DNA of 64,000 bases, taken from NCBI GenBank assembly GCA_026986575.1, contig JALSOH010000004.1, forward strand, positions 352,001 to 416,000. Reading direction: 5' to 3'. The DNA is from Thermoproteota archaeon. Its GTDB lineage: Archaea; Korarchaeota; Korarchaeia; Korarchaeales; Korarchaeaceae. Position 1 is the first letter of the stretch, and the number at the start of each line of letters is the position of its first letter. Below the pieces are notes generated by a model. That model was not told the DNA's origin. It did not search any database and saw only the letters and a program-made list of their open reading frames with translations. This document shows positions 1-64,000 of this stretch, one piece after another. The position numbers and the translations under genes are program-made.

Positions 1-2
1 AT

Positions 3-437
3 AGGGTTCAGACGGGGCACGCTGTCCTCATAAGAGAAGATACGATCATTGGGGATGGGACCGTCGTGGGAACCCATGCAGTTGTAGACGGGAGAGTGAT
101 CATCGGGAAGAACGTCAGCATACAGAGCGGAACCTATATACCGCCGGAGAGCAGGATAGGAGATCGCGTGTTCTTGGCCCCATTCGTCGTCATAACGAAC
201 GATAAGTATCCGGCGAGCAAGAGGCTCCTCGGAGTAACTGTAGACAATGATGCCATTATTGGTGCCAATGCGGTGTTAATATCAGGAGTCAGAATAGGTG
301 AGGGCGCTGTTGTGGCTTCAGGTGCTGTCGTCACAAGGGATGTACCCCCAAGGAAGGTCGTTATCGGAGTTCCAGCCAGAGTAGTCATGGACAGAGAGGA
401 GTATGAGAGGAAGAAAAGGGAGTACGAAGAGGGTTAG
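3..437 (+). CDS. Hexapeptide-repeat N-acetyltransferase (WbpD/DapH-like), 5'-truncated by window edge
   Basis: Left-handed beta-helix repeats (IGKNVSI, IGDRVFL, IIGANAVL, IGEGAVV) and TND.YP motif; frame stays open to position 3 (RVQTGHAVLIREDT...). Confidence 0.85.
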   Translation, partial: RVQTGHAVLIREDTIIGDGTVVGTHAVVDGRVIIGKNVSIQSGTYIPPESRIGDRVFLAPFVVITNDKYPASKRLLGVTVDNDAIIGANAVLISGVRIGEGAVVASGAVVTRDVPPRKVVIGVPARVVMDREEYERKKREYEEG

Positions 438-1462
438 ACATCCTCTATGCCTCCCTCAGTTATGACGACTTCAACCGTTCCCTCCGGGAGGTAGGGGCTC
501 TTGACTAGCTTGACCACTCTGCGGTCCTTCTTCCCCCTCTTTATGTAAAGCCTGGCCGTTACGCCGTGGCCTAATACGTGACCACCTGCAGGCCTGTTAG
601 GATCTCCGAAGAAGGCGCTGGGATCCGCCACCACCTGATTTGTGACTATGACCGCCAGATTGTATCCAAGAGCCAGCTTGAGCAGCTTGTGAAGGTACTT
701 GTTGAGCTTCTGCTGCCTCTCGGCGAGAGTCTCCCTGCCCACGTATTCTCCTCTGAAGTGGCTTATCAGGGAGTCCACGATTATCAACCCTATGTTCCTC
801 TCCTTTATGTAAGGCTCTGCCCTCTCTGTTACTATCATCTGGTGATCACTAGTGAATGCCCTCGCATACAGTATGTTCTTCAGAGCCCTTTCCGGATCCA
901 ATCCGAACCTTTCAGCTATCTGTATTATCCTCTCTGGCCTGAATGTTCCCTCCGTATCGATGAATAGGGCTGCTCTTCCCAGACCTCCCTTATCCTCTGG
1001 GAGCTGAACCGTGACCGCCATCTGATGAGCGAACTGTGTCTTTCCCGATCCATAGGGGCCGTATATCTCCGTGATCGACTGGGTCTCAACGCCTCCTCCC
1101 AGTAATTCATCCAATGCCTTGGAACCAGTTGTTATCCTCTGAACCATCTTTCTCTGCTGATAGTAATCGTAAGCTGACATGACATCAATATTCAACTTAG
1201 ATCTTGCGGCCTGTATTATCTTCTGGGCCACACCTTCGCCTATCCCCGCGTACACTGCCAGCTCAGCCGGGGTAGACATGGCTATTGACTCCAACGTGGT
1301 GTAGCCCGCCTCCATGAGCCTCTTAGCAGTGGCGGGGCCGACTCCTTCTAGATCGGTTAGATCGAACTCCTCTTCCACATTTACCTCTTCATAGTAAGTT
1401 TCATCAACCTCCTCAGGCGCTTCCTCCCGAGGTTCCTCCTTGATCACCTTCTTCTTCGGTAT
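434..1462 (-). CDS. radA: DNA repair and recombination protein RadA
   Basis: N-terminal HhH (LEGVGPATAKRL), Walker A GPYGSGKT, IDTEGTFRPER, GGHVLGH. Start is either GTG at 1447 or ATA at 1462 (see findings). Confidence 0.97.
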   Translation of the reverse strand: MPKKKVIKEEPREEAPEEVDETYYEEVNVEEEFDLTDLEGVGPATAKRLMEAGYTTLESIAMSTPAELAVYAGIGEGVAQKIIQAARSKLNIDVMSAYDYYQQRKMVQRITTGSKALDELLGGGVETQSITEIYGPYGSGKTQFAHQMAVTVQLPEDKGGLGRAALFIDTEGTFRPERIIQIAERFGLDPERALKNILYARAFTSDHQMIVTERAEPYIKERNIGLIIVDSLISHFRGEYVGRETLAERQQKLNKYLHKLLKLALGYNLAVIVTNQVVADPSAFFGDPNRPAGGHVLGHGVTARLYIKRGKKDRRVVKLVKSPYLPEGTVEVVITEGGIEDV

Positions 1463-1512
1463 CCCTAATCACCTTCCCCCATAGTTGGGGGATAGGAGGG
1501 GATATTTAACTA

Positions 1513-2004
1513 TCACATATCCGAGAAACTCTCGCGTGTTGTTTCTGCGATCAGATCGTTCCCCGACGAAGGTTCACTTTCCAAGATCTCTACTTTCTCG
1601 CCATCCCCTTCATCCTCCAAGGGCTCCTCAGGGGGTGACTCACCCTCGGCTTTGACGGGTTCCTCAGGCTTGAACGGGTCGCTTCTGTGCTTCAGCAGAT
1701 ATGATCCAACGGCGATAGAGAATATGAAGGTAAGCATACCTTCTGAAGGAAGAGCTGGGACGAGAAACAATCCCAGAACACCTAACACGATGTAGAACAT
1801 CGATAGTAGGAGTATGGCCCGTTCATCTCCTCTGAACACGAGTGCGGAGACCAAGATCAGCGACACTGAGGTGATAATTCCCAATGAGGAGGACAGAGGA
1901 TCACTTTTAAGGACCTGTATCGAAAGATAGGCGATCCCCAGCGACAGGATCAGCGTGAGTAGGGCAGACACCGCCATTCCTAGACGTAATCTCATCTCAC
2001 ACAC
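1513..2004 (-). CDS. Hypothetical membrane protein (4 TM, acidic C-terminal tail)
   Basis: Four hydrophobic segments; overlaps the prs stop, so probably co-transcribed. Confidence 0.7.
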   Translation of the reverse strand: MCEMRLRLGMAVSALLTLILSLGIAYLSIQVLKSDPLSSSLGIITSVSLILVSALVFRGDERAILLLSMFYIVLGVLGLFLVPALPSEGMLTFIFSIAVGSYLLKHRSDPFKPEEPVKAEGESPPEEPLEDEGDGEKVEILESEPSSGNDLIAETTRESFSDM

Positions 2005-2893
2005 CCTGAACTGCTTCAGCGATCGATCCCACCACCGACGCCTTGGAGCCTGACCACTCTATAGTGTCCGTGGCTATGATGATATCTGCTCCGGCTCCTA
2101 GTATTCTATCCACTGCCTTAGGCGCGAGGACTGGGTGTACAAAAGCAGATACAACAATTCTAGCGCCCATTCTCTTTGCCTCTTTCACAGCATTCGCCAT
2201 CGTCCCTCCAGTGGATACCATATCATCAACCACTATCACATCCCTACCTGAGAGATCTATCTCCTTAACATACGTCTTTATCTCACCAGTAGCGATGTCC
2301 CTTTCCTTCTTGAATGCATCGAACTCCTCGGTCCCGTAATAGTGAGCCAACTCTCTAGCCCAGTGTATGCTCTCGGTATCCGGCCCCAAGATGAATGGAT
2401 CTCTAAGAGGTAACTCTCTAATCTTGTCAGCAAGCGCTTCAAAGCCGCTCACGTTCACGGCCTTCGCTCCCTCGAAAAGCTCAGAGAATCCCCCAATCCT
2501 GTGGAGATGCACCGTAACGCTGATTACAGCATCAGCTCCAGCCGCTTCAAGTAGCTCTCCCAAATACTTAGAGCTCAATGGCTCACCCGGCCTGAATATA
2601 GCATCCTGCCGGGCGTAAGGGAAATACGGCATGACTAAGGTTATGGACTTAGCACCCATATGTTCCTTAAGATTCCTTAGCGTGAAGAGAACCTCCATCA
2701 AGTATCTGTTAGGGGATCCGCTGCCTGCTCCCATTCTCAAGGAGAGGACGACATCTTCATCCCGGGTGTCCCCCAATACCCTTGGACACACCTCTCCATC
2801 TGGGAATACTCTCCTATCTAGAGCTACTAATTCCACACCGAGATTCTCAGCGAGCTTAATGTTGAAATCGTCATTGGGGCCCACCAGCAGCAT
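1997..2893 (-). CDS. prs: Ribose-phosphate pyrophosphokinase
   Basis: FPDGE, PYFPYARQD and VDDMVSTGGT motifs. Start moved to ATG 2893 (MLLVGPN), because the longer ORF overlaps tmk. Confidence 0.95.
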   Translation of the reverse strand: MLLVGPNDDFNIKLAENLGVELVALDRRVFPDGEVCPRVLGDTRDEDVVLSLRMGAGSGSPNRYLMEVLFTLRNLKEHMGAKSITLVMPYFPYARQDAIFRPGEPLSSKYLGELLEAAGADAVISVTVHLHRIGGFSELFEGAKAVNVSGFEALADKIRELPLRDPFILGPDTESIHWARELAHYYGTEEFDAFKKERDIATGEIKTYVKEIDLSGRDVIVVDDMVSTGGTMANAVKEAKRMGARIVVSAFVHPVLAPKAVDRILGAGADIIIATDTIEWSGSKASVVGSIAEAVQGV

Positions 2894-2914
2894 ATGCTGA
2901 GTGCGCAATGCGAG

Positions 2915-2922
2915 ATTAAAAA
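2915..2922. promoter_or_regulatory. Shared bidirectional TATA element for prs and tmk
   Basis: ATTAAAAA; the first T lies 29 nt before the ATG on each strand (2916 to 2945; 2922 to 2893). Confidence 0.6.
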
Positions 2923-2944
2923 GTAGTCGAAGTGGGTCTGGAAG

Positions 2945-3529
2945 ATGCTCATAGCCTTTGAGGGTATAGACGGGTCTGGTAAAACGACCATAAGTACTAG
3001 AATCAATGAAGAGCTGGAGAGAAGGGGCATAAGGTCTCACTGGACGACGGAGCCGACTGACGGTCCAATAGGTAGGATCATACGTGAAGTACTAGAGGGT
3101 AGGATGGAGGTCGATCACAGAACGCTGGCCCTGCTCTTCGCCGCTGATAGAATGCAGCATGTGATTCAATTGGAAGATCTTCTGGAGGAGGGCTACACGG
3201 TCATAAGCGACAGGTACCTCCTATCGTCGCTAGCATATCAGGGATGCGATCTCCCGATGGAGTGGGTTAAGGAGATAAATAAGTGGGCTTTGCTGCCTGA
3301 TTTAGTGATCTACTTGGATTTGGATCCTGCATTAGCCTTGGAACGCGTTAAAGAGAAACAACTATTCCACACTCTGCGCAAATTGAGGTCGATCAGGGCC
3401 AATTACCTCAGTCTGATAAGGGAGGAAGAGTGGTCCAGTAGGACCGTCGTGGTGGATGCAAGCAGGGAAGAGGAGGAGGTGTTCCAAACAGTTCTTAATA
3501 TTATCTTGAAGAAGCTCAGGGTGGTTTGA
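2945..3529 (+). CDS. tmk: Thymidylate kinase
   Basis: FEGIDGSGKTT, EP, LFAADR, ISDRY..SSLAYQG motifs. Confidence 0.96.
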   Translation: MLIAFEGIDGSGKTTISTRINEELERRGIRSHWTTEPTDGPIGRIIREVLEGRMEVDHRTLALLFAADRMQHVIQLEDLLEEGYTVISDRYLLSSLAYQGCDLPMEWVKEINKWALLPDLVIYLDLDPALALERVKEKQLFHTLRKLRSIRANYLSLIREEEWSSRTVVVDASREEEEVFQTVLNIILKKLRVV

Positions 3530-4452
3530 TGAAGTTCTTGGCCATTGGAAATGCGAATATCGACGTAACCACGTTCATAGAGAGGATACCCGATCAAGAC
3601 GAGGCCATAGACGCCTTAGCAGCTACGATGAGCGCGGGGGGATCAGCCTCCAACTTCGCTCTGGCCGCCGCTAGGCTGGGGGTTGAGGTTTTTGTCATCG
3701 CCTCTCTAGGTGATGATTCCCTAGGGAAGATCTACCTAAGGACCATGGAGGAGGGAGGGGTTGATACATCCCACATCAAGATAACAGAGGGCAGGAGAAC
3801 GGGACTTGTTGTCATAATCAACGTTTTAGGGGAGAGCAGAAGGATGATAGAGAGCCCAGGAGCTAATGAGGAACTTTCCCCAGTAGATATAGTAGAGAGA
3901 AGCGAGCTGGTTCGATCGGTCGATGAAGTGCACATGGCCAGCGTCAGGGTACCTATAGCCAGAGCTGTCTTGGAGGTGAGGAAGGGAGTATCTTGGGATC
4001 CTGGGATTAGGATACTCTCTAGGAACAGGGACGATTGCTGGAAGCTGCTAGGTGGGGTGGGAAAGATATTTCTTAACGAGAAAGAGGCAGCGATCCTATC
4101 TAGGGAGAGAGATCCAGAGTTAGCTGCCCAAAAGATAGGAAGAGAAGGACCAGAAGAAGTTCTCATAAAGATGGGTCCGAAGGGGTCGCTTGCTTGGGTT
4201 GAGGGATCCCTATGCCATGTGAAAGCCGTCCCGGTAAATGTGGTCGATACGACCGGGGCAGGGGACGTGTTCGCGGCTGCTTACCTAACCTCAAGGGCCA
4301 AGGGCTTCTCCCCAGTGAAATCCATAAGATTAGCCAACTCCGCGGCAGCCCTAACCATTTCGAGGCCCGGAACGGCCTATGGACTGCCCGTATGGGATGA
4401 GATAGCGGCCATGGAGTTTATCTCATACGGTAAGGGTGATAATGAGTGCTAA
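3526..4452 (+). CDS. PfkB/ribokinase-family carbohydrate or nucleoside kinase
   Basis: GGSASN, LNEKEA, VDTTGAGDVF PfkB signatures. Confidence 0.92.
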   Translation: MMKFLAIGNANIDVTTFIERIPDQDEAIDALAATMSAGGSASNFALAAARLGVEVFVIASLGDDSLGKIYLRTMEEGGVDTSHIKITEGRRTGLVVIINVLGESRRMIESPGANEELSPVDIVERSELVRSVDEVHMASVRVPIARAVLEVRKGVSWDPGIRILSRNRDDCWKLLGGVGKIFLNEKEAAILSRERDPELAAQKIGREGPEEVLIKMGPKGSLAWVEGSLCHVKAVPVNVVDTTGAGDVFAAAYLTSRAKGFSPVKSIRLANSAAALTISRPGTAYGLPVWDEIAAMEFISYGKGDNEC

Positions 4453-4503
4453 CACAATAGAATTTTGTAAATCCTTTTTAAATATCCTCACGAGGGGAGC
4501 CCG

Positions 4504-5502
4504 ATGGAAGAGGCAGGAAGGACTCCGAAAATAGGCAGGAAGAGCCTGCTCCTGCTAGTACTCGGCATAGCTCTCATGATACCTCTACTTGCCACTTTCG
4601 ATCTGAGTGAAGCGGTGAGCAGCCTTCGTTCTATAGGAATAGTTCCCGTAGTCCTCTCCTTTCTCTCGATACACGTGGGAGTCCTGTTCTACAACTTGGG
4701 GTGGTACATCCTATTGGATAGGAGAGCCAGTTTCAAGGATGTCTTCCTAATAGGGTGGATCAGCCTGTTCATAAACCTGCTAATACCGGCAGGTTCAGCC
4801 ACGGGAGAGGTAGCCAGAGCCTATCTGATCAATAGGAAATCGAAGGTTCCCATGGGGCATGCTGTGTCCACCATTGTAGCCCACAGGGTCGTCATGATCA
4901 TACCATTCGTGGTCAGCATAGTCCTTGGTTTCTCCTACTTGGTGGGATCGTCCGGCGTGGGACATAGCACTCTCACTACCATTTTCTTGGCGGTGGGTCT
5001 CCTGATAGTGGTCTTCTATCTCATTTACAGAGTCAGCATGGATGAAAGTAGTATGCTCAGACTGATATCCTTCTTTGAACGGAAGCTTCGAAGGGATCTT
5101 GGGAAGATAAAGGAGATGGTAAGTGAATATTCAAAGGCATTCAGGGAGCTCATGAGGAACAGGAGAGCATTAGGTCTCTCCCTGCTCTGTGCATTCCTTA
5201 ACTGGTTCTTCGACATGCTACCGATTTTCATCTACTTCTACGCCCTTGGCTATTGGATAGATCCCCTCATGGGAATCCTGATATACTCAGTGTCCATCAT
5301 TATGGTCCTCATTCCCATAGGAATCCCTGGGAACACCGGGGTAAGAGAATGGGTGATGACGGGCCTCTTATCTGCGATGGGATTTAGCAAGGGTGATGCC
5401 CTCGCGATAACGCTGGTCTCCTCCACTATAACCGTGTTCCTCAATGAGCTTGTATTCGGCTTCTTAGCTTACCTCCTTGTCCTTAAAGGGATATCCAAGT
5501 AA
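4504..5502 (+). CDS. UPF0104 / lysylphosphatidylglycerol synthase TM-like (flippase-like) membrane protein
   Basis: About 8 TM segments; N.LIP...GEVAR and PG..GVRE motifs. Confidence 0.8.
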   Translation: MEEAGRTPKIGRKSLLLLVLGIALMIPLLATFDLSEAVSSLRSIGIVPVVLSFLSIHVGVLFYNLGWYILLDRRASFKDVFLIGWISLFINLLIPAGSATGEVARAYLINRKSKVPMGHAVSTIVAHRVVMIIPFVVSIVLGFSYLVGSSGVGHSTLTTIFLAVGLLIVVFYLIYRVSMDESSMLRLISFFERKLRRDLGKIKEMVSEYSKAFRELMRNRRALGLSLLCAFLNWFFDMLPIFIYFYALGYWIDPLMGILIYSVSIIMVLIPIGIPGNTGVREWVMTGLLSAMGFSKGDALAITLVSSTITVFLNELVFGFLAYLLVLKGISK

Positions 5503-5561
5503 ATCCCCACACTTTGAAAGTTTTTCAGTAAAGCACCTCCCCACTGCTCGGGTGCAGTGTC

Positions 5562-6731
5562 ATGCCTAAGTTTGCAGAGAGGATGAGCTCGTTAGGAGTA
5601 GAGGGAGCATTCATAGTCTTGGCTAAGGCTAGAGAGCTTGAGAGACAGGGGAAGAGCATAATTCACTTGGAAATAGGGGAGCCTGGTTATCAGCCACCTA
5701 AACACGTGCTGGAGGCTACTAAGAAGGCGATTGATGGGGGGAAGACCAAGTACACCCCTGCATCTGGGATATATGAGCTTAGGGAGGCGATTGCTGAGAG
5801 GGTCTCGAACAGCAGGGGGGTGGAGGTCGGACCTGAGAATGTGGTCGTGACCGTCGGTGCCAAGATGGCCATATTCGCCGCCCTGATGGCCTTCGTAGAT
5901 CCGGGTGATGAGGTAATAATTCCCATGCCAGCATATCCCTCATACGAGAGTGTAACTAAGTTCGTTGGCGGTATAGTCAAGCCGGTAGTACTCAAAGAGG
6001 AGAGAAAGTTCTCGCCCGATGTCAACGATATCTTAGAGAAGGTGACTGACAGAACTAAGGCCATAGTAATAAATACCCCCAGTAACCCTACAGGGGGCAT
6101 TTACAGGAGGGAGGATCTGGAAGAGATCGTCAGTCTAGCTGTAAAGAGGGATATACTGATAATCTCCGACGAGATATACGAGGATATAATATTCGATGGG
6201 AAGAAGCACGAGAGTGTTCTATCTATAGCTGGCGCTGAAGAGGTGACCGTGCTGGTGAGTGGTTTCAGCAAGACGTGGGCCATGACAGGGTACAGGCTCG
6301 GCTACGCTGTGGCGAAGGAGGATATAGCCCAGAAGATAGCCCAGATTCAATTAAATGCGGCTTCCTGTCCCGTTCATTTCGCACAAGTGGCGGCCGTTGA
6401 GGCTATAAGGGGTCCGCAGGATGAGGTAGAGAGAATGGTCAAGGACTACGAGAAGAAAAGGGATATCATCTACGAGGAGATACAGAAGATCGAAGGTTTC
6501 TCGATGGTAAAACCTGCAGGGACGTTCTACGCATTCCCCAACATAAAGGGAACCGGAATGTCCTCGGAGGAACTAGCTGATAGGTTGCTGAACGAGGCGG
6601 GAGTCGCGTTGCTACCTGGAACTGCTTTCGGAGAACCGGGGGAGGGCTTCCTCAGGATATCATTCGCTGGTCCCATGGAGGATATAGTTGAGGGGATGAA
6701 GAGGATAAGGGAGTTTGTGAGTTCCCTGTAA
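5562..6731 (+). CDS. Class I/II PLP-dependent (aspartate-type) aminotransferase
   Basis: IGEP, NTPSNPTG, SDEIYE, SKTWAMTGYRLG. Confidence 0.95.
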   Translation: MPKFAERMSSLGVEGAFIVLAKARELERQGKSIIHLEIGEPGYQPPKHVLEATKKAIDGGKTKYTPASGIYELREAIAERVSNSRGVEVGPENVVVTVGAKMAIFAALMAFVDPGDEVIIPMPAYPSYESVTKFVGGIVKPVVLKEERKFSPDVNDILEKVTDRTKAIVINTPSNPTGGIYRREDLEEIVSLAVKRDILIISDEIYEDIIFDGKKHESVLSIAGAEEVTVLVSGFSKTWAMTGYRLGYAVAKEDIAQKIAQIQLNAASCPVHFAQVAAVEAIRGPQDEVERMVKDYEKKRDIIYEEIQKIEGFSMVKPAGTFYAFPNIKGTGMSSEELADRLLNEAGVALLPGTAFGEPGEGFLRISFAGPMEDIVEGMKRIREFVSSL

Positions 6732-6733
6732 CC

Positions 6734-7249
6734 CTATAGATCTAAAACCTTCACACTCCTTTCCCCTGTTTCTAAGATCGCGACGGTTCTCCTTCCCGTA
6801 AGCTTTCCACATGACTCACCTGGATTTATCACCAGCGCGTCTCCCACCTCCTCCACGTGGACCTCATGGGTGTGGCCGTACAGCACGAAGTCGAACTTCC
6901 TACTCTTGGCCAGCTGAATGGCCGATAACTTGGTTAATTCCTTTGAGCCAAATCCGTGGAACAACAGGGCCTTTTTCTCGCTGAGAAGAACTTCTACAGG
7001 TCCTGGATAGTATGCTCCCTCATTCTCCAAAGCCGAGATGGTGGTGAGCGCCTCAGCGTCATTATTCCCTCTGAGAAGGCGGAAGGGTATTCCCGAGTTT
7101 ATTATGGGCTTTAATGAGAAAGGAGAAATCAAGTCACCCAGATGTATTATCTCGTCAACACCCATCCTTTGAAAGATTTCTACAGCCCTCTCTATCGACT
7201 CTAGGTCATCGTGAGAGTCGGATATTATCCCCACAAGCAAGCATATCAC
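6734..7249 (-). CDS. YfcE/MJ0936-family metallophosphoesterase
   Basis: SDSH, HLGD, GNND, HG, GHTH, NPG motifs. Confidence 0.92.
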   Translation of the reverse strand: MICLLVGIISDSHDDLESIERAVEIFQRMGVDEIIHLGDLISPFSLKPIINSGIPFRLLRGNNDAEALTTISALENEGAYYPGPVEVLLSEKKALLFHGFGSKELTKLSAIQLAKSRKFDFVLYGHTHEVHVEEVGDALVINPGESCGKLTGRRTVAILETGERSVKVLDL

Positions 7250-8011
7250 CTAACCCTGAAGCAATCCATTCCTCCTAAAAACTGGCACGGTCTCAAGTAT
7301 CCTGCTGATGTATTCGAGACCTTCTGGGGATGAGAATAGGGGAAGTTCCCAGTCGACGACTACTTCTCTCCTCTCCACCGGACCGTATTCCGTGTCCTTA
7401 ATCTTGACGGTCTTCCTGACGAGAACACCCCTTCTCTGCCAAGCAGGTACCTTAGCAATATTTACTCCGAGCTTCTTGAAGATGAGCTCGTGGAGGTACT
7501 CTGATTTCTTTCCGTGCAGTTCTTCGGCAGCCTTCTCCCTCGAGAGCCCTTCCTTCTCAAGAGACAGGAGTGCGTAGGAGTTTAGCGTGTTTCTCCACGC
7601 CTCATCCTGCCTCCAAGACAGGTAACTCACCAGTTCATCCTCGTCTCTGATTAGGACGATCCTTCCGTCGAAACTGGCTGCGTATCCTAGGGCTAGGGAG
7701 GTCCGCGCTGAGATGAAAGAAGATACTATCGAAACGATCTTCTCCACTCTACCGTTCCACGGTAGAGGAGGTGTTAGTAGGAGGGATATTTCATCGGAAA
7801 ATAGGTAGGCGAGGGCAATTGGGAGGTTGCGCTCCATTAACTCCTTAGATGCACTGATCAAGGATTTCAATAATCTCTCATCGAAGGGCCTCTCGAGCTT
7901 CAGCTCCTCAGCTAACTTCCTGAATCTCCATCCATCCACTCTCACGATTATGGGCATATCCACAGGAATAGATAAACGAGAGAATATCTCCCTAGACTTC
8001 CAATCAAGCAT
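7250..8011 (-). CDS. thg1: tRNA(His) guanylyltransferase Thg1 family protein
   Basis: RVDG..F, SDEISL, FDGR, WRQ..AWRN, P.WQRRG. Confidence 0.93.
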   Translation of the reverse strand: MLDWKSREIFSRLSIPVDMPIIVRVDGWRFRKLAEELKLERPFDERLLKSLISASKELMERNLPIALAYLFSDEISLLLTPPLPWNGRVEKIVSIVSSFISARTSLALGYAASFDGRIVLIRDEDELVSYLSWRQDEAWRNTLNSYALLSLEKEGLSREKAAEELHGKKSEYLHELIFKKLGVNIAKVPAWQRRGVLVRKTVKIKDTEYGPVERREVVVDWELPLFSSPEGLEYISRILETVPVFRRNGLLQG

Positions 8012-8012
8012 A

Positions 8013-8345
8013 CTACCCGCTCAGCCTTGATATCCTCTCAGCTATCTCGAGCACGGCTGATTCAACGTCTTCTCTGTCTGTCTCGAGGGTTATGATCCCT
8101 CTAGCCTCCACTATCTCTCTCAACTCATCATCGAACTCCTTAGCTATTAGCACCTCGCAGTCCCTTAGTATCTCTAGAACGGAAGTAGGTCCCCTTTTAC
8201 TTCCCTTTCTCGTATTCACTCTCATCTCCACCTTGGTGGGGCTTCTCCCTAGGACGTCGTATATAGCGAAGAACTTGGCCTCGTGAAAGGGCCCTTCCTT
8301 CAGGGTTTTCCCATCATCTGTTGCGACAGCGACTCGGATCGGCAA
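8013..8345 (-). CDS. NifB/NifX-family (Fe-Mo cofactor binding domain) protein
   Basis: VAVATDDG....PF..AKFFAIYD and DCEVLIA patterns. Confidence 0.7.
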   Translation of the reverse strand: MPIRVAVATDDGKTLKEGPFHEAKFFAIYDVLGRSPTKVEMRVNTRKGSKRGPTSVLEILRDCEVLIAKEFDDELREIVEARGIITLETDREDVESAVLEIAERISRLSG

Positions 8346-8399
8346 ATTATCTCATCCTCCCGGATGGACTATGTTTGAATAAGGAGACACAAGATATAA

Positions 8400-9461
8400 T
8401 CATGCCGCCGGAGGATTTGGTTGATTCCCCTGCAGGATTCTGGCTAGTGATTCTATGAACTCGCCCATACGATCGGAGTCCACTATCAGGGAGGAAAATC
8501 CTCTACCCCCGAACACCGATCCCTCCATCTCTCCCATCGCCTCCCTTGTTAGAGGGAAGAGATCCACTTGGGGATCGCCCGCTACATAAATCAGTCCCAA
8601 TGGAGGATCGTAGAAATAAGATACAGCGAAAGGAAACCCCCTTTCATGAGCCACAAGCGAAACTACGAATCGCTGATAGGCCTCCTGAACCTCCCACCCG
8701 GTGAGGCTCCTCGATTCAAATGTGGGTTCATCGAGGAGGGAATCAATCTCCCCATTCACATGGTCGATCTTGGACCTGATCAGACTAGCCGTGGCCGAGG
8801 TTCCGCTCAGGAACCAGTCCGGATCGTCGAACGATTCTCTCAAGGCTGAAGCTGCTAGGTAGATCCAGTCCTCGCCTAGGAAAGATGCCGCTACCAGCGC
8901 CTTCTGAACAGTCCTTATCGAATTCTCATCCAGCAGCTCAGGCCAAGAGAGGCGCGCCCTTTCGAGCACATCCTCACATACTTCCGAGGTGCACTTCCCA
9001 AAGAACCCGCCAGAAGCCACCCATGATAGGAGGTCATTATTCTCATCGACCTTTACGGCTATCAGGTATGCTAGGAGGCTTGTAGAAATCCCAGGAGAAT
9101 CCAAGGTCACCCTGATAGTATTCTTATAGCTTAATACAGGAGTTGAGCCGTGGTCCAGTATGATTACGCTCCTATACAACTCGCTTGATACTTGGATGGG
9201 ACCCCTGCCGTGGGGAGGGAGATCTAAGAACATTAAGGAGTCGCATCTCCCCGAACAACTCTCTATTACATCTATTGCACTTTCAGGCGTTGACGTAATA
9301 AGCTCCGACTCTATTCCACGTTGGGACAGCACTTCCTCCATGATCACCGATGAGGAGATTCCATCCGGTGTAGGTGGAAATACTATGCCGACCTTACTTA
9401 CGCCCGCGAGTCCCGATTCCAGTAGCCTTAGGGCATTAGCGGCCCATTCATCAAGATCCAT
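8400..9461 (-). CDS. Degenerate DHH-family (RecJ/Cdc45-like) protein
   Basis: PTPDGISS (motif I remnant), FLD, ILDHG, STSLLAY. Confidence 0.65.
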   Translation of the reverse strand: MDLDEWAANALRLLESGLAGVSKVGIVFPPTPDGISSSVIMEEVLSQRGIESELITSTPESAIDVIESCSGRCDSLMFLDLPPHGRGPIQVSSELYRSVIILDHGSTPVLSYKNTIRVTLDSPGISTSLLAYLIAVKVDENNDLLSWVASGGFFGKCTSEVCEDVLERARLSWPELLDENSIRTVQKALVAASFLGEDWIYLAASALRESFDDPDWFLSGTSATASLIRSKIDHVNGEIDSLLDEPTFESRSLTGWEVQEAYQRFVVSLVAHERGFPFAVSYFYDPPLGLIYVAGDPQVDLFPLTREAMGEMEGSVFGGRGFSSLIVDSDRMGEFIESLARILQGNQPNPPAA

Positions 9462-11925
9462 GCTCGGGCCTCCTTCTTAGGCGGATCGCAAGCAGTATGG
9501 CAGACGTCATCCCAACACCTATGAGGAAGTAGATGAGGCTATTCATCAACTCATCCAAAGATGAGTAGGTATACTCCTCTAGGGAGGAGATCTCGGCTTC
9601 CGCTCTATTGAGGATCTCGCTGGCCTTTCCGTAGGAGGCCAGATTTATCAACCTCTTAGCCTCCTCCAACATGCCCTCTATCTCACTCATCTTCTCCTTT
9701 ACTTGGGGATCCAGCCCCCCTGAAGCCTCCTTGAGCGTCTTAAATCTCCTTCTAAGATCAGCTAGCCTAGATCTAAGTGACTTCTCCAATGACTCCTGCC
9801 CACTCTTCCCCTCCACCTTGACGGTCACCGTATTTGAGGGGATGAGGAGACTACCATTCACCGAGATGTATGTCGGGATCGTGTAGACGCCTCTCTCGGA
9901 AAATGACCCGACTACCTCGATCTCACCTGGCGCGACGAACTCCACAGAATTTCCTCTGATTCTACCCTTGGCCTCTAGAATTGACATCTTAGCCGGGAAC
10001 TCGACTGTTACATTACCAGACAGATCCTCTACCCTGATCTTCAGCCTTACCTGCTCCCCGACATACACCTGCCTCTTACTGATCTCCACAAGGGCTCTCC
10101 CAGATATCCCTCCTATCGGTATCTTTATCTCCTTGGTATAAATTCGTTCAGAAGCTTCGCCTTCTATGGAGTAGTAGATCACTACCTTCACGACGGCCGG
10201 ACCAACGCTCGCTGCCCTGAAGGTGAAGGTTAACTCCCTAGTAGATCCCTCCGGTAGGTCCTTCACTAACTTAGAGGTGTCATTTACCGGCTCCAGCTCA
10301 TCAGATGAGTTAACTGCTATCAGGATCTTGGAGATGGGGACCATAGTGGTAAATGTCACCTTGATCTCCACACGATCTCCGACGCTGGGGAGATCTGGGG
10401 ATATAGCAATTAGTGCGTTCAACGGGTTCTCACTGGTGGATACTACAGAAATATCGCCCAGCGAGATAGTGTGGACTTCTCCACTTGAATCTTCAACGTA
10501 TATCTCCAGCGTGCCCCTATAATCTCCAACCGGTAAGCTCAAGGGCAGGAGGATTCTCTGTGACTCGTTACCTTGAAGCTGTATCGAGAGAGGGAACTTG
10601 AGGGATAACACGTCTCCCCTCTTCGTGGTTAAATTGAGTCTAGCCTCGATCAGGGAAAGTGGTGTAGGCCCTACATTCAAAGCCAAGATGTGGAGATCCC
10701 CCCTCCCTCCGACTAGGAAGACGCGAGATCTGTTCAGCAGCCTAATGTCGTAAGCTTTGAGGATCTTCATCTCACGCTCGATACCGTAGATTCCATCGCT
10801 GGAAAAGCCAGTTAGATAAATTGGAACGACTATCTCTGTCTTGGGAAGGGGGAGACCCACCTTGAGAAGATATTTAAAGCCCTTATTTCTCAGGAATACG
10901 GATCTCCCACCCGGAAGGAGCAGCGTCAGGTTGGACGCATCTCCCGGATCCACGGATACCTCGATGGAAGTACCACCAATGCCCTCACTAGGTGCATCTA
11001 GCCCTATGTCCAGACTGAAGCTAGGATCGGATACGAAAGTCAGCCCGTCAACGATACAGGTATCGCATCGATCCTGAGACAATATCGTGTATGTGGAGGA
11101 TCCTACCCGATCAACCCTCACCAAGTACTTCCTGTCGCTGAGGGCATATATTCCAAGGAATTCGCGTATAGGTAACCTGTTCGTTACAGTCAGATTTACT
11201 GAAGATCCATAGGCCAGTAAGGAGACCTTCCCATCTTGAATAGCAAGTTTCGTATACGTGTAGGGGTCAACAGGACCCTCCAACTCCACTTCGCTTGCAA
11301 GGGGCTTGATGATACCATTAAAAGAGAGGATTGTGTTATTCTTGAACACGAGTACCTCAGAGAGGTCACCTTCGTTCGTCCAGTTAACCTCGAAAATCCA
11401 TCCATCTAGGGAGGAAACCCAAGAACCCCTAGATTCGCTACCTCGTATCATGGCAACGGCTTCGCCATCGACTTTGGCCTCCAAGAGTTCCACGGTAGGC
11501 CTTCTTTTCGAAAGGATCGATATCTGAAGGATCTTATCTGAGGACGCCTTCACGAGGAAGGGCCCTACAAGAGCGTACCCGGTCAAGTTGTCGGTTCCAT
11601 TGGCGGGACGAGAGACGTTCGATAGATCCTTGAGCACGAATGTTACATTGGTACCGTTAACTAGAACCGCATTGTAGGTGATGTTTCCCTCCTCAAGGGG
11701 ATAATATCCCATGTCACCTATTTCCGCCATTACATCTACAACGTAGTTTACGGCTTCTATTAGGTGGAAGGATGAGGGAGCCTCTTCACCTCTGACTAAA
11801 ACTGTACCGTTATATCTAATGCTATCCAGTGGTTGAGCAGTTGATGGCTGAGCGTACACATTAGGGAAGCTTATCGACAGCAATAACAGCGCTGCCATTA
11901 GCGCTAGAGCCTTCCTATTCCACAT
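9451..11925 (-). CDS. Large secreted, C-terminally anchored surface protein (S-layer/CARDB-like Ig domains plus coiled coil)
   Basis: Signal peptide, beta-rich repeats, many N-x-S/T sites, helical stalk, then a TM segment followed by RLRRR. Confidence 0.75.
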   Translation of the reverse strand: MWNRKALALMAALLLLSISFPNVYAQPSTAQPLDSIRYNGTVLVRGEEAPSSFHLIEAVNYVVDVMAEIGDMGYYPLEEGNITYNAVLVNGTNVTFVLKDLSNVSRPANGTDNLTGYALVGPFLVKASSDKILQISILSKRRPTVELLEAKVDGEAVAMIRGSESRGSWVSSLDGWIFEVNWTNEGDLSEVLVFKNNTILSFNGIIKPLASEVELEGPVDPYTYTKLAIQDGKVSLLAYGSSVNLTVTNRLPIREFLGIYALSDRKYLVRVDRVGSSTYTILSQDRCDTCIVDGLTFVSDPSFSLDIGLDAPSEGIGGTSIEVSVDPGDASNLTLLLPGGRSVFLRNKGFKYLLKVGLPLPKTEIVVPIYLTGFSSDGIYGIEREMKILKAYDIRLLNRSRVFLVGGRGDLHILALNVGPTPLSLIEARLNLTTKRGDVLSLKFPLSIQLQGNESQRILLPLSLPVGDYRGTLEIYVEDSSGEVHTISLGDISVVSTSENPLNALIAISPDLPSVGDRVEIKVTFTTMVPISKILIAVNSSDELEPVNDTSKLVKDLPEGSTRELTFTFRAASVGPAVVKVVIYYSIEGEASERIYTKEIKIPIGGISGRALVEISKRQVYVGEQVRLKIRVEDLSGNVTVEFPAKMSILEAKGRIRGNSVEFVAPGEIEVVGSFSERGVYTIPTYISVNGSLLIPSNTVTVKVEGKSGQESLEKSLRSRLADLRRRFKTLKEASGGLDPQVKEKMSEIEGMLEEAKRLINLASYGKASEILNRAEAEISSLEEYTYSSLDELMNSLIYFLIGVGMTSAILLAIRLRRRPEHGS

Positions 11926-11995
11926 TTTTCAGGCGTTTCATCTCCTGGGCCTATTTTACGTTTGAACGACTATCGTCGATCATTCCTTCTCAAGA

Positions 11996-13255
11996 TTAAG
12001 GCAATACCCTCTCCGGATCCCTCGGGAAGAGGGCCGCCTCCTTTATGTTGGGTAGATCCAGCATCTTCATAGTTAGCCTCTCTATCCCCACAGCGAATCC
12101 CCCATGAGGTGGTGCGCCGTAAGCGAAAAACTTGGTGAACCACTCAAGGCTTTTCGGATTCATCCCTTTCTCCCTTATCTGTGACACGAGTATATCATAT
12201 CTATGCTCTCTCTGACCGCCTGAGCTGAGTTCCAGCCCCTTATAGAGGAGATCAACGCTTCTAGCCCAAGTTTCATCTTCTTTCATCACGTAAAATGGTT
12301 TCACCTTGAACGGGAATCTGTTGACGAAGAAGAAATCCGCCCCGTACTCTTGCTTCACATACTGCCATAGAAGCCTCTCGCTCTCAGTGTCGTAATCCTC
12401 GCCATACTCAACGCTCTTCCCCATCTCTTCCAATATGTCGTACACTTTGGGGAATCTCAACTCTGGAAATGGTGCTTTCGGAACCTCCAGATCTACATTC
12501 AGCAGCTCCAACTCCTTTGACCTCTCCTCTACCACGCGTTTTATACCGGCCCTGATCATCTCCTCTTCAACCCTCATTGTATCTTGCTCGTTCTCTATGA
12601 AGGCCAGCTCCACCGCTATGGATCTGAACTCGCTTAGATGTCTGGGAGTGTGACTGAGCTCCGCTCTCCAGTTCACGCCTAGGTCGTATATTCTTTCAAA
12701 CCCCCCTATTATGGTGAGCTGCCTGTGCAGCTGGGGATCCTGCCTCAAGTACGCCTCTCTATCGAAGTATTGGACCCTGAAGACCTCTGCACCACTCTCG
12801 CTCGCGGCCCCTATTATTGCAGGCGTGAATACCCTCAAGAACCCATTCTCCCTCAACCATTCCTCCATACCATGTATCAGAGATGCCTCTATCTTGAAAA
12901 CGGCCTGAACTTCCGGCCTTCTCAGGTCTAGGGGACGATTATCCAATCTAGTAGGTAGCTGGGCGGGGACCTTCCAGTTAGGATCCATCGGAAGTTTGGG
13001 ATGGGCTATGGAGTGAACGATGATCCTAGCTGGCACTATCTCTCTATCCACTGCTTTGGCTTTCTTCTCAGCTACTTCCTCGCCCACGGCCTCTATGACA
13101 GATTCTTGGGTTAAATCGTCGGTTAGCTCGAATAGATCATCGGGAGTGACTCCTCTCTTGAGGGTTAGCTGAATCTTCTCCCTCCAATTCCTTATGACCA
13201 CAAACCTGATCCTTCCTAGGTCGCGTATCTCGCTGACCCAGCCGTGGACTTTCAC
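11996..13255 (-). CDS. aspS: Aspartyl-tRNA synthetase (archaeal type)
   Basis: GWV.EIRDLG OB-fold, RLDNR.LDLR, ELSSGGQR, GAPPHGG..GIER, FPRD. Start taken as the GTG overlapping the ileS stop; ATG at 13273 is an alternative. Confidence 0.95.
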   Translation of the reverse strand: MKVHGWVSEIRDLGRIRFVVIRNWREKIQLTLKRGVTPDDLFELTDDLTQESVIEAVGEEVAEKKAKAVDREIVPARIIVHSIAHPKLPMDPNWKVPAQLPTRLDNRPLDLRRPEVQAVFKIEASLIHGMEEWLRENGFLRVFTPAIIGAASESGAEVFRVQYFDREAYLRQDPQLHRQLTIIGGFERIYDLGVNWRAELSHTPRHLSEFRSIAVELAFIENEQDTMRVEEEMIRAGIKRVVEERSKELELLNVDLEVPKAPFPELRFPKVYDILEEMGKSVEYGEDYDTESERLLWQYVKQEYGADFFFVNRFPFKVKPFYVMKEDETWARSVDLLYKGLELSSGGQREHRYDILVSQIREKGMNPKSLEWFTKFFAYGAPPHGGFAVGIERLTMKMLDLPNIKEAALFPRDPERVLP

Positions 13256-16221
13256 TCCACCTTCTTCACCCATATGAATACCCTCCGATCGTCTACCTCC
13301 CATTCCTTTCCGAAGGAACTCCCTGGCACCTCGCTCTCATCGCTGACGAACTTTATAACATTCGCATCGGAGTCCCACGCTATCTCGTCGTAGTATCTCT
13401 CCAGCGCCCTTCTCACGTCCTCGTCACCCTGCACATAGACTTCGATCCTCTCCAAACCTATGGTGAGACCTAATTCCTTTCTCATAAGCTGTATCCTCCT
13501 AGTAAGCTCCCTAGCGAGACCGCCCAGAATCTCCTCATCACCCATCTCCAAATTGAGGAACACACTTCCCTCACTGAAATCGGCCTGAGCCCATTTTCCG
13601 TCAGTGGGCGCCTCTCCTACCCTAACCTCCCTCACGTTCGCCTCCGTGACCAGAACATCTTTGAGGACCTCGACGGCCTTCCTCACCACATCGTTCTCGG
13701 TAACGACCACCATCTCCCTCAAAGGCTGCCTCTTCCTCACCCCGGCGTTCGATCGAGCAAATCCTGACGCGCTGATTATAGACCTGACGTGCATCATCAT
13801 GTCTTCCAGCTCAGGGTCGATCATCTCGTTATCAGGATCCGCTAACAGGAGGAAGTTCACGCTGTCTGGATCCTTCTCTCCTCTAAACGATTCTAGATAT
13901 ATCTTCTCAGACATGAGCGGTGCGAAGATGGATAGGTAGGGTAAGGTCTCCCTGAGTACGTGGAAGAGCACCCTTCCCCATTGATCGGCCACAGATCTAT
14001 TCTTCGATCTAAGCTTCTTTCTAGCTACCCTAAGATACAGGTGACTCAGGTCATCTATCAGGAACGAGAGGATCTCGTTGCTTGCCACATGGAGGTGATA
14101 TTCGTTCATGCTCTCCCTGACCCTCTTCATCATGGAATGAAGCCTAGACAGAACCCATCTATTGACAGGATCCAGCTCCTCCTTGGGAGGGAGCTGACCC
14201 AATTCCTTGTCCCTCAGATAAGTTGTAGCAAATACGTAAACGTTCCATATGACAGAGAGGCGCCTCTCCATCTCCTTGAGTCCCTTCCAAGAGAACCTCA
14301 GGTCCTGCCACGGTACTTTGGTGAGGACGAAGAATCTGAAAGTATCTCTAGCTACGTTCTTCAAGATCTCCGGAGGAGGTACATAGTTCCCCAAGCGTTT
14401 GTGCATCTCCCTTCCCTTCTCATCTAACATGAAGCCGTGCATTAGGACGGACTTGTAGGGAACTTGGTTAAAGAGGAGGGTTCCCATCCTAAGGAGGCTG
14501 AAGAACCATCCTCTTATCTGATCGTGTCCCTCCGTTATGAAATCGACGGGGAATATCTCTTGGAAGGCCTCCCTATTCCTATGAGGATACCCGAGGCTGG
14601 CGAAGAAGGATACACCCGAGTCGTACCACACATCCATTATATCAGGAATCCTCCTCATCTTCCCCCCGCACTTGGGGCATTTCCATGTAACTCCATCGAC
14701 CCACGGCCTATGCAGGTCCTCGAGCTTGACTCCGGCCCTATCCTCGATCTCCTTGGCAGAGCCTATGACCTCTATATGACCACAGCTCTCGCATCTCCAA
14801 ATCGGTAGCGGGATGCCCCAATACCTCTGCCTCGATATTATCCAGTCCTCCAAGCCAAGCAGCCAGTCCTTAAACCTCCTCTCCCCACCCCACTTGGGGA
14901 CCCACTTGGCCCTACCGCTCTCCTCGAGCAACTTCTTCCTCAGGTCGGTCAGCTTGACGAACCACTGCTTGGTTGTCCTTATTATCAGCGGCGTATCGCA
15001 CCTCCAGCACACGGGATACTTGTGTATGACGGTTCCTCTATGGAACAGAGCGCCTCTTCCGCTCAGGTCTTCAATTATTATGTTGTTCGCTTCCCTCACT
15101 TGGAGACCAGCGTACTTACCGGCGTCCTCAGTGAACCTGCCCCTCTCATCCACCGGACTGACGACGGGCAGGCCGTACCTCATGCCGACCTCGAAGTCTT
15201 CCTTACCGTGACCGGGCGCGCTGTGCACACACCCACTACCCTCCTCCATGGTGACATACTCCTCACTCAACACGACCCTGTGCGCATCCTTGATCCTCTG
15301 CTGAACAGGAACTAGATCCTCCAAGGGATGCTCGTACTTCAGACCTTCGAGCGTACGCCCTTCGAACTCCTCCACGACCTCATACTCCTCTATCCCTGCA
15401 TCCTTCATCACGGCCTCCAACCTGGCCTTAGCTAGGATGAGCAGATCCCCATCGACCCTGACTTTGACATACTTCTCGTTCGGGTGCACCATGACCGCCA
15501 CATTGCCAGGCAGGGTCCACGGGGTGGTCGTCCATATGAGAAGGTACTCGTTCTCACTCCCCCGAACCTTGAACTTGACGTATATGGAGGGGTCCATCAG
15601 GTCCTTATAGCTCTCACTCACCTCGTAGTCTGATAGAACGGTCTCACATCTGGGACACCAGTGAACGGGTCTCTCTCCTTCGTAGAGTCTCCCGCTTTCC
15701 CATATCTTCTTCACGCCCCACCAGGCGCTCTCTATGTATTCGTTCTCGAACGTCCTGTATGGATGATCCCAATCCATCGATACCGCAAACTCCTTGAAGT
15801 GCTCAGTCATGGATTTCAGGTTCTTAGTCGCTAGCTCCTTACATTTCAAAACGAACTTGTCTATCCCGTAATTCTCAATATCCTTCTTGGATGTGAAGCC
15901 CAAGGCCTTCTCGGTCATCACCTCTATGGGGAGACCATGGGTGTCCCATCCCGGTTTATCTAAGACGTCGTAGCCCTCTCCCCTCTTGAACCTGAGTACT
16001 GAGTCCTTGATTATCTTGTTCCACACGGTTCCTGGGTGAGGCATATCAGATGACGGATAGGGGGGCCCATCTAGGAAGTGAAACCTCTTGCTACCCTTCC
16101 TAGCCTCTCTCAGCCTCTCGTAGACCCTAGCTTCATCCCAAAACTTCAGTATCTCAGGCTCGTACTTCTTGGGATAGAAATTCCTAGTCAGCTGTCTTAC
16201 CCTGCTCATTTCCCGGGGCAC
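13252..16221 (-). CDS. ileS: Isoleucyl-tRNA synthetase
   Basis: DGPPY, GWDTHGLP, WTTTPWT, SRQRYWG, EGHDQ.RGWF, MHKRLGN (KMSKS variant). Confidence 0.97.
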   Translation of the reverse strand: MPREMSRVRQLTRNFYPKKYEPEILKFWDEARVYERLREARKGSKRFHFLDGPPYPSSDMPHPGTVWNKIIKDSVLRFKRGEGYDVLDKPGWDTHGLPIEVMTEKALGFTSKKDIENYGIDKFVLKCKELATKNLKSMTEHFKEFAVSMDWDHPYRTFENEYIESAWWGVKKIWESGRLYEGERPVHWCPRCETVLSDYEVSESYKDLMDPSIYVKFKVRGSENEYLLIWTTTPWTLPGNVAVMVHPNEKYVKVRVDGDLLILAKARLEAVMKDAGIEEYEVVEEFEGRTLEGLKYEHPLEDLVPVQQRIKDAHRVVLSEEYVTMEEGSGCVHSAPGHGKEDFEVGMRYGLPVVSPVDERGRFTEDAGKYAGLQVREANNIIIEDLSGRGALFHRGTVIHKYPVCWRCDTPLIIRTTKQWFVKLTDLRKKLLEESGRAKWVPKWGGERRFKDWLLGLEDWIISRQRYWGIPLPIWRCESCGHIEVIGSAKEIEDRAGVKLEDLHRPWVDGVTWKCPKCGGKMRRIPDIMDVWYDSGVSFFASLGYPHRNREAFQEIFPVDFITEGHDQIRGWFFSLLRMGTLLFNQVPYKSVLMHGFMLDEKGREMHKRLGNYVPPPEILKNVARDTFRFFVLTKVPWQDLRFSWKGLKEMERRLSVIWNVYVFATTYLRDKELGQLPPKEELDPVNRWVLSRLHSMMKRVRESMNEYHLHVASNEILSFLIDDLSHLYLRVARKKLRSKNRSVADQWGRVLFHVLRETLPYLSIFAPLMSEKIYLESFRGEKDPDSVNFLLLADPDNEMIDPELEDMMMHVRSIISASGFARSNAGVRKRQPLREMVVVTENDVVRKAVEVLKDVLVTEANVREVRVGEAPTDGKWAQADFSEGSVFLNLEMGDEEILGGLARELTRRIQLMRKELGLTIGLERIEVYVQGDEDVRRALERYYDEIAWDSDANVIKFVSDESEVPGSSFGKEWEVDDRRVFIWVKKVE

Positions 16222-16256
16222 CTCGCTGCGTGCTCACTCCTACGTCGACCTTCAAG

Positions 16257-16264
16257 TTTATAAA
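16257..16264. promoter_or_regulatory. Palindromic TATA box between ileS and 5S rRNA
   Basis: TTTATAAA lies about 30 nt upstream of the 5S 5' end and about 40 nt upstream of the ileS start. Confidence 0.65.
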
Positions 16265-16287
16265 TGAGAGCGAATATCCCCCTACGA

Positions 16288-16413
16288 GGGCGAGCGGCCA
16301 TAGCGGCCGGGGACACACCCGGACTCATTCCGAACCCGGAAGTTAAGCCCGGCCGCGTTCCGCGGAGTACTGAGCTCCGTAAGGGCTCGGGAAACGCGGA
16401 AGCCGCTAAGCCC
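16288..16413 (+). rRNA. rrf: 5S rRNA (stand-alone)
   Basis: CGGCCATAGCGGCCGGG..ACACCCGGACTCATTCCGAACCCGGAAGTTAAGCC archaeal 5S signature; helix I GGGC..AGCGGC / GCCGCT..GCCC. Confidence 0.96.
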
Positions 16414-16415
16414 CC

Positions 16416-17531
16416 TTAACATGTGTGCAGCAACTCCTCCGCGCCTACCTTCTCCGCTACCTTCACGAAATCCTTCCATTTACCTCTAGTCTTCGGCTTC
16501 TTGGGGACGAACGGACAGGAAACGTCATATGATACGGACACATCGTAAGTCTCAATCTCCTTCGCCAGCTTAACTATATCGTCCTTATCCATCCCTATCA
16601 AGGGCCTGAGAATCGGCTTCTCCAAGCACCTGCTCTCTACCTCCAAGTTATCTAGGGTCTGACTCGCCACTTGGCCTAGGGAGTCACCTGTGACTATAGC
16701 GCTAGCTCCCATCTCCTTGGCCATCTTGTTGGCGATGACGAGCATCCTCCTCTTACAGAGGAGGCATGTCCACTCCCTTGCACCCCTCTCGACGAGCTCC
16801 TTCAGGGCCGACCCATGTTCTATCACCACGGGCTCGAACTTAACGCCATGGGAGTATCTCTTCAACACAGAGACTATCTCTCTGAATCCTCTCTCCTCTT
16901 CTGGTGTTTTCCTGAAGTGGACGGGTATGACTGCGGCGCCCCTCCTCATCATGAGCCAGGCGGCCACAGGGCTGTCTATACCGCTGGATATTAGGGCGAT
17001 CACTTTTCCCTGACTGCCGACGGGGAGTCCACCGTATCCCTCTATCCTCTCATCGGTGATGTAGGCCTTGCCCGCCACTATCTCTATGATTATCTCTTGG
17101 TCTGGGTTACTAAGATCGACGGGCCTTCCCGTCCTCCCCCTTATCATACCGCCTACATCCCTCGCTAACTCTATTGACGTAAGGGGAAAGTCCTTGGTGA
17201 CTCTCTGGACCCTGACGGCGAAGCTACCTTCCCTCTGAATAGCTACCGAGAGGGCCACCCTCTTAATCTCATCTATCTGGGCTTCGGTCTCGATGGAAGG
17301 ACTGTAGGACTTCACGCCGAATACCCACTTGGTGACCTCCCTGACCCGAGGATCTGACGTGTATATCACAATTCTGCTAGCTCTCTTAACGATCTTGATG
17401 AAGTGAACTCCTTCCGCCCTGAAAGTCTCCTCCAAATTCCTAATCAATAATCTCTCCATCTCTCTCCGGACATGTGAGGATTTCAGGCCTATCTCGGAAT
17501 ACCTCACTATCAAAGAGTTGAACTTATCCAA
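16416..17531 (-). CDS. thiI: tRNA 4-thiouridine synthase ThiI (no rhodanese domain; CxxC+C type)
   Basis: YSEIGLKS, THUMP domain, GGLPVG, SSGIDSPVA, CLLCKR, GDSLGQVASQT. Confidence 0.94.
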   Translation of the reverse strand: MDKFNSLIVRYSEIGLKSSHVRREMERLLIRNLEETFRAEGVHFIKIVKRASRIVIYTSDPRVREVTKWVFGVKSYSPSIETEAQIDEIKRVALSVAIQREGSFAVRVQRVTKDFPLTSIELARDVGGMIRGRTGRPVDLSNPDQEIIIEIVAGKAYITDERIEGYGGLPVGSQGKVIALISSGIDSPVAAWLMMRRGAAVIPVHFRKTPEEERGFREIVSVLKRYSHGVKFEPVVIEHGSALKELVERGAREWTCLLCKRRMLVIANKMAKEMGASAIVTGDSLGQVASQTLDNLEVESRCLEKPILRPLIGMDKDDIVKLAKEIETYDVSVSYDVSCPFVPKKPKTRGKWKDFVKVAEKVGAEELLHTC

Positions 17532-17664
17532 GGGATCACCGGGCTAATTGGATGTCCTCCCAAAAATCTATCGCTGCCCATCGCAGGGGTGCCGATAAAG
17601 ATTTTACGAGCAACAGGAAGCGAAACCTTAAAGCGCCTCCGCATCTAATTAAGAGAGGAGCATC

Positions 17665-19881
17665 ATGCCCCCGATTTACTACCACTTGGAGGATTCCGAG
17701 GGAGCGGTGGAGGTGTGGTTCACTGGAGGGATCAGCAGGAAGGTGAAACACAGGCCCTACTTCTACACACTCCCAGATGAGGAGACAAAGGTTTCTGGCT
17801 TCATAGAGAAGGAGAGAGTAAGGGCTAAGGTGATGGGCGTAGAGAAGGAGCTGGTAAGGTTCTACTTCCTAGACGACAAGGCTAGGAAGAAGGCTGCCAA
17901 GAAGGTAGAGAAGCCCTTCGATCTGGACATCCCTCCTTGGTTTCAATTCTGCGTGGATCACGGGCTAATCCCGTTCTCTCAACTGGATGAGGACCTGAAA
18001 CCTGTCGGAGAACTCGTTGGCCTAGAGAACCTCAAGAAGGTCTTCTTTTCGGGACTGATATACAGCGATGAGGGTTTTCCTATAGAGGGAAAGAGCCCGG
18101 TGGTAGCAATCGCCTACGCCATCGATGATGGCCCCATAGAGACGATCGCGACGGAGGATTTGGATGATTCGACTGTGCTCAGAGAATTCATATCTATGAT
18201 TAGAACGGAGGACCCAGATGCCTTAGTTGGATACGGCCACGATGCCGACGAGTTCAAGCACATGATGGCTAGGGCCAAGCTCCACGGGATCAAACTGGCG
18301 ATAGGGAGAGACGGTTCTGAACCCCAAGAGACGGGTAGGTTCTTCAGGGGGACCATACTGGTTGAGAACAGGATAAAAGGGAGGGCCAATCTCGACATTT
18401 TTCCCATCGCTTGGAGGGATTTCCCACAACTCCCAGAGAGGACATGGTATGAGCTAGCTGACGAAATAGGTGTGGAGAGGCCCAAGGTGCTGATGAAGTT
18501 TAGAGTCGCGGAAGCTTGGAGATCTGACAGGGATGAGGCCATTAGCTACTTGAAACAGAAACTCCACACGATAAGGGAGATATACGGGAAGCTGATGGAT
18601 CATCAGGCAGAACTCTCTAAACTCACCTTGAGACCTATTCACAGACTGATCAGGACCCCAGTGGGCGAAATAGTCGAATCTTATGTCATCAGAGAGGCGA
18701 AATCCCACGGCTGGGTGTTTCCTCCAAAGGAAGCGAGGAGAGAGAGTGGATATGAGGGTGGTTACGTCTGGCTGAAATCGCCTGGCATGTACGAGGAGAT
18801 AGGCTATCTCGATTTCGCCAGTATGTACCCCTCAATCATGGCTCATCACAACATAAGCTTCGAGACTGTCGATCCCTCCCCAGAACTCTGTGAGGAAATC
18901 GAGGAGGTTGAGGTAGAGGGTGTCACTGCGAGGATCTGTAAAGATGTGAGAGGTCTTGTTCCGATACTGGTCGGAAAGCTGATGGAGGAGAGATCGGCGA
19001 TAAAGGCCAAGATGAGAGAACTCTCACCGGATGATCCCGAGTACAAGAGGTTGGATGCCCTCCAGAAGGCCGTCAAGGTCGTTACTAACGCCATGTATGG
19101 TTACATGGGGTGGACGAACGCTCTCCTCATGAATGTGAAGGCGGCTAGGATAACCTCAGCGTACGGGCGGTACTACATAAAGGAGGTGAAGGAGAGAGCC
19201 GAGTCCAAGGGACTCACCGTTATCTACATAGACACAGATGGAATTCAACTCATAGGGGGAAAGAGGGAGGACTACGAAGAGCTTCTTGAGAAGGTAAATA
19301 GGGATCTCCCCATAAGGATTGAGTTAGAGTACATTGCCGAGAGAGGGATCTACGTCGCGAAGAAGAAGTACGCACATCTGGTGGATGGCAGGCTCATCGC
19401 TAAGGGATTCGAGTTCGTCAGGAGGGACTACCCACCCATAATAAAGGAGGCCCAGAGAAAGGTGGTTGAAATGGCCCTCAGGGGGAGCGATCTGGACGAG
19501 ATAAAGGGGTTGATCAACGAGTACAGAAGCAGGATCCTAAATAAGGAGGTGAGAAAGGAGGACCTCATCATCATGGAGACAATGGGCAAGGAATTGGACA
19601 AGTTCGAGAGAAGGACTAAGGGATTCTACGTGGCGATGTGGCTACTAGAGAGGAAAGGTATAGAGGTGCATAGGGGACAGGTTCTAAGGATCCTCATAGT
19701 GAAAGGACCGGGAAGTGTTAACGAGAGAGCGAGACCAGCAGAGTTCTTCGATTTGGATGACGTAGATCTGGACTACTATGTGAAACTCCTCGATCAGGTT
19801 ATGGAGAGGACCCTATCCTCCCTCAAGAAGGTCGGAATATCCGAGAAGAGGACAGGGGGGTTGGAGGAGTGGTTCGGATGA
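17665..19881 (+). CDS. polB: Family B DNA polymerase (PolB3-like) with degenerate 3'-5' exonuclease
   Basis: DFASMYPSI, K...NAMYGY, YIDTDG, KKKY, C-terminal PIP-like LEEWF; exonuclease motifs eroded. Confidence 0.92.
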   Translation: MPPIYYHLEDSEGAVEVWFTGGISRKVKHRPYFYTLPDEETKVSGFIEKERVRAKVMGVEKELVRFYFLDDKARKKAAKKVEKPFDLDIPPWFQFCVDHGLIPFSQLDEDLKPVGELVGLENLKKVFFSGLIYSDEGFPIEGKSPVVAIAYAIDDGPIETIATEDLDDSTVLREFISMIRTEDPDALVGYGHDADEFKHMMARAKLHGIKLAIGRDGSEPQETGRFFRGTILVENRIKGRANLDIFPIAWRDFPQLPERTWYELADEIGVERPKVLMKFRVAEAWRSDRDEAISYLKQKLHTIREIYGKLMDHQAELSKLTLRPIHRLIRTPVGEIVESYVIREAKSHGWVFPPKEARRESGYEGGYVWLKSPGMYEEIGYLDFASMYPSIMAHHNISFETVDPSPELCEEIEEVEVEGVTARICKDVRGLVPILVGKLMEERSAIKAKMRELSPDDPEYKRLDALQKAVKVVTNAMYGYMGWTNALLMNVKAARITSAYGRYYIKEVKERAESKGLTVIYIDTDGIQLIGGKREDYEELLEKVNRDLPIRIELEYIAERGIYVAKKKYAHLVDGRLIAKGFEFVRRDYPPIIKEAQRKVVEMALRGSDLDEIKGLINEYRSRILNKEVRKEDLIIMETMGKELDKFERRTKGFYVAMWLLERKGIEVHRGQVLRILIVKGPGSVNERARPAEFFDLDDVDLDYYVKLLDQVMERTLSSLKKVGISEKRTGGLEEWFG

Positions 19882-19887
19882 CCCCCC

Positions 19888-20229
19888 TCACACCTTGAGG
19901 AACTTGAGAGGGAGCTTAGAGGATCCCCTCTTCCTGTAGGGTCTGTTCAGGGGAACGGCTATCTTCCTCTCCTCCTCTGACCTAGGTCTCACGATTCCCA
20001 AGTAGACCGCGCAACTTATGCAGTAGTACCTAGTCTCGAGCCTCTTGGATATGTAAGCCCCCTGTCTCTCCAAATCCTTCCCGAGACTTCCACCAACGGG
20101 CGACACCCATTTTGTCACCTTAACCGCCTTATCGGCCGGAACCGCTCTCCCACACTGATAGCACTGGACTATCCTCTCGTGACCAGAACCACCTAATTTC
20201 CTACCTCTGTTTTTCCTCTTCTTAGGCAT
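19888..20229 (-). CDS. rps26e: 30S ribosomal protein S26e
   Basis: MPKKRKNRGR, C..CGR.VP.DKA, YCISCA; start at ATG 20229. Confidence 0.95.
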   Translation of the reverse strand: MPKKRKNRGRKLGGSGHERIVQCYQCGRAVPADKAVKVTKWVSPVGGSLGKDLERQGAYISKRLETRYYCISCAVYLGIVRPRSEEERKIAVPLNRPYRKRGSSKLPLKFLKV

Positions 20230-20367
20230 ACATTTCCCTAGCGAACTGAGGTGATCCGTGAAAATAAAGGTTTCCTTCTGTGCCACCCAGCAACCACAAT
20301 CAGTTGGCAAGGGATTTTGGAGATGAAGAAAGGAAATCAGAAGGAAAGGAGACCGGATGTTTGGCGA

Positions 20368-21807
20368 TCAGTAGGATCTTCCTATCCATGCCCTGTGTTT
20401 CGCTTCTCTTCCACAGATGACGCACTTCTCCCCCCTGCCCTCCAGTGCGTTTTCCTCGTACCCCAATATGCCGTATCCAATCTCTTCCTCTACCTCGTGC
20501 CCGCACTCCTCTAGACCGCACCAAGGGAACGACACGATCTTCTCACCCACGTTTTCCCTGATCTCCTCTACTGTTTCAGCATGAACTGTCCTCTTCTCAA
20601 AGTATTCCCTGGTCTGCCTCCTCATCTCCTCCTCTATTTCACCGAAAAGGGATTCAATCCTGCTCCCGAGGTCATCAAATGGAACTAGAGACCTCTCCAT
20701 CTTGTCCCTCCTGAAGAGGGTCAGAGTTCTCTCCTCGTACTCCTTCCTACCTACCTCAATCCTTACGGGGACGCCCTTCATCTCCCACTTGAAGAACTTG
20801 TATCCAGGTCTCTCATCGGTATCATCCAGCTCGACCCTGTAATCACCGGCGAGAGCGTTGTAGACCTCCTTAGCGTACTCGAGCACCTTCTCCTCATACC
20901 CCTTCGATGGTATGGGTACCACGACGATCTGAATTGGAGCAAGCTTAGGCGGGAGTTTCAATCCCCTATCGTCGCCATGGATAGCTATCAGGGCCGCTAG
21001 AGACCTCTCAGATATCCCGAAGGATGTAGTATTGACGTTCCTCTTCTGTCCGTTCTCATCCATGTACTCTAGGCCGTAGGTCCTAGCGAACAAATCACCG
21101 AAGTTTATGGCGCTTCCAAGTTCCAACGCTTTTCCGTCTGGCATTATGGTTATCAGATCGTAATTGTACTTGGCCCCAGGGAATGTGTCCCAAGGTGTGG
21201 TCTTCACCACCACATAGGGAACTAGGAGCTCCTCATAAAACTTCTTGTAGATCCACACCTCCAGCTCCACCTGCTTCACCGCATCCTCGTACGTGGCGTG
21301 GAATGTATGCCCCTCTTTAAAGAACACGATCTCCCTGACCCTCAGCATGGGCCTAGTGGCCTTAGTCTCGTATCTGTACACCGGGACGATCTGATAGATC
21401 CTAAGCGGTAAGTCCTTGTAGCTCGTTATCCACCTGTTCAGGACTTCGTACATAATGGCCTCGCTGGTTGGCCTTAATGCCAGCTTCTCCCTTATCTCCT
21501 GCTTACCCAGTCGAGTGATCCAGTAAATGGAATCCTCAAAGCCCTTGATGAATCTGAATTCCCTACTCAAAACTCCCTCCGGCACCACGCCCGGGAAGTA
21601 CACCCTCTTATGCCCAGTTTGTCTCATCAATCTCTCCATGACGTTCATCACGTTCTCCATAAGTTCATAGCCAAAGGGAAGCCATACGTACATCCCCTTG
21701 ACTGGATACCTCTCATCCAAGATTTCCGCCTTGAAGAGGACCTCATCGAACCATCTCGAGAAGTTCTCCCCCTTAGGAGTTAGTTCGAACGCTTCTCTTT
21801 CCGACAT
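20368..21807 (-). CDS. proS: Prolyl-tRNA synthetase (archaeal/eukaryotic type)
   Basis: YPVKG, LRPTSE, RYETK.TRP..RVRE, C-terminal Zn site and terminal Y. Confidence 0.96.
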   Translation of the reverse strand: MSEREAFELTPKGENFSRWFDEVLFKAEILDERYPVKGMYVWLPFGYELMENVMNVMERLMRQTGHKRVYFPGVVPEGVLSREFRFIKGFEDSIYWITRLGKQEIREKLALRPTSEAIMYEVLNRWITSYKDLPLRIYQIVPVYRYETKATRPMLRVREIVFFKEGHTFHATYEDAVKQVELEVWIYKKFYEELLVPYVVVKTTPWDTFPGAKYNYDLITIMPDGKALELGSAINFGDLFARTYGLEYMDENGQKRNVNTTSFGISERSLAALIAIHGDDRGLKLPPKLAPIQIVVVPIPSKGYEEKVLEYAKEVYNALAGDYRVELDDTDERPGYKFFKWEMKGVPVRIEVGRKEYEERTLTLFRRDKMERSLVPFDDLGSRIESLFGEIEEEMRRQTREYFEKRTVHAETVEEIRENVGEKIVSFPWCGLEECGHEVEEEIGYGILGYEENALEGRGEKCVICGREAKHRAWIGRSY

Positions 21808-21845
21808 GTTCCCGCCTCGCCCTGCTCAACCTTCCGAGTAGGTCC

Positions 21846-22520
21846 CTATCTAAAAACTATGCCGATCGATCTGAGGAAGTCCTCCCTCTCAGACACCCTA
21901 AGCACATTGAATCTCATCCCAGGATTCTCCTCCTCCAACTTCCGCACGAGCTTAAGATAGATGTTCTCGAAGTCCGGCTTCATTTCCTCCAACTCCCCGA
22001 GAGCTAGCAATTCCTCCGCAGGGATCTCGACAAAAGGTGAAACATGGCCGAGGACTTCTCTCAAAGCGAGGAATACCTTGCCCTTCAGCACAAGGAGGGA
22101 CGGCGATCCCGTGAAAATGAACCTTAGAAGGAGACCCACGACATCATCCAAGAGCAGAGGGAGGACGACTTTACCTTTATCTTCTTCCCCCTCTTTTAAG
22201 AAGGCCAAGACAGCCTCCCACAAATCCTCGTGGGGTGGTAGTCTTTCCTCTCTGATCGAGACGGGGAATTCAGATTCAATCTCCGAGAAGAGATCCCACA
22301 GCAGATCATCTCGCTTGAGCCCTGACCTGATGAAGATGATGTTGTCGTCCCTTTTCAGGAGCTTGTACCTGCTTATAGTTCGTTTGATCCTGCTGAGTAG
22401 AGAATCTCTGAGGCAGCGACGGCATAGTGCCTCTCCGGAGTACCTCCTAACAATTAGCACATTGCTCGATCCGCACCTACTGCACCTGAGAGCATTTTTA
22501 GTGGACAGAGATCCATTCAT
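21846..22520 (-). CDS. Inactive TtuA/Ctu1 paralog (Ctu2-like)
   Basis: N-terminal C..C...YSG..LC..C zinc finger as in TtuA; PP-loop reduced to SGLKRD; no Fe-S cysteines. Confidence 0.65.
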   Translation of the reverse strand: MNGSLSTKNALRCSRCGSSNVLIVRRYSGEALCRRCLRDSLLSRIKRTISRYKLLKRDDNIIFIRSGLKRDDLLWDLFSEIESEFPVSIREERLPPHEDLWEAVLAFLKEGEEDKGKVVLPLLLDDVVGLLLRFIFTGSPSLLVLKGKVFLALREVLGHVSPFVEIPAEELLALGELEEMKPDFENIYLKLVRKLEEENPGMRFNVLRVSEREDFLRSIGIVFR

Positions 22521-22528
22521 CAGATAAG

Positions 22529-23242
22529 GTGCACACGTTGCTCGATATAAAACCAGAAGCAGAAGTGATCTACGATCCTGAGAGATGGAGGATATTAGCT
22601 AGGAAGAGGAAAAGAGCGATAGAAGTGATGGAAGTGCTATACAGCAGGAGAACACCCGCTTATGTCTACGGGAGTGTGGCTCGTGGAGATGTTAGAGAGA
22701 GCAGCGACGTAGATGTGGTCGTACCTAGATACTCTCTCCCTCTTTCTCTCCTAGAAGGAATCCTGACAGACCGTCTAGGGGATCCTGTCTGCAGGGAGAT
22801 AGTTCAAGCCACCCCTAGAAGCACTCCTAAGTACTACATTCACTTCGATGGTAATACGACGGTCTCTATACCGATAGGGATTCTAAGGAAGAGGGAGGAG
22901 GAGTTCTACAAATTCGGCGGGAGGCTCGATTTAACAGGTCTTAGGAGAGGAAAGAGAGTACCAGGTGTGAACAAGGAATTGAGATTGATATTCCCGACGG
23001 AAAATGGCCACTTAGAGTTTCCTGTGCTCGGGTACGAGGAATACGTGGCCAAGGTACTGGGTGTGGATAAGGATGTAATTGAGGAGAGAGTGAGGGTCCT
23101 CACAAAGCGGAAATCCGTCGGTACAACGGGCCTTTACCTCACGTACCACCTGTTACCGGGAGAGAGTTTCGAAGAAGCCGTATCAAAGCTCAAAAAGGTG
23201 AAGAAGGGGTTCAGATCTAGATTGGCTGAGGATGGAATCTGA
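22529..23242 (+). CDS. Predicted archaeal nucleotidyltransferase (pol-beta superfamily)
   Basis: YGSVARGD...SDVD, IVQATP..TPK, E.EFY.FGG, RVPGVNK. Confidence 0.85.
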   Translation: MHTLLDIKPEAEVIYDPERWRILARKRKRAIEVMEVLYSRRTPAYVYGSVARGDVRESSDVDVVVPRYSLPLSLLEGILTDRLGDPVCREIVQATPRSTPKYYIHFDGNTTVSIPIGILRKREEEFYKFGGRLDLTGLRRGKRVPGVNKELRLIFPTENGHLEFPVLGYEEYVAKVLGVDKDVIEERVRVLTKRKSVGTTGLYLTYHLLPGESFEEAVSKLKKVKKGFRSRLAEDGI

Positions 23243-23246
23243 TCGC

Positions 23247-24320
23247 TCACTCTATCTGATACCTAAGTTTAGCAGCAATGCCACCAAGGGACAACAACTT
23301 CTCACCGGGCTCGCTCTTCGCATCCACTATGTGAAACTCAGCTCTTGTGTCCTCACACATCTCCAATATCCTGAGCACATCGTCACGCGTCTCGGGATTG
23401 AAGAGGAGAGAGCTAGCTACCAAGACCTCGTCAGCTGCGCCGAACTGTACGGCCCTCATTACCTCCTTTAGCCCGTAAGTAACGAGCCTAGATTCCCTGC
23501 CAAGTAGCTCAAATATCTCATCCACCGCCCTCATGTCCTGCGCCAAAGTAAACTCCTTCACGACCCTTTCAACGTCACCACGCTTTATCATCTCTAGAAT
23601 GCCAGAGAAAGTGGAACTGGTGGCTCCACCCTCTCGAAGTTTCTTCCCGAGTTCTGGATTCCTTTCCTTCACGTAGGATGAGAACTTCTCCTTGGCGTAC
23701 CCAGGCCCTCCCACTACTATAGCCTGAGGTCTCATCCTAGAATCTATCTCCTCCAATAGGGATGAAAGCTCCGCGTAGTATTTCCTCTCTGCATCATCCC
23801 TCCTTTTTAGGTCCCCTCTCTTTGACGGGAGGTTGGATCTTACGTAAGCGATCTCCTCGGCCCTATATGCGTCCACCTTTGCAACGGTAGCACCCTCGTC
23901 ATCTATAGCCACTAGTATGACGTTTCCCTTACTTGAGGACTCCTCCGCCCTCCTCAATATGTCCAGATGAGATCTACTCCACTTCTTCTTCACGATCTTC
24001 AATGTGGACCCCTCTATGACGTTTAACGTGTGATGCTGACCCTGTATTCCAAACTTCTCCGGACCCACCCTTACTATGCCCGTGACCCTCAGCCTAGCGG
24101 AGTACTGATCCATCTTGACCTTCTCCACCTCTAAGGTGATGGTCATGGGGACTCTCTCTCCGCTGTCGGCCCTTATACCCTCCTGTTTCACTCTCCTACT
24201 AGTCCTCATGGTAACGAGGTCTCCCGGCTCTAGGATCGAGGAGAGCCAGTAGAGATCATCCAAGCTTTCAACTCTCAGTTTGATGAATCCCTTCTCGAGA
24301 TCCTGCTCTAGAATCTTCAA
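23247..24320 (-). CDS. pelA: Pelota/Dom34 mRNA surveillance protein
   Basis: [26 protein letters not shown]. Confidence 0.95.
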
Positions 24321-24329
24321 CTACGCCAC

Positions 24330-25565
24330 CTACTGTGCTGTATATATAGCCATTCCAATGGGCCTTCTCACGATATCCCTAGCGATTCCCCCGACTATGG
24401 CTCTAACACCAACCTCATAGGCCTTATCCACTATCCTCTGAGTAACTATCCTGTCATAGACGATGTACCTGACACCGCCGACCTCCGATAGGGCGTTGAG
24501 GAGATCAGACGTCGACACCTCCGCTATCAGTGAGAGGTTGTCATCCAGTAAGAGGACCTTATCGGTGCCCCTGATCCTCGCGTACTGCTCTCTGAATATC
24601 TCAGGTATTCTGAGTAGTCTCTCATCCTCCTCTCTCCCATGTCTCTGATGGGATACATGGGATGCGGCGGATCTTACGACCATAATCCTCCTCTCCTGAG
24701 GCGGAGATATCCCGAGCTCTTTCCTCACCTCATCGGCCGGGACAGCTGAGGAAAGGGCCCTCCTAATCTCTTTAGCTGTCAGCTCCTCGACCACCTTACC
24801 TTCCGGAGCTCTGGCCACGTAGTCTATGTCTGTCTGTTCAAGCAAAGTCCTGAGAACCATTTCTCCTCCTCTATCCCCATCGACGAAAGCTATAGCTTCC
24901 TTTTCCGAGATCAGCTTAACTAGAGATTTGGGAACCCTCTCCACAGCGCCACCCATCGCTATCACGTTATCGTAACCGTACTTCAGGAGATTCATGACAT
25001 CAGCCCTACCTTCTACGACTATTATCTCCTCAGCGTCCTCAATGCCCCTAGCAGCTGGCAGCTCCTCATCCCCATAGAGTACGAAGTTGGACTTCGCGCT
25101 TTCCCTCTGCACGAACTCTATAAGCTTCCTGAAGCTGTCTTCCCTCTCAACGGACCACTTCTTTAATATTTCGGCGGCCCTCTTGGCTATCTCATTTCGC
25201 CTCTCCTCTCTATCGTCGAGTATTCTAATCAACTTGAATTTCGCTGGATAGGGACCTACCTTATCAACGGTCTCCATCGCAGCGGCGAGTAATGCAGTTC
25301 TGACCTTATCCAGCCCGGAATATAGCTCAACAATTCCTCTGGACCTATCTCCCTCTCTCCTCATCCTTATGTTTATCCTCCCTATCTTCCCCGTTCTTTG
25401 GAGTTCCTTGAGCTCTAACTCAGGACCGAGTAGACCCTCTAACTGTCCGAAAATAGCTCCTATCACATCACTAGTCTCTACAACGCCGTTTACTATAACC
25501 TCCAATTTGGCAATATACTTATGATGGAAAGCGTCCCTTCTCGAATTATCTGCCAAGATAACCAT
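24330..25565 (-). CDS. dnaG: Archaeal DnaG (primase-like, exosome-associated)
   Basis: DVIGAIFGQ.EGLLG, IVVEGRADV, DGDRGG TOPRIM motifs. Confidence 0.95.
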   Translation of the reverse strand: MVILADNSRRDAFHHKYIAKLEVIVNGVVETSDVIGAIFGQLEGLLGPELELKELQRTGKIGRINIRMRREGDRSRGIVELYSGLDKVRTALLAAAMETVDKVGPYPAKFKLIRILDDREERRNEIAKRAAEILKKWSVEREDSFRKLIEFVQRESAKSNFVLYGDEELPAARGIEDAEEIIVVEGRADVMNLLKYGYDNVIAMGGAVERVPKSLVKLISEKEAIAFVDGDRGGEMVLRTLLEQTDIDYVARAPEGKVVEELTAKEIRRALSSAVPADEVRKELGISPPQERRIMVVRSAASHVSHQRHGREEDERLLRIPEIFREQYARIRGTDKVLLLDDNLSLIAEVSTSDLLNALSEVGGVRYIVYDRIVTQRIVDKAYEVGVRAIVGGIARDIVRRPIGMAIYTAQ

Positions 25566-25579
25566 CCTCCCAAGGATAC

Positions 25580-25668
25580 GAATGTCCGCCCGCCAACTAA
25601 TCCCCGCGGGTCACAGGTCAGCCCACGCTTTCCTCCCTACCCACGGGGTCATGTAGTGGCGGGCGGCC
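25580..25668 (-). ncRNA. Structured RNA upstream of dnaG (candidate H/ACA guide or dnaG leader)
   Basis: 10-bp stem, internal loop and 10-bp stem, followed immediately by ACA; TATA (TTATATTT) about 29 nt upstream. Confidence 0.55.
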
Positions 25669-25878
25669 AATATACGACACTTGCCGCAAATATAATCTCT
25701 TCGGTCCACCGGAAGTCCCTATCACAGAGATGCCTAAAATCCCAGTGAAGGGCACCTAATTTACAAGTCCTATTAGAGAAGCTCACGCCCTTAGTCGCAT
25801 CCAACTAACCATGACCGTCCGGTAAAAAGATCATAAAAGATTAAAATGGAGTGGTGTCGTTCCCCTCCGAGGATGGAT

Positions 25879-26082
25879 ATGGGAACAGTGAGGGAGAAGG
25901 TAATTAAGAGGACTGCGTATAAGCTTGTCAAGCAGTATCCAGACCTCTGGACCGAGGATTTCGAGCATAACAAGAGAATGCTCTCACAGATAGCTGAGAT
26001 AAAGTCCAAAGTCTACAGAAACAGGATAGCAGGATATATCACCAGACTGAAGGTCAGAGAAAGAGAAGGAACACTTGTCTGA
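25879..26082 (+). CDS. rps17e: 30S ribosomal protein S17e
   Basis: MG.VR...IKR.A, DFEHNK, SKV.RNRIAGYITR. Confidence 0.95.
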   Translation: MGTVREKVIKRTAYKLVKQYPDLWTEDFEHNKRMLSQIAEIKSKVYRNRIAGYITRLKVREREGTLV

Positions 26083-26177
26083 TTCCCTCACATCATAATG
26101 GGCTCTTTTTCGTTCAATTTCATCCTTTTCAAGGCCATCCTTTTAGAAGCCAACATGCACTCACGAATCGAGGAAAA

Positions 26178-27557
26178 ATGAAGAGAATACTCTATGAAGA
26201 TCTAGAGACGGCTCTTAAAGCTAGAGAGGCCAAGATAGCTGTATTGGGCCAGGGCTACATAGGCCTTCCCACCTCACTTCTCATGGCGAGGGCGGGATTC
26301 ACTGTATATGGATTCGACGTGAACAGGAACCTGATAGATGAGCTCTCGAGGGGAGAGACCCGTCTCAAACAGGAGAAGGGAATAGCTGAATTGTTAGATG
26401 AGCTTAAAGAACGCAATTACTTTCCAACGGGAGATCTAAGCGAACTGTATGGGTCCGACGTGGTTCTAATAGCCGTTCCCACTCCAAGGGGAAGGGATGG
26501 GCCTAACCTCAGCATGGTACTGTCAGCCTTGGAGAGCGCCCTGAAGATAGTGAGGAGGGGCGGACTCATAGTGATAGAGAGCACACTACCCCCCAGAACG
26601 TTCTACGATCTGATAATCCCGACAGTCGAATCTAGGGGCCTAGAGGTAGGCAAGGATGTCTACCTAGCGTACTGCCCAGAGAGGGCTCTGCCAGGAAAGC
26701 TCCTCCAAGAGCTCGTCCAGAACTTCAGGATAATCGGTGCCATCGATGAGAAGTCAGGAACGCTAGCCAAGACACTCTACGAGTCCTTCGTTGAAGGTGG
26801 AATAGAGGTAGTAGACCCCCTCACGGCTGAGATGGTCAAATTGGTGGAGAATTCTTACAGGGATGTGAACATAGCATTCGCCAATGAGGTGGCGAGAATG
26901 TGTGAGGTCTTGGGTGTGGATGTTAGGAAGGTCAGGGAACTAGCGAATAAGCACCCCAGGGTAAACATGCTGATTCCCGGGGTGGGTGTGGGAGGAAGCT
27001 GCCTAACCAAGGACCCGTGGTTCCTGTTCTGGGCCTCACAGGAGAGGGGTTATCGACCCAACCTGATAAAGAGGGCCAGAGAACTCAACGCTGAGATGCC
27101 ATTCCATTACGCTGACCTCTTAGATGAAATAGTGAGACAACTTAGGGGCGGGAAGAGCGGTGTGATAGCCGTGCTGGGTTCTACATATAAAGGAGATGTT
27201 CCCGATCCCAGAGAGTCACCGGTAGAGCCCTTCGTGAAGGAATTGATTAAGAGAGGTCACGCAGTCAAGGTATATGATCCTCTCGTCAGATCTTCATTCG
27301 GCGGCGAGTATGTGCCTGACATACCGGATGCAGTCAAGGATGCCGATGCAATCGCCTTTGTGACCGATCACACTGAGTTCAAAATGCTCGACCTGAGAAA
27401 GCTGAGGAGAGCTGTTAAAAAAGATGGACCTGTGATACTATTCGATGGAAGACTCCTTTTCGATCCAGAAGAGGCTGAAGAAGCTGGTTTCATATACATC
27501 TCGGTGGGAAGACCTTACACGATCTTGGGGAGATCCCTCGTGACTATAGAGGATTGA
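26178..27557 (+). CDS. Nucleotide-sugar dehydrogenase (UDP-N-acetyl-hexosamine dehydrogenase, WecC/WbpA-like)
   Basis: G.GYIGLP, AVPTP, IEST, PER, K..EN.YRDVNIA, GVGGSC..KDP. Confidence 0.92.
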   Translation: MKRILYEDLETALKAREAKIAVLGQGYIGLPTSLLMARAGFTVYGFDVNRNLIDELSRGETRLKQEKGIAELLDELKERNYFPTGDLSELYGSDVVLIAVPTPRGRDGPNLSMVLSALESALKIVRRGGLIVIESTLPPRTFYDLIIPTVESRGLEVGKDVYLAYCPERALPGKLLQELVQNFRIIGAIDEKSGTLAKTLYESFVEGGIEVVDPLTAEMVKLVENSYRDVNIAFANEVARMCEVLGVDVRKVRELANKHPRVNMLIPGVGVGGSCLTKDPWFLFWASQERGYRPNLIKRARELNAEMPFHYADLLDEIVRQLRGGKSGVIAVLGSTYKGDVPDPRESPVEPFVKELIKRGHAVKVYDPLVRSSFGGEYVPDIPDAVKDADAIAFVTDHTEFKMLDLRKLRRAVKKDGPVILFDGRLLFDPEEAEEAGFIYISVGRPYTILGRSLVTIED

Positions 27558-27581
27558 ATCGAAAAACATAAGAAATCCTAA

Positions 27582-28673
27582 TCAAGAGATATGATCTAAG
27601 AGGAACGAAGGGAGTGAAATTATCTTCATCCCTCTCACCTTATTTCTCCCCTCTAGGGCTTCGTAGATCATGGAGTAGCATGCAACTTCCTCGATAATTA
27701 CGTAGTCGGCATCCATGTTGCTCGCTATATCGAGCAGATTTCCTAGCCATCTGTCGAACTTCTCCGGCTCAGCTTGGTAGATGAGCGTTGCCCCGCAGTC
27801 GCAGCACACCCACTCCGGAATCTCCAACACGTTCGCATTCTTTATGGATCTCAGTATCCTCTCGGATGCGCCATTGCTCCTACATGAAGGCACCAAGAAT
27901 ACCTTGTTCTTCTTACCCTTCAGGCTCTTCGTCCTTATCTTCCCCTCCTCTAAAACCTCTTCTATGGTGGAGGCTAAGTCCTTCATGCCCAGATCCGTGA
28001 ACATGTTGGCACACAGCGAGCATCCTGATACCACGCGTTGCGGGGAGAGATCAGCCAAGAACCTCCTCAACTCATCCCTCGACTCTTCGGAACTGTCCTT
28101 CTCTCCAATCACGTACACGAGCCCTCCACAGCATGGCTCGTTTGTTCCCGCTGGGACTACCCTCTCCGAGATCTTCTGGAGGAGCTTGTTCGCTGCTAAC
28201 GCCACTTCAGGTACCGTGTGCACCCAGCATCCTGCAAAGAAGAGTAGATCTGCTCCCTTCTCGGGCTGGAAGTCAGGCGGCAGCCACACCCCCTTAGTTA
28301 TCCTGTCTCCGATCGGGCTGCCAGTCTTCCTCCTCACATCTCTCATGCCGACAGTGACTAAAGGGACGTATCCCATATCTATTAACGCCGATCTGGAACC
28401 GACGATCGCACGGAACACATCTATGCCCACAGGACAGAAGTTACTGCAGAGCCCGCAGTTCATGCAGGTGAACGTGTAACTGAGGAATTCCTCTGTTAAT
28501 TCGATCTTCCCGTAGCTTAGCATTGAGAGAAGCTTTATACGGGCCCTTGCACCTTCTGTCTCTCTAAGGTCCTCCACATGGAACATAGGGCAGGGTATAT
28601 TGCACGCTCCGCATCCAATGCATCTCCCGAGCTCTTTGACAAGCTGCTCTGGGAACTCCACCAAGGGATTCAC
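27582..28673 (-). CDS. Fe-S oxidoreductase (GlcF/HdrD-like; 2x[4Fe-4S] plus CCG domains)
   Basis: CIGCGAC...CP, CMNCGLC...CP, FAGC, CCGG. Confidence 0.85.
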   Translation of the reverse strand: MNPLVEFPEQLVKELGRCIGCGACNIPCPMFHVEDLRETEGARARIKLLSMLSYGKIELTEEFLSYTFTCMNCGLCSNFCPVGIDVFRAIVGSRSALIDMGYVPLVTVGMRDVRRKTGSPIGDRITKGVWLPPDFQPEKGADLLFFAGCWVHTVPEVALAANKLLQKISERVVPAGTNEPCCGGLVYVIGEKDSSEESRDELRRFLADLSPQRVVSGCSLCANMFTDLGMKDLASTIEEVLEEGKIRTKSLKGKKNKVFLVPSCRSNGASERILRSIKNANVLEIPEWVCCDCGATLIYQAEPEKFDRWLGNLLDIASNMDADYVIIEEVACYSMIYEALEGRNKVRGMKIISLPSFLLDHIS

Positions 28674-30007
28674 CTCTCTATGAGCTTTCCGGGGTTCATG
28701 ATCCAGTTCGGATCGAGTGCTTCCTTCACCTTTGAGAATATGTTCACAAACCCCTCATCCATATCTGAGGTTATCCTGTTTACCCCGACCCCAGTTCCGA
28801 ACCCCACAGATCCTCCTAGCGATACCGTCCTGCTTATGACGTTTTGGGCCGCTTTTTCCGTCCTCTCCACCTCCTTCTCGTTGATGGGATCGTACAGGAA
28901 TATGGCCATGACCCAGCCCAAAGGCGGATCGAAGACAGTCACTACAGGGAGCTTCATCCTAGAACCTGTCCTATCTATCTCTTGGACGGCATCCCTGACT
29001 AGATGGGGATGAACTCTCATGCTCACGACCTTTATCGCAGACTCCCTGCTTCTTGCAATCTCGTATATGCCCTTCCTCTTGATCCATATATCGCTCGCAT
29101 CCTCCAAATCGGCTTCCTCATGCTGAATCTCCATACTATCCAATACTCCGCTTAACCTAGAGCTCCACAGATCCACGCACTCTTCCTTACCCGCCAGCTC
29201 TAGGTAGGCTATGGCCTCCGTCCCACCACCCTCAACCACCTCTCTGTAGTTGTGATACACCTCAAAGCCCGTCACACCCATACCCTCCTTCTCTATAGTG
29301 TTCTGGACGGTTATGGAATCAGATACGTCTGAGAACTCAATCATGAAAGCCCTTCTGCTTTCAGGTTTCAAGGGTAGTCTCAGGTAGGCGGATGTAAATA
29401 TCCCTAGGGTCCCCTCTGATCCCAACATTAGGCCTAGAGCGTTCCACTTACTGGGAGGTCCAGGCTGCTCCACTAAGACTACCTCTCCAGATGGGAGAAC
29501 CACCTCAACACCTATCACCAAGTCTTTCATAGTTCCATATTTGGCTGAGAGCGGAGAGGCTGCGTCTTCGGCTATCAGACCGCCAATGGTGGAAAATCCG
29601 GCTCCATCCGGGTTAATGGGCATGAACCTGTCGGGAAACACCTTGTTTAGCTCTAAAACTTTCACTCCAGCTTCCACCCTGATGAGACCGCTGTAATCAT
29701 CCCTGTCCAAGATACCGTTCATCATTTGCATGTCTACAACTATACCCCCCTCTATGGGTAACGGTCCTGCCACTAAAGATGTCCCTGAGCCCCTAGGAAT
29801 TACTGGGACGCCGTATCTATTTGCAGCCTCTACGATGAACGACACATCCTCCACATCAGACGGTCTAACCACGGCGGATGGGATCGCATGAATACCAGAA
29901 GCATCGTAAGAGTAGGCAGATCTGTCCAGATCCTCTAGAAGAACCCTATCCTCTCCTAGCTGGGAGGCGATCTCCTCCGCCGCTTTGACTGCTGGTTCCT
30001 CGGCCAT
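28670..30007 (-). CDS. FAD-linked oxidoreductase (GlcD/D-lactate dehydrogenase-like)
   Basis: PRGSGTS, STIGG, KYG, GSEGTLG, DP..IMNPGK. Confidence 0.85.
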   Translation of the reverse strand: MAEEPAVKAAEEIASQLGEDRVLLEDLDRSAYSYDASGIHAIPSAVVRPSDVEDVSFIVEAANRYGVPVIPRGSGTSLVAGPLPIEGGIVVDMQMMNGILDRDDYSGLIRVEAGVKVLELNKVFPDRFMPINPDGAGFSTIGGLIAEDAASPLSAKYGTMKDLVIGVEVVLPSGEVVLVEQPGPPSKWNALGLMLGSEGTLGIFTSAYLRLPLKPESRRAFMIEFSDVSDSITVQNTIEKEGMGVTGFEVYHNYREVVEGGGTEAIAYLELAGKEECVDLWSSRLSGVLDSMEIQHEEADLEDASDIWIKRKGIYEIARSRESAIKVVSMRVHPHLVRDAVQEIDRTGSRMKLPVVTVFDPPLGWVMAIFLYDPINEKEVERTEKAAQNVISRTVSLGGSVGFGTGVGVNRITSDMDEGFVNIFSKVKEALDPNWIMNPGKLIER

Positions 30008-30081
30008 ATTTAACCCCTAAGACCCATAAGAGCAGGAAAATGTAATAACCTTTCGTAGAGTAGGGGTATCGGTGGGATCAG

Positions 30082-31182
30082 GTGTTTAGACTTCCACTTG
30101 ACGGCCTTCACAGGGAGCTGGGAGCTAAGTTCTTCGAGTTCGCTGGTTGGGAAATGCCAATGAAGTACACGAACTCACTTAAGGAAACACTCTCGGTCAG
30201 AAATTCGGTCGGGATATTTGACACATCTCACATGGGGCGTTTCATACTACGGGGACCTCAAGCAGTTGACTTCCTCCAGAGAGCCACCTCAAACAACATC
30301 AGGATATCCAACGGGAGGACGAGGTACACCCTAACACTCAATCCCGAGGGGGGGATAAAGGACGATAATGTAGCCTTCAAGCTTTCAGACGAACTCGTCC
30401 TATTCATCGCGAATGCATCGAACAGAGAGAAGATACTGAAATGGTTCGAGGAATTAATATCGGAGTGGGGTATGGACGTGGAGTTGAGCGACGAGACCTT
30501 TAGGACCGTGATGATGGCCATCCAAGGACCTAAAGCCAGGGATCTCGTTCACGATGTATTAGGAATGACTTTTGACCTGAGGAAGTTCAGAGTAGAGGAG
30601 AGTACTCACGAGGGAATCAAGTTCATCGTAAGTAGGACGGGTTACACAGGGGAGGATGGCTACGAGATAGTAACATGGGATGTCCACTGGGCTGAATTCA
30701 TCTACAGGGAACTGGTGGACAAGGGAGCCGTACCCTGCGGACTGGTTGCGAGGGATATACTCAGGCTCGAGGCCGGGCTAGTTCTCTACGGGAACGACAT
30801 AGACGAGGAAACGAATCCATTTGAAGCAGGCCTAGATTTTGCCGTGAAACTAGATAAGGAGTTCTTCATAGGTAAAGAAGCCTTGATTAGAATGAAGGAG
30901 GAAGGTGTGAAGAGAAAGAGGGTCGGTCTGCTAAGCGAGACTAGAAACTCCCCAAGAAAGGGGGATAAGATATTCAAGGACGAGGAGGAAGTAGGTGTGG
31001 TCACCAGCGGCACCTTCAGCCCCACATTAGGGAGGGGAATAGGTATGGGATACATCCCACTAGAGTTAGCAAGGGAGGGAGAGGAATTCACTATCAAGGG
31101 AGCGAAGGAGTTCAAGGCGAGAGTTTCTAAAATGCCCTTCTACGACGAAAGTAAATACGGGTGGAGGAGGTCCTCTACCTGA
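30082..31182 (+). CDS. gcvT: Glycine cleavage system T protein
   Basis: FAGWEMP, FDTSHMG, SRTGYTGEDGYE, ARD.LRLEAG. Confidence 0.95.
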   Translation: MFRLPLDGLHRELGAKFFEFAGWEMPMKYTNSLKETLSVRNSVGIFDTSHMGRFILRGPQAVDFLQRATSNNIRISNGRTRYTLTLNPEGGIKDDNVAFKLSDELVLFIANASNREKILKWFEELISEWGMDVELSDETFRTVMMAIQGPKARDLVHDVLGMTFDLRKFRVEESTHEGIKFIVSRTGYTGEDGYEIVTWDVHWAEFIYRELVDKGAVPCGLVARDILRLEAGLVLYGNDIDEETNPFEAGLDFAVKLDKEFFIGKEALIRMKEEGVKRKRVGLLSETRNSPRKGDKIFKDEEEVGVVTSGTFSPTLGRGIGMGYIPLELAREGEEFTIKGAKEFKARVSKMPFYDESKYGWRRSST

Positions 31183-31507
31183 CCTTCCCCAAGACCACAT
31201 GGCTGACGGTCTTCGCAAGCCTTCGAGTCTCGGCGATTTTAACTACATCCCCTTCCTTTATATCGAGACACGGTGGGAGGTGCGCGTGGATCTTACTCCT
31301 CCTCCTCTCATACCTCTTGTATTTCGGCCTGTAATGGAGGTACTCAACAAGCACGGTCACGGTACCCGTCATCTTGGTGCTGATGACCCTCCCCACCAAG
31401 GTCTTCCCCCTGATAGATATGCTCCCGTGCCAAGGGCACTTTTCATCGGAGCATTCCCTCTCAGGAGGGATCACATCTCCGATCAGAGCTTCAGATAGTC
31501 TCCTCAT
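31175..31507 (-). CDS. rps17: 30S ribosomal protein uS17
   Basis: C.D.KCPWHG, KY.RYERRRSKIHAH.P, ETR.LAKT. Confidence 0.95.
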   Translation of the reverse strand: MRRLSEALIGDVIPPERECSDEKCPWHGSISIRGKTLVGRVISTKMTGTVTVLVEYLHYRPKYKRYERRRSKIHAHLPPCLDIKEGDVVKIAETRRLAKTVSHVVLGKVR

Positions 31508-31776
31508 GATCTTTTCACCCTCTCCTCAGGTCTTCCTACTATCTTATCACCTAGGACGATGACTCGTTTACCACTGGGCAACCTAAATAAAAACAACCTC
31601 TCCTCTTTCGGTACCATGACATCACCCTTGGAGGTCCTGATCACAAGCATGTTCTTGGTCTCGTAAATGACCTTCCCCCTGATCCCTAGCTCCGCCAGAT
31701 TGGGTGAGGACAACAGTTTCACCTCCAGACCTATAAGCTCGTGATAAAGGAGATTAGAGGGTTTTATGGGGGCTAT
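31504..31776 (-). CDS. rnp1: RNase P protein subunit Rpp29 (Pop4), predicted AUA start
   Basis: GKVIYETKNML, VPK, G..IVGRPEER; conserved N-terminus NLLYHELIGLEV lies upstream of the first canonical start. Confidence 0.88.
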   Translation of the reverse strand: MAPIKPSNLLYHELIGLEVKLLSSPNLAELGIRGKVIYETKNMLVIRTSKGDVMVPKEERLFLFRLPSGKRVIVLGDKIVGRPEERVKRS

Positions 31777-31982
31777 ATCCTTATACCCCTCTCCCTAAGA
31801 ATGGTTAGGATCCTAGCCTTCTCTCTCCTCAGTTCTCTGTTAAGGTGGATCTTCTCAGCCGCCCCCATTAATCTCTTGGCCTCTAGAAGGAAGAATTCCT
31901 TCTCCACCTCTCTCAACCGCTCTAGGAGCTCCTCATTTGTCATACCTCTTAGCTCCTCAACCTTTCTCGTTGGCAACCTCAC
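31773..31982 (-). CDS. rpl29: 50S ribosomal protein uL29
   Basis: ELR.M..EEL..RL, RELRRE.ARILT. Confidence 0.92.
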   Translation of the reverse strand: MRLPTRKVEELRGMTNEELLERLREVEKEFFLLEAKRLMGAAEKIHLNRELRREKARILTILRERGIRI

Positions 31983-32841
31983 TCACCCCCTCAGCCTCCT
32001 CCGATTCTGATTCGGACTTCGACTCTGAACTCGACTCAGCCGATCCAGATTCCTCAACAACTGAACTTTCTTCTGCCTCCGCTTCAACCAGCTCAACTTC
32101 CTTGACTTCCTCAGATCCCTCGGAAGACTCCAAGGCTTCCGCTAACTCCTCAGGGACTTCTACCTCTACCTCGGTGGTAGACAACTCCTCTCTCTCAGCC
32201 TTCATCCTCTGCCTTATCTCCTCTATAACCTCCTCCCTTATTTTTACCATATCGGGGCTCTCGACGTCGGGCCTCACTATTCTAACTCTAACACCTATCA
32301 CTCCTTGGGGCATAAGCACGTGCTTTACCGCATAGTCGACCTTCTCTATCTGATCTTGCCCGCATCTGTAGATTACCCCGGCCCTAAACCTCTCTTCCCT
32401 AGCTCTCTGACTCCCAAATTTGCCTGCGAGCCTTATTTCCACTCCCTTAGCACCGGCCATCATGACCCTCCTGAGGGCGGAGAAGGCCACCCTCTTGTGC
32501 CTCTCTCCCCTAGCGATTCTCCTAGCTATGTAACTAGCTACGATCCTCGCGCTCAAGAAGGGTTCGTCCACCTTCCTGGCCTGAATATAGGGATTAGAGA
32601 TGCCTAGGGCCTCTTTTACCATTTCTCCTATCCTTTTGGATGCTCTCCCGCCTCTACCAATGATTATTCCGGGACGTTCGACGTAAACCGTAATGATGTC
32701 CCTCACCGGCGTGGAGGAAATGTCCACACCGTGAAAACCAGCCTTCTCAGCTACTTTCTCCATTAACTCATGCAGGGAGTATCTAATAATGCCCTCCTGA
32801 ACGAACTTCTTATAGTTAGGTAGGGTCTTCGTGGCGCTCAT
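31957..32841 (-). CDS. rps3: 30S ribosomal protein uS3 with long acidic C-terminal tail
   Basis: KH domain PGIIIGRGG, GAKGVEI, GVIGVRVRI. Confidence 0.95.
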   Translation of the reverse strand: MSATKTLPNYKKFVQEGIIRYSLHELMEKVAEKAGFHGVDISSTPVRDIITVYVERPGIIIGRGGRASKRIGEMVKEALGISNPYIQARKVDEPFLSARIVASYIARRIARGERHKRVAFSALRRVMMAGAKGVEIRLAGKFGSQRAREERFRAGVIYRCGQDQIEKVDYAVKHVLMPQGVIGVRVRIVRPDVESPDMVKIREEVIEEIRQRMKAEREELSTTEVEVEVPEELAEALESSEGSEEVKEVELVEAEAEESSVVEESGSAESSSESKSESESEEAEGVSEVANEKG

Positions 32842-33308
32842 TCTTCCTCCTCCCTTTCCTCCAGCACTATTTCAACATGAACTAACTGCTCCACCTTGGG
32901 GGTAGCTCTACCGTAGGCCCTGGGGAAGATCCTCTTCAGCTTGGTTCCGGTTTGAGCAGCTGCGTGCTTCACATACAGGCGGTCAGGATCCAAGTCCTTA
33001 TTCGTGGCGTTATGTTCCGCACTCTTGAGTATCTTCTTGACGAGCTTCGCGGCCTTCACGGGGTACCTACCAGGTTTCCACCCGTTCAGCTCCCTCCTAT
33101 GGGGCACTCCCCTCTTAAACCTCTTGAAAGGTACAGCCCTCTTCAGAGCTATCACATCGTCTAGAATCTGGTAAGCTTCAGACAGTTTCTTGCCTCGGAT
33201 AGCTCTCAGCAACTCAACTGTCTCCTTGAACGATACCCTCAGGTCTCTCCCTGAAGCCATGGCTTCCCGCTCGCCTTTCGCGCTGTAGGAATATCCCCAC
33301 GATGGCAA
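32838..33308 (-). CDS. rpl22: 50S ribosomal protein uL22
   Basis: S.KET.E...AIRG, VPFKR, GRYPVKAA, PRAYGRA. Confidence 0.96.
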   Translation of the reverse strand: MPSWGYSYSAKGEREAMASGRDLRVSFKETVELLRAIRGKKLSEAYQILDDVIALKRAVPFKRFKRGVPHRRELNGWKPGRYPVKAAKLVKKILKSAEHNATNKDLDPDRLYVKHAAAQTGTKLKRIFPRAYGRATPKVEQLVHVEIVLEEREEEE

Positions 33309-33356
33309 CCTTCTTTACCTCCCTTCGGTTGGCATAGATCGGGGGCGTTTATAAAA

Positions 33357-34064
33357 ATGCTTGAGAAGCTGGACCTCGTAGCCGTCGATGTTGACGGCAC
33401 CATAACCCACGAGGAGCCGTACATTCACTTAGGAGCGGTTAAAGCTCTGAGATCTCTTGGGGAGAAGGTACCCATAGCCTTGGTGACGGGTAACCCCTTC
33501 CCCATCGCCTACGCTCTGTCGATTTACTTGAGACCAAGCTCGCAAGTGATTGGGATAGCCGAAAACGGAGGGGTAGTATACTTCGGAGGGAAGCACAGGC
33601 TACTTGGCAATCTGGATGTAATGAAAAAGGTAAAAAAATTTATAGAAAATAGTAATTACAGAAAATATATATCCGAAGATTCTAAGTTTAGATATGTTGA
33701 TTTGGCTTTGAGGATGGATCCTTCGACCCAAGAGAGGCTGATCAAAGAGATACTCTCGAGAGAGCTGGATGTGGAAATAACAACCAGCGGCTATGCTCTT
33801 CACATATTGCCCAAAGGGGTAAACAAGGGAACCGGACTCCTGTCCTTATGCGAGGAACTCGGCATAGATCCAAGACATGTGGCAGCTGTAGGCGACTCTC
33901 ACAATGATTTGGAGATGTTTTCTGTGGTAGGCCTCTCGATAGCCCTCCCCAACGCCCCAAGAAAGGTCAAAGAAAGAGCAGACGTAGTCGTGGGAGGACC
34001 TGGATATGGTTACAGCCTCCCACTTGCTATAAAAGTACTCAAGAACCTCCTTTCTCCTCTCTGA
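33357..34064 (+). CDS. Cof-type HAD hydrolase (archaeal phosphoglycolate phosphatase-like)
   Basis: DVDGT, TGN, AENG, NKG, GDSHND. Confidence 0.88.
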   Translation: MLEKLDLVAVDVDGTITHEEPYIHLGAVKALRSLGEKVPIALVTGNPFPIAYALSIYLRPSSQVIGIAENGGVVYFGGKHRLLGNLDVMKKVKKFIENSNYRKYISEDSKFRYVDLALRMDPSTQERLIKEILSRELDVEITTSGYALHILPKGVNKGTGLLSLCEELGIDPRHVAAVGDSHNDLEMFSVVGLSIALPNAPRKVKERADVVVGGPGYGYSLPLAIKVLKNLLSPL

Positions 34065-35022
34065 CTCCTCTCCTAGACTTCTCCATCCTGAACCTCCAGA
34101 AGAGATAGGCTCCGACAATCACCGGCGGGACTACTGCTAGGAGAATGAGCTGAGGGGGTACGTAAGGTTCGGCCTTCTGTATTATGACTACTAGGGATTT
34201 ACCATTCTCTTGAAGTTGGGGAACGAACTCCCAAAGGGCATCGTTCCATATGACCACCTTAGGTGCTGGGTTCCCTCCGAGTATTGAGATCTTTAGACTC
34301 GTGAAGTTGACCCATAGGTTGGCAGAGATGTCGTCCGGTAGTGCTGCCGTGAGAGGTGTCAGATCTATGTAGTAATAGCCGCTAGGACTTCTTCTGAGCT
34401 CCAACGGGAGGCTCTCTACCGTGAGATTGTAGTTCACTATCAAGGCGTGTGTTGCCATCTGCTCCTCGGTCCTGAAGGAGAGATGAAGTGACTTTATCTT
34501 GTCACTCTTCGCCGCTACGGAGGCGACTGAGACGATCCCCGTGTAGTTTATGTGCGGGGTGGACGCGTAAGTTACATTGACAAAGTTCCACCTTATTCCA
34601 TAGAGGAGGAGGAACCTGTCGCCATAGAAGAAGCTCATCATAGTGTGGACCGTTGTATTATCGAAGTAGCCCGCTGCTTCAGCCTTGGGGAAGAAACTTG
34701 CCCTCCTTGTAGGGTCTCCTGGTCTGGGGATAGCTATCAGGGTGTAAATCCCCCTAGGCCCAGCATTCGTCATGTTAATGGTGACGTTCCCCCTATAGCT
34801 TATCCAGTTGAGTATGGGAGCCTTGAGGACATTAGAGAAGTATCTGGTTTCAGGCTCGTGAATCAGCCTGAAGACCCGTGCCTTCATGGTGGCTGAGAGA
34901 TCCTCATGTATGACTATAGTAGCTACTGGCATCGGTCTCACAGCGGAGACGGAGAGGACAGCAGTGCCCAGGAGTAGGATGGCAGTTAGTAGGACTGCAG
35001 GACCCTTTCTCATGCTAGACAC
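34039..35022 (-). CDS. Hypothetical secreted protein with C-terminal TM anchor
   Basis: Signal peptide, several N-x-S/T sites, C-terminal TM followed by a basic tail. Confidence 0.7.
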   Translation of the reverse strand: MSSMRKGPAVLLTAILLLGTAVLSVSAVRPMPVATIVIHEDLSATMKARVFRLIHEPETRYFSNVLKAPILNWISYRGNVTINMTNAGPRGIYTLIAIPRPGDPTRRASFFPKAEAAGYFDNTTVHTMMSFFYGDRFLLLYGIRWNFVNVTYASTPHINYTGIVSVASVAAKSDKIKSLHLSFRTEEQMATHALIVNYNLTVESLPLELRRSPSGYYYIDLTPLTAALPDDISANLWVNFTSLKISILGGNPAPKVVIWNDALWEFVPQLQENGKSLVVIIQKAEPYVPPQLILLAVVPPVIVGAYLFWRFRMEKSRRGVREEKGGS

Positions 35023-35083
35023 CTTTCGCCAAACCGAGATGGTACCCTTTATTTAAATGAGGGTCCTTATGGATGCGCTGGGT

Positions 35084-37573
35084 ATGACGAATAGAAGGGG
35101 AATACTCCTCTCCGTCTTCTACTCAGGTGAGGATAAAGCTGCTGTGATGAAGTTCTACGATCCTGAGAGAGAGGAGGTCTTTCTGGTAAGAGATAATACT
35201 GGACATAAACCCTATCTGTTAACGGATGCACCAGCCGACTCATTAGAGGAAGTACTGTCCCCCAGCTTAGCTGCTAGGTTATTCAAGGTCTCCAAGGTGA
35301 GGAAGTACGATGTTCTGAGGGACAAGGAAGTTGAAGTGACGAAGGTAGAGGCCAAGGATCCGCTCGCCATAGGAGGATCCCCTAAGAACATTAGAGAGGA
35401 ATTGGCGAAGAAAGGGTTCAATGTGTGGGAAGCCAAGATAAAGTACTACGACTGCTACGTGTATGACAGAGGGCTGATACCCGGCTGCTCTTACGAGGTG
35501 GACGACTCAGGAAACGTGATTAGACCACACAAGGACAGCAAGATTCCCCAAGAGTTCAGGCATTTAGACGAGAGGACCAAGGAGATACTCTCTTCCATGA
35601 TACCCCTATTCGATGAACCTTCCCCGCACCTAAAGAGTGTTGCCGTCGATATAGAGGTACTCGCCACTCTAGACAGGATGCCCGATCCATCGAAGCCGGA
35701 TAAACCTGTAGCGGCAGTAGCATTAGTTGATAATGAGGGTAGGAAGGAGGTTCATGTGCTGCTGCGGGGCGGGGAGGTGCCAGATATCCTACCCAATGGA
35801 GCTCAATTGATCAAGTATGAGAACGAGGGTAGGTTGATCCGCTCCGTCCTAGACAGGATCTCACAATACCCTCTGGTCTTCACGTACAACGGCGATAACT
35901 TCGACATGCCCTACCTAGCTAGGAGGGCTAGGGAATTGGGAGTGAGGGACTGGCCAGTAAGGTTGGAGAGGGACAGAGCTCTTCTAGACACGGGAATGCA
36001 TGTGGATCTCTATAAGCTCTTTAGCAACAAGTCAATTCAGGTTTACGTGTTCAACAACAAGTACTTGGGTTACACGTTAGATGAGGTGGCTGAGGCCTTA
36101 CTTGGTGAGAGGAAGATTGAACTGGGCACTAGAGACTTTTACTCAGTTAGCGTCAGAGAATTAGCTGAATATTGCCTGCAAGATGCGGAATTGACCTTCA
36201 AGTTGGGGAATATAGGGGAGGGCGAGCTGATCAGGTTACTCTTCCTCCTCTCTAGGATAAGCAAGATGTCCTTGGAGGAGGTATCTAGGCAAGGAGTCTC
36301 CTCATGGATCAGGAACATGATATTCTTCGAATACAGGAGGAGGAACTGGCTCATACCGGAGCAGGATGAGATAAAGGCGGTCAGAGGGGAGAGGACCTAC
36401 TCACAGGCGATAATAAAGGGGAAAAAGTACATGGGAGCTATAGTGCTCGAGCCAGTTCCGGGCGTCCATTTCAATGTGGCAGTGATGGACTTCGCGAGCC
36501 TATATCCCTCCATAATTGGCAGGTGGAAGGTGAGCTTCGAGACGATAAATTGCCCACACGAGGACTGCAGGGAGAACAGACCGGTGGAGGAACTGCCCCA
36601 CTGGATATGTAGGAAGGGGCTTGGGATAGTCCCTTACCTCATACAGGCGCTGAGGGACATGAGGGTGAAGAGGTACAAGAAGAGGGCTAAAGAGGAGAAG
36701 AACGAGCACATGAGAAAATGGTTCGACACGGTTCAGAGGAGCTTGAAGGTCTTCCTTAACGCTAGCTACGGGGTGTTCGGGTATGAGAACTTCCCTCTGT
36801 ACTCTCCACCCGCCGCTGAGACCATTACTGCATTGGCCAGGAAGGCCATGCTCCTATCGATAGAGAAGGCTAGAAAAATGGGTTTGGAGGTCATTTACGG
36901 AGACACCGATTCTCTATTCATTAAGGGGGCAACTCAAGAGGAAATAGAACGGTTGGAGGAGGCAGTAGAATCCAAGTTGGGTATAGATCTGGAGCTGGAC
37001 AAGTGGTATCGGTATGTAGTCCTCTCTCGTCTGAAGAAGAACTACCTAGGAGTGACTGTGGACGGAGTAATTGATGTGAAGGGGCTCCTCGGGAAGAAGA
37101 GGAACATTCCTCTGTTCGTCAAGAAGGCGTTTGATGAAGTTCTGGAGATACTCAAAAAGGTGGAAACTCCCGATCAGTTCGAAGAGGCCAAGGAGAAGGT
37201 AGCTGAGACGATAAGGTCCTATGTGAAAAGGCTGGAGGCTGGAGAGTTCGATCTGGAGGAGCTGGCCTTCAAGACCATGCTGACTAGGAACTTGAACAGC
37301 TACAAGAAGACCACCCCTCAGCACGTCAAGGTGGCGAGGATGCTGGAGAGCATGGGAAGGAGGGTGGTGGCCGGTCAGGTGATCAGGTACGTGAAGGTGA
37401 GGGGTAGAGAAGGTGTAATGCCCCTAGAACTCGCCAGAAAGGCCCAGATAGATAAGGAAAAGTACTTGGAGATAATGAGGACCACATTCGAGCAGATACT
37501 CGATTCCCTAGACATGGATTTCGATGATATAGTGAAGGATAGGAAATCAACGAGCCTTGAGGAATTCTTCTAG
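35084..37573 (+). CDS. polB1: Family B DNA polymerase PolB1
   Basis: Intact exonuclease motifs (DIE, YNGDNFD, YCLQD) and polymerase motifs (DFASLYPS, NASYG, YGDTDS); PIP box SLEEFF. Start placed at ATG 35084 downstream of TTTATTTAA; 35057 is the longest ORF. Confidence 0.95.
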   Translation: MTNRRGILLSVFYSGEDKAAVMKFYDPEREEVFLVRDNTGHKPYLLTDAPADSLEEVLSPSLAARLFKVSKVRKYDVLRDKEVEVTKVEAKDPLAIGGSPKNIREELAKKGFNVWEAKIKYYDCYVYDRGLIPGCSYEVDDSGNVIRPHKDSKIPQEFRHLDERTKEILSSMIPLFDEPSPHLKSVAVDIEVLATLDRMPDPSKPDKPVAAVALVDNEGRKEVHVLLRGGEVPDILPNGAQLIKYENEGRLIRSVLDRISQYPLVFTYNGDNFDMPYLARRARELGVRDWPVRLERDRALLDTGMHVDLYKLFSNKSIQVYVFNNKYLGYTLDEVAEALLGERKIELGTRDFYSVSVRELAEYCLQDAELTFKLGNIGEGELIRLLFLLSRISKMSLEEVSRQGVSSWIRNMIFFEYRRRNWLIPEQDEIKAVRGERTYSQAIIKGKKYMGAIVLEPVPGVHFNVAVMDFASLYPSIIGRWKVSFETINCPHEDCRENRPVEELPHWICRKGLGIVPYLIQALRDMRVKRYKKRAKEEKNEHMRKWFDTVQRSLKVFLNASYGVFGYENFPLYSPPAAETITALARKAMLLSIEKARKMGLEVIYGDTDSLFIKGATQEEIERLEEAVESKLGIDLELDKWYRYVVLSRLKKNYLGVTVDGVIDVKGLLGKKRNIPLFVKKAFDEVLEILKKVETPDQFEEAKEKVAETIRSYVKRLEAGEFDLEELAFKTMLTRNLNSYKKTTPQHVKVARMLESMGRRVVAGQVIRYVKVRGREGVMPLELARKAQIDKEKYLEIMRTTFEQILDSLDMDFDDIVKDRKSTSLEEFF

Positions 37574-39442
37574 CTTCTCTTTCACTCTCTTGCTGACTAT
37601 AGATCCGTCTATCTTCCCCCTGACCTCCCTCATCACCTCGCCCATGATCATGCCGTAAGCCCTCTCTCCCTTCTCCATCACCTTGGATGAGAGCTTCTCG
37701 AGGACCTGTTCTATCACCTTGTCCAGCTCATCGACCGACATGCGATGAGTCCTCACGTATTCCTCAACGCTGGAGTACTCTCCTCTAGATAGAGACCTCA
37801 GCACCTCTGGCACGGCCTCCTTCGCCAGTGATCCCTCCCCAAGCAACTTAGCTATCTCCTCAAAGTGCTTTTCTCTTAGATTTTCCACGGGTTCGCCTTC
37901 TCTTTTCAAGGATCTAACCATTGAGACAAGCATTGAAGCTAGAAATCTGGTAGGCACCCCGTACCTGCTTAACTTCTCGAAGAGCTCCACCTTCCCATCA
38001 TCGAATATCTCCCAAGCCAGCTCTTCAGTCAGGTCATATTTCTCCGTTAGCTCTCTGACCTGATCCTCTGGCATGGAGGGGAGTTCCCTTATCTTTTCCA
38101 GTATGGGCCTCACGTTCACAGGCATGACATCGGTTTCAGGGTACATCCTGGCGGAGCCAGGCATGGGTCTCATGAAGGCTGTGTTTCCGTCGGGAAGGGC
38201 CCTCCTAGTTTCACTAGGCACTCCTCTGAGGGCTTGCTTCAGCCTCTCCCTCACGGAGTCTAGAGCCAGTTTGGCGGCATCCTTCCTACCCAGAACGAGC
38301 ACAAAGGAATCACCTTCATCACATCCGAGCAGTTCCCTGACCCTATTCACCTCATCCTCTCCTATTCCATAGCCAGGTAGCTCGTCTCCGTGAAGGATGC
38401 CCTTAACTCCGCCGAAGACCTTGGCATAATCCGCTAGCTCTGTCCCGAATCTCCTTCCTGGCTGTAGCTCCTTGCCTAGTATACCACTGAAACCCTTAAC
38501 TTTGATGCCGTAGACCCTCTCGCCCTTGGACATGGCCTTCTTTATTAACTTCGACTCGGAGGATGAGAAAACGGAGGTCACATCGATGATGGGGACGTCT
38601 AGATCCTCCTCCCTCACCCCCCTACTTCTCAGCTCATCTCTTATACTGAGGAGGTTAAGCTGCCTCATAACCTCTCTTCTAATTATCTCCGGGATGAGAT
38701 CTAAGTCCTGAACGCCCTTTATCTCCTGTCTGGCGCCGCCCTCTATGGAAACGTTTATGTCCTGCCTGATGGTGCCCAACCCCCTCTGAACCCTGCCTGT
38801 CGCTCTAAGTATCCTCCCGAGCTTCAACGCCGCTTCTCTGGCCTGTTCGGGGTTCTTAATATCGGGCTCGGTCGCTAACTCTACCAAGGGAATGCCCAGT
38901 CTGTCGAGCCTGTACTTGGCTCTTTCGGGTTTACTTTCAACGATGTAGGCTGACTCCTCCTCCAGACAGAGGGTCGCCATCCTGACCCTGCCCCACTTAG
39001 TCTCTATTCCGCTGCCCTCCCCACCCAGTGCTACTAGGGCGGTTCTCTGGAATCCGGTGGTATTGCTCCCATCGACGACTATCTTCCTCATGATGTGGAC
39101 CTCGTCCACGGGCTCCATTCCTAACATCAGCGCTATGGTCAGGGAGATCTCCAAGGCCTCCTCGTTCATTGGGTGGGGAGGCGCCTCGTCAGCCTCCACC
39201 TCGCAGGTGGTGTCGTAGTAGATCCCGTAGAGGAAATCCCTCTTCCTCAACGACTCGAACCTAGCAGCTGGATCTACAGCACCTAACTCGCTGTAGGAGA
39301 CACTCAGTCTCCTCCTGATCCACTCATGGGGATCATCTTCTCTCATTATTGAGGGACAGCTACAAAACAACTTGTGCGTATCGAGCCTCTGATGGATCTC
39401 AAGCCCGACCTTGAGACCTATCCTTTCGTAATCGATGTCCAC
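37547..39442 (-). CDS. gatE: Glu-tRNA(Gln) amidotransferase subunit E
   Basis: GLEIHQ, RKIVVDGSNTTGFQRT, RGLGTIRQD, RMYPETD. Confidence 0.97.
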   Translation of the reverse strand: MDIDYERIGLKVGLEIHQRLDTHKLFCSCPSIMREDDPHEWIRRRLSVSYSELGAVDPAARFESLRKRDFLYGIYYDTTCEVEADEAPPHPMNEEALEISLTIALMLGMEPVDEVHIMRKIVVDGSNTTGFQRTALVALGGEGSGIETKWGRVRMATLCLEEESAYIVESKPERAKYRLDRLGIPLVELATEPDIKNPEQAREAALKLGRILRATGRVQRGLGTIRQDINVSIEGGARQEIKGVQDLDLIPEIIRREVMRQLNLLSIRDELRSRGVREEDLDVPIIDVTSVFSSSESKLIKKAMSKGERVYGIKVKGFSGILGKELQPGRRFGTELADYAKVFGGVKGILHGDELPGYGIGEDEVNRVRELLGCDEGDSFVLVLGRKDAAKLALDSVRERLKQALRGVPSETRRALPDGNTAFMRPMPGSARMYPETDVMPVNVRPILEKIRELPSMPEDQVRELTEKYDLTEELAWEIFDDGKVELFEKLSRYGVPTRFLASMLVSMVRSLKREGEPVENLREKHFEEIAKLLGEGSLAKEAVPEVLRSLSRGEYSSVEEYVRTHRMSVDELDKVIEQVLEKLSSKVMEKGERAYGMIMGEVMREVRGKIDGSIVSKRVKEKLEEFLKAR

Positions 39443-39446
39443 GTAA

Positions 39447-40787
39447 TCACCTCCAACATGGTGGAAATACGTTCAATCCTAGGTGAGCGCCCAGCTCTCC
39501 GGCGATGTTCGTCTGCATGATCCTCCTGATCTCCTCCATGTCGCTGGTATGACCTAAAGCGTACATCAGCTTTATCAAAGCTACTTCAGGGAGCATATCT
39601 CCTCCAGGAATCACACCAGCCACTAGGAGACGCCTTCCCGTCTCATAAACCTGGAGATCCACCCTCCCGAATAGGCATTGGGATGTTACGACTACGGGAA
39701 CTCCGCTGCTAACTATCTCCCCCACGGTAGGGATGAGCCAGCGAGGGACATGGCCCAATCCCGTCCCGGCTATTACTACGCCCTTGAACCTCTCACCAGC
39801 ATATCTCAGCATGTCCTCCGGCATACCGGGCCACACGTGGAGGAGAGCCACGTTGGGCTCAAGTCGATCGTCTAGCTCTACCTGACTTCTTCCCTCTCTT
39901 CTGGGGTTGAACTTGTTGGATAACAACTCTATCTTCTCTCTCGTCACTTTAGCAATTGGAGGTTCGTTTACTGGCTGGAAAGCATCTCTCCTAGATGTAT
40001 GAAGCTTCCTCGCCTTCACCCCCCTTATCACGAAGGCATAATCATCGTGTGGGCTCCCGTGCATCACAATGACGGACTCGGCAATGGGCCCTTGCGCCGC
40101 CATCCTTGCAGCAGCTATCAAGTTGAGGATAGCATCAGTAGATGGACGATCTATTGACCTTTGAGAACCGACCAGAATGACCGGCTTATCTAGGTTACGC
40201 AGCATGAATGCCAGGGCAGCCGCCGTGAAATGCATGGTGTCGGTGCCATGGGCTATTATGGCACCCTCTGCTCCCTTCCTTAACTCATCGTAAACTGCCT
40301 TGGCGATCTTCCTCCAATGATCTGGAGTTAAATTCTCGCTGAACTCAGCAAACAGAGGCACGTAATCTATGTTGACGATCTCAGCCAGCTCGGGTACTAT
40401 GTCAAGTAGCTCCTCTGGCTTCTCGTGAGATATAACCGCCCCCGTAGAGTAGTCGACCCTAGAAGTGATGGTTCCCCCGGTCACTATGAGGGGAACATAG
40501 GGTAGATCCTCCCTGAACCTGAGCGAGGGGATCTCTCTCCTCTGAATGGGCTTTCCCTTCTCCAGAACCTCTATCTCGACGCCATCTAGGTATATCCCAA
40601 CGTTATATCCACTGTCTAGCTTCAGGATCACATGCTCATCGTCGAAAATCTCTGGTCGCGGTATTACGATTCCCTCATATACTAGACTCCCTTTCCTTAT
40701 TCTGATCCTATCGTAGTCTTCCACACCTAGAGAAGAGAGGATACGCTTGGCCTTTCCCTTATAGTGGAGAGTCATCGGTCCAGTCAA
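39447..40787 (-). CDS. gatD: Glu-tRNA(Gln) amidotransferase subunit D
   Basis: KLDSGYNVG, TGGTI.SRVDY.TG, HGTDT, GSQRS.DRPS. Confidence 0.97.
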   Translation of the reverse strand: MTGPMTLHYKGKAKRILSSLGVEDYDRIRIRKGSLVYEGIVIPRPEIFDDEHVILKLDSGYNVGIYLDGVEIEVLEKGKPIQRREIPSLRFREDLPYVPLIVTGGTITSRVDYSTGAVISHEKPEELLDIVPELAEIVNIDYVPLFAEFSENLTPDHWRKIAKAVYDELRKGAEGAIIAHGTDTMHFTAAALAFMLRNLDKPVILVGSQRSIDRPSTDAILNLIAAARMAAQGPIAESVIVMHGSPHDDYAFVIRGVKARKLHTSRRDAFQPVNEPPIAKVTREKIELLSNKFNPRREGRSQVELDDRLEPNVALLHVWPGMPEDMLRYAGERFKGVVIAGTGLGHVPRWLIPTVGEIVSSGVPVVVTSQCLFGRVDLQVYETGRRLLVAGVIPGGDMLPEVALIKLMYALGHTSDMEEIRRIMQTNIAGELGAHLGLNVFPPCWR

Positions 40788-40820
40788 CCGGTTCTACAGT
40801 AAAAAAGATTGGATGGAGGG

Positions 40821-41231
40821 TCAACCTAGAACAGGCCTGAACTTGTAGGAGTAGGCTATGAGGCCAGATTCACCGCTCACGCGCGTCTTCCTTATTACCA
40901 TCTCTACCTCCATTCCTTCCTTGACCTCTTCTGGATGCACATCCGTTAGCTGTGAGAAGACACGAGTACCATCCTCCAGCTCTATTAGGGCTACGACGTA
41001 AGGAGTGTAATACTCGTATCCTCTGGGGGCGTTCCAGATTACGGAGTAGTTGATGACCCTACCTCTTCTGGGCAGCGCCACTCTCTCAATGTTCCTAGAT
41101 CCGCACACAGGACATACTCCCTCCTCCGGCAGCGTTTTATGGCCGCAATCCTTGCACCTACCTCCCTCCAACCTGTATCTAGCCGGGAGTTCCCTCCAAT
41201 GGGCTGGGACACTTTGCCAATATGCCCACAT
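40821..41231 (-). CDS. DUF35 Zn-ribbon/OB-fold scaffold protein
   Basis: C..CG.....P...CP.CGS plus OB fold ending Y.YKFRP. Confidence 0.92.
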   Translation of the reverse strand: MWAYWQSVPAHWRELPARYRLEGGRCKDCGHKTLPEEGVCPVCGSRNIERVALPRRGRVINYSVIWNAPRGYEYYTPYVVALIELEDGTRVFSQLTDVHPEEVKEGMEVEMVIRKTRVSGESGLIAYSYKFRPVLG

Positions 41232-41234
41232 AGA

Positions 41235-42368
41235 TCACACCCCCCTCACTAGGTGGACGACCGAATTGGCCCCTAGACCGCCTACACTGAGCAAGAGCCC
41301 GCCCTTGGCACCGGGAACCTGCCAACCCTCGGCCCTTCCAGTTATTTGTAGGAAAGCTTCTGCCATCTGGTAGACGCCGGTCGCACCCACGGGATTCCCT
41401 CGTGCCTTCAATCCTCCCTCCGGATTGATGGGTGTGGAACCATCTCTCCGGGCATCTCCATTACTGAAGAGTAACGATGCTTTCCCTCTCTCCGCCAGGC
41501 CGAGCTCTTCGACTTCAACGTATCCCATCACACTGGAGTAATCGTGGATCGCGTAGAAGTCTGGCTTGAAGTCTGGAGATGTCTCGAGAGCCCTCTTAAA
41601 AGCTGCGCGCACTGAGGGTAACTGAGTCAGATCATTCCTGCGGTAGATGGAGATGGTATCAGTTGCCTGACCGGATGAGACTATCTCGACGCTGCTCTCT
41701 TTACCTAGGTCCTTGGAAAGGACTACTGCCGCGGCTCCATCACTGATAGGAGCGAGATCTAGCATCGTAACTGGTTCCGCTATCACCGGAGATGATTCGT
41801 AACTTTGGGGCTTCAGCTTGAACCTGAGCTGGGCATGAGGGGTCGTCGACGCGTTCTCATGCATTAGCAGGGGTAAATGGGAGAACTCTTCCTTCGGAAC
41901 GTCATACTTCCTCATGTAGGCCCGCATCATCATGGCATGCATCGATTCCAGTGTCCCTCCTGGAAAGGCCTCGTACTCCGAGTCTATGAAGGTAGAGAGA
42001 GCCGATGTGGAGTCCTCTAGCGATGTGTAGTCGGTCATCTTCTCCACGCCCACTACCAGTACCTTCTCCGCGGTTCCGCTCGCCACCAACGACTTGGCGA
42101 GTAGTATAGCCGCTCCTCCCGAGGCCCCAGCCGCCTCCACCTTGACTGCGGGCGTGCCTACCATTCCCAGATGGGTAGCAACGTAGGATGCTAGGTTCTC
42201 TTGAGCGTTTACCACCCCAGACAGCGCATTGGCGACGACTAGGAAATCCACATCCTCGACCGATGCATCCTCCAAAGCGGAAAGAGCAGCTTCCACAGCT
42301 AGATGCCTCAAGGACCTATCCCAATGGTTGCCCACCTTAGTCAAACCCACACCTATCACGTAGACCAT
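41235..42368 (-). CDS. Acetoacetyl-CoA thiolase homolog lacking the catalytic Cys
   Basis: VGVEKM, P.SDGAAAVV, INPEGGL.ARG.PVGATG; VEAAGASG in place of VEAACASG. Start at ATG 42368. Confidence 0.88.
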   Translation of the reverse strand: MVYVIGVGLTKVGNHWDRSLRHLAVEAALSALEDASVEDVDFLVVANALSGVVNAQENLASYVATHLGMVGTPAVKVEAAGASGGAAILLAKSLVASGTAEKVLVVGVEKMTDYTSLEDSTSALSTFIDSEYEAFPGGTLESMHAMMMRAYMRKYDVPKEEFSHLPLLMHENASTTPHAQLRFKLKPQSYESSPVIAEPVTMLDLAPISDGAAAVVLSKDLGKESSVEIVSSGQATDTISIYRRNDLTQLPSVRAAFKRALETSPDFKPDFYAIHDYSSVMGYVEVEELGLAERGKASLLFSNGDARRDGSTPINPEGGLKARGNPVGATGVYQMAEAFLQITGRAEGWQVPGAKGGLLLSVGGLGANSVVHLVRGV

Positions 42369-42390
42369 GGCATCACCCCTCCAAAACACC

Positions 42391-43476
42391 TCAGTAGGCA
42401 CTGAAGTCGTGGAGCATGCGGATCATCCTCCTGTACCTAGCGTAGGTCGTGTAATCAACGTACTCCTTTCTGGAGACGTAATCCATAGTTTTGGGAGCCA
42501 ACTCTTGGACCTCCCCTATTCCCTCCTTCACCTCAATGTGGAACGCGTCACTCCCAGCTCCCGAACCGAACGATACGACAAGTATCTTCTGTCCGGGCTT
42601 AGCCTGATCCAAGACGGCCGCTAACCCGACCAAAGCCGATCCGCTGTAGGTATTTCCTATGTAAGGAGTTATTAGACCTGGCTTTATCTTGTCCGGTGTG
42701 AATCCAAGCCTCGTCCCTACCCTTAGGGGAAACTTCCCGTTCGGCTGATGGAATATGGCGTAATCGTAATCCTCGGGTGTGGTGCCCATGAGGGCCATGA
42801 GCTCCTTAGCTGCAGTCATTATATGCTTAAAGTAAGCTGGTTCTCCCGTGAAAGCCCTCGTGTGAGCCGGATAGCGTTCATGCTGTCTCCTCCAGAAGTC
42901 AGGGGTATCCGTTACGTGTGAAAGCGAGGCCTCTATCACCGCCACCGACTTGTCCGCTGGACCTAGGATGTATGCGGCACCGCCAGCGGAGGCCGTGTAC
43001 TCCAGCGCATCACCTGGAGCGCCCTGAGCCGTGTCCGCCCCCACGGCCAGCCCGTAATCGATCATTCCAGAGCCTATCAGCCCTAAAATTGATTGAATGG
43101 CCTCAGTTCCGGCCTTACAGGCGAACTCGTAGTCAGCACCGGTGGTGAGCCTGCCCTCACCCCCAGCACCTAGGGCATCGATCAGCATGGTGGCTGTTGT
43201 CTTAACCGCGTAGGGCTTGGACTCCGTCCCGACGTAAACTGCCCTTAGCTTCGACGCATCTATGCGCGCCCGTTTCAACGCATTGATCGACGCCTCGTAG
43301 GCTATAGTGAAGGTGTCCTCGTCGATGCCTGGAACGCTCTTTTCCTCAACCATGATACCCGCGGCATACCTGTTCCAGTCGCGCCCCCATCCTCTCGCAA
43401 GCTCCTCCGACTTGATGCGCCATTTGGGAACGTAAACTCCCCAGCCAACTATTCCAACCTTTCTACTCGCTCTCAT
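42391..43476 (-). CDS. Hydroxymethylglutaryl-CoA synthase (archaeal)
   Basis: [36 protein letters not shown]. Confidence 0.95.
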
Positions 43477-43698
43477 ATGATCACCTTATCAGCTAGATGG
43501 AACATAGCTGTCTAATCGAGGTCTATAGCTTTGATCAGGAGGCTCCCTCGTCGAAATATTAAAAGTTAGTATGTTACGAGCCGGAAATAAACAAGAATTA
43601 TATAAACGGGGACATGCGAATTCCTACGTTAATCTTGGCGAGAGTCGACGATCCTTTCATTAACTAACGTAGGAGTGAATGTAAAAAGAGGAGGTCTA

Positions 43699-44178
43699 TC
43701 AGGACACTTGACCGCGGTAGACCCTCTCTACCGCCTTCAACAGAGCGAATCCGATCACATCGATGGCTATTACAGATCCTATCAGTATGTAGACAAAGGT
43801 TATGAGGAAAGGCTGGTTGAACAGCTGATATAGATAGGCGGAGACTATCAGGGAGACCGTGACGGGCATCTGACCTAGGGCGAGTAGGGGTCTATCCCTC
43901 AACTTCCAAGCTATGGCCGTTGCGATGAGATTCGCCGCTGAACCTCCTAGGGCATCAACTACCCCGAATGGCCCGAGCATGTTCGCTATGAAGCAGCCTA
44001 AAGTCGTTCCCAGTATAGTTGGGGGACCCATCAGCACTGATAGCGCCAGCAAAGCATCGGCTACCCTCACCTGAACCGCGTAGAAGGATATCGGAGCCAG
44101 CACAAGGGTCAGCACAGCGTACGCAGCCGCTATCACCGCGAGCATGGCGACATCACTACTCAGGTTCCTCATTCTCAT
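43699..44178 (-). CDS. QueT-family transporter
   Basis: AA.YAVLT....PISF..VQVR.A.AL, G...GCFIAN. Confidence 0.85.
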   Translation of the reverse strand: MRMRNLSSDVAMLAVIAAAYAVLTLVLAPISFYAVQVRVADALLALSVLMGPPTILGTTLGCFIANMLGPFGVVDALGGSAANLIATAIAWKLRDRPLLALGQMPVTVSLIVSAYLYQLFNQPFLITFVYILIGSVIAIDVIGFALLKAVERVYRGQVS

Positions 44179-44203
44179 CCACCCCGAACGCGTGCTCACC
44201 AAC

Positions 44204-44830
44204 CTATTTAAGAACCTTCCCCGTTTCCATGTACCAGAGATAGAGATCGAGTTCTCCCAAAGCTAAGCCTGTCTTCTCAGCTATTTTCTCGAGTATCGAT
44301 TCTATCTCCAAGTACTTCCTCCTCGTAAGGGACTTGGGCTTCTCTATGATCCCATACCTCACCAGTACATCCACTATGTGGTAATCGATTATTGCCACAT
44401 TCTTGTACCCTATATTCCTCAGGAAATGGCTGGCTTCCTTGTATCCTAGACCTCTCACATTCTTGACTAACCACTCTCTGAGACTCTTCTCATCCTTGAA
44501 GCTGCTTAGGATGTCCTTCAACTTGGGTAAGAGTTTTCTGGCTTCGACGATGTACTCAGCTCTGGCCTTGGGGAAGCGGTGACCGAGCTCCCTCAATCTC
44601 CTCTCCAGTTCCTCCTTGGGAAGCGTTATGAATCCATCTCCTATAGCTCTCTGTATCCTTATCCCGCCTTCAGCGCTGTAGTTGGCAGTTAAGAGGCAAA
44701 AAGCCAGCTCTTTGAATATCTCCTCTGCACTGCTCTTCCCCAGCCGCTCGAACTCCCTCATCCTGATAGCAATTAGCTTGGAGACCTCCTTACTTCTCAG
44801 CCCGTTCACTTCCCTAATCAGTTCCTCCAT
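44204..44830 (-). CDS. ogg: 8-oxoguanine DNA glycosylase/AP lyase (OGG2 type)
   Basis: EL.FCLLTAN, HRFP..RA, GLGYKEASHFLRN, IID.H, TGKVLK. Confidence 0.93.
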   Translation of the reverse strand: MEELIREVNGLRSKEVSKLIAIRMREFERLGKSSAEEIFKELAFCLLTANYSAEGGIRIQRAIGDGFITLPKEELERRLRELGHRFPKARAEYIVEARKLLPKLKDILSSFKDEKSLREWLVKNVRGLGYKEASHFLRNIGYKNVAIIDYHIVDVLVRYGIIEKPKSLTRRKYLEIESILEKIAEKTGLALGELDLYLWYMETGKVLK

Positions 44831-45488
44831 TCCCACTACTATCACCCAGCCTGTACGTTACCACCGCCCCATCCTCGAACTCGTCTATCTCCACTGTTCT
44901 CGCCTTCACTCCTGAATCCACTAGCGCAAGCCTGAAATCTTCGAAGTAGTCGTAGAAACCGCATGTTCTGCAGAAGTTACCTGTAAACTCGACCTTGACA
45001 AGATCGCCCCTTATTTCCAGCAACACTGCCTTGGCTTCCGGACTTCTAAGCGAGTTGAACCTCTCAACTGCCCGTTCCACAGCCTGCCGAAGGTCTTCGC
45101 TGGCCTGCTTGAAGTCAAACTTCCAGATTCCATGCTTCGAGCAGAGGATTCTCACCTCAAAGTCACCTCTAGGTCTATCGAACGCGGTTCCAGGCACTTC
45201 GCCCGACAGGTACTTCCTTACCCTGCCGTCCGCGCTTACTATCTCGATCCAGATTATTCTCGAGTCTTGGGTCATCTCATGGGGGACCACTCCCACCTCC
45301 ACATAGATCCTCCCGTCCTCATCGAATATGCTGGGTTCATGCTCTTCAGCGCCGTCATCACCCTCTCCCTTGAACTCCATGGGGACCATTGGCTTGCCAT
45401 GGCACATAAGAGGCTCGCTTCTCGAGCTCGAGTAGGATTCGACGATCCTCCCGCACACAGCGCACCTGTAGAATTCCCCGCCATTCAT
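44814..45488 (-). CDS. Desulfoferrodoxin/superoxide-reductase-like domain fused to a NifU-like CxxC domain
   Basis: C..CG...L.CHG..M, EEH.P, PHEM, CSKHGIW, then FTGNFCRTCG.YDYFEDF. Confidence 0.7.
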   Translation of the reverse strand: MNGGEFYRCAVCGRIVESYSSSRSEPLMCHGKPMVPMEFKGEGDDGAEEHEPSIFDEDGRIYVEVGVVPHEMTQDSRIIWIEIVSADGRVRKYLSGEVPGTAFDRPRGDFEVRILCSKHGIWKFDFKQASEDLRQAVERAVERFNSLRSPEAKAVLLEIRGDLVKVEFTGNFCRTCGFYDYFEDFRLALVDSGVKARTVEIDEFEDGAVVTYRLGDSSGNGGTD

Positions 45489-45521
45489 CGACCTTTCTCG
45501 AGAACCTGGGTAAATAAAGGT

Positions 45522-46201
45522 TCAAGACCGGGGAGTGAGTGGCTTGAAGGGGGAGGAATCTTCGAGTATCCTCATTGACTTCAGGACAAACCTCAAAACC
45601 AGCAGCATGAGCGGAATTCCAAGTAGTAGGAATGAGCCGGGATCCACGAACAGGAGGAAATCGTAGGTGCCGTGAAGTAATACCGGAAATGCCAGCGCCT
45701 TCGCCAGACCCCCCTGGATCCCATAATCTTCGCCCTCCCCAAGTACACTCCCATGACAGCACCATCCAGCGCGTGGCTCGGAACTGCCAGCACTGCCCTC
45801 ACTAAACCCACCAGAACCCCACCTTCCAGCACGTAAAACAGGTTCTCCAATGTGGCAAATCCCAAGGAGGAAGCTACAGAGTAAACTACTCCATCAAAGG
45901 GCTCATTGAATTCTTTCGAGTTGTAGGCCAGCAATAATACCGCCAAGAACTTCACGAGCTCCTCCGGAAATCCTATACCGAGGTAACTCATGTAAATTAG
46001 GAGCGAAATGTCCCTCAACCTAGGGGATAGGTTAGAAAGTAGTAGGTCCTCAAGGAGTACTGCTGGAAAAACGGCCAGCACCCCAGCGAGGAACACCTTT
46101 CCAACTAGTGACAAAGATTCCCTTTCATATTTATCCTTTAGATAGAAAATCATCAGCAGAAACAACCCAGGGGCCACTGAGAGCGCTAACAGATGTAACA
46201 T
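45522..46201 (-). pseudogene. prsW: PrsW-family intramembrane metalloprotease interrupted by a frameshift at a G6 run
   Basis: EE..K, GFA..EN and PSH motifs in frame 1; the last motif (HGTYDF) and TM helices continue in another frame after C6 at 45709-45714. Confidence 0.8.
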
Positions 46202-46213
46202 GATCCTCCTCCC

Positions 46214-46285
46214 ACTCTGGGGGGTCGGGACTCGGCAAAGTCATCACCCGTCAGCCGGTTGATCCTACCTCATTCCCCCTAGAGC
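46214..46285 (-). ncRNA. C/D-box guide sRNA (16S 5' end and 23S targets)
   Basis: Terminal stem; box C AUGAGG, D' CUGA, C' GUGAUGA, D CCGA; guides complementary to CCGGUUGAUCCUG and ACUCGGCAAA. Confidence 0.9.
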
Positions 46286-46372
46286 CTTGGGGTAATCAAC
46301 CTAATAAAGGGATCAGCCATCAACCCAGCTTCAATCAGCCAGTCAAAAGAGGAGGGTAGGGAAGGAAAGCAA

Positions 46373-47245
46373 TCACCCCTCCTTCTCCGCCTTGACCTTG
46401 GCAGGAAGGGCCTCAGCTGGCTTATGCGGCTTGAGACCAAACTTCCTCTTTATCAAGAGCTTCTTTAAGAGCTGTATTCCTTGGGCAGGATCAACCCCTC
46501 TTGGACAGACATCTGAGCAGGAGGCAGCGAAGTGACAGCGCCAGCACCCATGCTCGGTATCCACGATGGGTATCCTGACATCTAGACCGTCATCCCTAGT
46601 ATCAACTATGTACCTGTACGCCTGAGCTAGGGCTTGAGGTCCTAGGTACTCGTAATCTGTTGCTGCGGTTGGGCAGGCGGAAAGACATGCACCGCACTTT
46701 ATACAATCGGTGAACTGGTAGTACCTAGCATACTCATCAACTGTCTGCTTGTAAGGGCCAGTAGGATTGTTCAGCTCGACCTCATCGTTCCTTATTATCC
46801 AAGGCTTCACAGCCCTGTGCTTTTCGAAGAAGGATGTGAAATCAGCAGCTAGGTCTCTCTCAACGGGGAAGTTATCCAAGGGTCTCAACTCGACGACATC
46901 ACCGCTTCCAGCAGCCTCCAGAACTCTAGTCTGACAGGCCAGCATCTGTTTGCCGTTTATCATCATGGCGCACGATCCACAAAGTCCCATCCTGCAGGAG
47001 TACCTTATTCCAAGGGAATGATCCGTCTCCCCCTTTATTATAAGGAGGGCATCTAAGACGGTCATTCCTCTAGAAACTTCCAGTTCGTGTTCCTCCCAAT
47101 GTGGAGCGTAATCTTTCCTCGGGTTGTATTTGTAGATCCTGAACTTTATCTTCCTCACAGGCTTCCAGAGCTCCTCGGAGGCCTTCACGGTCTCCTCAAG
47201 TACCTCAGGCGGAAGAACATATTCCTTAGCTTCCTCTGAAGCCAT
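46373..47245 (-). CDS. sdhB: Succinate dehydrogenase/fumarate reductase Fe-S subunit
   Basis: SCRMGLCGSC, CIKCGAC...CP, CHFAASCSDVCP. Confidence 0.95.
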   Translation of the reverse strand: MASEEAKEYVLPPEVLEETVKASEELWKPVRKIKFRIYKYNPRKDYAPHWEEHELEVSRGMTVLDALLIIKGETDHSLGIRYSCRMGLCGSCAMMINGKQMLACQTRVLEAAGSGDVVELRPLDNFPVERDLAADFTSFFEKHRAVKPWIIRNDEVELNNPTGPYKQTVDEYARYYQFTDCIKCGACLSACPTAATDYEYLGPQALAQAYRYIVDTRDDGLDVRIPIVDTEHGCWRCHFAASCSDVCPRGVDPAQGIQLLKKLLIKRKFGLKPHKPAEALPAKVKAEKEG

Positions 47246-47257
47246 AAAACCACCCCC

Positions 47258-47578
47258 TCATGCGAACCCAAGTGCGACCATCAGCACTTGCAGGCCCACG
47301 GCGTACGTGACTATACCCACTATCAGGATGGCCCAGCTGATCCACTTGGTCCAGCACCTGTCGGGTACCATCTCAATAAGGATTACCCTGACTCCATTAA
47401 AGGCGTGGTAAAGGAGGGCAGCCAAGAATATCGCCATGTTACCGAGGTAGAGGACTGGGCTCGCCTTTATGGCCGCGCCTATGACCGGGTCATTGTTCGC
47501 GAGCAGGTGTATTAAACCAGTAATCATTATCAGGACGGCAGCAACATAGTGAAGAAACATGATAGTGGATTCTCTCAT
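47258..47578 (-). CDS. sdhD: Succinate dehydrogenase membrane anchor subunit D
   Basis: Three TM helices with His ligands (FLHY, IHL, YHAFNGVR). Confidence 0.85.
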   Translation of the reverse strand: MRESTIMFLHYVAAVLIMITGLIHLLANNDPVIGAAIKASPVLYLGNMAIFLAALLYHAFNGVRVILIEMVPDRCWTKWISWAILIVGIVTYAVGLQVLMVALGFA

Positions 47579-47583
47579 GTCAA

Positions 47584-48003
47584 TCACCCCATCATCGGCT
47601 GAACTATGAGCGCGTAATAGGCCCAGATAGCTGCGAGGACGACGAACAGTACCAAGGCAAACACCACCACGTATCTCTGAACTCCCTCTATCGATACCGG
47701 TCTCTGAGAGGGCTTCTTAATTAGAAGAGGCTTCCCTACAGCGAATCCCAGCTCGGCCAATATTAGCCTTATCCCGTTGGCCGTGTGGAAGGTCACGATG
47801 ATGCCGAGCAGAGCATCCCACCACAGCCCAGGATGCCATCCAGTGCTGTAGAAGTGGGCCAGCACAAACAGAACTATTAGGATTCCAGTTATCCTGTGAG
47901 CAGCGTAAAGCCACCTCTCAATCGTATAGGCCCTATTGAACCAGCCGGAAATACCCCTCATGTTTTTCGCATAATACTCCTTAAACTCGCTCTCAGCCTC
48001 CAT
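47584..48003 (-). CDS. sdhC: Succinate dehydrogenase membrane anchor subunit C
   Basis: HRITG, AHF, FH.ANGIR; three TM helices. Confidence 0.88.
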   Translation of the reverse strand: MEAESEFKEYYAKNMRGISGWFNRAYTIERWLYAAHRITGILIVLFVLAHFYSTGWHPGLWWDALLGIIVTFHTANGIRLILAELGFAVGKPLLIKKPSQRPVSIEGVQRYVVVFALVLFVVLAAIWAYYALIVQPMMG

Positions 48004-48013
48004 AACCCTCACC

Positions 48014-49732
48014 TCAATACTTCCTCTCAGTGGGAGGCCACTTGGTTATCACAACCGGGATGTAGCTGAACTGAGGTTCCCCATCGGCTCCCCTAGCTAT
48101 CATCGTATGCTTGAGCCAGTTCTCATCATCTCTCTTGGGATAATCTAGTCTGGTGTGAGCCCCTCTGGTTTCTGTCCTGTTAAGCGCAGCCCTCGCTACG
48201 ACGTAGGCTATCTCCAGCATTGCGTCCAGCTCCAGTACGTGTATCAGGTTTATGTTATACTCTCTGTCCTTATCGGCTACATGTCCCTCTCCAAATCTCT
48301 GCCTGAGCTCTTTGAGCTTACTTATTGCCTCTTTCAGGCCTTTTTCGTCCCTGAACACGTAAACGTACTTGCCCATCGTGTCCTGCATCTCCCTCCTTAT
48401 GTGATAGGGGTTTTCACCGGTGGACCCCCTGAGTATGCGATCGAATATCCTCTTCTCCTCCTCACTAACCTTATCCATTGGGACATCTCTCAGACCTACT
48501 TTCATGGCGTAATCGGCCGCCTGCCTGCCAGTCAGCATACCGTACACTAGGCAGTCGGAAGAAGAGTTAGTTCCCAACCTATTAGCTCCATGGAGACTCA
48601 CGCACGCGACCTCCCCGGCCGCCCACAGTCCTTTGGCTGGAGTGGCCCCGTAAATGTTCGTATGCACGCCTCCCATGCTGTAGTGAGCAACAGGTCTGAC
48701 GGGCATCGGCTCCTCAACCGGGTCGACGCCTGCGAACCTTATAGCTAGCTCCCTTATATGTGGCAGTCTCTCATCGATCTTATCCTCCCCCAAGTGTCTT
48801 AGATCTAAGAGCACGTAGTCAAGCCCTCCTGGACCCTTAAACCCTCTACCCTCCAAGATTTCGGTCATTTCCGCCTTGGATACCACGTCCCTAGGTGCTA
48901 GCTCCATTCTCTCGGGAGCGTAGTTCTTCATGAATCTCTCTCCCTTGTTGTTTATCAGGTAGCCTCCCTCTCCTCTAGCAGCCTCCGATATCAAGATGCC
49001 AGATGGCACCAGACCGGTCGGATGGAACTGGAAGAACTCCATGTCTTTCAGCGATAACCCAGCCCTGTAAGCCATGGCCATCCCATCGGCGGTGGATGAA
49101 TGCGAGTAGGTAGTGAACGGATAGAGCCTACCTGCGCCTCCCGTGGCGAGCACTCCAGCTTTGGCTTTGAAGACGTAGAAATCACCGGTCTTAAGCTCTA
49201 TGGCGGTGACTCCTCTGAATTCGCCGTTCTCGATGATAAGAGAGGTAACATAGAATTCGTGGTAGAACTTTATGTTATCATACTTCAGGGCTGTGTCGTA
49301 TAAGGTTTGCATCGCATAGAGCCCAGTCTTATCCGCAGCGAAGCAGGCTCTCGGAAAGCTGTGACCTCCGAACTTCCTTTGAGCTATTCTACCATCGGGT
49401 CTCCTGGCCCAGGGCATCCCCCAATGTTCGAGCTGGTAGATCTCTTGGGGAGCCAGCCTAACGAAGAGTTCCACCGCATCCTGATCGGCTAGCCAGGCAG
49501 CGCCCTTTATGGTATCATAAGCGTGCAGATCGTAACTATCACCCTCATCATGATATAGGGCCGCACCGGTTCCCCCCGCATATGCAACAGAGTGAGATCT
49601 CATCGCATGAACTTTCGTCAATACAGCTATGTCCAGTTTACCTTCACTCCTCCTAGCAGCTTCAATAGAAGCTCTGAGACCCGCTAAGCCTGATCCGATA
49701 ACAACTACATCCGTAGTCACTATCTCAGCCAA
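48014..49732 (-). CDS. sdhA: Succinate dehydrogenase/fumarate reductase flavoprotein
   Basis: GSGLAG, RSHS, QFHPTG, SEAARGEGG, HYSMGG, HGANRLG. Confidence 0.96.
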   Translation of the reverse strand: MAEIVTTDVVVIGSGLAGLRASIEAARRSEGKLDIAVLTKVHAMRSHSVAYAGGTGAALYHDEGDSYDLHAYDTIKGAAWLADQDAVELFVRLAPQEIYQLEHWGMPWARRPDGRIAQRKFGGHSFPRACFAADKTGLYAMQTLYDTALKYDNIKFYHEFYVTSLIIENGEFRGVTAIELKTGDFYVFKAKAGVLATGGAGRLYPFTTYSHSSTADGMAMAYRAGLSLKDMEFFQFHPTGLVPSGILISEAARGEGGYLINNKGERFMKNYAPERMELAPRDVVSKAEMTEILEGRGFKGPGGLDYVLLDLRHLGEDKIDERLPHIRELAIRFAGVDPVEEPMPVRPVAHYSMGGVHTNIYGATPAKGLWAAGEVACVSLHGANRLGTNSSSDCLVYGMLTGRQAADYAMKVGLRDVPMDKVSEEEKRIFDRILRGSTGENPYHIRREMQDTMGKYVYVFRDEKGLKEAISKLKELRQRFGEGHVADKDREYNINLIHVLELDAMLEIAYVVARAALNRTETRGAHTRLDYPKRDDENWLKHTMIARGADGEPQFSYIPVVITKWPPTERKY

Positions 49733-49845
49733 AATAATTACCTCCCTTCCTTAAGGGACCTCCTAGAGGAGGCGGGTCAATAAGATAAATGTTCCCTAGG
49801 CTTTTCTCATATATAAGCCTTAGACAACGGGTAATATTTGATTAA

Positions 49846-49872
49846 ATATATAACAAGACAATAGTTATATAT
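49846..49872. promoter_or_regulatory. Perfect inverted repeat in the sdh / Rieske divergent promoter
   Basis: ATATATAAC-N9-GTTATATAT in an AT-rich intergenic region. Confidence 0.5.
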
Positions 49873-49962
49873 AAGTGAACATCACCAGATAAATAACAGA
49901 AATTTTATTTATTTTTAGGGAACTCAGAGAACGAGGTCTCTCTTGAGAAAGGGTGTGTATCT

Positions 49963-50136
49963 ATGGGGGTGCTGATCTCCGGAATAGTTTCTGGTGCTCA
50001 AAGTCTACTACAGACCACATTCAATCAAATAACTCAACTGTGGGTCTTGGCAGGCTTAATAGCTATGTTTGTGATAGGCCTAGTGATTTACACCTGCTAT
50101 TCTAGGAGCTTAGGTATACCGGAGGGTGAGGAATGA
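49963..50136 (+). CDS. Small single-TM protein (57 aa) heading the Rieske/cyt b operon
   Basis: ATG after GGGTGTG; MGVLISG...LWVLAGLIAMFVIGLVIYTCY...EGEE; its TGA overlaps the Rieske ATG. Confidence 0.7.
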   Translation: MGVLISGIVSGAQSLLQTTFNQITQLWVLAGLIAMFVIGLVIYTCYSRSLGIPEGEE

Positions 50137-50639
50137 TGGTAGATGTGAGTAGGAGGGACTTCATAAAAGGAGGACTGTTAGCCTCCATTGCATTAGCAGC
50201 AGCCGCTGCTGGAGCCCCGCTCATTCAGTATCTCACCTCAGAGAGGGTAGTCGTTGGTAAAGTTAGTGGTGGGGAGAAGAGCAAGCTTCCGATGAAAATA
50301 GCGAATAAAAATGATCTTCAACCGGATTCTCAAATACAGTTCATGATGCCCCTCAATCCAGATGGGAGTAGGGGGCAACACCCATCTATCCTAATAAGGC
50401 TGAGATCGGAGCTAGCCCAGAAAGCGGGAACGGAGTTCAAGGCCTTCAGTGCCATATGCACTCACTTGGGATGCATAGTCCATCTGGAGCCCGGTGATGA
50501 TATCTACTGCCCGTGCCACGCTGGATACTTCGATCCTGTGACCGGTAATGTTCTAGCCGGTCCTCCTAAGAAGCCGCTCCCAGAGATAGAGCTGAAGATA
50601 GACGAAAATGGTGATATTTACGCGGTAGGGTGGAAATGA
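50133..50639 (+). CDS. Rieske [2Fe-2S] protein with Tat signal
   Basis: SRRDFIK, CTHLGC, CPCHAG.F, GPP.KPL. Confidence 0.95.
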   Translation: MMVDVSRRDFIKGGLLASIALAAAAAGAPLIQYLTSERVVVGKVSGGEKSKLPMKIANKNDLQPDSQIQFMMPLNPDGSRGQHPSILIRLRSELAQKAGTEFKAFSAICTHLGCIVHLEPGDDIYCPCHAGYFDPVTGNVLAGPPKKPLPEIELKIDENGDIYAVGWK

Positions 50640-52054
50640 TGACCAAATGTGGTAAGGAAGAGAAGAGCTGCCTATCGTGGTTAGTTAACTGGTTTATTGA
50701 CAGGCTCGGGATGGAGGAGTTCACCTCCACCATGGTCTGGAGACACACTCTACACCCAGTCTACAGCCTCGGCGGCCTAACGACCCTCATGTTCATTATT
50801 CAGGCGATTACTGGACTATTGCTCCTCATGTTCTACGTACCAGTGTTCGGAGAGACCAACATGGCCTACGACAGTGTTCTAAGGATAACCGAGGAGGTGG
50901 CATACGGTTCGATCATAAGGGGGTTGCATTTCTACGGGGCCAACCTGATGGTACTCATAGCGATACTCCACTTCCTCAGGGTTTACTTCATGGGAAGCTA
51001 CAAGAAGCCTCACGAGGTGACGTACATAATCGGAATGATAACCGGTTTGCTAGCGATCGTTGCGGGTGTAACTGGCTACTCCTTGAGAATGGACCATGTA
51101 GCTGGGGAGGCCATAAGGATAGGAAACACTTTGGTTACGGGCATGCCTGGAGGTAAAATGATCGCCCAGATAATATATGGGACGGGAACGTTCGACGAGA
51201 TAGTCGGCAGGTACTTGGCGTTCCACATCATGCTGGCTGGCCTGATATTCATCCTGATGCTCGTCCACTTTTTCTCAATTCATCAGCATCACGTGTCACC
51301 CCCTTACGACGGATCCGACCCTGAGCCAGCAGTACCTTTCTTCCCGAACCACATACTGACCGAGGCAGCCGCTGCCTTCGTGATGATAGGCGCCTTAACA
51401 GTTGTATCAGCAGTGTTCCCGGCAGAGCTAGGTCAGAAGTTCCTTCCAACGAAGGAATTGCCGGTAGGTCAGCCTGAATGGTACTTAATGGCTGTTTACG
51501 CAGGGATAAAGACGGGAGTAGATCCAGTCTTCGCTGGCATGGTAGTCCCGGGTGTGCTCCTACTGATATTCGTCCTGATGCCTTGGATTGATCCGGCCTA
51601 CAGCAGGCACCCAAGGAACAGAAGGATAGCCACTATCTACGGCGCCATAATGGTCGGGGAGTTCGTGGTCTTCACAGTGTACGGGATGATTACACCCGGA
51701 GAGCAAATCCCCTTGGTAAACGCGCTGGCCGTCGCGTTCGTTGTCGCATTAATCACCGGAATACCAGCAGCTAGATACACATCCAAGCCCGTCCCCCCGG
51801 TTAGGAGGACTCCGATGAAAAGGGTAAGGCACACACCACTCGTCCTAGAATGGGGCAAGTATATATTCCTGATACTCCTGATAATCCAGTTGATCACCAC
51901 CGCCCTCGGAATCCAAGCCCATCTCGATGAGATGTACACCTTGGCTGGTTTCTACTTCGGCATATCTGTGATAGCCTTTGGATGGGCCCTATTCGTGGCC
52001 AAGGTCGTACTCCTAGACGTTAAATACATAACGAAGCCTGTTCCCTCCTCTTAA
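50636..52054 (+). CDS. Cytochrome b of a Rieske/cyt b complex (unsplit, extra C-terminal TMs)
   Basis: Four heme His residues (RGLH...ILH; FH...VH), TGY.L, PFFP, PEWY. Confidence 0.93.
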   Translation: MMTKCGKEEKSCLSWLVNWFIDRLGMEEFTSTMVWRHTLHPVYSLGGLTTLMFIIQAITGLLLLMFYVPVFGETNMAYDSVLRITEEVAYGSIIRGLHFYGANLMVLIAILHFLRVYFMGSYKKPHEVTYIIGMITGLLAIVAGVTGYSLRMDHVAGEAIRIGNTLVTGMPGGKMIAQIIYGTGTFDEIVGRYLAFHIMLAGLIFILMLVHFFSIHQHHVSPPYDGSDPEPAVPFFPNHILTEAAAAFVMIGALTVVSAVFPAELGQKFLPTKELPVGQPEWYLMAVYAGIKTGVDPVFAGMVVPGVLLLIFVLMPWIDPAYSRHPRNRRIATIYGAIMVGEFVVFTVYGMITPGEQIPLVNALAVAFVVALITGIPAARYTSKPVPPVRRTPMKRVRHTPLVLEWGKYIFLILLIIQLITTALGIQAHLDEMYTLAGFYFGISVIAFGWALFVAKVVLLDVKYITKPVPSS

Positions 52055-52131
52055 CATTTTTCTCCACCGCCTCCTTCCAGATCGACGTTAGCCCACAAAC
52101 CCTTTTTACATTGGAGCCGCCACACGTAACG

Positions 52132-52947
52132 ATGAACAGGGACAGTTTGGTGATTGTGGGAGTCATGCTGATAACTCTGATTGTACTTGGGTCCGCTTAC
52201 ACGGCAGTTTCAAAGGGTGTAGCTCCCTCTTTGCTGGAAAAGGGAACTTCCAGCGGATCTAAACAGAGCAGCACGGGATCTTCTCAAGTAACATCGGGAA
52301 AGACCGGTACTACTCAGACAAAGAAGACAACAACACAAAAAACAACGACCCAGAAGGCACCATTTGACTTCAAGAGCGTATTTCTTAAGAAGACCGAGTT
52401 CTCAATCACTTACGATTACTATCAAGATATGAAGAAGAAAGGCAACGGCGCCCTTTACGTCAAAGGAGATAATAGGAGAATGGATTTCAAGTTCGTTCAG
52501 GGACAGACTATACTCATAAACAAAGGAGATTTGACCATATACTGCTTCAAACAAGCTCAAAGCGACTGGCAATGCTTCCAATCGAAAAACAAGGAATCCA
52601 TTAAGAAGAAGATGGGAGGTGGAAGAGCAAATGATCCGGTGGAGGAAGGTCAGGAGGAGTTCGACAAACCAGTATACAACGGCACTAGGACCTATGCGGG
52701 GAAGACATGCTACTGTTACTACGTTAGCAAGAGCGCGAAGGAAACCGTGAATGGCGTGGACAAGGCGGGAACTCAGCGGGTGGAGATATGTTTAACTCAA
52801 GACGGGATACCGGCCTACTACCTCTACCTATGGAAATCCTCTGATGGAAAGAACATGATTAGAACCGAAATAATAGCCAAGACGATATCGTATAATGTTC
52901 CAGATACCGTCTTCAACCCACCTGTTGAACCGACCAGCATTCCATAA
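52132..52947 (+). CDS. Membrane-anchored exported protein, Ser/Thr/Lys linker plus LolA/DUF4412-like domain
   Basis: N-terminal TM, TTTQK repeats, G.RT.AG.TC..Y and VPD.VF.PP patterns. Confidence 0.6.
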   Translation: MNRDSLVIVGVMLITLIVLGSAYTAVSKGVAPSLLEKGTSSGSKQSSTGSSQVTSGKTGTTQTKKTTTQKTTTQKAPFDFKSVFLKKTEFSITYDYYQDMKKKGNGALYVKGDNRRMDFKFVQGQTILINKGDLTIYCFKQAQSDWQCFQSKNKESIKKKMGGGRANDPVEEGQEEFDKPVYNGTRTYAGKTCYCYYVSKSAKETVNGVDKAGTQRVEICLTQDGIPAYYLYLWKSSDGKNMIRTEIIAKTISYNVPDTVFNPPVEPTSIP

Positions 52948-53067
52948 TTGAACCATTTTTCATAATATATTTTAACATCAAAGTTCGAAGTATACCTTTC
53001 CAAGAGGGACATTTCGCAGTAATATTTAACTGCTAGGAGGCCCCTACAATAATGGGGGTGAAAGGGA

Positions 53068-53331
53068 ATGGCTCACCTTAGACTATCGCCAGATTTCGAG
53101 CATGTTTACAACGCCATAATGACCGAGTTGAGGGGTTACATACATGGTTCCGAGTGTCACATGGATAAGATAAAAGAGTGGCTATCTACCCTGCCTCCTG
53201 AGGGAGTGAACTCCCTTCTGGAGCAGCTTAGAAGGAATTTGGAGACTTGGAAGAATATGGGTTCCATAACTGAGGAGCAGTATAAGAGGGCCCTCCAGAA
53301 ACTTGAGGAGATAAGAGACCTAGCTAAGTAA
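53068..53331 (+). CDS. Small helical hypothetical protein
   Basis: 87-aa ORF with GGGGTGA SD and an upstream TATA-like element. Confidence 0.65.
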   Translation: MAHLRLSPDFEHVYNAIMTELRGYIHGSECHMDKIKEWLSTLPPEGVNSLLEQLRRNLETWKNMGSITEEQYKRALQKLEEIRDLAK

Positions 53332-53423
53332 CCTGCTGACTCACATTATCCTTCCCACCTGCGCACACGCACTTGGCAGGTGGGGTTCTAAGTTTTTATG
53401 TTAGATCGACTCGACCCCAATAC

Positions 53424-55046
53424 GTGGACTTCAAGCTGATCATCGTAACCGGAGGAGTCATAAGCGGACTTGGGAAGGGTGTAATAGCTGCTTCTATCGG
53501 AAAACTCCTCCAATCTAGAGGGTTCTCCATCTCCATGATAAAAATAGATCCCTACCTGAATCCAGATCCTGGGACCCTGAATCCTATAGAGCACGGCGAG
53601 GTCTTCATAACGGAGGAAGTATGGCACTTCAAACCGGGTCGTGGCGTAGAATTCAAGATAGCCGAGATCGATGAGGACTTCGGTCACTACGAGAGGTTCC
53701 TCGATGTGAACATGCATCCCTCCAACAATATAACTAGCGGTCAGATAATGCTAAGCGTTATCTTAGGTGAGAGAAAAGGGAGGTACTTAGGCCAGACGAT
53801 AAGGCTGATACCTCACGTGACTCAAGCCATAAAGGAGAGGATATATGAGGTAGCGAGGAGGGAAGAGCCCGATATACTGATAGTGGAGCTAGGAGGGACG
53901 GTAGGAGATTACGAGGCCATGGCATTCGTTGAGGCACTCAGACAGCTCAGACTTGAAGTGGGAACAGAGAATTCGGTGCACATCCATGTCACCTATGTCC
54001 CCTTTGTTGAGACCGTCGGTGAGTTCAAGACGAAGCCAGCTCAACTCTTCTTCAGGGAAGTGCTGGCTGCTGGCCTCCCGCCGGACTTCGTCATAGCTAG
54101 GACGCAGTCCTCCCTTCCAGACGCGGTCAAGGCGAAACTTGCATTGTATGCAAGCGTTCCGGGAGATGCTGTGTTTGAAGACCCGGATCTAGACGTAGTT
54201 TACGAACTTCCCCTCTATCTGGAGGAAAGGGGTCTGGGCATGAAGCTGGAGGAGAAACTCGGCATCAGGGGAAAGCCCGACATGGAGGAATGGAGAGGGA
54301 TAGTGGAGAAGTTCAAGCGAGGTGAGCCCAAGAAAATAGCTATGATAGGCAAGTACTGGAGGATGTCCGACGTCTACATCTCCATAGTGGAGGCTATCAA
54401 GCACGCAGGAGCTGATTTGGGGATAAAGCCAGAGATACTAGCTGTCGACTCGGAGGAGCTGGAGAGAGGGATCGGGTGGGAACTACTGGAAGAAGCGGAT
54501 GGGATCCTCTCCACTCCGGGTTTCGGCTCTAGGGGAACTGAGGGGATGATCAAGGCTGCGGGATGGGCATTGAAAGAGGGTAAACCGTTCCTAGGCATAT
54601 GCTTCGGGGCCCAGCTCGCGACCGTGGCCTTCGCTAGGGAGGTCATGGGATGGGAGGGAGCGCACTCCACGGAGATAGACCCCAATACCCCTTGGCCTGT
54701 CATAGATCTCCTCCCCGAGCAGAGGCAGATTGAGGAGGTGGGGGGTACAATGAGGCTCGGTGGACATGAGGTGGTCCTCTTGGAAGGCATACTCAGGAGG
54801 GCCTATGGCAAGGAGAGAGTGGTCGAGAGGTTCAGACACAGGTACCACATAATTAGGGAGTTTGCAGAGAGGATGGAGGAGAGGGGGTATAAGATAACGG
54901 CCGTGGATACAAGTGGTAGGATAATAAATGCGTTCGAGGTGGAGGGGCACCCCTACTACGTGGGCGTCCAGTTCCACCCGGAGTTCAAATCGAGGCCGGG
55001 GAGGCCCAGCCCCACATATAGGTCGTTCTTGGAGTCCCTCAGATAG
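53424..55046 (+). CDS. pyrG: CTP synthase
   Basis: TGGV.SGLGKG, KIDPYLN, GHYERF, KTKP, GICFG, RHRY, QFHPE; start taken as GTG 53424. Confidence 0.96.
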   Translation: MDFKLIIVTGGVISGLGKGVIAASIGKLLQSRGFSISMIKIDPYLNPDPGTLNPIEHGEVFITEEVWHFKPGRGVEFKIAEIDEDFGHYERFLDVNMHPSNNITSGQIMLSVILGERKGRYLGQTIRLIPHVTQAIKERIYEVARREEPDILIVELGGTVGDYEAMAFVEALRQLRLEVGTENSVHIHVTYVPFVETVGEFKTKPAQLFFREVLAAGLPPDFVIARTQSSLPDAVKAKLALYASVPGDAVFEDPDLDVVYELPLYLEERGLGMKLEEKLGIRGKPDMEEWRGIVEKFKRGEPKKIAMIGKYWRMSDVYISIVEAIKHAGADLGIKPEILAVDSEELERGIGWELLEEADGILSTPGFGSRGTEGMIKAAGWALKEGKPFLGICFGAQLATVAFAREVMGWEGAHSTEIDPNTPWPVIDLLPEQRQIEEVGGTMRLGGHEVVLLEGILRRAYGKERVVERFRHRYHIIREFAERMEERGYKITAVDTSGRIINAFEVEGHPYYVGVQFHPEFKSRPGRPSPTYRSFLESLR

Positions 55047-56169
55047 AGTTCAGTACCACCTTCACCTCTTTAATCACCATGTCAACCTCTTCGTCCTTCA
55101 TGCAGTGGAATATAGGTAGATAAAGCACCTCCTTCGTCAGCCTCTCTGCGTTCGGAGTCTTCACGTTTGAGTAATTTACTCCCCCAAAGAGAACGTGCAA
55201 GTAGTTGTATTCCCTCTCAGAGAGCCTAGACATGACTGGTTGTCTCTGGAGAGGCATTGGATACGCAGGTCTAGCTAGCACACCTCTTTCCCTGAGCATC
55301 CTCACGACCTCATCCCTCTTCGATCCAACCCTTATGGGATAGAGGTGCCAGACCGGTTCGGCCCAATCCGCGCTGGCCGGCGTCTCCACAATCCCAGAGA
55401 GCTCCTCTGTATATCTGGAGGCGATCTCTCTCCTTCTATAATTAAATTCATCAAGTTTTCGCAGCTGGACCAGACCTATTGCTGCATTCATCTCGGTCAT
55501 CCTGTAATTGAAACCCACGTAGTGATGCTCGTATTTCGAGACTTGGCCTTGGTCCCTTATGACCTTGGCCCTCTGATACACGTACTCGTCATCTGTGGTT
55601 ATGATTCCTCCCTCCCCCGTTGTCATGTTCTTGGTAGGATAGAAACTGAAGGCCCCGGCCTCCCCTATGCTCCCCACCTTCCTCCCCTTGTAGAGGGCTC
55701 CGTGGGCTTGGGCGGCGTCCTCCAACAGGAACACCTCTCTATCCCCTATGGCCTCCCTGATCGAATCTAGATCAGCGGGATGACCGTGGATGTGGACGGG
55801 AATGACTGCCCTGACTTTCGAGGTGAGTTTCCTTCTCAGATCTTCAGGGTCCATTGTTCCCGTCTTGGGATCCACATCAACGAATACAGGTTTTGCCCCA
55901 CTAAGTATCACAGAGGAGGCTGTCGCATAGAAGGTGTAGCTGGGAACGGCCACCTCATCTCCAGGACCTATTCCAAGTGAGATGAGAGCTACATGAAGGG
56001 CTGCGGTTCCGTTCGATACCGCTACAGCGTACTTGCTACCGACGTAAGATGCAAACTCGTTCTCGAACTCCTCAACTAGCTTACCTTGGGCTAACATTCC
56101 TGACCTAAGCACTTCGACAACTCGGCTTATCTCTTCCTCCCCTATACAAGGTCTCGCTATCGGTATCAT
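55039..56169 (-). CDS. DegT/DnrJ/EryC1/StrS sugar aminotransferase
   Basis: SNGTAALH, EDAAQAHG, SFYPTKNMTTGEGG. Confidence 0.94.
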   Translation of the reverse strand: MIPIARPCIGEEEISRVVEVLRSGMLAQGKLVEEFENEFASYVGSKYAVAVSNGTAALHVALISLGIGPGDEVAVPSYTFYATASSVILSGAKPVFVDVDPKTGTMDPEDLRRKLTSKVRAVIPVHIHGHPADLDSIREAIGDREVFLLEDAAQAHGALYKGRKVGSIGEAGAFSFYPTKNMTTGEGGIITTDDEYVYQRAKVIRDQGQVSKYEHHYVGFNYRMTEMNAAIGLVQLRKLDEFNYRRREIASRYTEELSGIVETPASADWAEPVWHLYPIRVGSKRDEVVRMLRERGVLARPAYPMPLQRQPVMSRLSEREYNYLHVLFGGVNYSNVKTPNAERLTKEVLYLPIFHCMKDEEVDMVIKEVKVVLNSI

Positions 56170-56214
56170 GGAAACACCTTCGGCTTATAGCCTCGACTCG
56201 AAAAACATAAGAGT

Positions 56215-57390
56215 ATGCTGCTAGCGCTGGGGGTCACGATACCAGGCTTGGATCCCTTTCTAGGTGAGGAGGTAAAGGAGCTACTGGGTAGAGATGTCAG
56301 GGGAGTGGTACCTGGAAAAGTGGAGTTTCTAGCGACTCCTGAAGAGATCTTGAGGTTGAACTATACCTCTAGAACCGCGATCAGGTTCTTGATACTGGTG
56401 AGCAAGGAAATACTCGATCCCATAAATCTAGAGTCGGTGAAGAAGTCTGCCTCCTCAATTGAGTGGTCCTCCTTCTTCAGTCCTTCTTCCACGTTTGCAG
56501 TGAGAGCTGAGAGGGTGGGTTATCACGATTTCACCAGCGTGGAGGTGGCAGCCACCGTGGGAGAAGCCGTAGTGGAGCACTTCTCCTCTCTGGGCACTAG
56601 AATAAGGGCCAACCTAAAGAGGCCTGATGTAGTAATCAGAGCTTACGTGAGCGGAAATATCCTCCTTTTAGGATTGGATGCAACTGGGGAGAGCCTTCAC
56701 AAACGAGGATACAGGGTGTTCGAGCACAGGACGGCCCTTAATCCCGTGATAGCCTATTCATTGGTCAAGCTCAGTGGCTGGCTTGATTCTCTTCCCTCTG
56801 ATCCAAGCTCGGTTCTCGTAGATCCAATGTGTGGTGGTGGGACAATTCCCATCGAGGGAGTGTTGGCCGCCTTGAGGATACCTCCTGGGAGGTGGAGGAG
56901 GAATTACCCTGTGGATCACCTCTCCCTCTTCCAAGGCATCTCTCAGGAGGAGATATTCAATCGGGAGGATTCGTACATTGTAGATAGGGATCTGAACGTC
57001 TTATGCTTCGACATAAGCCCAAAAAGCATAAGGGGGGCCATGGAGAACGCCAAGTCGGCTGGCGTCTACGACAAGATAGAGTTCGATGTGAGGGACGCAA
57101 GCGAGCTGATCTCCCTCAATAGAATAAGCTCCGTGGCCACGGATCCACCATATGAGTTAAGGACTGGGAGGAACAGGAGAATAGGTGAGACCTTCCATAG
57201 AATGGCCTCCGCCCTCGAGGAGAAGCTCGAGCATAGGTTCTCAGCCATATGCGCTGGCCCAGCCCTTCCCAAACTCATGGCGGCTATGCGAAACCTTAAG
57301 CTGGTGTTCAAAAGGAGGATCCTCTATGGCGGGATTGAGGCTAGGTTGCTAGCCTACGAGAGGAGGGGCACCGGACAAGAAGGCCACTAA
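56215..57390 (+). CDS. THUMP-domain RNA m2G methyltransferase (Trm14-like)
   Basis: THUMP domain, SLHKRGYR, DPMCGGGTI.IE, TDPPY. Confidence 0.85.
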   Translation: MLLALGVTIPGLDPFLGEEVKELLGRDVRGVVPGKVEFLATPEEILRLNYTSRTAIRFLILVSKEILDPINLESVKKSASSIEWSSFFSPSSTFAVRAERVGYHDFTSVEVAATVGEAVVEHFSSLGTRIRANLKRPDVVIRAYVSGNILLLGLDATGESLHKRGYRVFEHRTALNPVIAYSLVKLSGWLDSLPSDPSSVLVDPMCGGGTIPIEGVLAALRIPPGRWRRNYPVDHLSLFQGISQEEIFNREDSYIVDRDLNVLCFDISPKSIRGAMENAKSAGVYDKIEFDVRDASELISLNRISSVATDPPYELRTGRNRRIGETFHRMASALEEKLEHRFSAICAGPALPKLMAAMRNLKLVFKRRILYGGIEARLLAYERRGTGQEGH

Positions 57391-57993
57391 AGTACTCACT
57401 ATAGGGACTGCTATGTTGTCCTCACCCCCGTACAACTCCGCCACCGAGGAGGAGATAGATACCAATGCCGCAAGGTAGGGGTCTCCAGTTAAGCTCACTA
57501 ACAAGGCTAGGTAAGAGATAAGACCTGCAGCCGTACCCTCCACGGTCCCATCAGCCATCGGGATCTTGACCCTGCCCACTGATATTCCCACTATCGAGGA
57601 AAGTCCATCGGTTAATATGAGGGCGAATATGCCGTAAGAGGCAAGTGAGCCGAAGAGGAAGTAGGAAGAAGAGACGCCAATCAATCCAGACAAGGCACCA
57701 AGCCAACCAGCCCTCCTTTCATAGTCCCTCTCAACGAGACTCACCAACCTGTTGAATGATTCGAGGACAATCTCCACCCCCTTAGGTTGAGGGATCTGCA
57801 TCCCCGACCTGAGCCATTGAGGGAGGCCCTTCACCTGAACTGAGTAGATCCACCCGCCGACAGCGAGGGCCGCAGCGTATACGAGTTTAGGATCTATCAG
57901 ATCCCCAAACATCATCGGAGCGAGGAGGATCGAGGAGAACAGGATGTGGATCGCTTTCCTGAGCAACTCATTCCTCTTGAAATTTACTACCAA
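57349..57993 (-). CDS. Dolichol/phytol-kinase-like (CTP-transferase family) membrane protein
   Basis: RKAIH, D..SSIVG, T.EG, EDN..VP. Confidence 0.75.
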   Translation of the reverse strand: MVVNFKRNELLRKAIHILFSSILLAPMMFGDLIDPKLVYAAALAVGGWIYSVQVKGLPQWLRSGMQIPQPKGVEIVLESFNRLVSLVERDYERRAGWLGALSGLIGVSSSYFLFGSLASYGIFALILTDGLSSIVGISVGRVKIPMADGTVEGTAAGLISYLALLVSLTGDPYLAALVSISSSVAELYGGEDNIAVPIVSTLVAFLSGAPPLVG

Positions 57994-58673
57994 AGGACAT
58001 CCCCCAGTACCATCACCACGGCCGATACTATGGGTACCGTAAGATTATCGTCTAACTTCGGCCACCTCTCCACCAGAGTGGCCACGATAGCGGCTATAGC
58101 ACCAATGTACCCCTTGTAAAAGAATCCTATAGGCAGAGAGACTAGAAGCATGGCCACGCTACCCGCAGCTCCCTTACTCCACCTCTTATAGACGATGCTC
58201 CTGACTATACCAGTTACTCCATCGCCCACCGACATGAACAGCGCTGCAGCAACGCCCGCGCTCAGGTCTACGTACCAAAGTCCCACTATAACCAGTGTCC
58301 ATGTGATGCAGAAGTAAACCTCTCCCAGATTGCCCTCCACTTGGAACCAGTCGAACCTCTCCCCCCTTAGCCTAGGAATCAGAGTTAGCACGATCATCCC
58401 GACACCGCCTATAAGTGGTATCGCCGGGGACTTGAAGAGATAAGGTGTCAGAACAGCCACTAGCCCGCCAGACAGTATGTGTATAACTTTCCTAGCTACG
58501 TAGAGGTTTTGCCATCCGGCTACCTTCTTGGATATCCAGAACACTACTACAGAAATCCAGACGACCAAGATGAACAACCAGAGAATCTCGTCAATGCTGG
58601 GACTCCAATACCAAAGAGCTATGGTCGACACGAGCAGTGACGCCAGCAGGATGATGGGTATCTCCGCTCTCAT
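57987..58673 (-). CDS. Dolichol/phytol-kinase-like membrane protein
   Basis: RKVIH, GDG..GIV, K...GS, DDNL.VP; start at ATG 58673 downstream of TTTATA. Confidence 0.8.
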   Translation of the reverse strand: MRAEIPIILLASLLVSTIALWYWSPSIDEILWLFILVVWISVVVFWISKKVAGWQNLYVARKVIHILSGGLVAVLTPYLFKSPAIPLIGGVGMIVLTLIPRLRGERFDWFQVEGNLGEVYFCITWTLVIVGLWYVDLSAGVAAALFMSVGDGVTGIVRSIVYKRWSKGAAGSVAMLLVSLPIGFFYKGYIGAIAAIVATLVERWPKLDDNLTVPIVSAVVMVLGDVLW

Positions 58674-58733
58674 CCACGAGGGTCCGGTTGACTCTATACT
58701 ATAAAGTCCCCGCACGATCAGTCGATCGAATGA

Positions 58734-58816
58734 AGGGGGTCAGGGGAGGACCACATCATCATCGCCTCCGGGGAGCTCAAAAGGGTAAGGTAAGCCGGCC
58801 GGCCCTCATCCCCCCT
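58734..58816 (-). ncRNA. C/D-box guide sRNA
   Basis: AGGGGG/CCCCCU terminal stem; C AUGAGG, C' AUGAUGA, D CUGA; D guide complementary to 16S GGGAGGACCAC. Confidence 0.82.
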
Positions 58817-58873
58817 GTTGAGTGTGCGTCCTCTTATGTAATCTTTATCGCTTGAAAAAGAAGTGGATGTATC

Positions 58874-59254
58874 ATGGCTGAGGAGTCCCTCCCACCAAGT
58901 CTGGGGAAAGTGCTTAAAAAGCTCGACAGAGGAGAGGAAGTGAGCGATAAGGAGTTATCTAATGCCTTCGCTGAGCTCAGGAGAGATTTCTTCAAAGTAG
59001 GAGAAGTTCTACTCTCTACGAGATTATCCCTATATGAGATGATCAGGTTGGGCATAGAGACGGCGGACGAGGACCTATTTCTCGCATGCGAAGAGCACGA
59101 TTCCCTGAGGAGGATCGTCTACAAGGTCGTGAGGATGATGAGCGGGGAGAGTTTGGAGAAGGCATCCAAGGAGATACTCTCCAAGGACTTGGAAAGGACC
59201 CTCTTGGGTGCGTTCATAATGAGAAGATTGGGTGGTCGGGGCGGGGGGACTTGA
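58874..59254 (+). CDS. Hypothetical helical protein
   Basis: 126-aa ORF with host-like codon usage; 3' end overlaps tRNA-Tyr. Confidence 0.65.
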   Translation: MAEESLPPSLGKVLKKLDRGEEVSDKELSNAFAELRRDFFKVGEVLLSTRLSLYEMIRLGIETADEDLFLACEEHDSLRRIVYKVVRMMSGESLEKASKEILSKDLERTLLGAFIMRRLGGRGGGT

Positions 59255-59352
59255 ACCCCCGACCTGCCGGTATCTGTGAGAGCGGGCCGCTGACGGAGCG
59301 CCGCCCGGCGCCCTCTACAGCCGGCCGCTCTGCCAGGCTGAGCTACGCCCCG
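59233..59352 (-). tRNA. tRNA-Tyr(GUA) with a 43-nt intron at 37/38 (59272-59314), CCA encoded
   Basis: Full cloverleaf, C1:G72, A73, anticodon GTA at 59316-59318, BHB with CUGU/ACAG helix and AGA/AUA bulges. Confidence 0.97.
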
Positions 59353-59409
59353 CCACCTAGATGAGTGCAACCCCTCTATATTAATTTTACAGTCCGAGCT
59401 GCGCGACAG

Positions 59410-59931
59410 TCACGACAACTCTCCGAGGGAGACCTCTATGTCCATCTGAGCTGCGACCCTCTGGAAGATCTCAAAGTCCTCGTTGCTCCAAGCGACCAGC
59501 ACTACCTCCTCCAGACTAGATTTAAGGGCCTTCTCTAGTATTACCCTCACCGCCACCTCTACGGGTACCCCTCCGACTCCCGCTCCCATGGCTGGAAATG
59601 CCACGCTCTTAAGGCCCAGCTCCTCAGCCTTCTCAAGTGCAGCCCTCACGGCCTTCCTCACGAACTCAGGACTGCTCTTCCCACCTGGAGACTCCACTGT
59701 GGGCGCATGGATGACGTATTTGGCCTTGAGCTTTCCGGCCGAAGTCTCCACAGCCTCACCGATCCTTACAGGGGCTTTTTTCAGGGCCTCCTCTTGGATC
59801 TCTTCACCACCCTTCCTTCTTATCGCACCGGCAACGCCTCCGCCCATGACGAGCTGGACATTGGCCGGATTCACCAAAGCGTCAACCTCCACCTCGGTGA
59901 TGTCGCCATGCACTATCATTATTCTCGGCAT
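59410..59931 (-). CDS. Macro domain (ADP-ribose-binding) protein
   Basis: GDIT, VNPAN, GGGVAGAI, VIHA, FPAMGAGVGG. Confidence 0.94.
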   Translation of the reverse strand: MPRIMIVHGDITEVEVDALVNPANVQLVMGGGVAGAIRRKGGEEIQEEALKKAPVRIGEAVETSAGKLKAKYVIHAPTVESPGGKSSPEFVRKAVRAALEKAEELGLKSVAFPAMGAGVGGVPVEVAVRVILEKALKSSLEEVVLVAWSNEDFEIFQRVAAQMDIEVSLGELS

Positions 59932-59968
59932 GGGACTATACCCCTAGTATAGTCAGGGAATGAGAAAT

Positions 59969-60262
59969 TTAGAGATTGAGCTCCCCAGGCCTTAGCATCC
60001 GGGGGACACCTGCTTCTATCGGGTATTCTGCACCACAGTTCTCGCAGATTAGCTTGCCGGACACCACCTCCTTACTCATGCACTCCATGCACAGGGATGG
60101 ATCACTAGGCTCACCTCCCGAGAAAGCGCACCATTTCTCGCAGAGGGGCTTCTCTGGTTTACTGGGCAATCCCTCCACCGATTCCTCCCTCTCAACAACC
60201 AGCTTCAGGGGGAAGTGATGGCATTCCGGGCATGCCAAGAGGTCCAGCAATCTCCTCCTCAA
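59969..60262 (-). CDS. trm112: Trm112-family methyltransferase activator
   Basis: LLDLLACP.C..FPL, L.C..C...YPI..GVP.ML. Confidence 0.9.
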   Translation of the reverse strand: MRRRLLDLLACPECHHFPLKLVVEREESVEGLPSKPEKPLCEKWCAFSGGEPSDPSLCMECMSKEVVSGKLICENCGAEYPIEAGVPRMLRPGELNL

Positions 60263-60948
60263 GCGATCACCTTCAGGAGATCAGGTAACTCCTCTAGGCT
60301 TTTAATCATGCCATCCGCCTCGGGTCTCTGGACGCCCTCTCTCACGACCCATATCGCCCTCATACCGGCCTTCTTGGCACCCTCGATGTCCTCATAGGGG
60401 GAATCTCCGATCATCACAGCTTCCTCGGGTCGGGCACCCATCACCTCCAGTGCGCGCATGAATATATCTCTGATAGGCTTCCTGACCCCGACCCTGTGCG
60501 ATGAAACGATGACTTGGAAGAAGTCGAGTAGACCGTCCCTCCTTAACCTCTCCATCACCATGTCGTGGTAGGGTGTGTTGGATACTACCGCCAACTCGTA
60601 TCTCGAGGACAGCTCATTCAATACCTCCCTAGCCCCCGGTTTCAAGGTGGTTAAATCCAACATCGGTGAAGCGTACGCCCTCAGGTGCTCATCTCTCACA
60701 TCCTCAACCCCCAAGAAACTCAAGAAGGATTCTAGCTCCAGAGTAGCGGGTATTTCAATGCAACTGGCCCTCCTCCTACTGTCGAATGCGTTGAAGAGCC
60801 TCCTGTAGAAATTGAAGGCTTTCTCCTCGATGTCAGGATCCTCTATGCCCTCCACTCTCAGTATGTTCCTGACCCTATACCTGTAGTAGAGATCCAAGTC
60901 CGGAGGATCGATGATAGTCCTCCAGAAATCGAAGAGGAGGTAAAGCAT
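60259..60948 (-). CDS. HAD-superfamily hydrolase
   Basis: FDFW.T, VSN, RKP, IGDS...DI.GA. Confidence 0.88.
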   Translation of the reverse strand: MLYLLFDFWRTIIDPPDLDLYYRYRVRNILRVEGIEDPDIEEKAFNFYRRLFNAFDSRRRASCIEIPATLELESFLSFLGVEDVRDEHLRAYASPMLDLTTLKPGAREVLNELSSRYELAVVSNTPYHDMVMERLRRDGLLDFFQVIVSSHRVGVRKPIRDIFMRALEVMGARPEEAVMIGDSPYEDIEGAKKAGMRAIWVVREGVQRPEADGMIKSLEELPDLLKVIA

Positions 60949-60996
60949 ATTACTTCGAGGGAGTGGAGGATAATAACTTGGCGGCGAGGTGTTCGA

Positions 60997-61257
60997 ATGT
61001 CAGATCACAAGTACGAATTACAGGTAGTGAAACTGCAGAGGGCAATGAGGGTCCCCAAGGACTACAAGGAGAAACTGAAGGAGCTGTACGGTAACAAAGT
61101 GATATCCAAGTTCTCCAAGGATGCGGTGGACTGCCCGGTGCGAGGCGAGAGGGTGAGCTTCCTCATATGCATGGGGTGTCCCAACTACGTCAGGAGGTTC
61201 AAGGGGTACGTTCACTGCAAGGGAGAACCTCTCGACGAAGGACCAGGAGAGCAATGA
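60997..61257 (+). CDS. Small Cys-rich (probable Zn-binding) hypothetical protein
   Basis: CP....V.F..C..CPN........HC pattern; GAGGTG SD. Confidence 0.7.
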   Translation: MSDHKYELQVVKLQRAMRVPKDYKEKLKELYGNKVISKFSKDAVDCPVRGERVSFLICMGCPNYVRRFKGYVHCKGEPLDEGPGEQ

Positions 61258-61864
61258 GTAGAGCTGTGAGAATCGATGAGGCCAAGGCGAGCATCAGGAG
61301 AGTCATCCAATCAGCCCCCGTAATCCCCTGTGGTCTCCTAACTTCGGGCATCCCTCCTTTCTCAGTTCCAGCTGGTTTTTCCGGGTAGAGGGGAACTGCA
61401 ACTGTTGTGGTTCTCTCCTCCGTCGGTATTGCAGCTGGTCTCGGTCCCATGAGATACCAAGGCATACCAACCATGAATATAGCTACGAGCACGCTAATTA
61501 CTAGACTTTTCACCAATATCTCCTTGGGAGGAAGCGCCCTTCCCAGAATGCTCCTCAAATAACTATCTTTGTCCTCCCTAGTCGTGGGGACGACTAAGAA
61601 GGCCGATGAAGACAGAGTGTAGAGGGTCTTCCTGCCTCTCCTCCCGGCCATCGTTCCTACGGCTCTGATAATGCCCGCCTCCAAGAGCTTGTCGATGTGG
61701 AAAACCACCGTGGTCAGTGGTTGATTCAGCTCCTTGGCCAGATCGTTTGGACTCTTAGGATACTCCCTGAGTGAGGCGATGATCCTCCTTCCCAGCTCAT
61801 TAGCTATCTCCTGTCCGAAGAGCCTCACCCTATCATCATCCAGCGTGAAGATCTCCCAGTCCAT
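61199..61864 (-). CDS. ArsR-like wHTH regulator with two C-terminal TM helices
   Basis: N..GRRI...L, SP.DLAKEL, V.FHIDKL.EAG; two hydrophobic segments; start at ATG 61864. Confidence 0.8.
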   Translation of the reverse strand: MDWEIFTLDDDRVRLFGQEIANELGRRIIASLREYPKSPNDLAKELNQPLTTVVFHIDKLLEAGIIRAVGTMAGRRGRKTLYTLSSSAFLVVPTTREDKDSYLRSILGRALPPKEILVKSLVISVLVAIFMVGMPWYLMGPRPAAIPTEERTTTVAVPLYPEKPAGTEKGGMPEVRRPQGITGADWMTLLMLALASSILTALLIALLVLRREVLPCSERTP

Positions 61865-61902
61865 CCGAACAAGCGGGCGGGGACCGGATATAAATGGTTG
61901 AG

Positions 61903-62562
61903 TTAACATTCAATACAAGTCGAACCTTTCCACTCTACGAGAATGTCCGCAGCTTCCGAGAGGCTGTCGACCACGTGATCAGCCAGAGACATTATAACCT
62001 CCGATCTAGGCCTAAAAGCGATCTTCTTCCCTATATCCATGCGGAAGACCGATAGATCGCTCTCACCATCCCCCACAAAGGCCACCCTGCGAAGGGGAAC
62101 CCCAAACCTCTTGGCTACATCAGCAAGCTCCTCGGACTTCCTCCCCGGATCCAACTCCCTCAGAATTCCCATAACTCTGCCACCGACAATCTTCAATTCG
62201 GCGGATCTGCAGAAGTCCATCCTCAGCAGGTTGCAGAGTCTCTTGGCAATCACATCTAGACCGGAGCTGATGAGCCCCACCACAAACCCCTCCTCCCTCA
62301 ACCTCCTCACCGCATCCTCCGCGTCCTCAATGGGCCTCAGATTCTCCACCTCTCTCAGCACTATGGAGAAGTCCCTGTCCATCCACGAGGAGACATCCAG
62401 CTCGGCCCATCTCCTGTAGTCGATCTCACCCCTCTCGTACATCCTCCTATACTTGGAGGCGATCTCCTCAGTACCCAGAAGCTTATGTACGAACTCCCAT
62501 GAGCTGTTTATGGGGAGGAGGGTCCCATCCATGTCGAATGCCACCAAATAGATCTCACTCAA
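61903..62562 (-). CDS. HAD-IB phosphoserine-phosphatase-like hydrolase
   Basis: FDMDGT, SSW, SSG, K, GDGESD. Confidence 0.85.
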   Translation of the reverse strand: MSEIYLVAFDMDGTLLPINSSWEFVHKLLGTEEIASKYRRMYERGEIDYRRWAELDVSSWMDRDFSIVLREVENLRPIEDAEDAVRRLREEGFVVGLISSGLDVIAKRLCNLLRMDFCRSAELKIVGGRVMGILRELDPGRKSEELADVAKRFGVPLRRVAFVGDGESDLSVFRMDIGKKIAFRPRSEVIMSLADHVVDSLSEAADILVEWKGSTCIEC

Positions 62563-62809
62563 TACCCAGCACCTCCCTTATCAGGGAGACCGGTACCAAG
62601 AGGAAGTCCCCCTCGACCCTGCAACCCCTCCACTCGAATCCCTCCATGTGATTCATCAGCCTATCATCCCTGCTCTCCCTCTCATAGTATCTGAATAACG
62701 CTCTGAGCTCTATCCTAACGATCTCTTGGTCTCCCACGTTGGAGAGTATTTTAGGACCGTGCACTTTAAGGTATCTCGTCAGCGCATCGATCACGCGCTC
62801 CCTTCCCAT
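62555..62809 (-). CDS. Small hypothetical protein (84 aa)
   Basis: Only the 3' part of the 257-aa ORF (from MGRERV) is outside dhs and has host-like codons; overlaps the next start. Confidence 0.6.
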   Translation of the reverse strand: MGRERVIDALTRYLKVHGPKILSNVGDQEIVRIELRALFRYYERESRDDRLMNHMEGFEWRGCRVEGDFLLVPVSLIREVLGIE

Positions 62810-62854
62810 CGACACCACCTTATTTACGTGGACCATCCCATCTGCTCGATAGGT

Positions 62855-63817
62855 ATGAGGAGGGTCGAGGATATTACCCTGCGCCCCGGAATGACTGCCT
62901 CGGATATAATCAGGGAGATGGAGAAGGCCGGCGGTTTCACCGCTAAATTCGTGGTAGAGGGAGTCAACATCTTGGAGGAAATGGTGATGGACCCCAAGTC
63001 GGTGAACTTTCTCTCCTTCCCTGCGGATGTGGTTTCTACAGGGGTGAGAGGGATACTGGTCGACATGCTGAGGAGGAACCTGTTCGACGTTGTAATAACT
63101 ACTGGGGGCACGATAGACCACGACATCGCTAGGTGCTTCGCTGATTACTACCACGGGAGCTTCGATGCTGACGACTCCGAACTTTACGAGAGGAGGATAC
63201 ACAGGCTGGGGAATGTGTTCATACCCTTCGATAACTACGGGCCCGTGGTGGAGAGGTTCGTGAGGGAAGAGGTACCGAAGATCTTGAGGGAGCCCGGAGG
63301 GAGGATATCCCCCAGCGAGCTGCTCCATAATCTAGGCGAGAAGACGTGTCCTAACTCCATCTTGAGGACGGCCTACGAGGCTAAGGTCCCCATATTCTCC
63401 CCGGGACTCTTGGATTCGTCGTTCGGCACTGCTTTGAGCTTCCTATCCCAAGAAATGGACTTTCACTTAGACTTCATAAGGGACATGCTGAAACTGGCGG
63501 ACCTCTCCTTCACCATGGAGGTGAGCGGGGCCCTAGTCTTAGGAGGCGGCATCTCTAAGCACCACACGATATGGTGGAATCAGTTCAAGGGAGGGCTCGA
63601 CTACGTCGTGTATCTGACCACAGCAGTGGAGTGGGACGGGAGTCTCAGTGGGGCGAGGGAGAGGGAGGCCATAAGCTGGGGCAAGGTCTCCAAGAGGGCG
63701 GCGAGGACATTTATACCTGGAGAAGTGACTGCTCTCCTCCCGCTCATGTACGCGGCGCTCCTCGACAGGATCAGCGACTTCCAGAGGGAAGGAAGGCAAT
63801 TAATCGGGAAGCTTTAA
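62855..63817 (+). CDS. dhs: Deoxyhypusine synthase
   Basis: GGF.A, ITT.G..DHD, RLGNV, GGGISKHH, DGSLSGA...EAISWGK; start at ATG 62855. Confidence 0.95.
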   Translation: MRRVEDITLRPGMTASDIIREMEKAGGFTAKFVVEGVNILEEMVMDPKSVNFLSFPADVVSTGVRGILVDMLRRNLFDVVITTGGTIDHDIARCFADYYHGSFDADDSELYERRIHRLGNVFIPFDNYGPVVERFVREEVPKILREPGGRISPSELLHNLGEKTCPNSILRTAYEAKVPIFSPGLLDSSFGTALSFLSQEMDFHLDFIRDMLKLADLSFTMEVSGALVLGGGISKHHTIWWNQFKGGLDYVVYLTTAVEWDGSLSGAREREAISWGKVSKRAARTFIPGEVTALLPLMYAALLDRISDFQREGRQLIGKL

Positions 63818-63859
63818 AACGGGGTAGCCTCGGGTTGGTCCCGTGAGGAGGGTGGTGCA

Positions 63860-64000
63860 TTGAATCAAGAGCTAGGAATAAAGCTCATGCAGACCAACCA
63901 GAGTGACTGGTTCTCATGGATCTTCTTCCTGATATTCATAACCATCATGCAGTTCTACGCTAGCAAGCTCCAAGCCCAACTATGGATCAACGAGATCAGG
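63860..64000 (+). CDS. 5' part of a membrane protein (possibly DUF1512 family), truncated by window edge
   Basis: TTG after GGAGGGTGG; open frame with a TM segment WIFFLIFITIMQFY followed by KLQ...WINEI. Confidence 0.5.
   Translation, partial: MNQELGIKLMQTNQSDWFSWIFFLIFITIMQFYASKLQAQLWINEIR

Follow-up and report, generated by a model that had tools for sequence, protein, structure and literature searches.

Probable AUA initiation of rpp29 at the overlap with the L29 stop codon in Korarchaeum

How does translation of an archaeal gene begin when the conserved N-terminus of its product is encoded upstream of every canonical start codon that the frame offers? The question is raised by rpp29, the gene for RNase P protein component 1, in a Thermoproteota archaeon of the Korarchaeaceae; Candidatus Korarchaeum is the source name attached to close homologues. 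The DNA analysed is a 64,000-nt stretch (GCA_026986575.1, JALSOH010000004.1, forward strand, 352,001-416,000), referred to here as the window; the genome it comes from is denoted G000, and G012 is a complete genome of the same genus. The locus is encoded entirely by the minus strand and runs S3 (32841..31957), L29, rpp29, S17 (Table 1). From the in-frame TAG that closes it, the rpp29 frame reads GGA GAG GGG TAT AAG GAT ATA GCC CCC ATA AAA CCC TCT AAT CTC and continues CTT TAT CAC GAG CTT ATA GGT CTG GAG up to the GTG at 31722-31720, with no ATG, GTG or TTG between the two ends. The mechanically produced list of open reading frames gives solely a 72-residue form beginning at this GTG. A preliminary description of the locus had held that rpp29 has no canonical start and that the first ATA, which overlaps the L29 stop as ATAG and has GAGGGG upstream, is a probable start codon mimicking the usual ATGA coupling. 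The features it had listed all match the sequence, including the distance of 9 nt between the end of GAGGGG (31791-31786) and the ATA. By itself, such a gap is no rarity. NTG codons make up 23,479 of 306,916 interior codons, and by our own arithmetic the chance of meeting 24 codons without one is about 0.15; the case therefore rests on conservation in relatives.

Table 1. Coordinates of the rpp29 junction and of further genes with proposed near-cognate starts. Positions refer to the window unless a genome or contig is named.
Feature	Position	Strand	Basis or remark
Ribosomal protein L29	31773..31982	-	ORF; Pfam PF00831, 47.8 bits; stop TAG 31775..31773
In-frame TAG closing the rpp29 frame	31795..31797	-	Sequence; six codons 5' of the ATA
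Shine-Dalgarno-like GAGGGGT	31785..31791	-	Comparison with 16S 3' end; within the L29 codons for E-R-G
Proposed AUA start of rpp29	31774..31776	-	Overlaps the L29 stop as ATAG (31776-31773), a 4-nt overlap motif
Proposed rpp29 (RNase P protein component 1)	31504..31776	-	90 codons plus TGA stop 31506..31504
GTG chosen by ORF callers as rpp29 start	31720..31722	-	ORF list
Ribosomal protein S17	31175..31507	-	ATG 31507..31505 overlaps the rpp29 TGA as canonical ATGA
radA, proposed AUA start 1462..1460	437..1462	-	GGTGA 1473..1469 ends 6 nt upstream
orc1/cdc6, proposed ATA start	G000:C4:541602-542906 (L141)		GGTGA-type Shine-Dalgarno sequence upstream
Polyprenyl synthetase, proposed ATA start	G000:C4:295704-296684 (L142)		GGTGA + 6 nt
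NusA-like KH protein, proposed ATT start	G000:C4:48789-49439 (L145)		Shine-Dalgarno sequence 7 nt upstream
Ldh_2 dehydrogenase, proposed CTG start	C9:190784-192046 (L143), G000		GGTGA-type Shine-Dalgarno sequence upstream

Homology places the N-terminus of the protein well upstream of the GTG. The Pfam profile PF01868 matches with 78.5 bits against a cut-off of 27, and its positions 1-84 of 84 cover residues 13-95 of the 96-codon stop-to-stop frame, so that the Rpp29 domain begins 12 codons 5' of GTG 31722. The structure of M. jannaschii Rpp29 (6k0a, chain E) aligns with an E-value of 1.3e-19, query residues 4-89 corresponding to chain residues 2-87, and six further PDB sequences are similar to the product. 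Since residue 2 of that chain falls on residue 4 of the query, the ATA-started Rpp29 would thus be complete and longer than the M. jannaschii protein by two or three residues. Substitution patterns among 19 loci of the genus likewise argue that the segment between ATA and GTG is coding and under strong purifying selection. Over the 16 codons P9..E24 of this segment, pS is 0.82 and pN 0.13 (pN/pS 0.153); the ratio falls to 0.024 for the HELIGLE codons alone and is 0.429 for the 60 codons that follow. The full-length domain match is shared with archaeal Rpp29 at large (PF01868; 6k0a chain E, 1v76, 2zae, 1oqk, 1ts9), as are the gene position between L29 and S17 and the N-terminal strand ..N-I/L-x-x-HELIGL. 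What sets the Korarchaeum genes apart is the lack of a canonical start and the presence of the two or three additional N-terminal residues (IAP).

The ATA-started protein is present in 39 of 41 related genomes and, with the window's own included, in 20 of the 21 genomes of the genus, the sole miss being G001, which is 83% complete. We read the junction in 30 loci, 20 from the genus and 10 from outgroups. Every genus locus places an ATA across the L29 stop, as ATAG in 19 and as ATAA in one (G002), and in 16 of the 20 the open frame contains no ATG, GTG or TTG before the His of HELIG; in the other four (L017, L019, L020 and L021) a GTG stands three codons 3' of the ATA. Four loci (L011, L012, L013 and L022) have an in-frame stop one codon 5' of the ATA, so that their start cannot lie farther upstream. 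Among the outgroups a canonical start precedes HELIG in 10 of 10 loci, and at seven loci this start and the L29 stop together make up an NTGA (ATGA in L024, L025, L026, L028 and L031, GTGA in L030, TTGA in L018); in L023, L027 and L029 the ATG follows the L29 stop with no overlap. The ATA of ATAA in G002 is found exactly nine codons before the His, which is the position of the ATG or GTG in L028, L030 and L031. A near-cognate codon is thus kept throughout the genus at the column where outgroups carry a canonical start (20/20 ATA versus 7/10 NTGA), a conservation that is partly forced, because the ATA takes its last two bases from the start of the L29 stop codon and its first base from the third position of the last L29 codon. 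That part of L29 is itself conserved: the gene ends AGG ATA TAG in the window, and the C-terminus ILTILRERGI[KR][IL]* is kept across 19 genus loci. Its 5' end is ambiguous, with candidate starts at GTG 31982, TTG 31976 and ATG 31943.

Aligning the junction across relatives, as the preliminary description had proposed, therefore bears out its reading of the locus. We consider it likely, on the strength of these comparisons, that rpp29 initiates at AUA 31776-31774, a near-cognate start placed at a stop/start overlap. The AUA overlaps the L29 TAG by two bases and would be the positional equivalent of the ATGA, GTGA or TTGA of related archaea. Ribosomes that finish L29, or small subunits recruited by the GGGGU 8 nt upstream, would start at this codon, with the normal initiator tRNA (CAU anticodon) placed on AUA with a third-position mismatch, so that Met-tRNAi would be the tRNA that reads it. 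The predicted product is a 90-residue Rpp29 that retains the N-terminal strand ..NLLYHELIGLE.. and has the expected N-terminus (M)IAPIKPSNLLYHELIGLEVK.

Two routes to the AUA, termination-reinitiation after L29 and Shine-Dalgarno-led de novo initiation, would fit equally well. Termination-reinitiation is described as the model for NTGA overlaps in a review (PMC12548453). The L29/rpp29 junction has the same 4-nt, same-strand geometry between co-oriented operon neighbours, and outgroups carry NTGA at this very place; it differs in its AUA start and its TAG or TAA stop, which yield ATAG or ATAA in place of the usual NTGA. As to the second route, the 16S rRNA of the window genome ends ..GGATCACCTCC, and among 288 high-confidence starts of G000 GGTGA occurs 58 times, ending 6 nt ahead of the start codon in 26 cases. 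The GGGGT upstream of the rpp29 ATA stands in the same register and forms five pairs with the 16S 3' end, one of them G.U. An in-register match of 4-6 bp to GGAGGTGA (G.U allowed) recurs in every one of the 20 genus loci. The match is weak and falls inside the constrained L29 codons for E-R-G, hence its conservation is no independent evidence.

The junction probably arose from an ancestral ATGA that became ATAA by one G-to-A change and then ATAG. The first step would have been tolerable because the L29 stop was kept while the rpp29 ATG was lost. It is plausible that a weak start codon keeps the yield of Rpp29 below that of the ribosomal proteins encoded in the same operon. S17 has its own GGGTGA 7 nt upstream of its ATG, and need not rely on rpp29 translation for this reason.

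Other explanations of the locus have to be weighed against initiation at the L29 stop. One, which we regard as unlikely, moves the start three codons downstream to the second Ile/Val codon (ATA 31767-31765) and would yield a protein of 87 residues, in which case the overlap constraint would be the sole reason for keeping ATA at the L29 stop. That codon falls on the residue that follows the Met in M. jannaschii Rpp29 (query I4 at chain residue 2), and its column reads GTG in 4 of 19 genus loci, so that a start here would be conceivable above all in those four genomes. Yet the column as a whole (ATA 12, ATC 1, GTC 2, GTG 4) resembles that of an ordinary Ile/Val codon, and GTC is implausible as a start. 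Moreover, the Shine-Dalgarno-like element would be some 17 nt off, and G002 (L022) reads AGG CGA CCG after its ATAA and has no such codon at all.

It is improbable that Rpp29 begins at the first canonical codon (GTG 31722, or a nearby TTG or CTG in relatives) and so lacks the HELIG strand, in which case the N-terminus would be expected at or after (M)KLLSSPNLAELGIR. This is the choice of the ORF callers, and the public predicted Rpp29 proteins of the genus, mostly 69-74 residues long, start there, downstream of HELIG. The constraint on the 16 codons upstream, and above all on HELIGLE, speaks against it, and both the Pfam and the PDB alignments require those codons. At the GTG column, 15 of the 19 genus loci have GTG and 4 have GTA; the Leu codon two places before it reads TTG in just 7 of the 19, and no canonical codon downstream is kept as a start across them; GTG 31722 is probably an internal Val codon. 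One named public entry (82 residues) begins MLYHELIG, a start that in G012 corresponds to an ATA read as Met; that ATA is not the one we propose, and its column is CTC in the window.

We attach very little probability to an L29-Rpp29 fusion produced by programmed frameshifting where L29 ends. The rpp29 frame does run open through the L29 end, and ATATAG in the window genome would allow tRNA-Ile to re-pair at +2 on the second ATA, but the genus conserves no slippery site, the last L29 codon being ATA, TTA or GTA. In L011-L013 and L022 the frame is shut one codon before the ATA, so that only the final codon could shift, and initiation is favoured as the simpler explanation by the stand-alone AUH starts of radA and other genes.

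A sequencing or assembly error for ATG, against which the preliminary description had advised a check, can be dismissed almost outright: 20 species-level genomes agree on ATA, ATGG would also abolish the L29 stop, the assembled Logan contigs of two sequencing runs (both possibly sources of this DNA) are identical over the stretch, and a third run holds a related strain whose contig, about 94% identical (43 differences over 705 bases), is altered at 31768 and 31780, not at 31773-31776, and keeps ATAG. We found no evidence in these contigs or genomes in favour of an ATG-to-ATA error. A screen for indels through split open reading frames returned 81 hits, mostly shadow frames; about four real genes looked frameshifted, so assembly error provides no general explanation either.

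Some features of the surrounding operon may be recorded here. The ribosomal operon ends after S17, the usual L14 and L24 genes being absent downstream, and the S17 3' end shares 8 bases (31175..31182) with a convergent glycine-cleavage T-protein-like gene on the plus strand (30082..31182). The C-terminal tail of S3 (31957..32210, minus strand) comprises about 80 highly acidic residues rich in Ser and Glu. Its length is variable, since a related strain contig has 71 other bases in place of 41 (joint 32004/32046).

The preliminary description had also seen in radA a hint of lineage-wide AUA initiation. The hint itself holds good: the conserved N-terminus of radA lacks a canonical start, and 22 of 22 loci from 21 genomes of the genus read AT[A/C/T] CCN (I-P-K/R-K-K). 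The first codon, ATA in 8, ATC in 11 and ATT in 3 of them, occupies the column that holds ATG in the outgroups (5 of 5 genomes, three of which read M-P-K/R-(x)-K-K). The spacing from GGTGA is exactly 6 nt in 18 of the 22 loci and 5 nt in two, the remaining two having a variant motif; in L123-L125 a stop codon immediately precedes the ATT. Two named public RadA entries begin MPRRKV, with ATC read as Met, and another begins at a downstream GTG. Together with the MLYHELIG entry for Rpp29, these indicate that annotation pipelines have occasionally picked near-cognate codons.

Similar candidate starts occur in further genes of the genus, whose names we have taken from Pfam; like radA, they do not depend on a stop/start overlap and so lend separate support to the AUA reading of rpp29. 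For orc1/cdc6, CGGTGA and 6 nt precede ATA in six and ATT in one of the seven loci of the window's subclade; ACG is found at the same spacing in two other genomes, and the G012 clade has GTG. The polyprenyl synthetase gene reads GGTGA + 6 nt + ATA in 13 of 20 loci. A NusA-like KH protein has ATT in 12 of 20 loci, ATG in 6 and ATA in 2, and 10 of the 12 ATT loci offer no canonical alternative and carry GGAGGTG 7 nt upstream. In the Ldh_2 dehydrogenase gene, GGGTGA + 6 nt + CTG is present in 6 of 6 subclade loci, with ATG (7 loci) or TTG (4) elsewhere.

How far such starts extend was assessed by comparing stop-to-stop open reading frames of G000 and G012 with blastp, which after greedy de-overlapping left 1502 conserved pairs. 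In 200 of these the alignment begins at least five codons before the first NTG in G000, and in 119 it does so in both genomes; on inspection most proved to be overlaps with upstream genes, rRNA shadows or non-coding DNA that is conserved. After filtering, 86 candidates for N-termini that lack an NTG remained, of which just a subset is credible. Behind Shine-Dalgarno-like matches of at least 6 bases, N-termini of G000 are enriched over interiors about 15-fold for ATG, 13-fold for TTG and 6-fold for GTG, and 1.1-fold for ATA (4/515 versus 77/11,224). The corresponding values in G012 are 1.8-fold for ATA and 2.7-fold for ATC, within the range of ordinary codons, and ATG enrichment lies at 15-17 across the two genomes. 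Four-base overlaps with an upstream stop take the form NTGA in 102 cases in G000 and 108 in G012, and ATAG or ATAA in 6 and 10; CTGA (15 and 9) and GTAG mark the background level. AUA is not a general start codon in G000 or G012, because it shows no enrichment linked to Shine-Dalgarno sequences and its ATAG/ATAA overlaps stay at background.

A narrower test gave a different picture in the window's genome. Of the G000 genes with no NTG before a conserved N-terminus, 21 have GGTGA at 6 nt, and a near-cognate codon follows in 11 of them (CTG 4, ATA 3, and one each of ATC, ATT, ACG and AGG). The background, taken from all 6,978 genomic GGTGA sites since GGTGA + 6 carries an in-frame TGA and makes an interior control impossible, is 11.5% (binomial p 5e-6). 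The same test in G012 yields 1 of 12 (p 0.8). Near-cognate starts would thus concern roughly a dozen genes and be stronger in one subclade, as judged by comparison within one genus. Hence the suggestion of lineage-wide AUA initiation stands for a small set of genes, in which AUC, AUU, CUG and ACG also appear, and fails at the scale of the genome.

It is tempting to go further, and we do so tentatively, holding the following for somewhat less than an even chance. The genus, most clearly the subclade of the window, may tolerate or exploit near-cognate starts 6 nt behind GGTGA in a dozen or more genes, which would form a translationally attenuated set with an output possibly tracking the stringency of aIF1 and aIF1A. 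Such a set would span AUA, AUC, AUU, CUG and ACG and would include the core genes for RadA, Orc1/Cdc6, Rpp29 and the NusA-like KH protein.

The factors that would read these codons look ordinary. The aIF1 gene is missing between L29 and rpp29, which distinguishes the Korarchaeum locus from other archaeal rpp29 loci and had been pointed out in the preliminary description as potentially relevant to start-codon choice. The absence at this position is correct; the gene is found elsewhere on the same contig (G000:C4:613691-613903), with an ordinary ATG, 107 aa and a normal SUI1 Pfam score of 65.6 bits, and its placement explains nothing. A tRNA-Met(CAU) detected with ARAGORN at C4:159837-159911 combines an A1:U72 pair with an anticodon stem that has three G:C pairs at its base; we take these features to be the marks of an initiator. 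It is the one clear tRNA-Met(CAU), a second being doubtful, and ARAGORN did not confidently find an elongator tRNA-Met in G000. A tRNA-Ile(UAU) with an intron was reported at G000:C11:23168-23329 at relaxed settings only. Neither aIF1 nor the initiator tRNA has any unusual trait that we could see, or a feature that would account for AUA initiation.

Archaea initiate translation with aIF1 and aIF2 and have no IF3, and we know of no autoregulatory loop for the near-cognate genes of Korarchaeum. If the attenuated set is real, it would be the archaeal counterpart of the IF3 control of infC in bacteria. To our knowledge, the stringency of start-codon choice in archaea has been studied almost solely in vitro and in a few model species. 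The genus would provide a natural series, in which the same genes have ATG in sister genera and AUH, CUG or ACG here, each with a defined Shine-Dalgarno spacing; this would make the roles of Shine-Dalgarno pairing, aIF1 proofreading and stop/start coupling directly testable.

Near-cognate starts on single genes are familiar from bacteria. Those of infC (AUU/AUA), pcnB (AUU), Deinococcus dnaA (ATC) and rpsL (CTG) are described in PMC2830850, the last two starts having been demonstrated by N-terminal proteomics and mass spectrometry. The bacterial genes likewise keep a conserved non-NTG codon where relatives have ATG, and likewise are low-copy or regulatory core genes that automatic callers mis-annotate; the replication initiator dnaA with its ATC parallels orc1/cdc6 with ATA or ATT. 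The Korarchaeum genes differ from these cases in their archaeal host and in that their N-termini are deduced by comparison, as opposed to mass spectrometry for Deinococcus dnaA and rpsL. A literature search, with subscription journals largely outside its reach, found no paper on start codons in Korarchaeum or on conserved AUA starts in archaea. The rpp29 AUA would accordingly be a new archaeal case, supported by comparison, in the known class of near-cognate start codons.

There are practical consequences too. If rpp29 starts at the AUA, most public calls for the genus miss a conserved beta-strand, and those for radA are inconsistent; models and phylogenies built on either carry the error along. 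The rpp29 and radA pattern will matter more if the multi-gene pattern proves to be lineage-specific.

Finally, further candidate genes were noted in single genomes. GGTGA is followed after 6 nt by CTG in the genes for CutA1 and KsgA, by ATC in that for an RDD/SpoIIM membrane protein and by ATT in that for a protein of 95 aa, and an inositol monophosphatase gene has ATA at the column of the ATG in G012; the G000 loci of this set are L146 (C4:335297-335761), L147 (C4:102343-103251), L148 (C4:794203-795780), L144 (C4:633479-633922) and L149 (C6:50563-51516). In the pyrF frame of G012 (stop-to-stop ORF K1|-|1435268-1436051) no NTG occurs for 79 codons, the LILALD motif lies upstream of that point, and an ATA overlaps the TAG of the upstream gene as ATAG, 7 codons before the conserved part. 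The pyrF of G000 (C6:232999-233829, L151) has the conserved GRVPIGNKL.. before its first TTG, and a TAA directly before it closes the frame. In a pyruvate:ferredoxin oxidoreductase gamma-type gene (G000:C4:340082-340831, L150), an in-frame TAG comes four codons after an ATG and precedes the conserved N-terminus, with the first NTG at codon 50, an arrangement that could reflect a near-cognate start, readthrough or an error.
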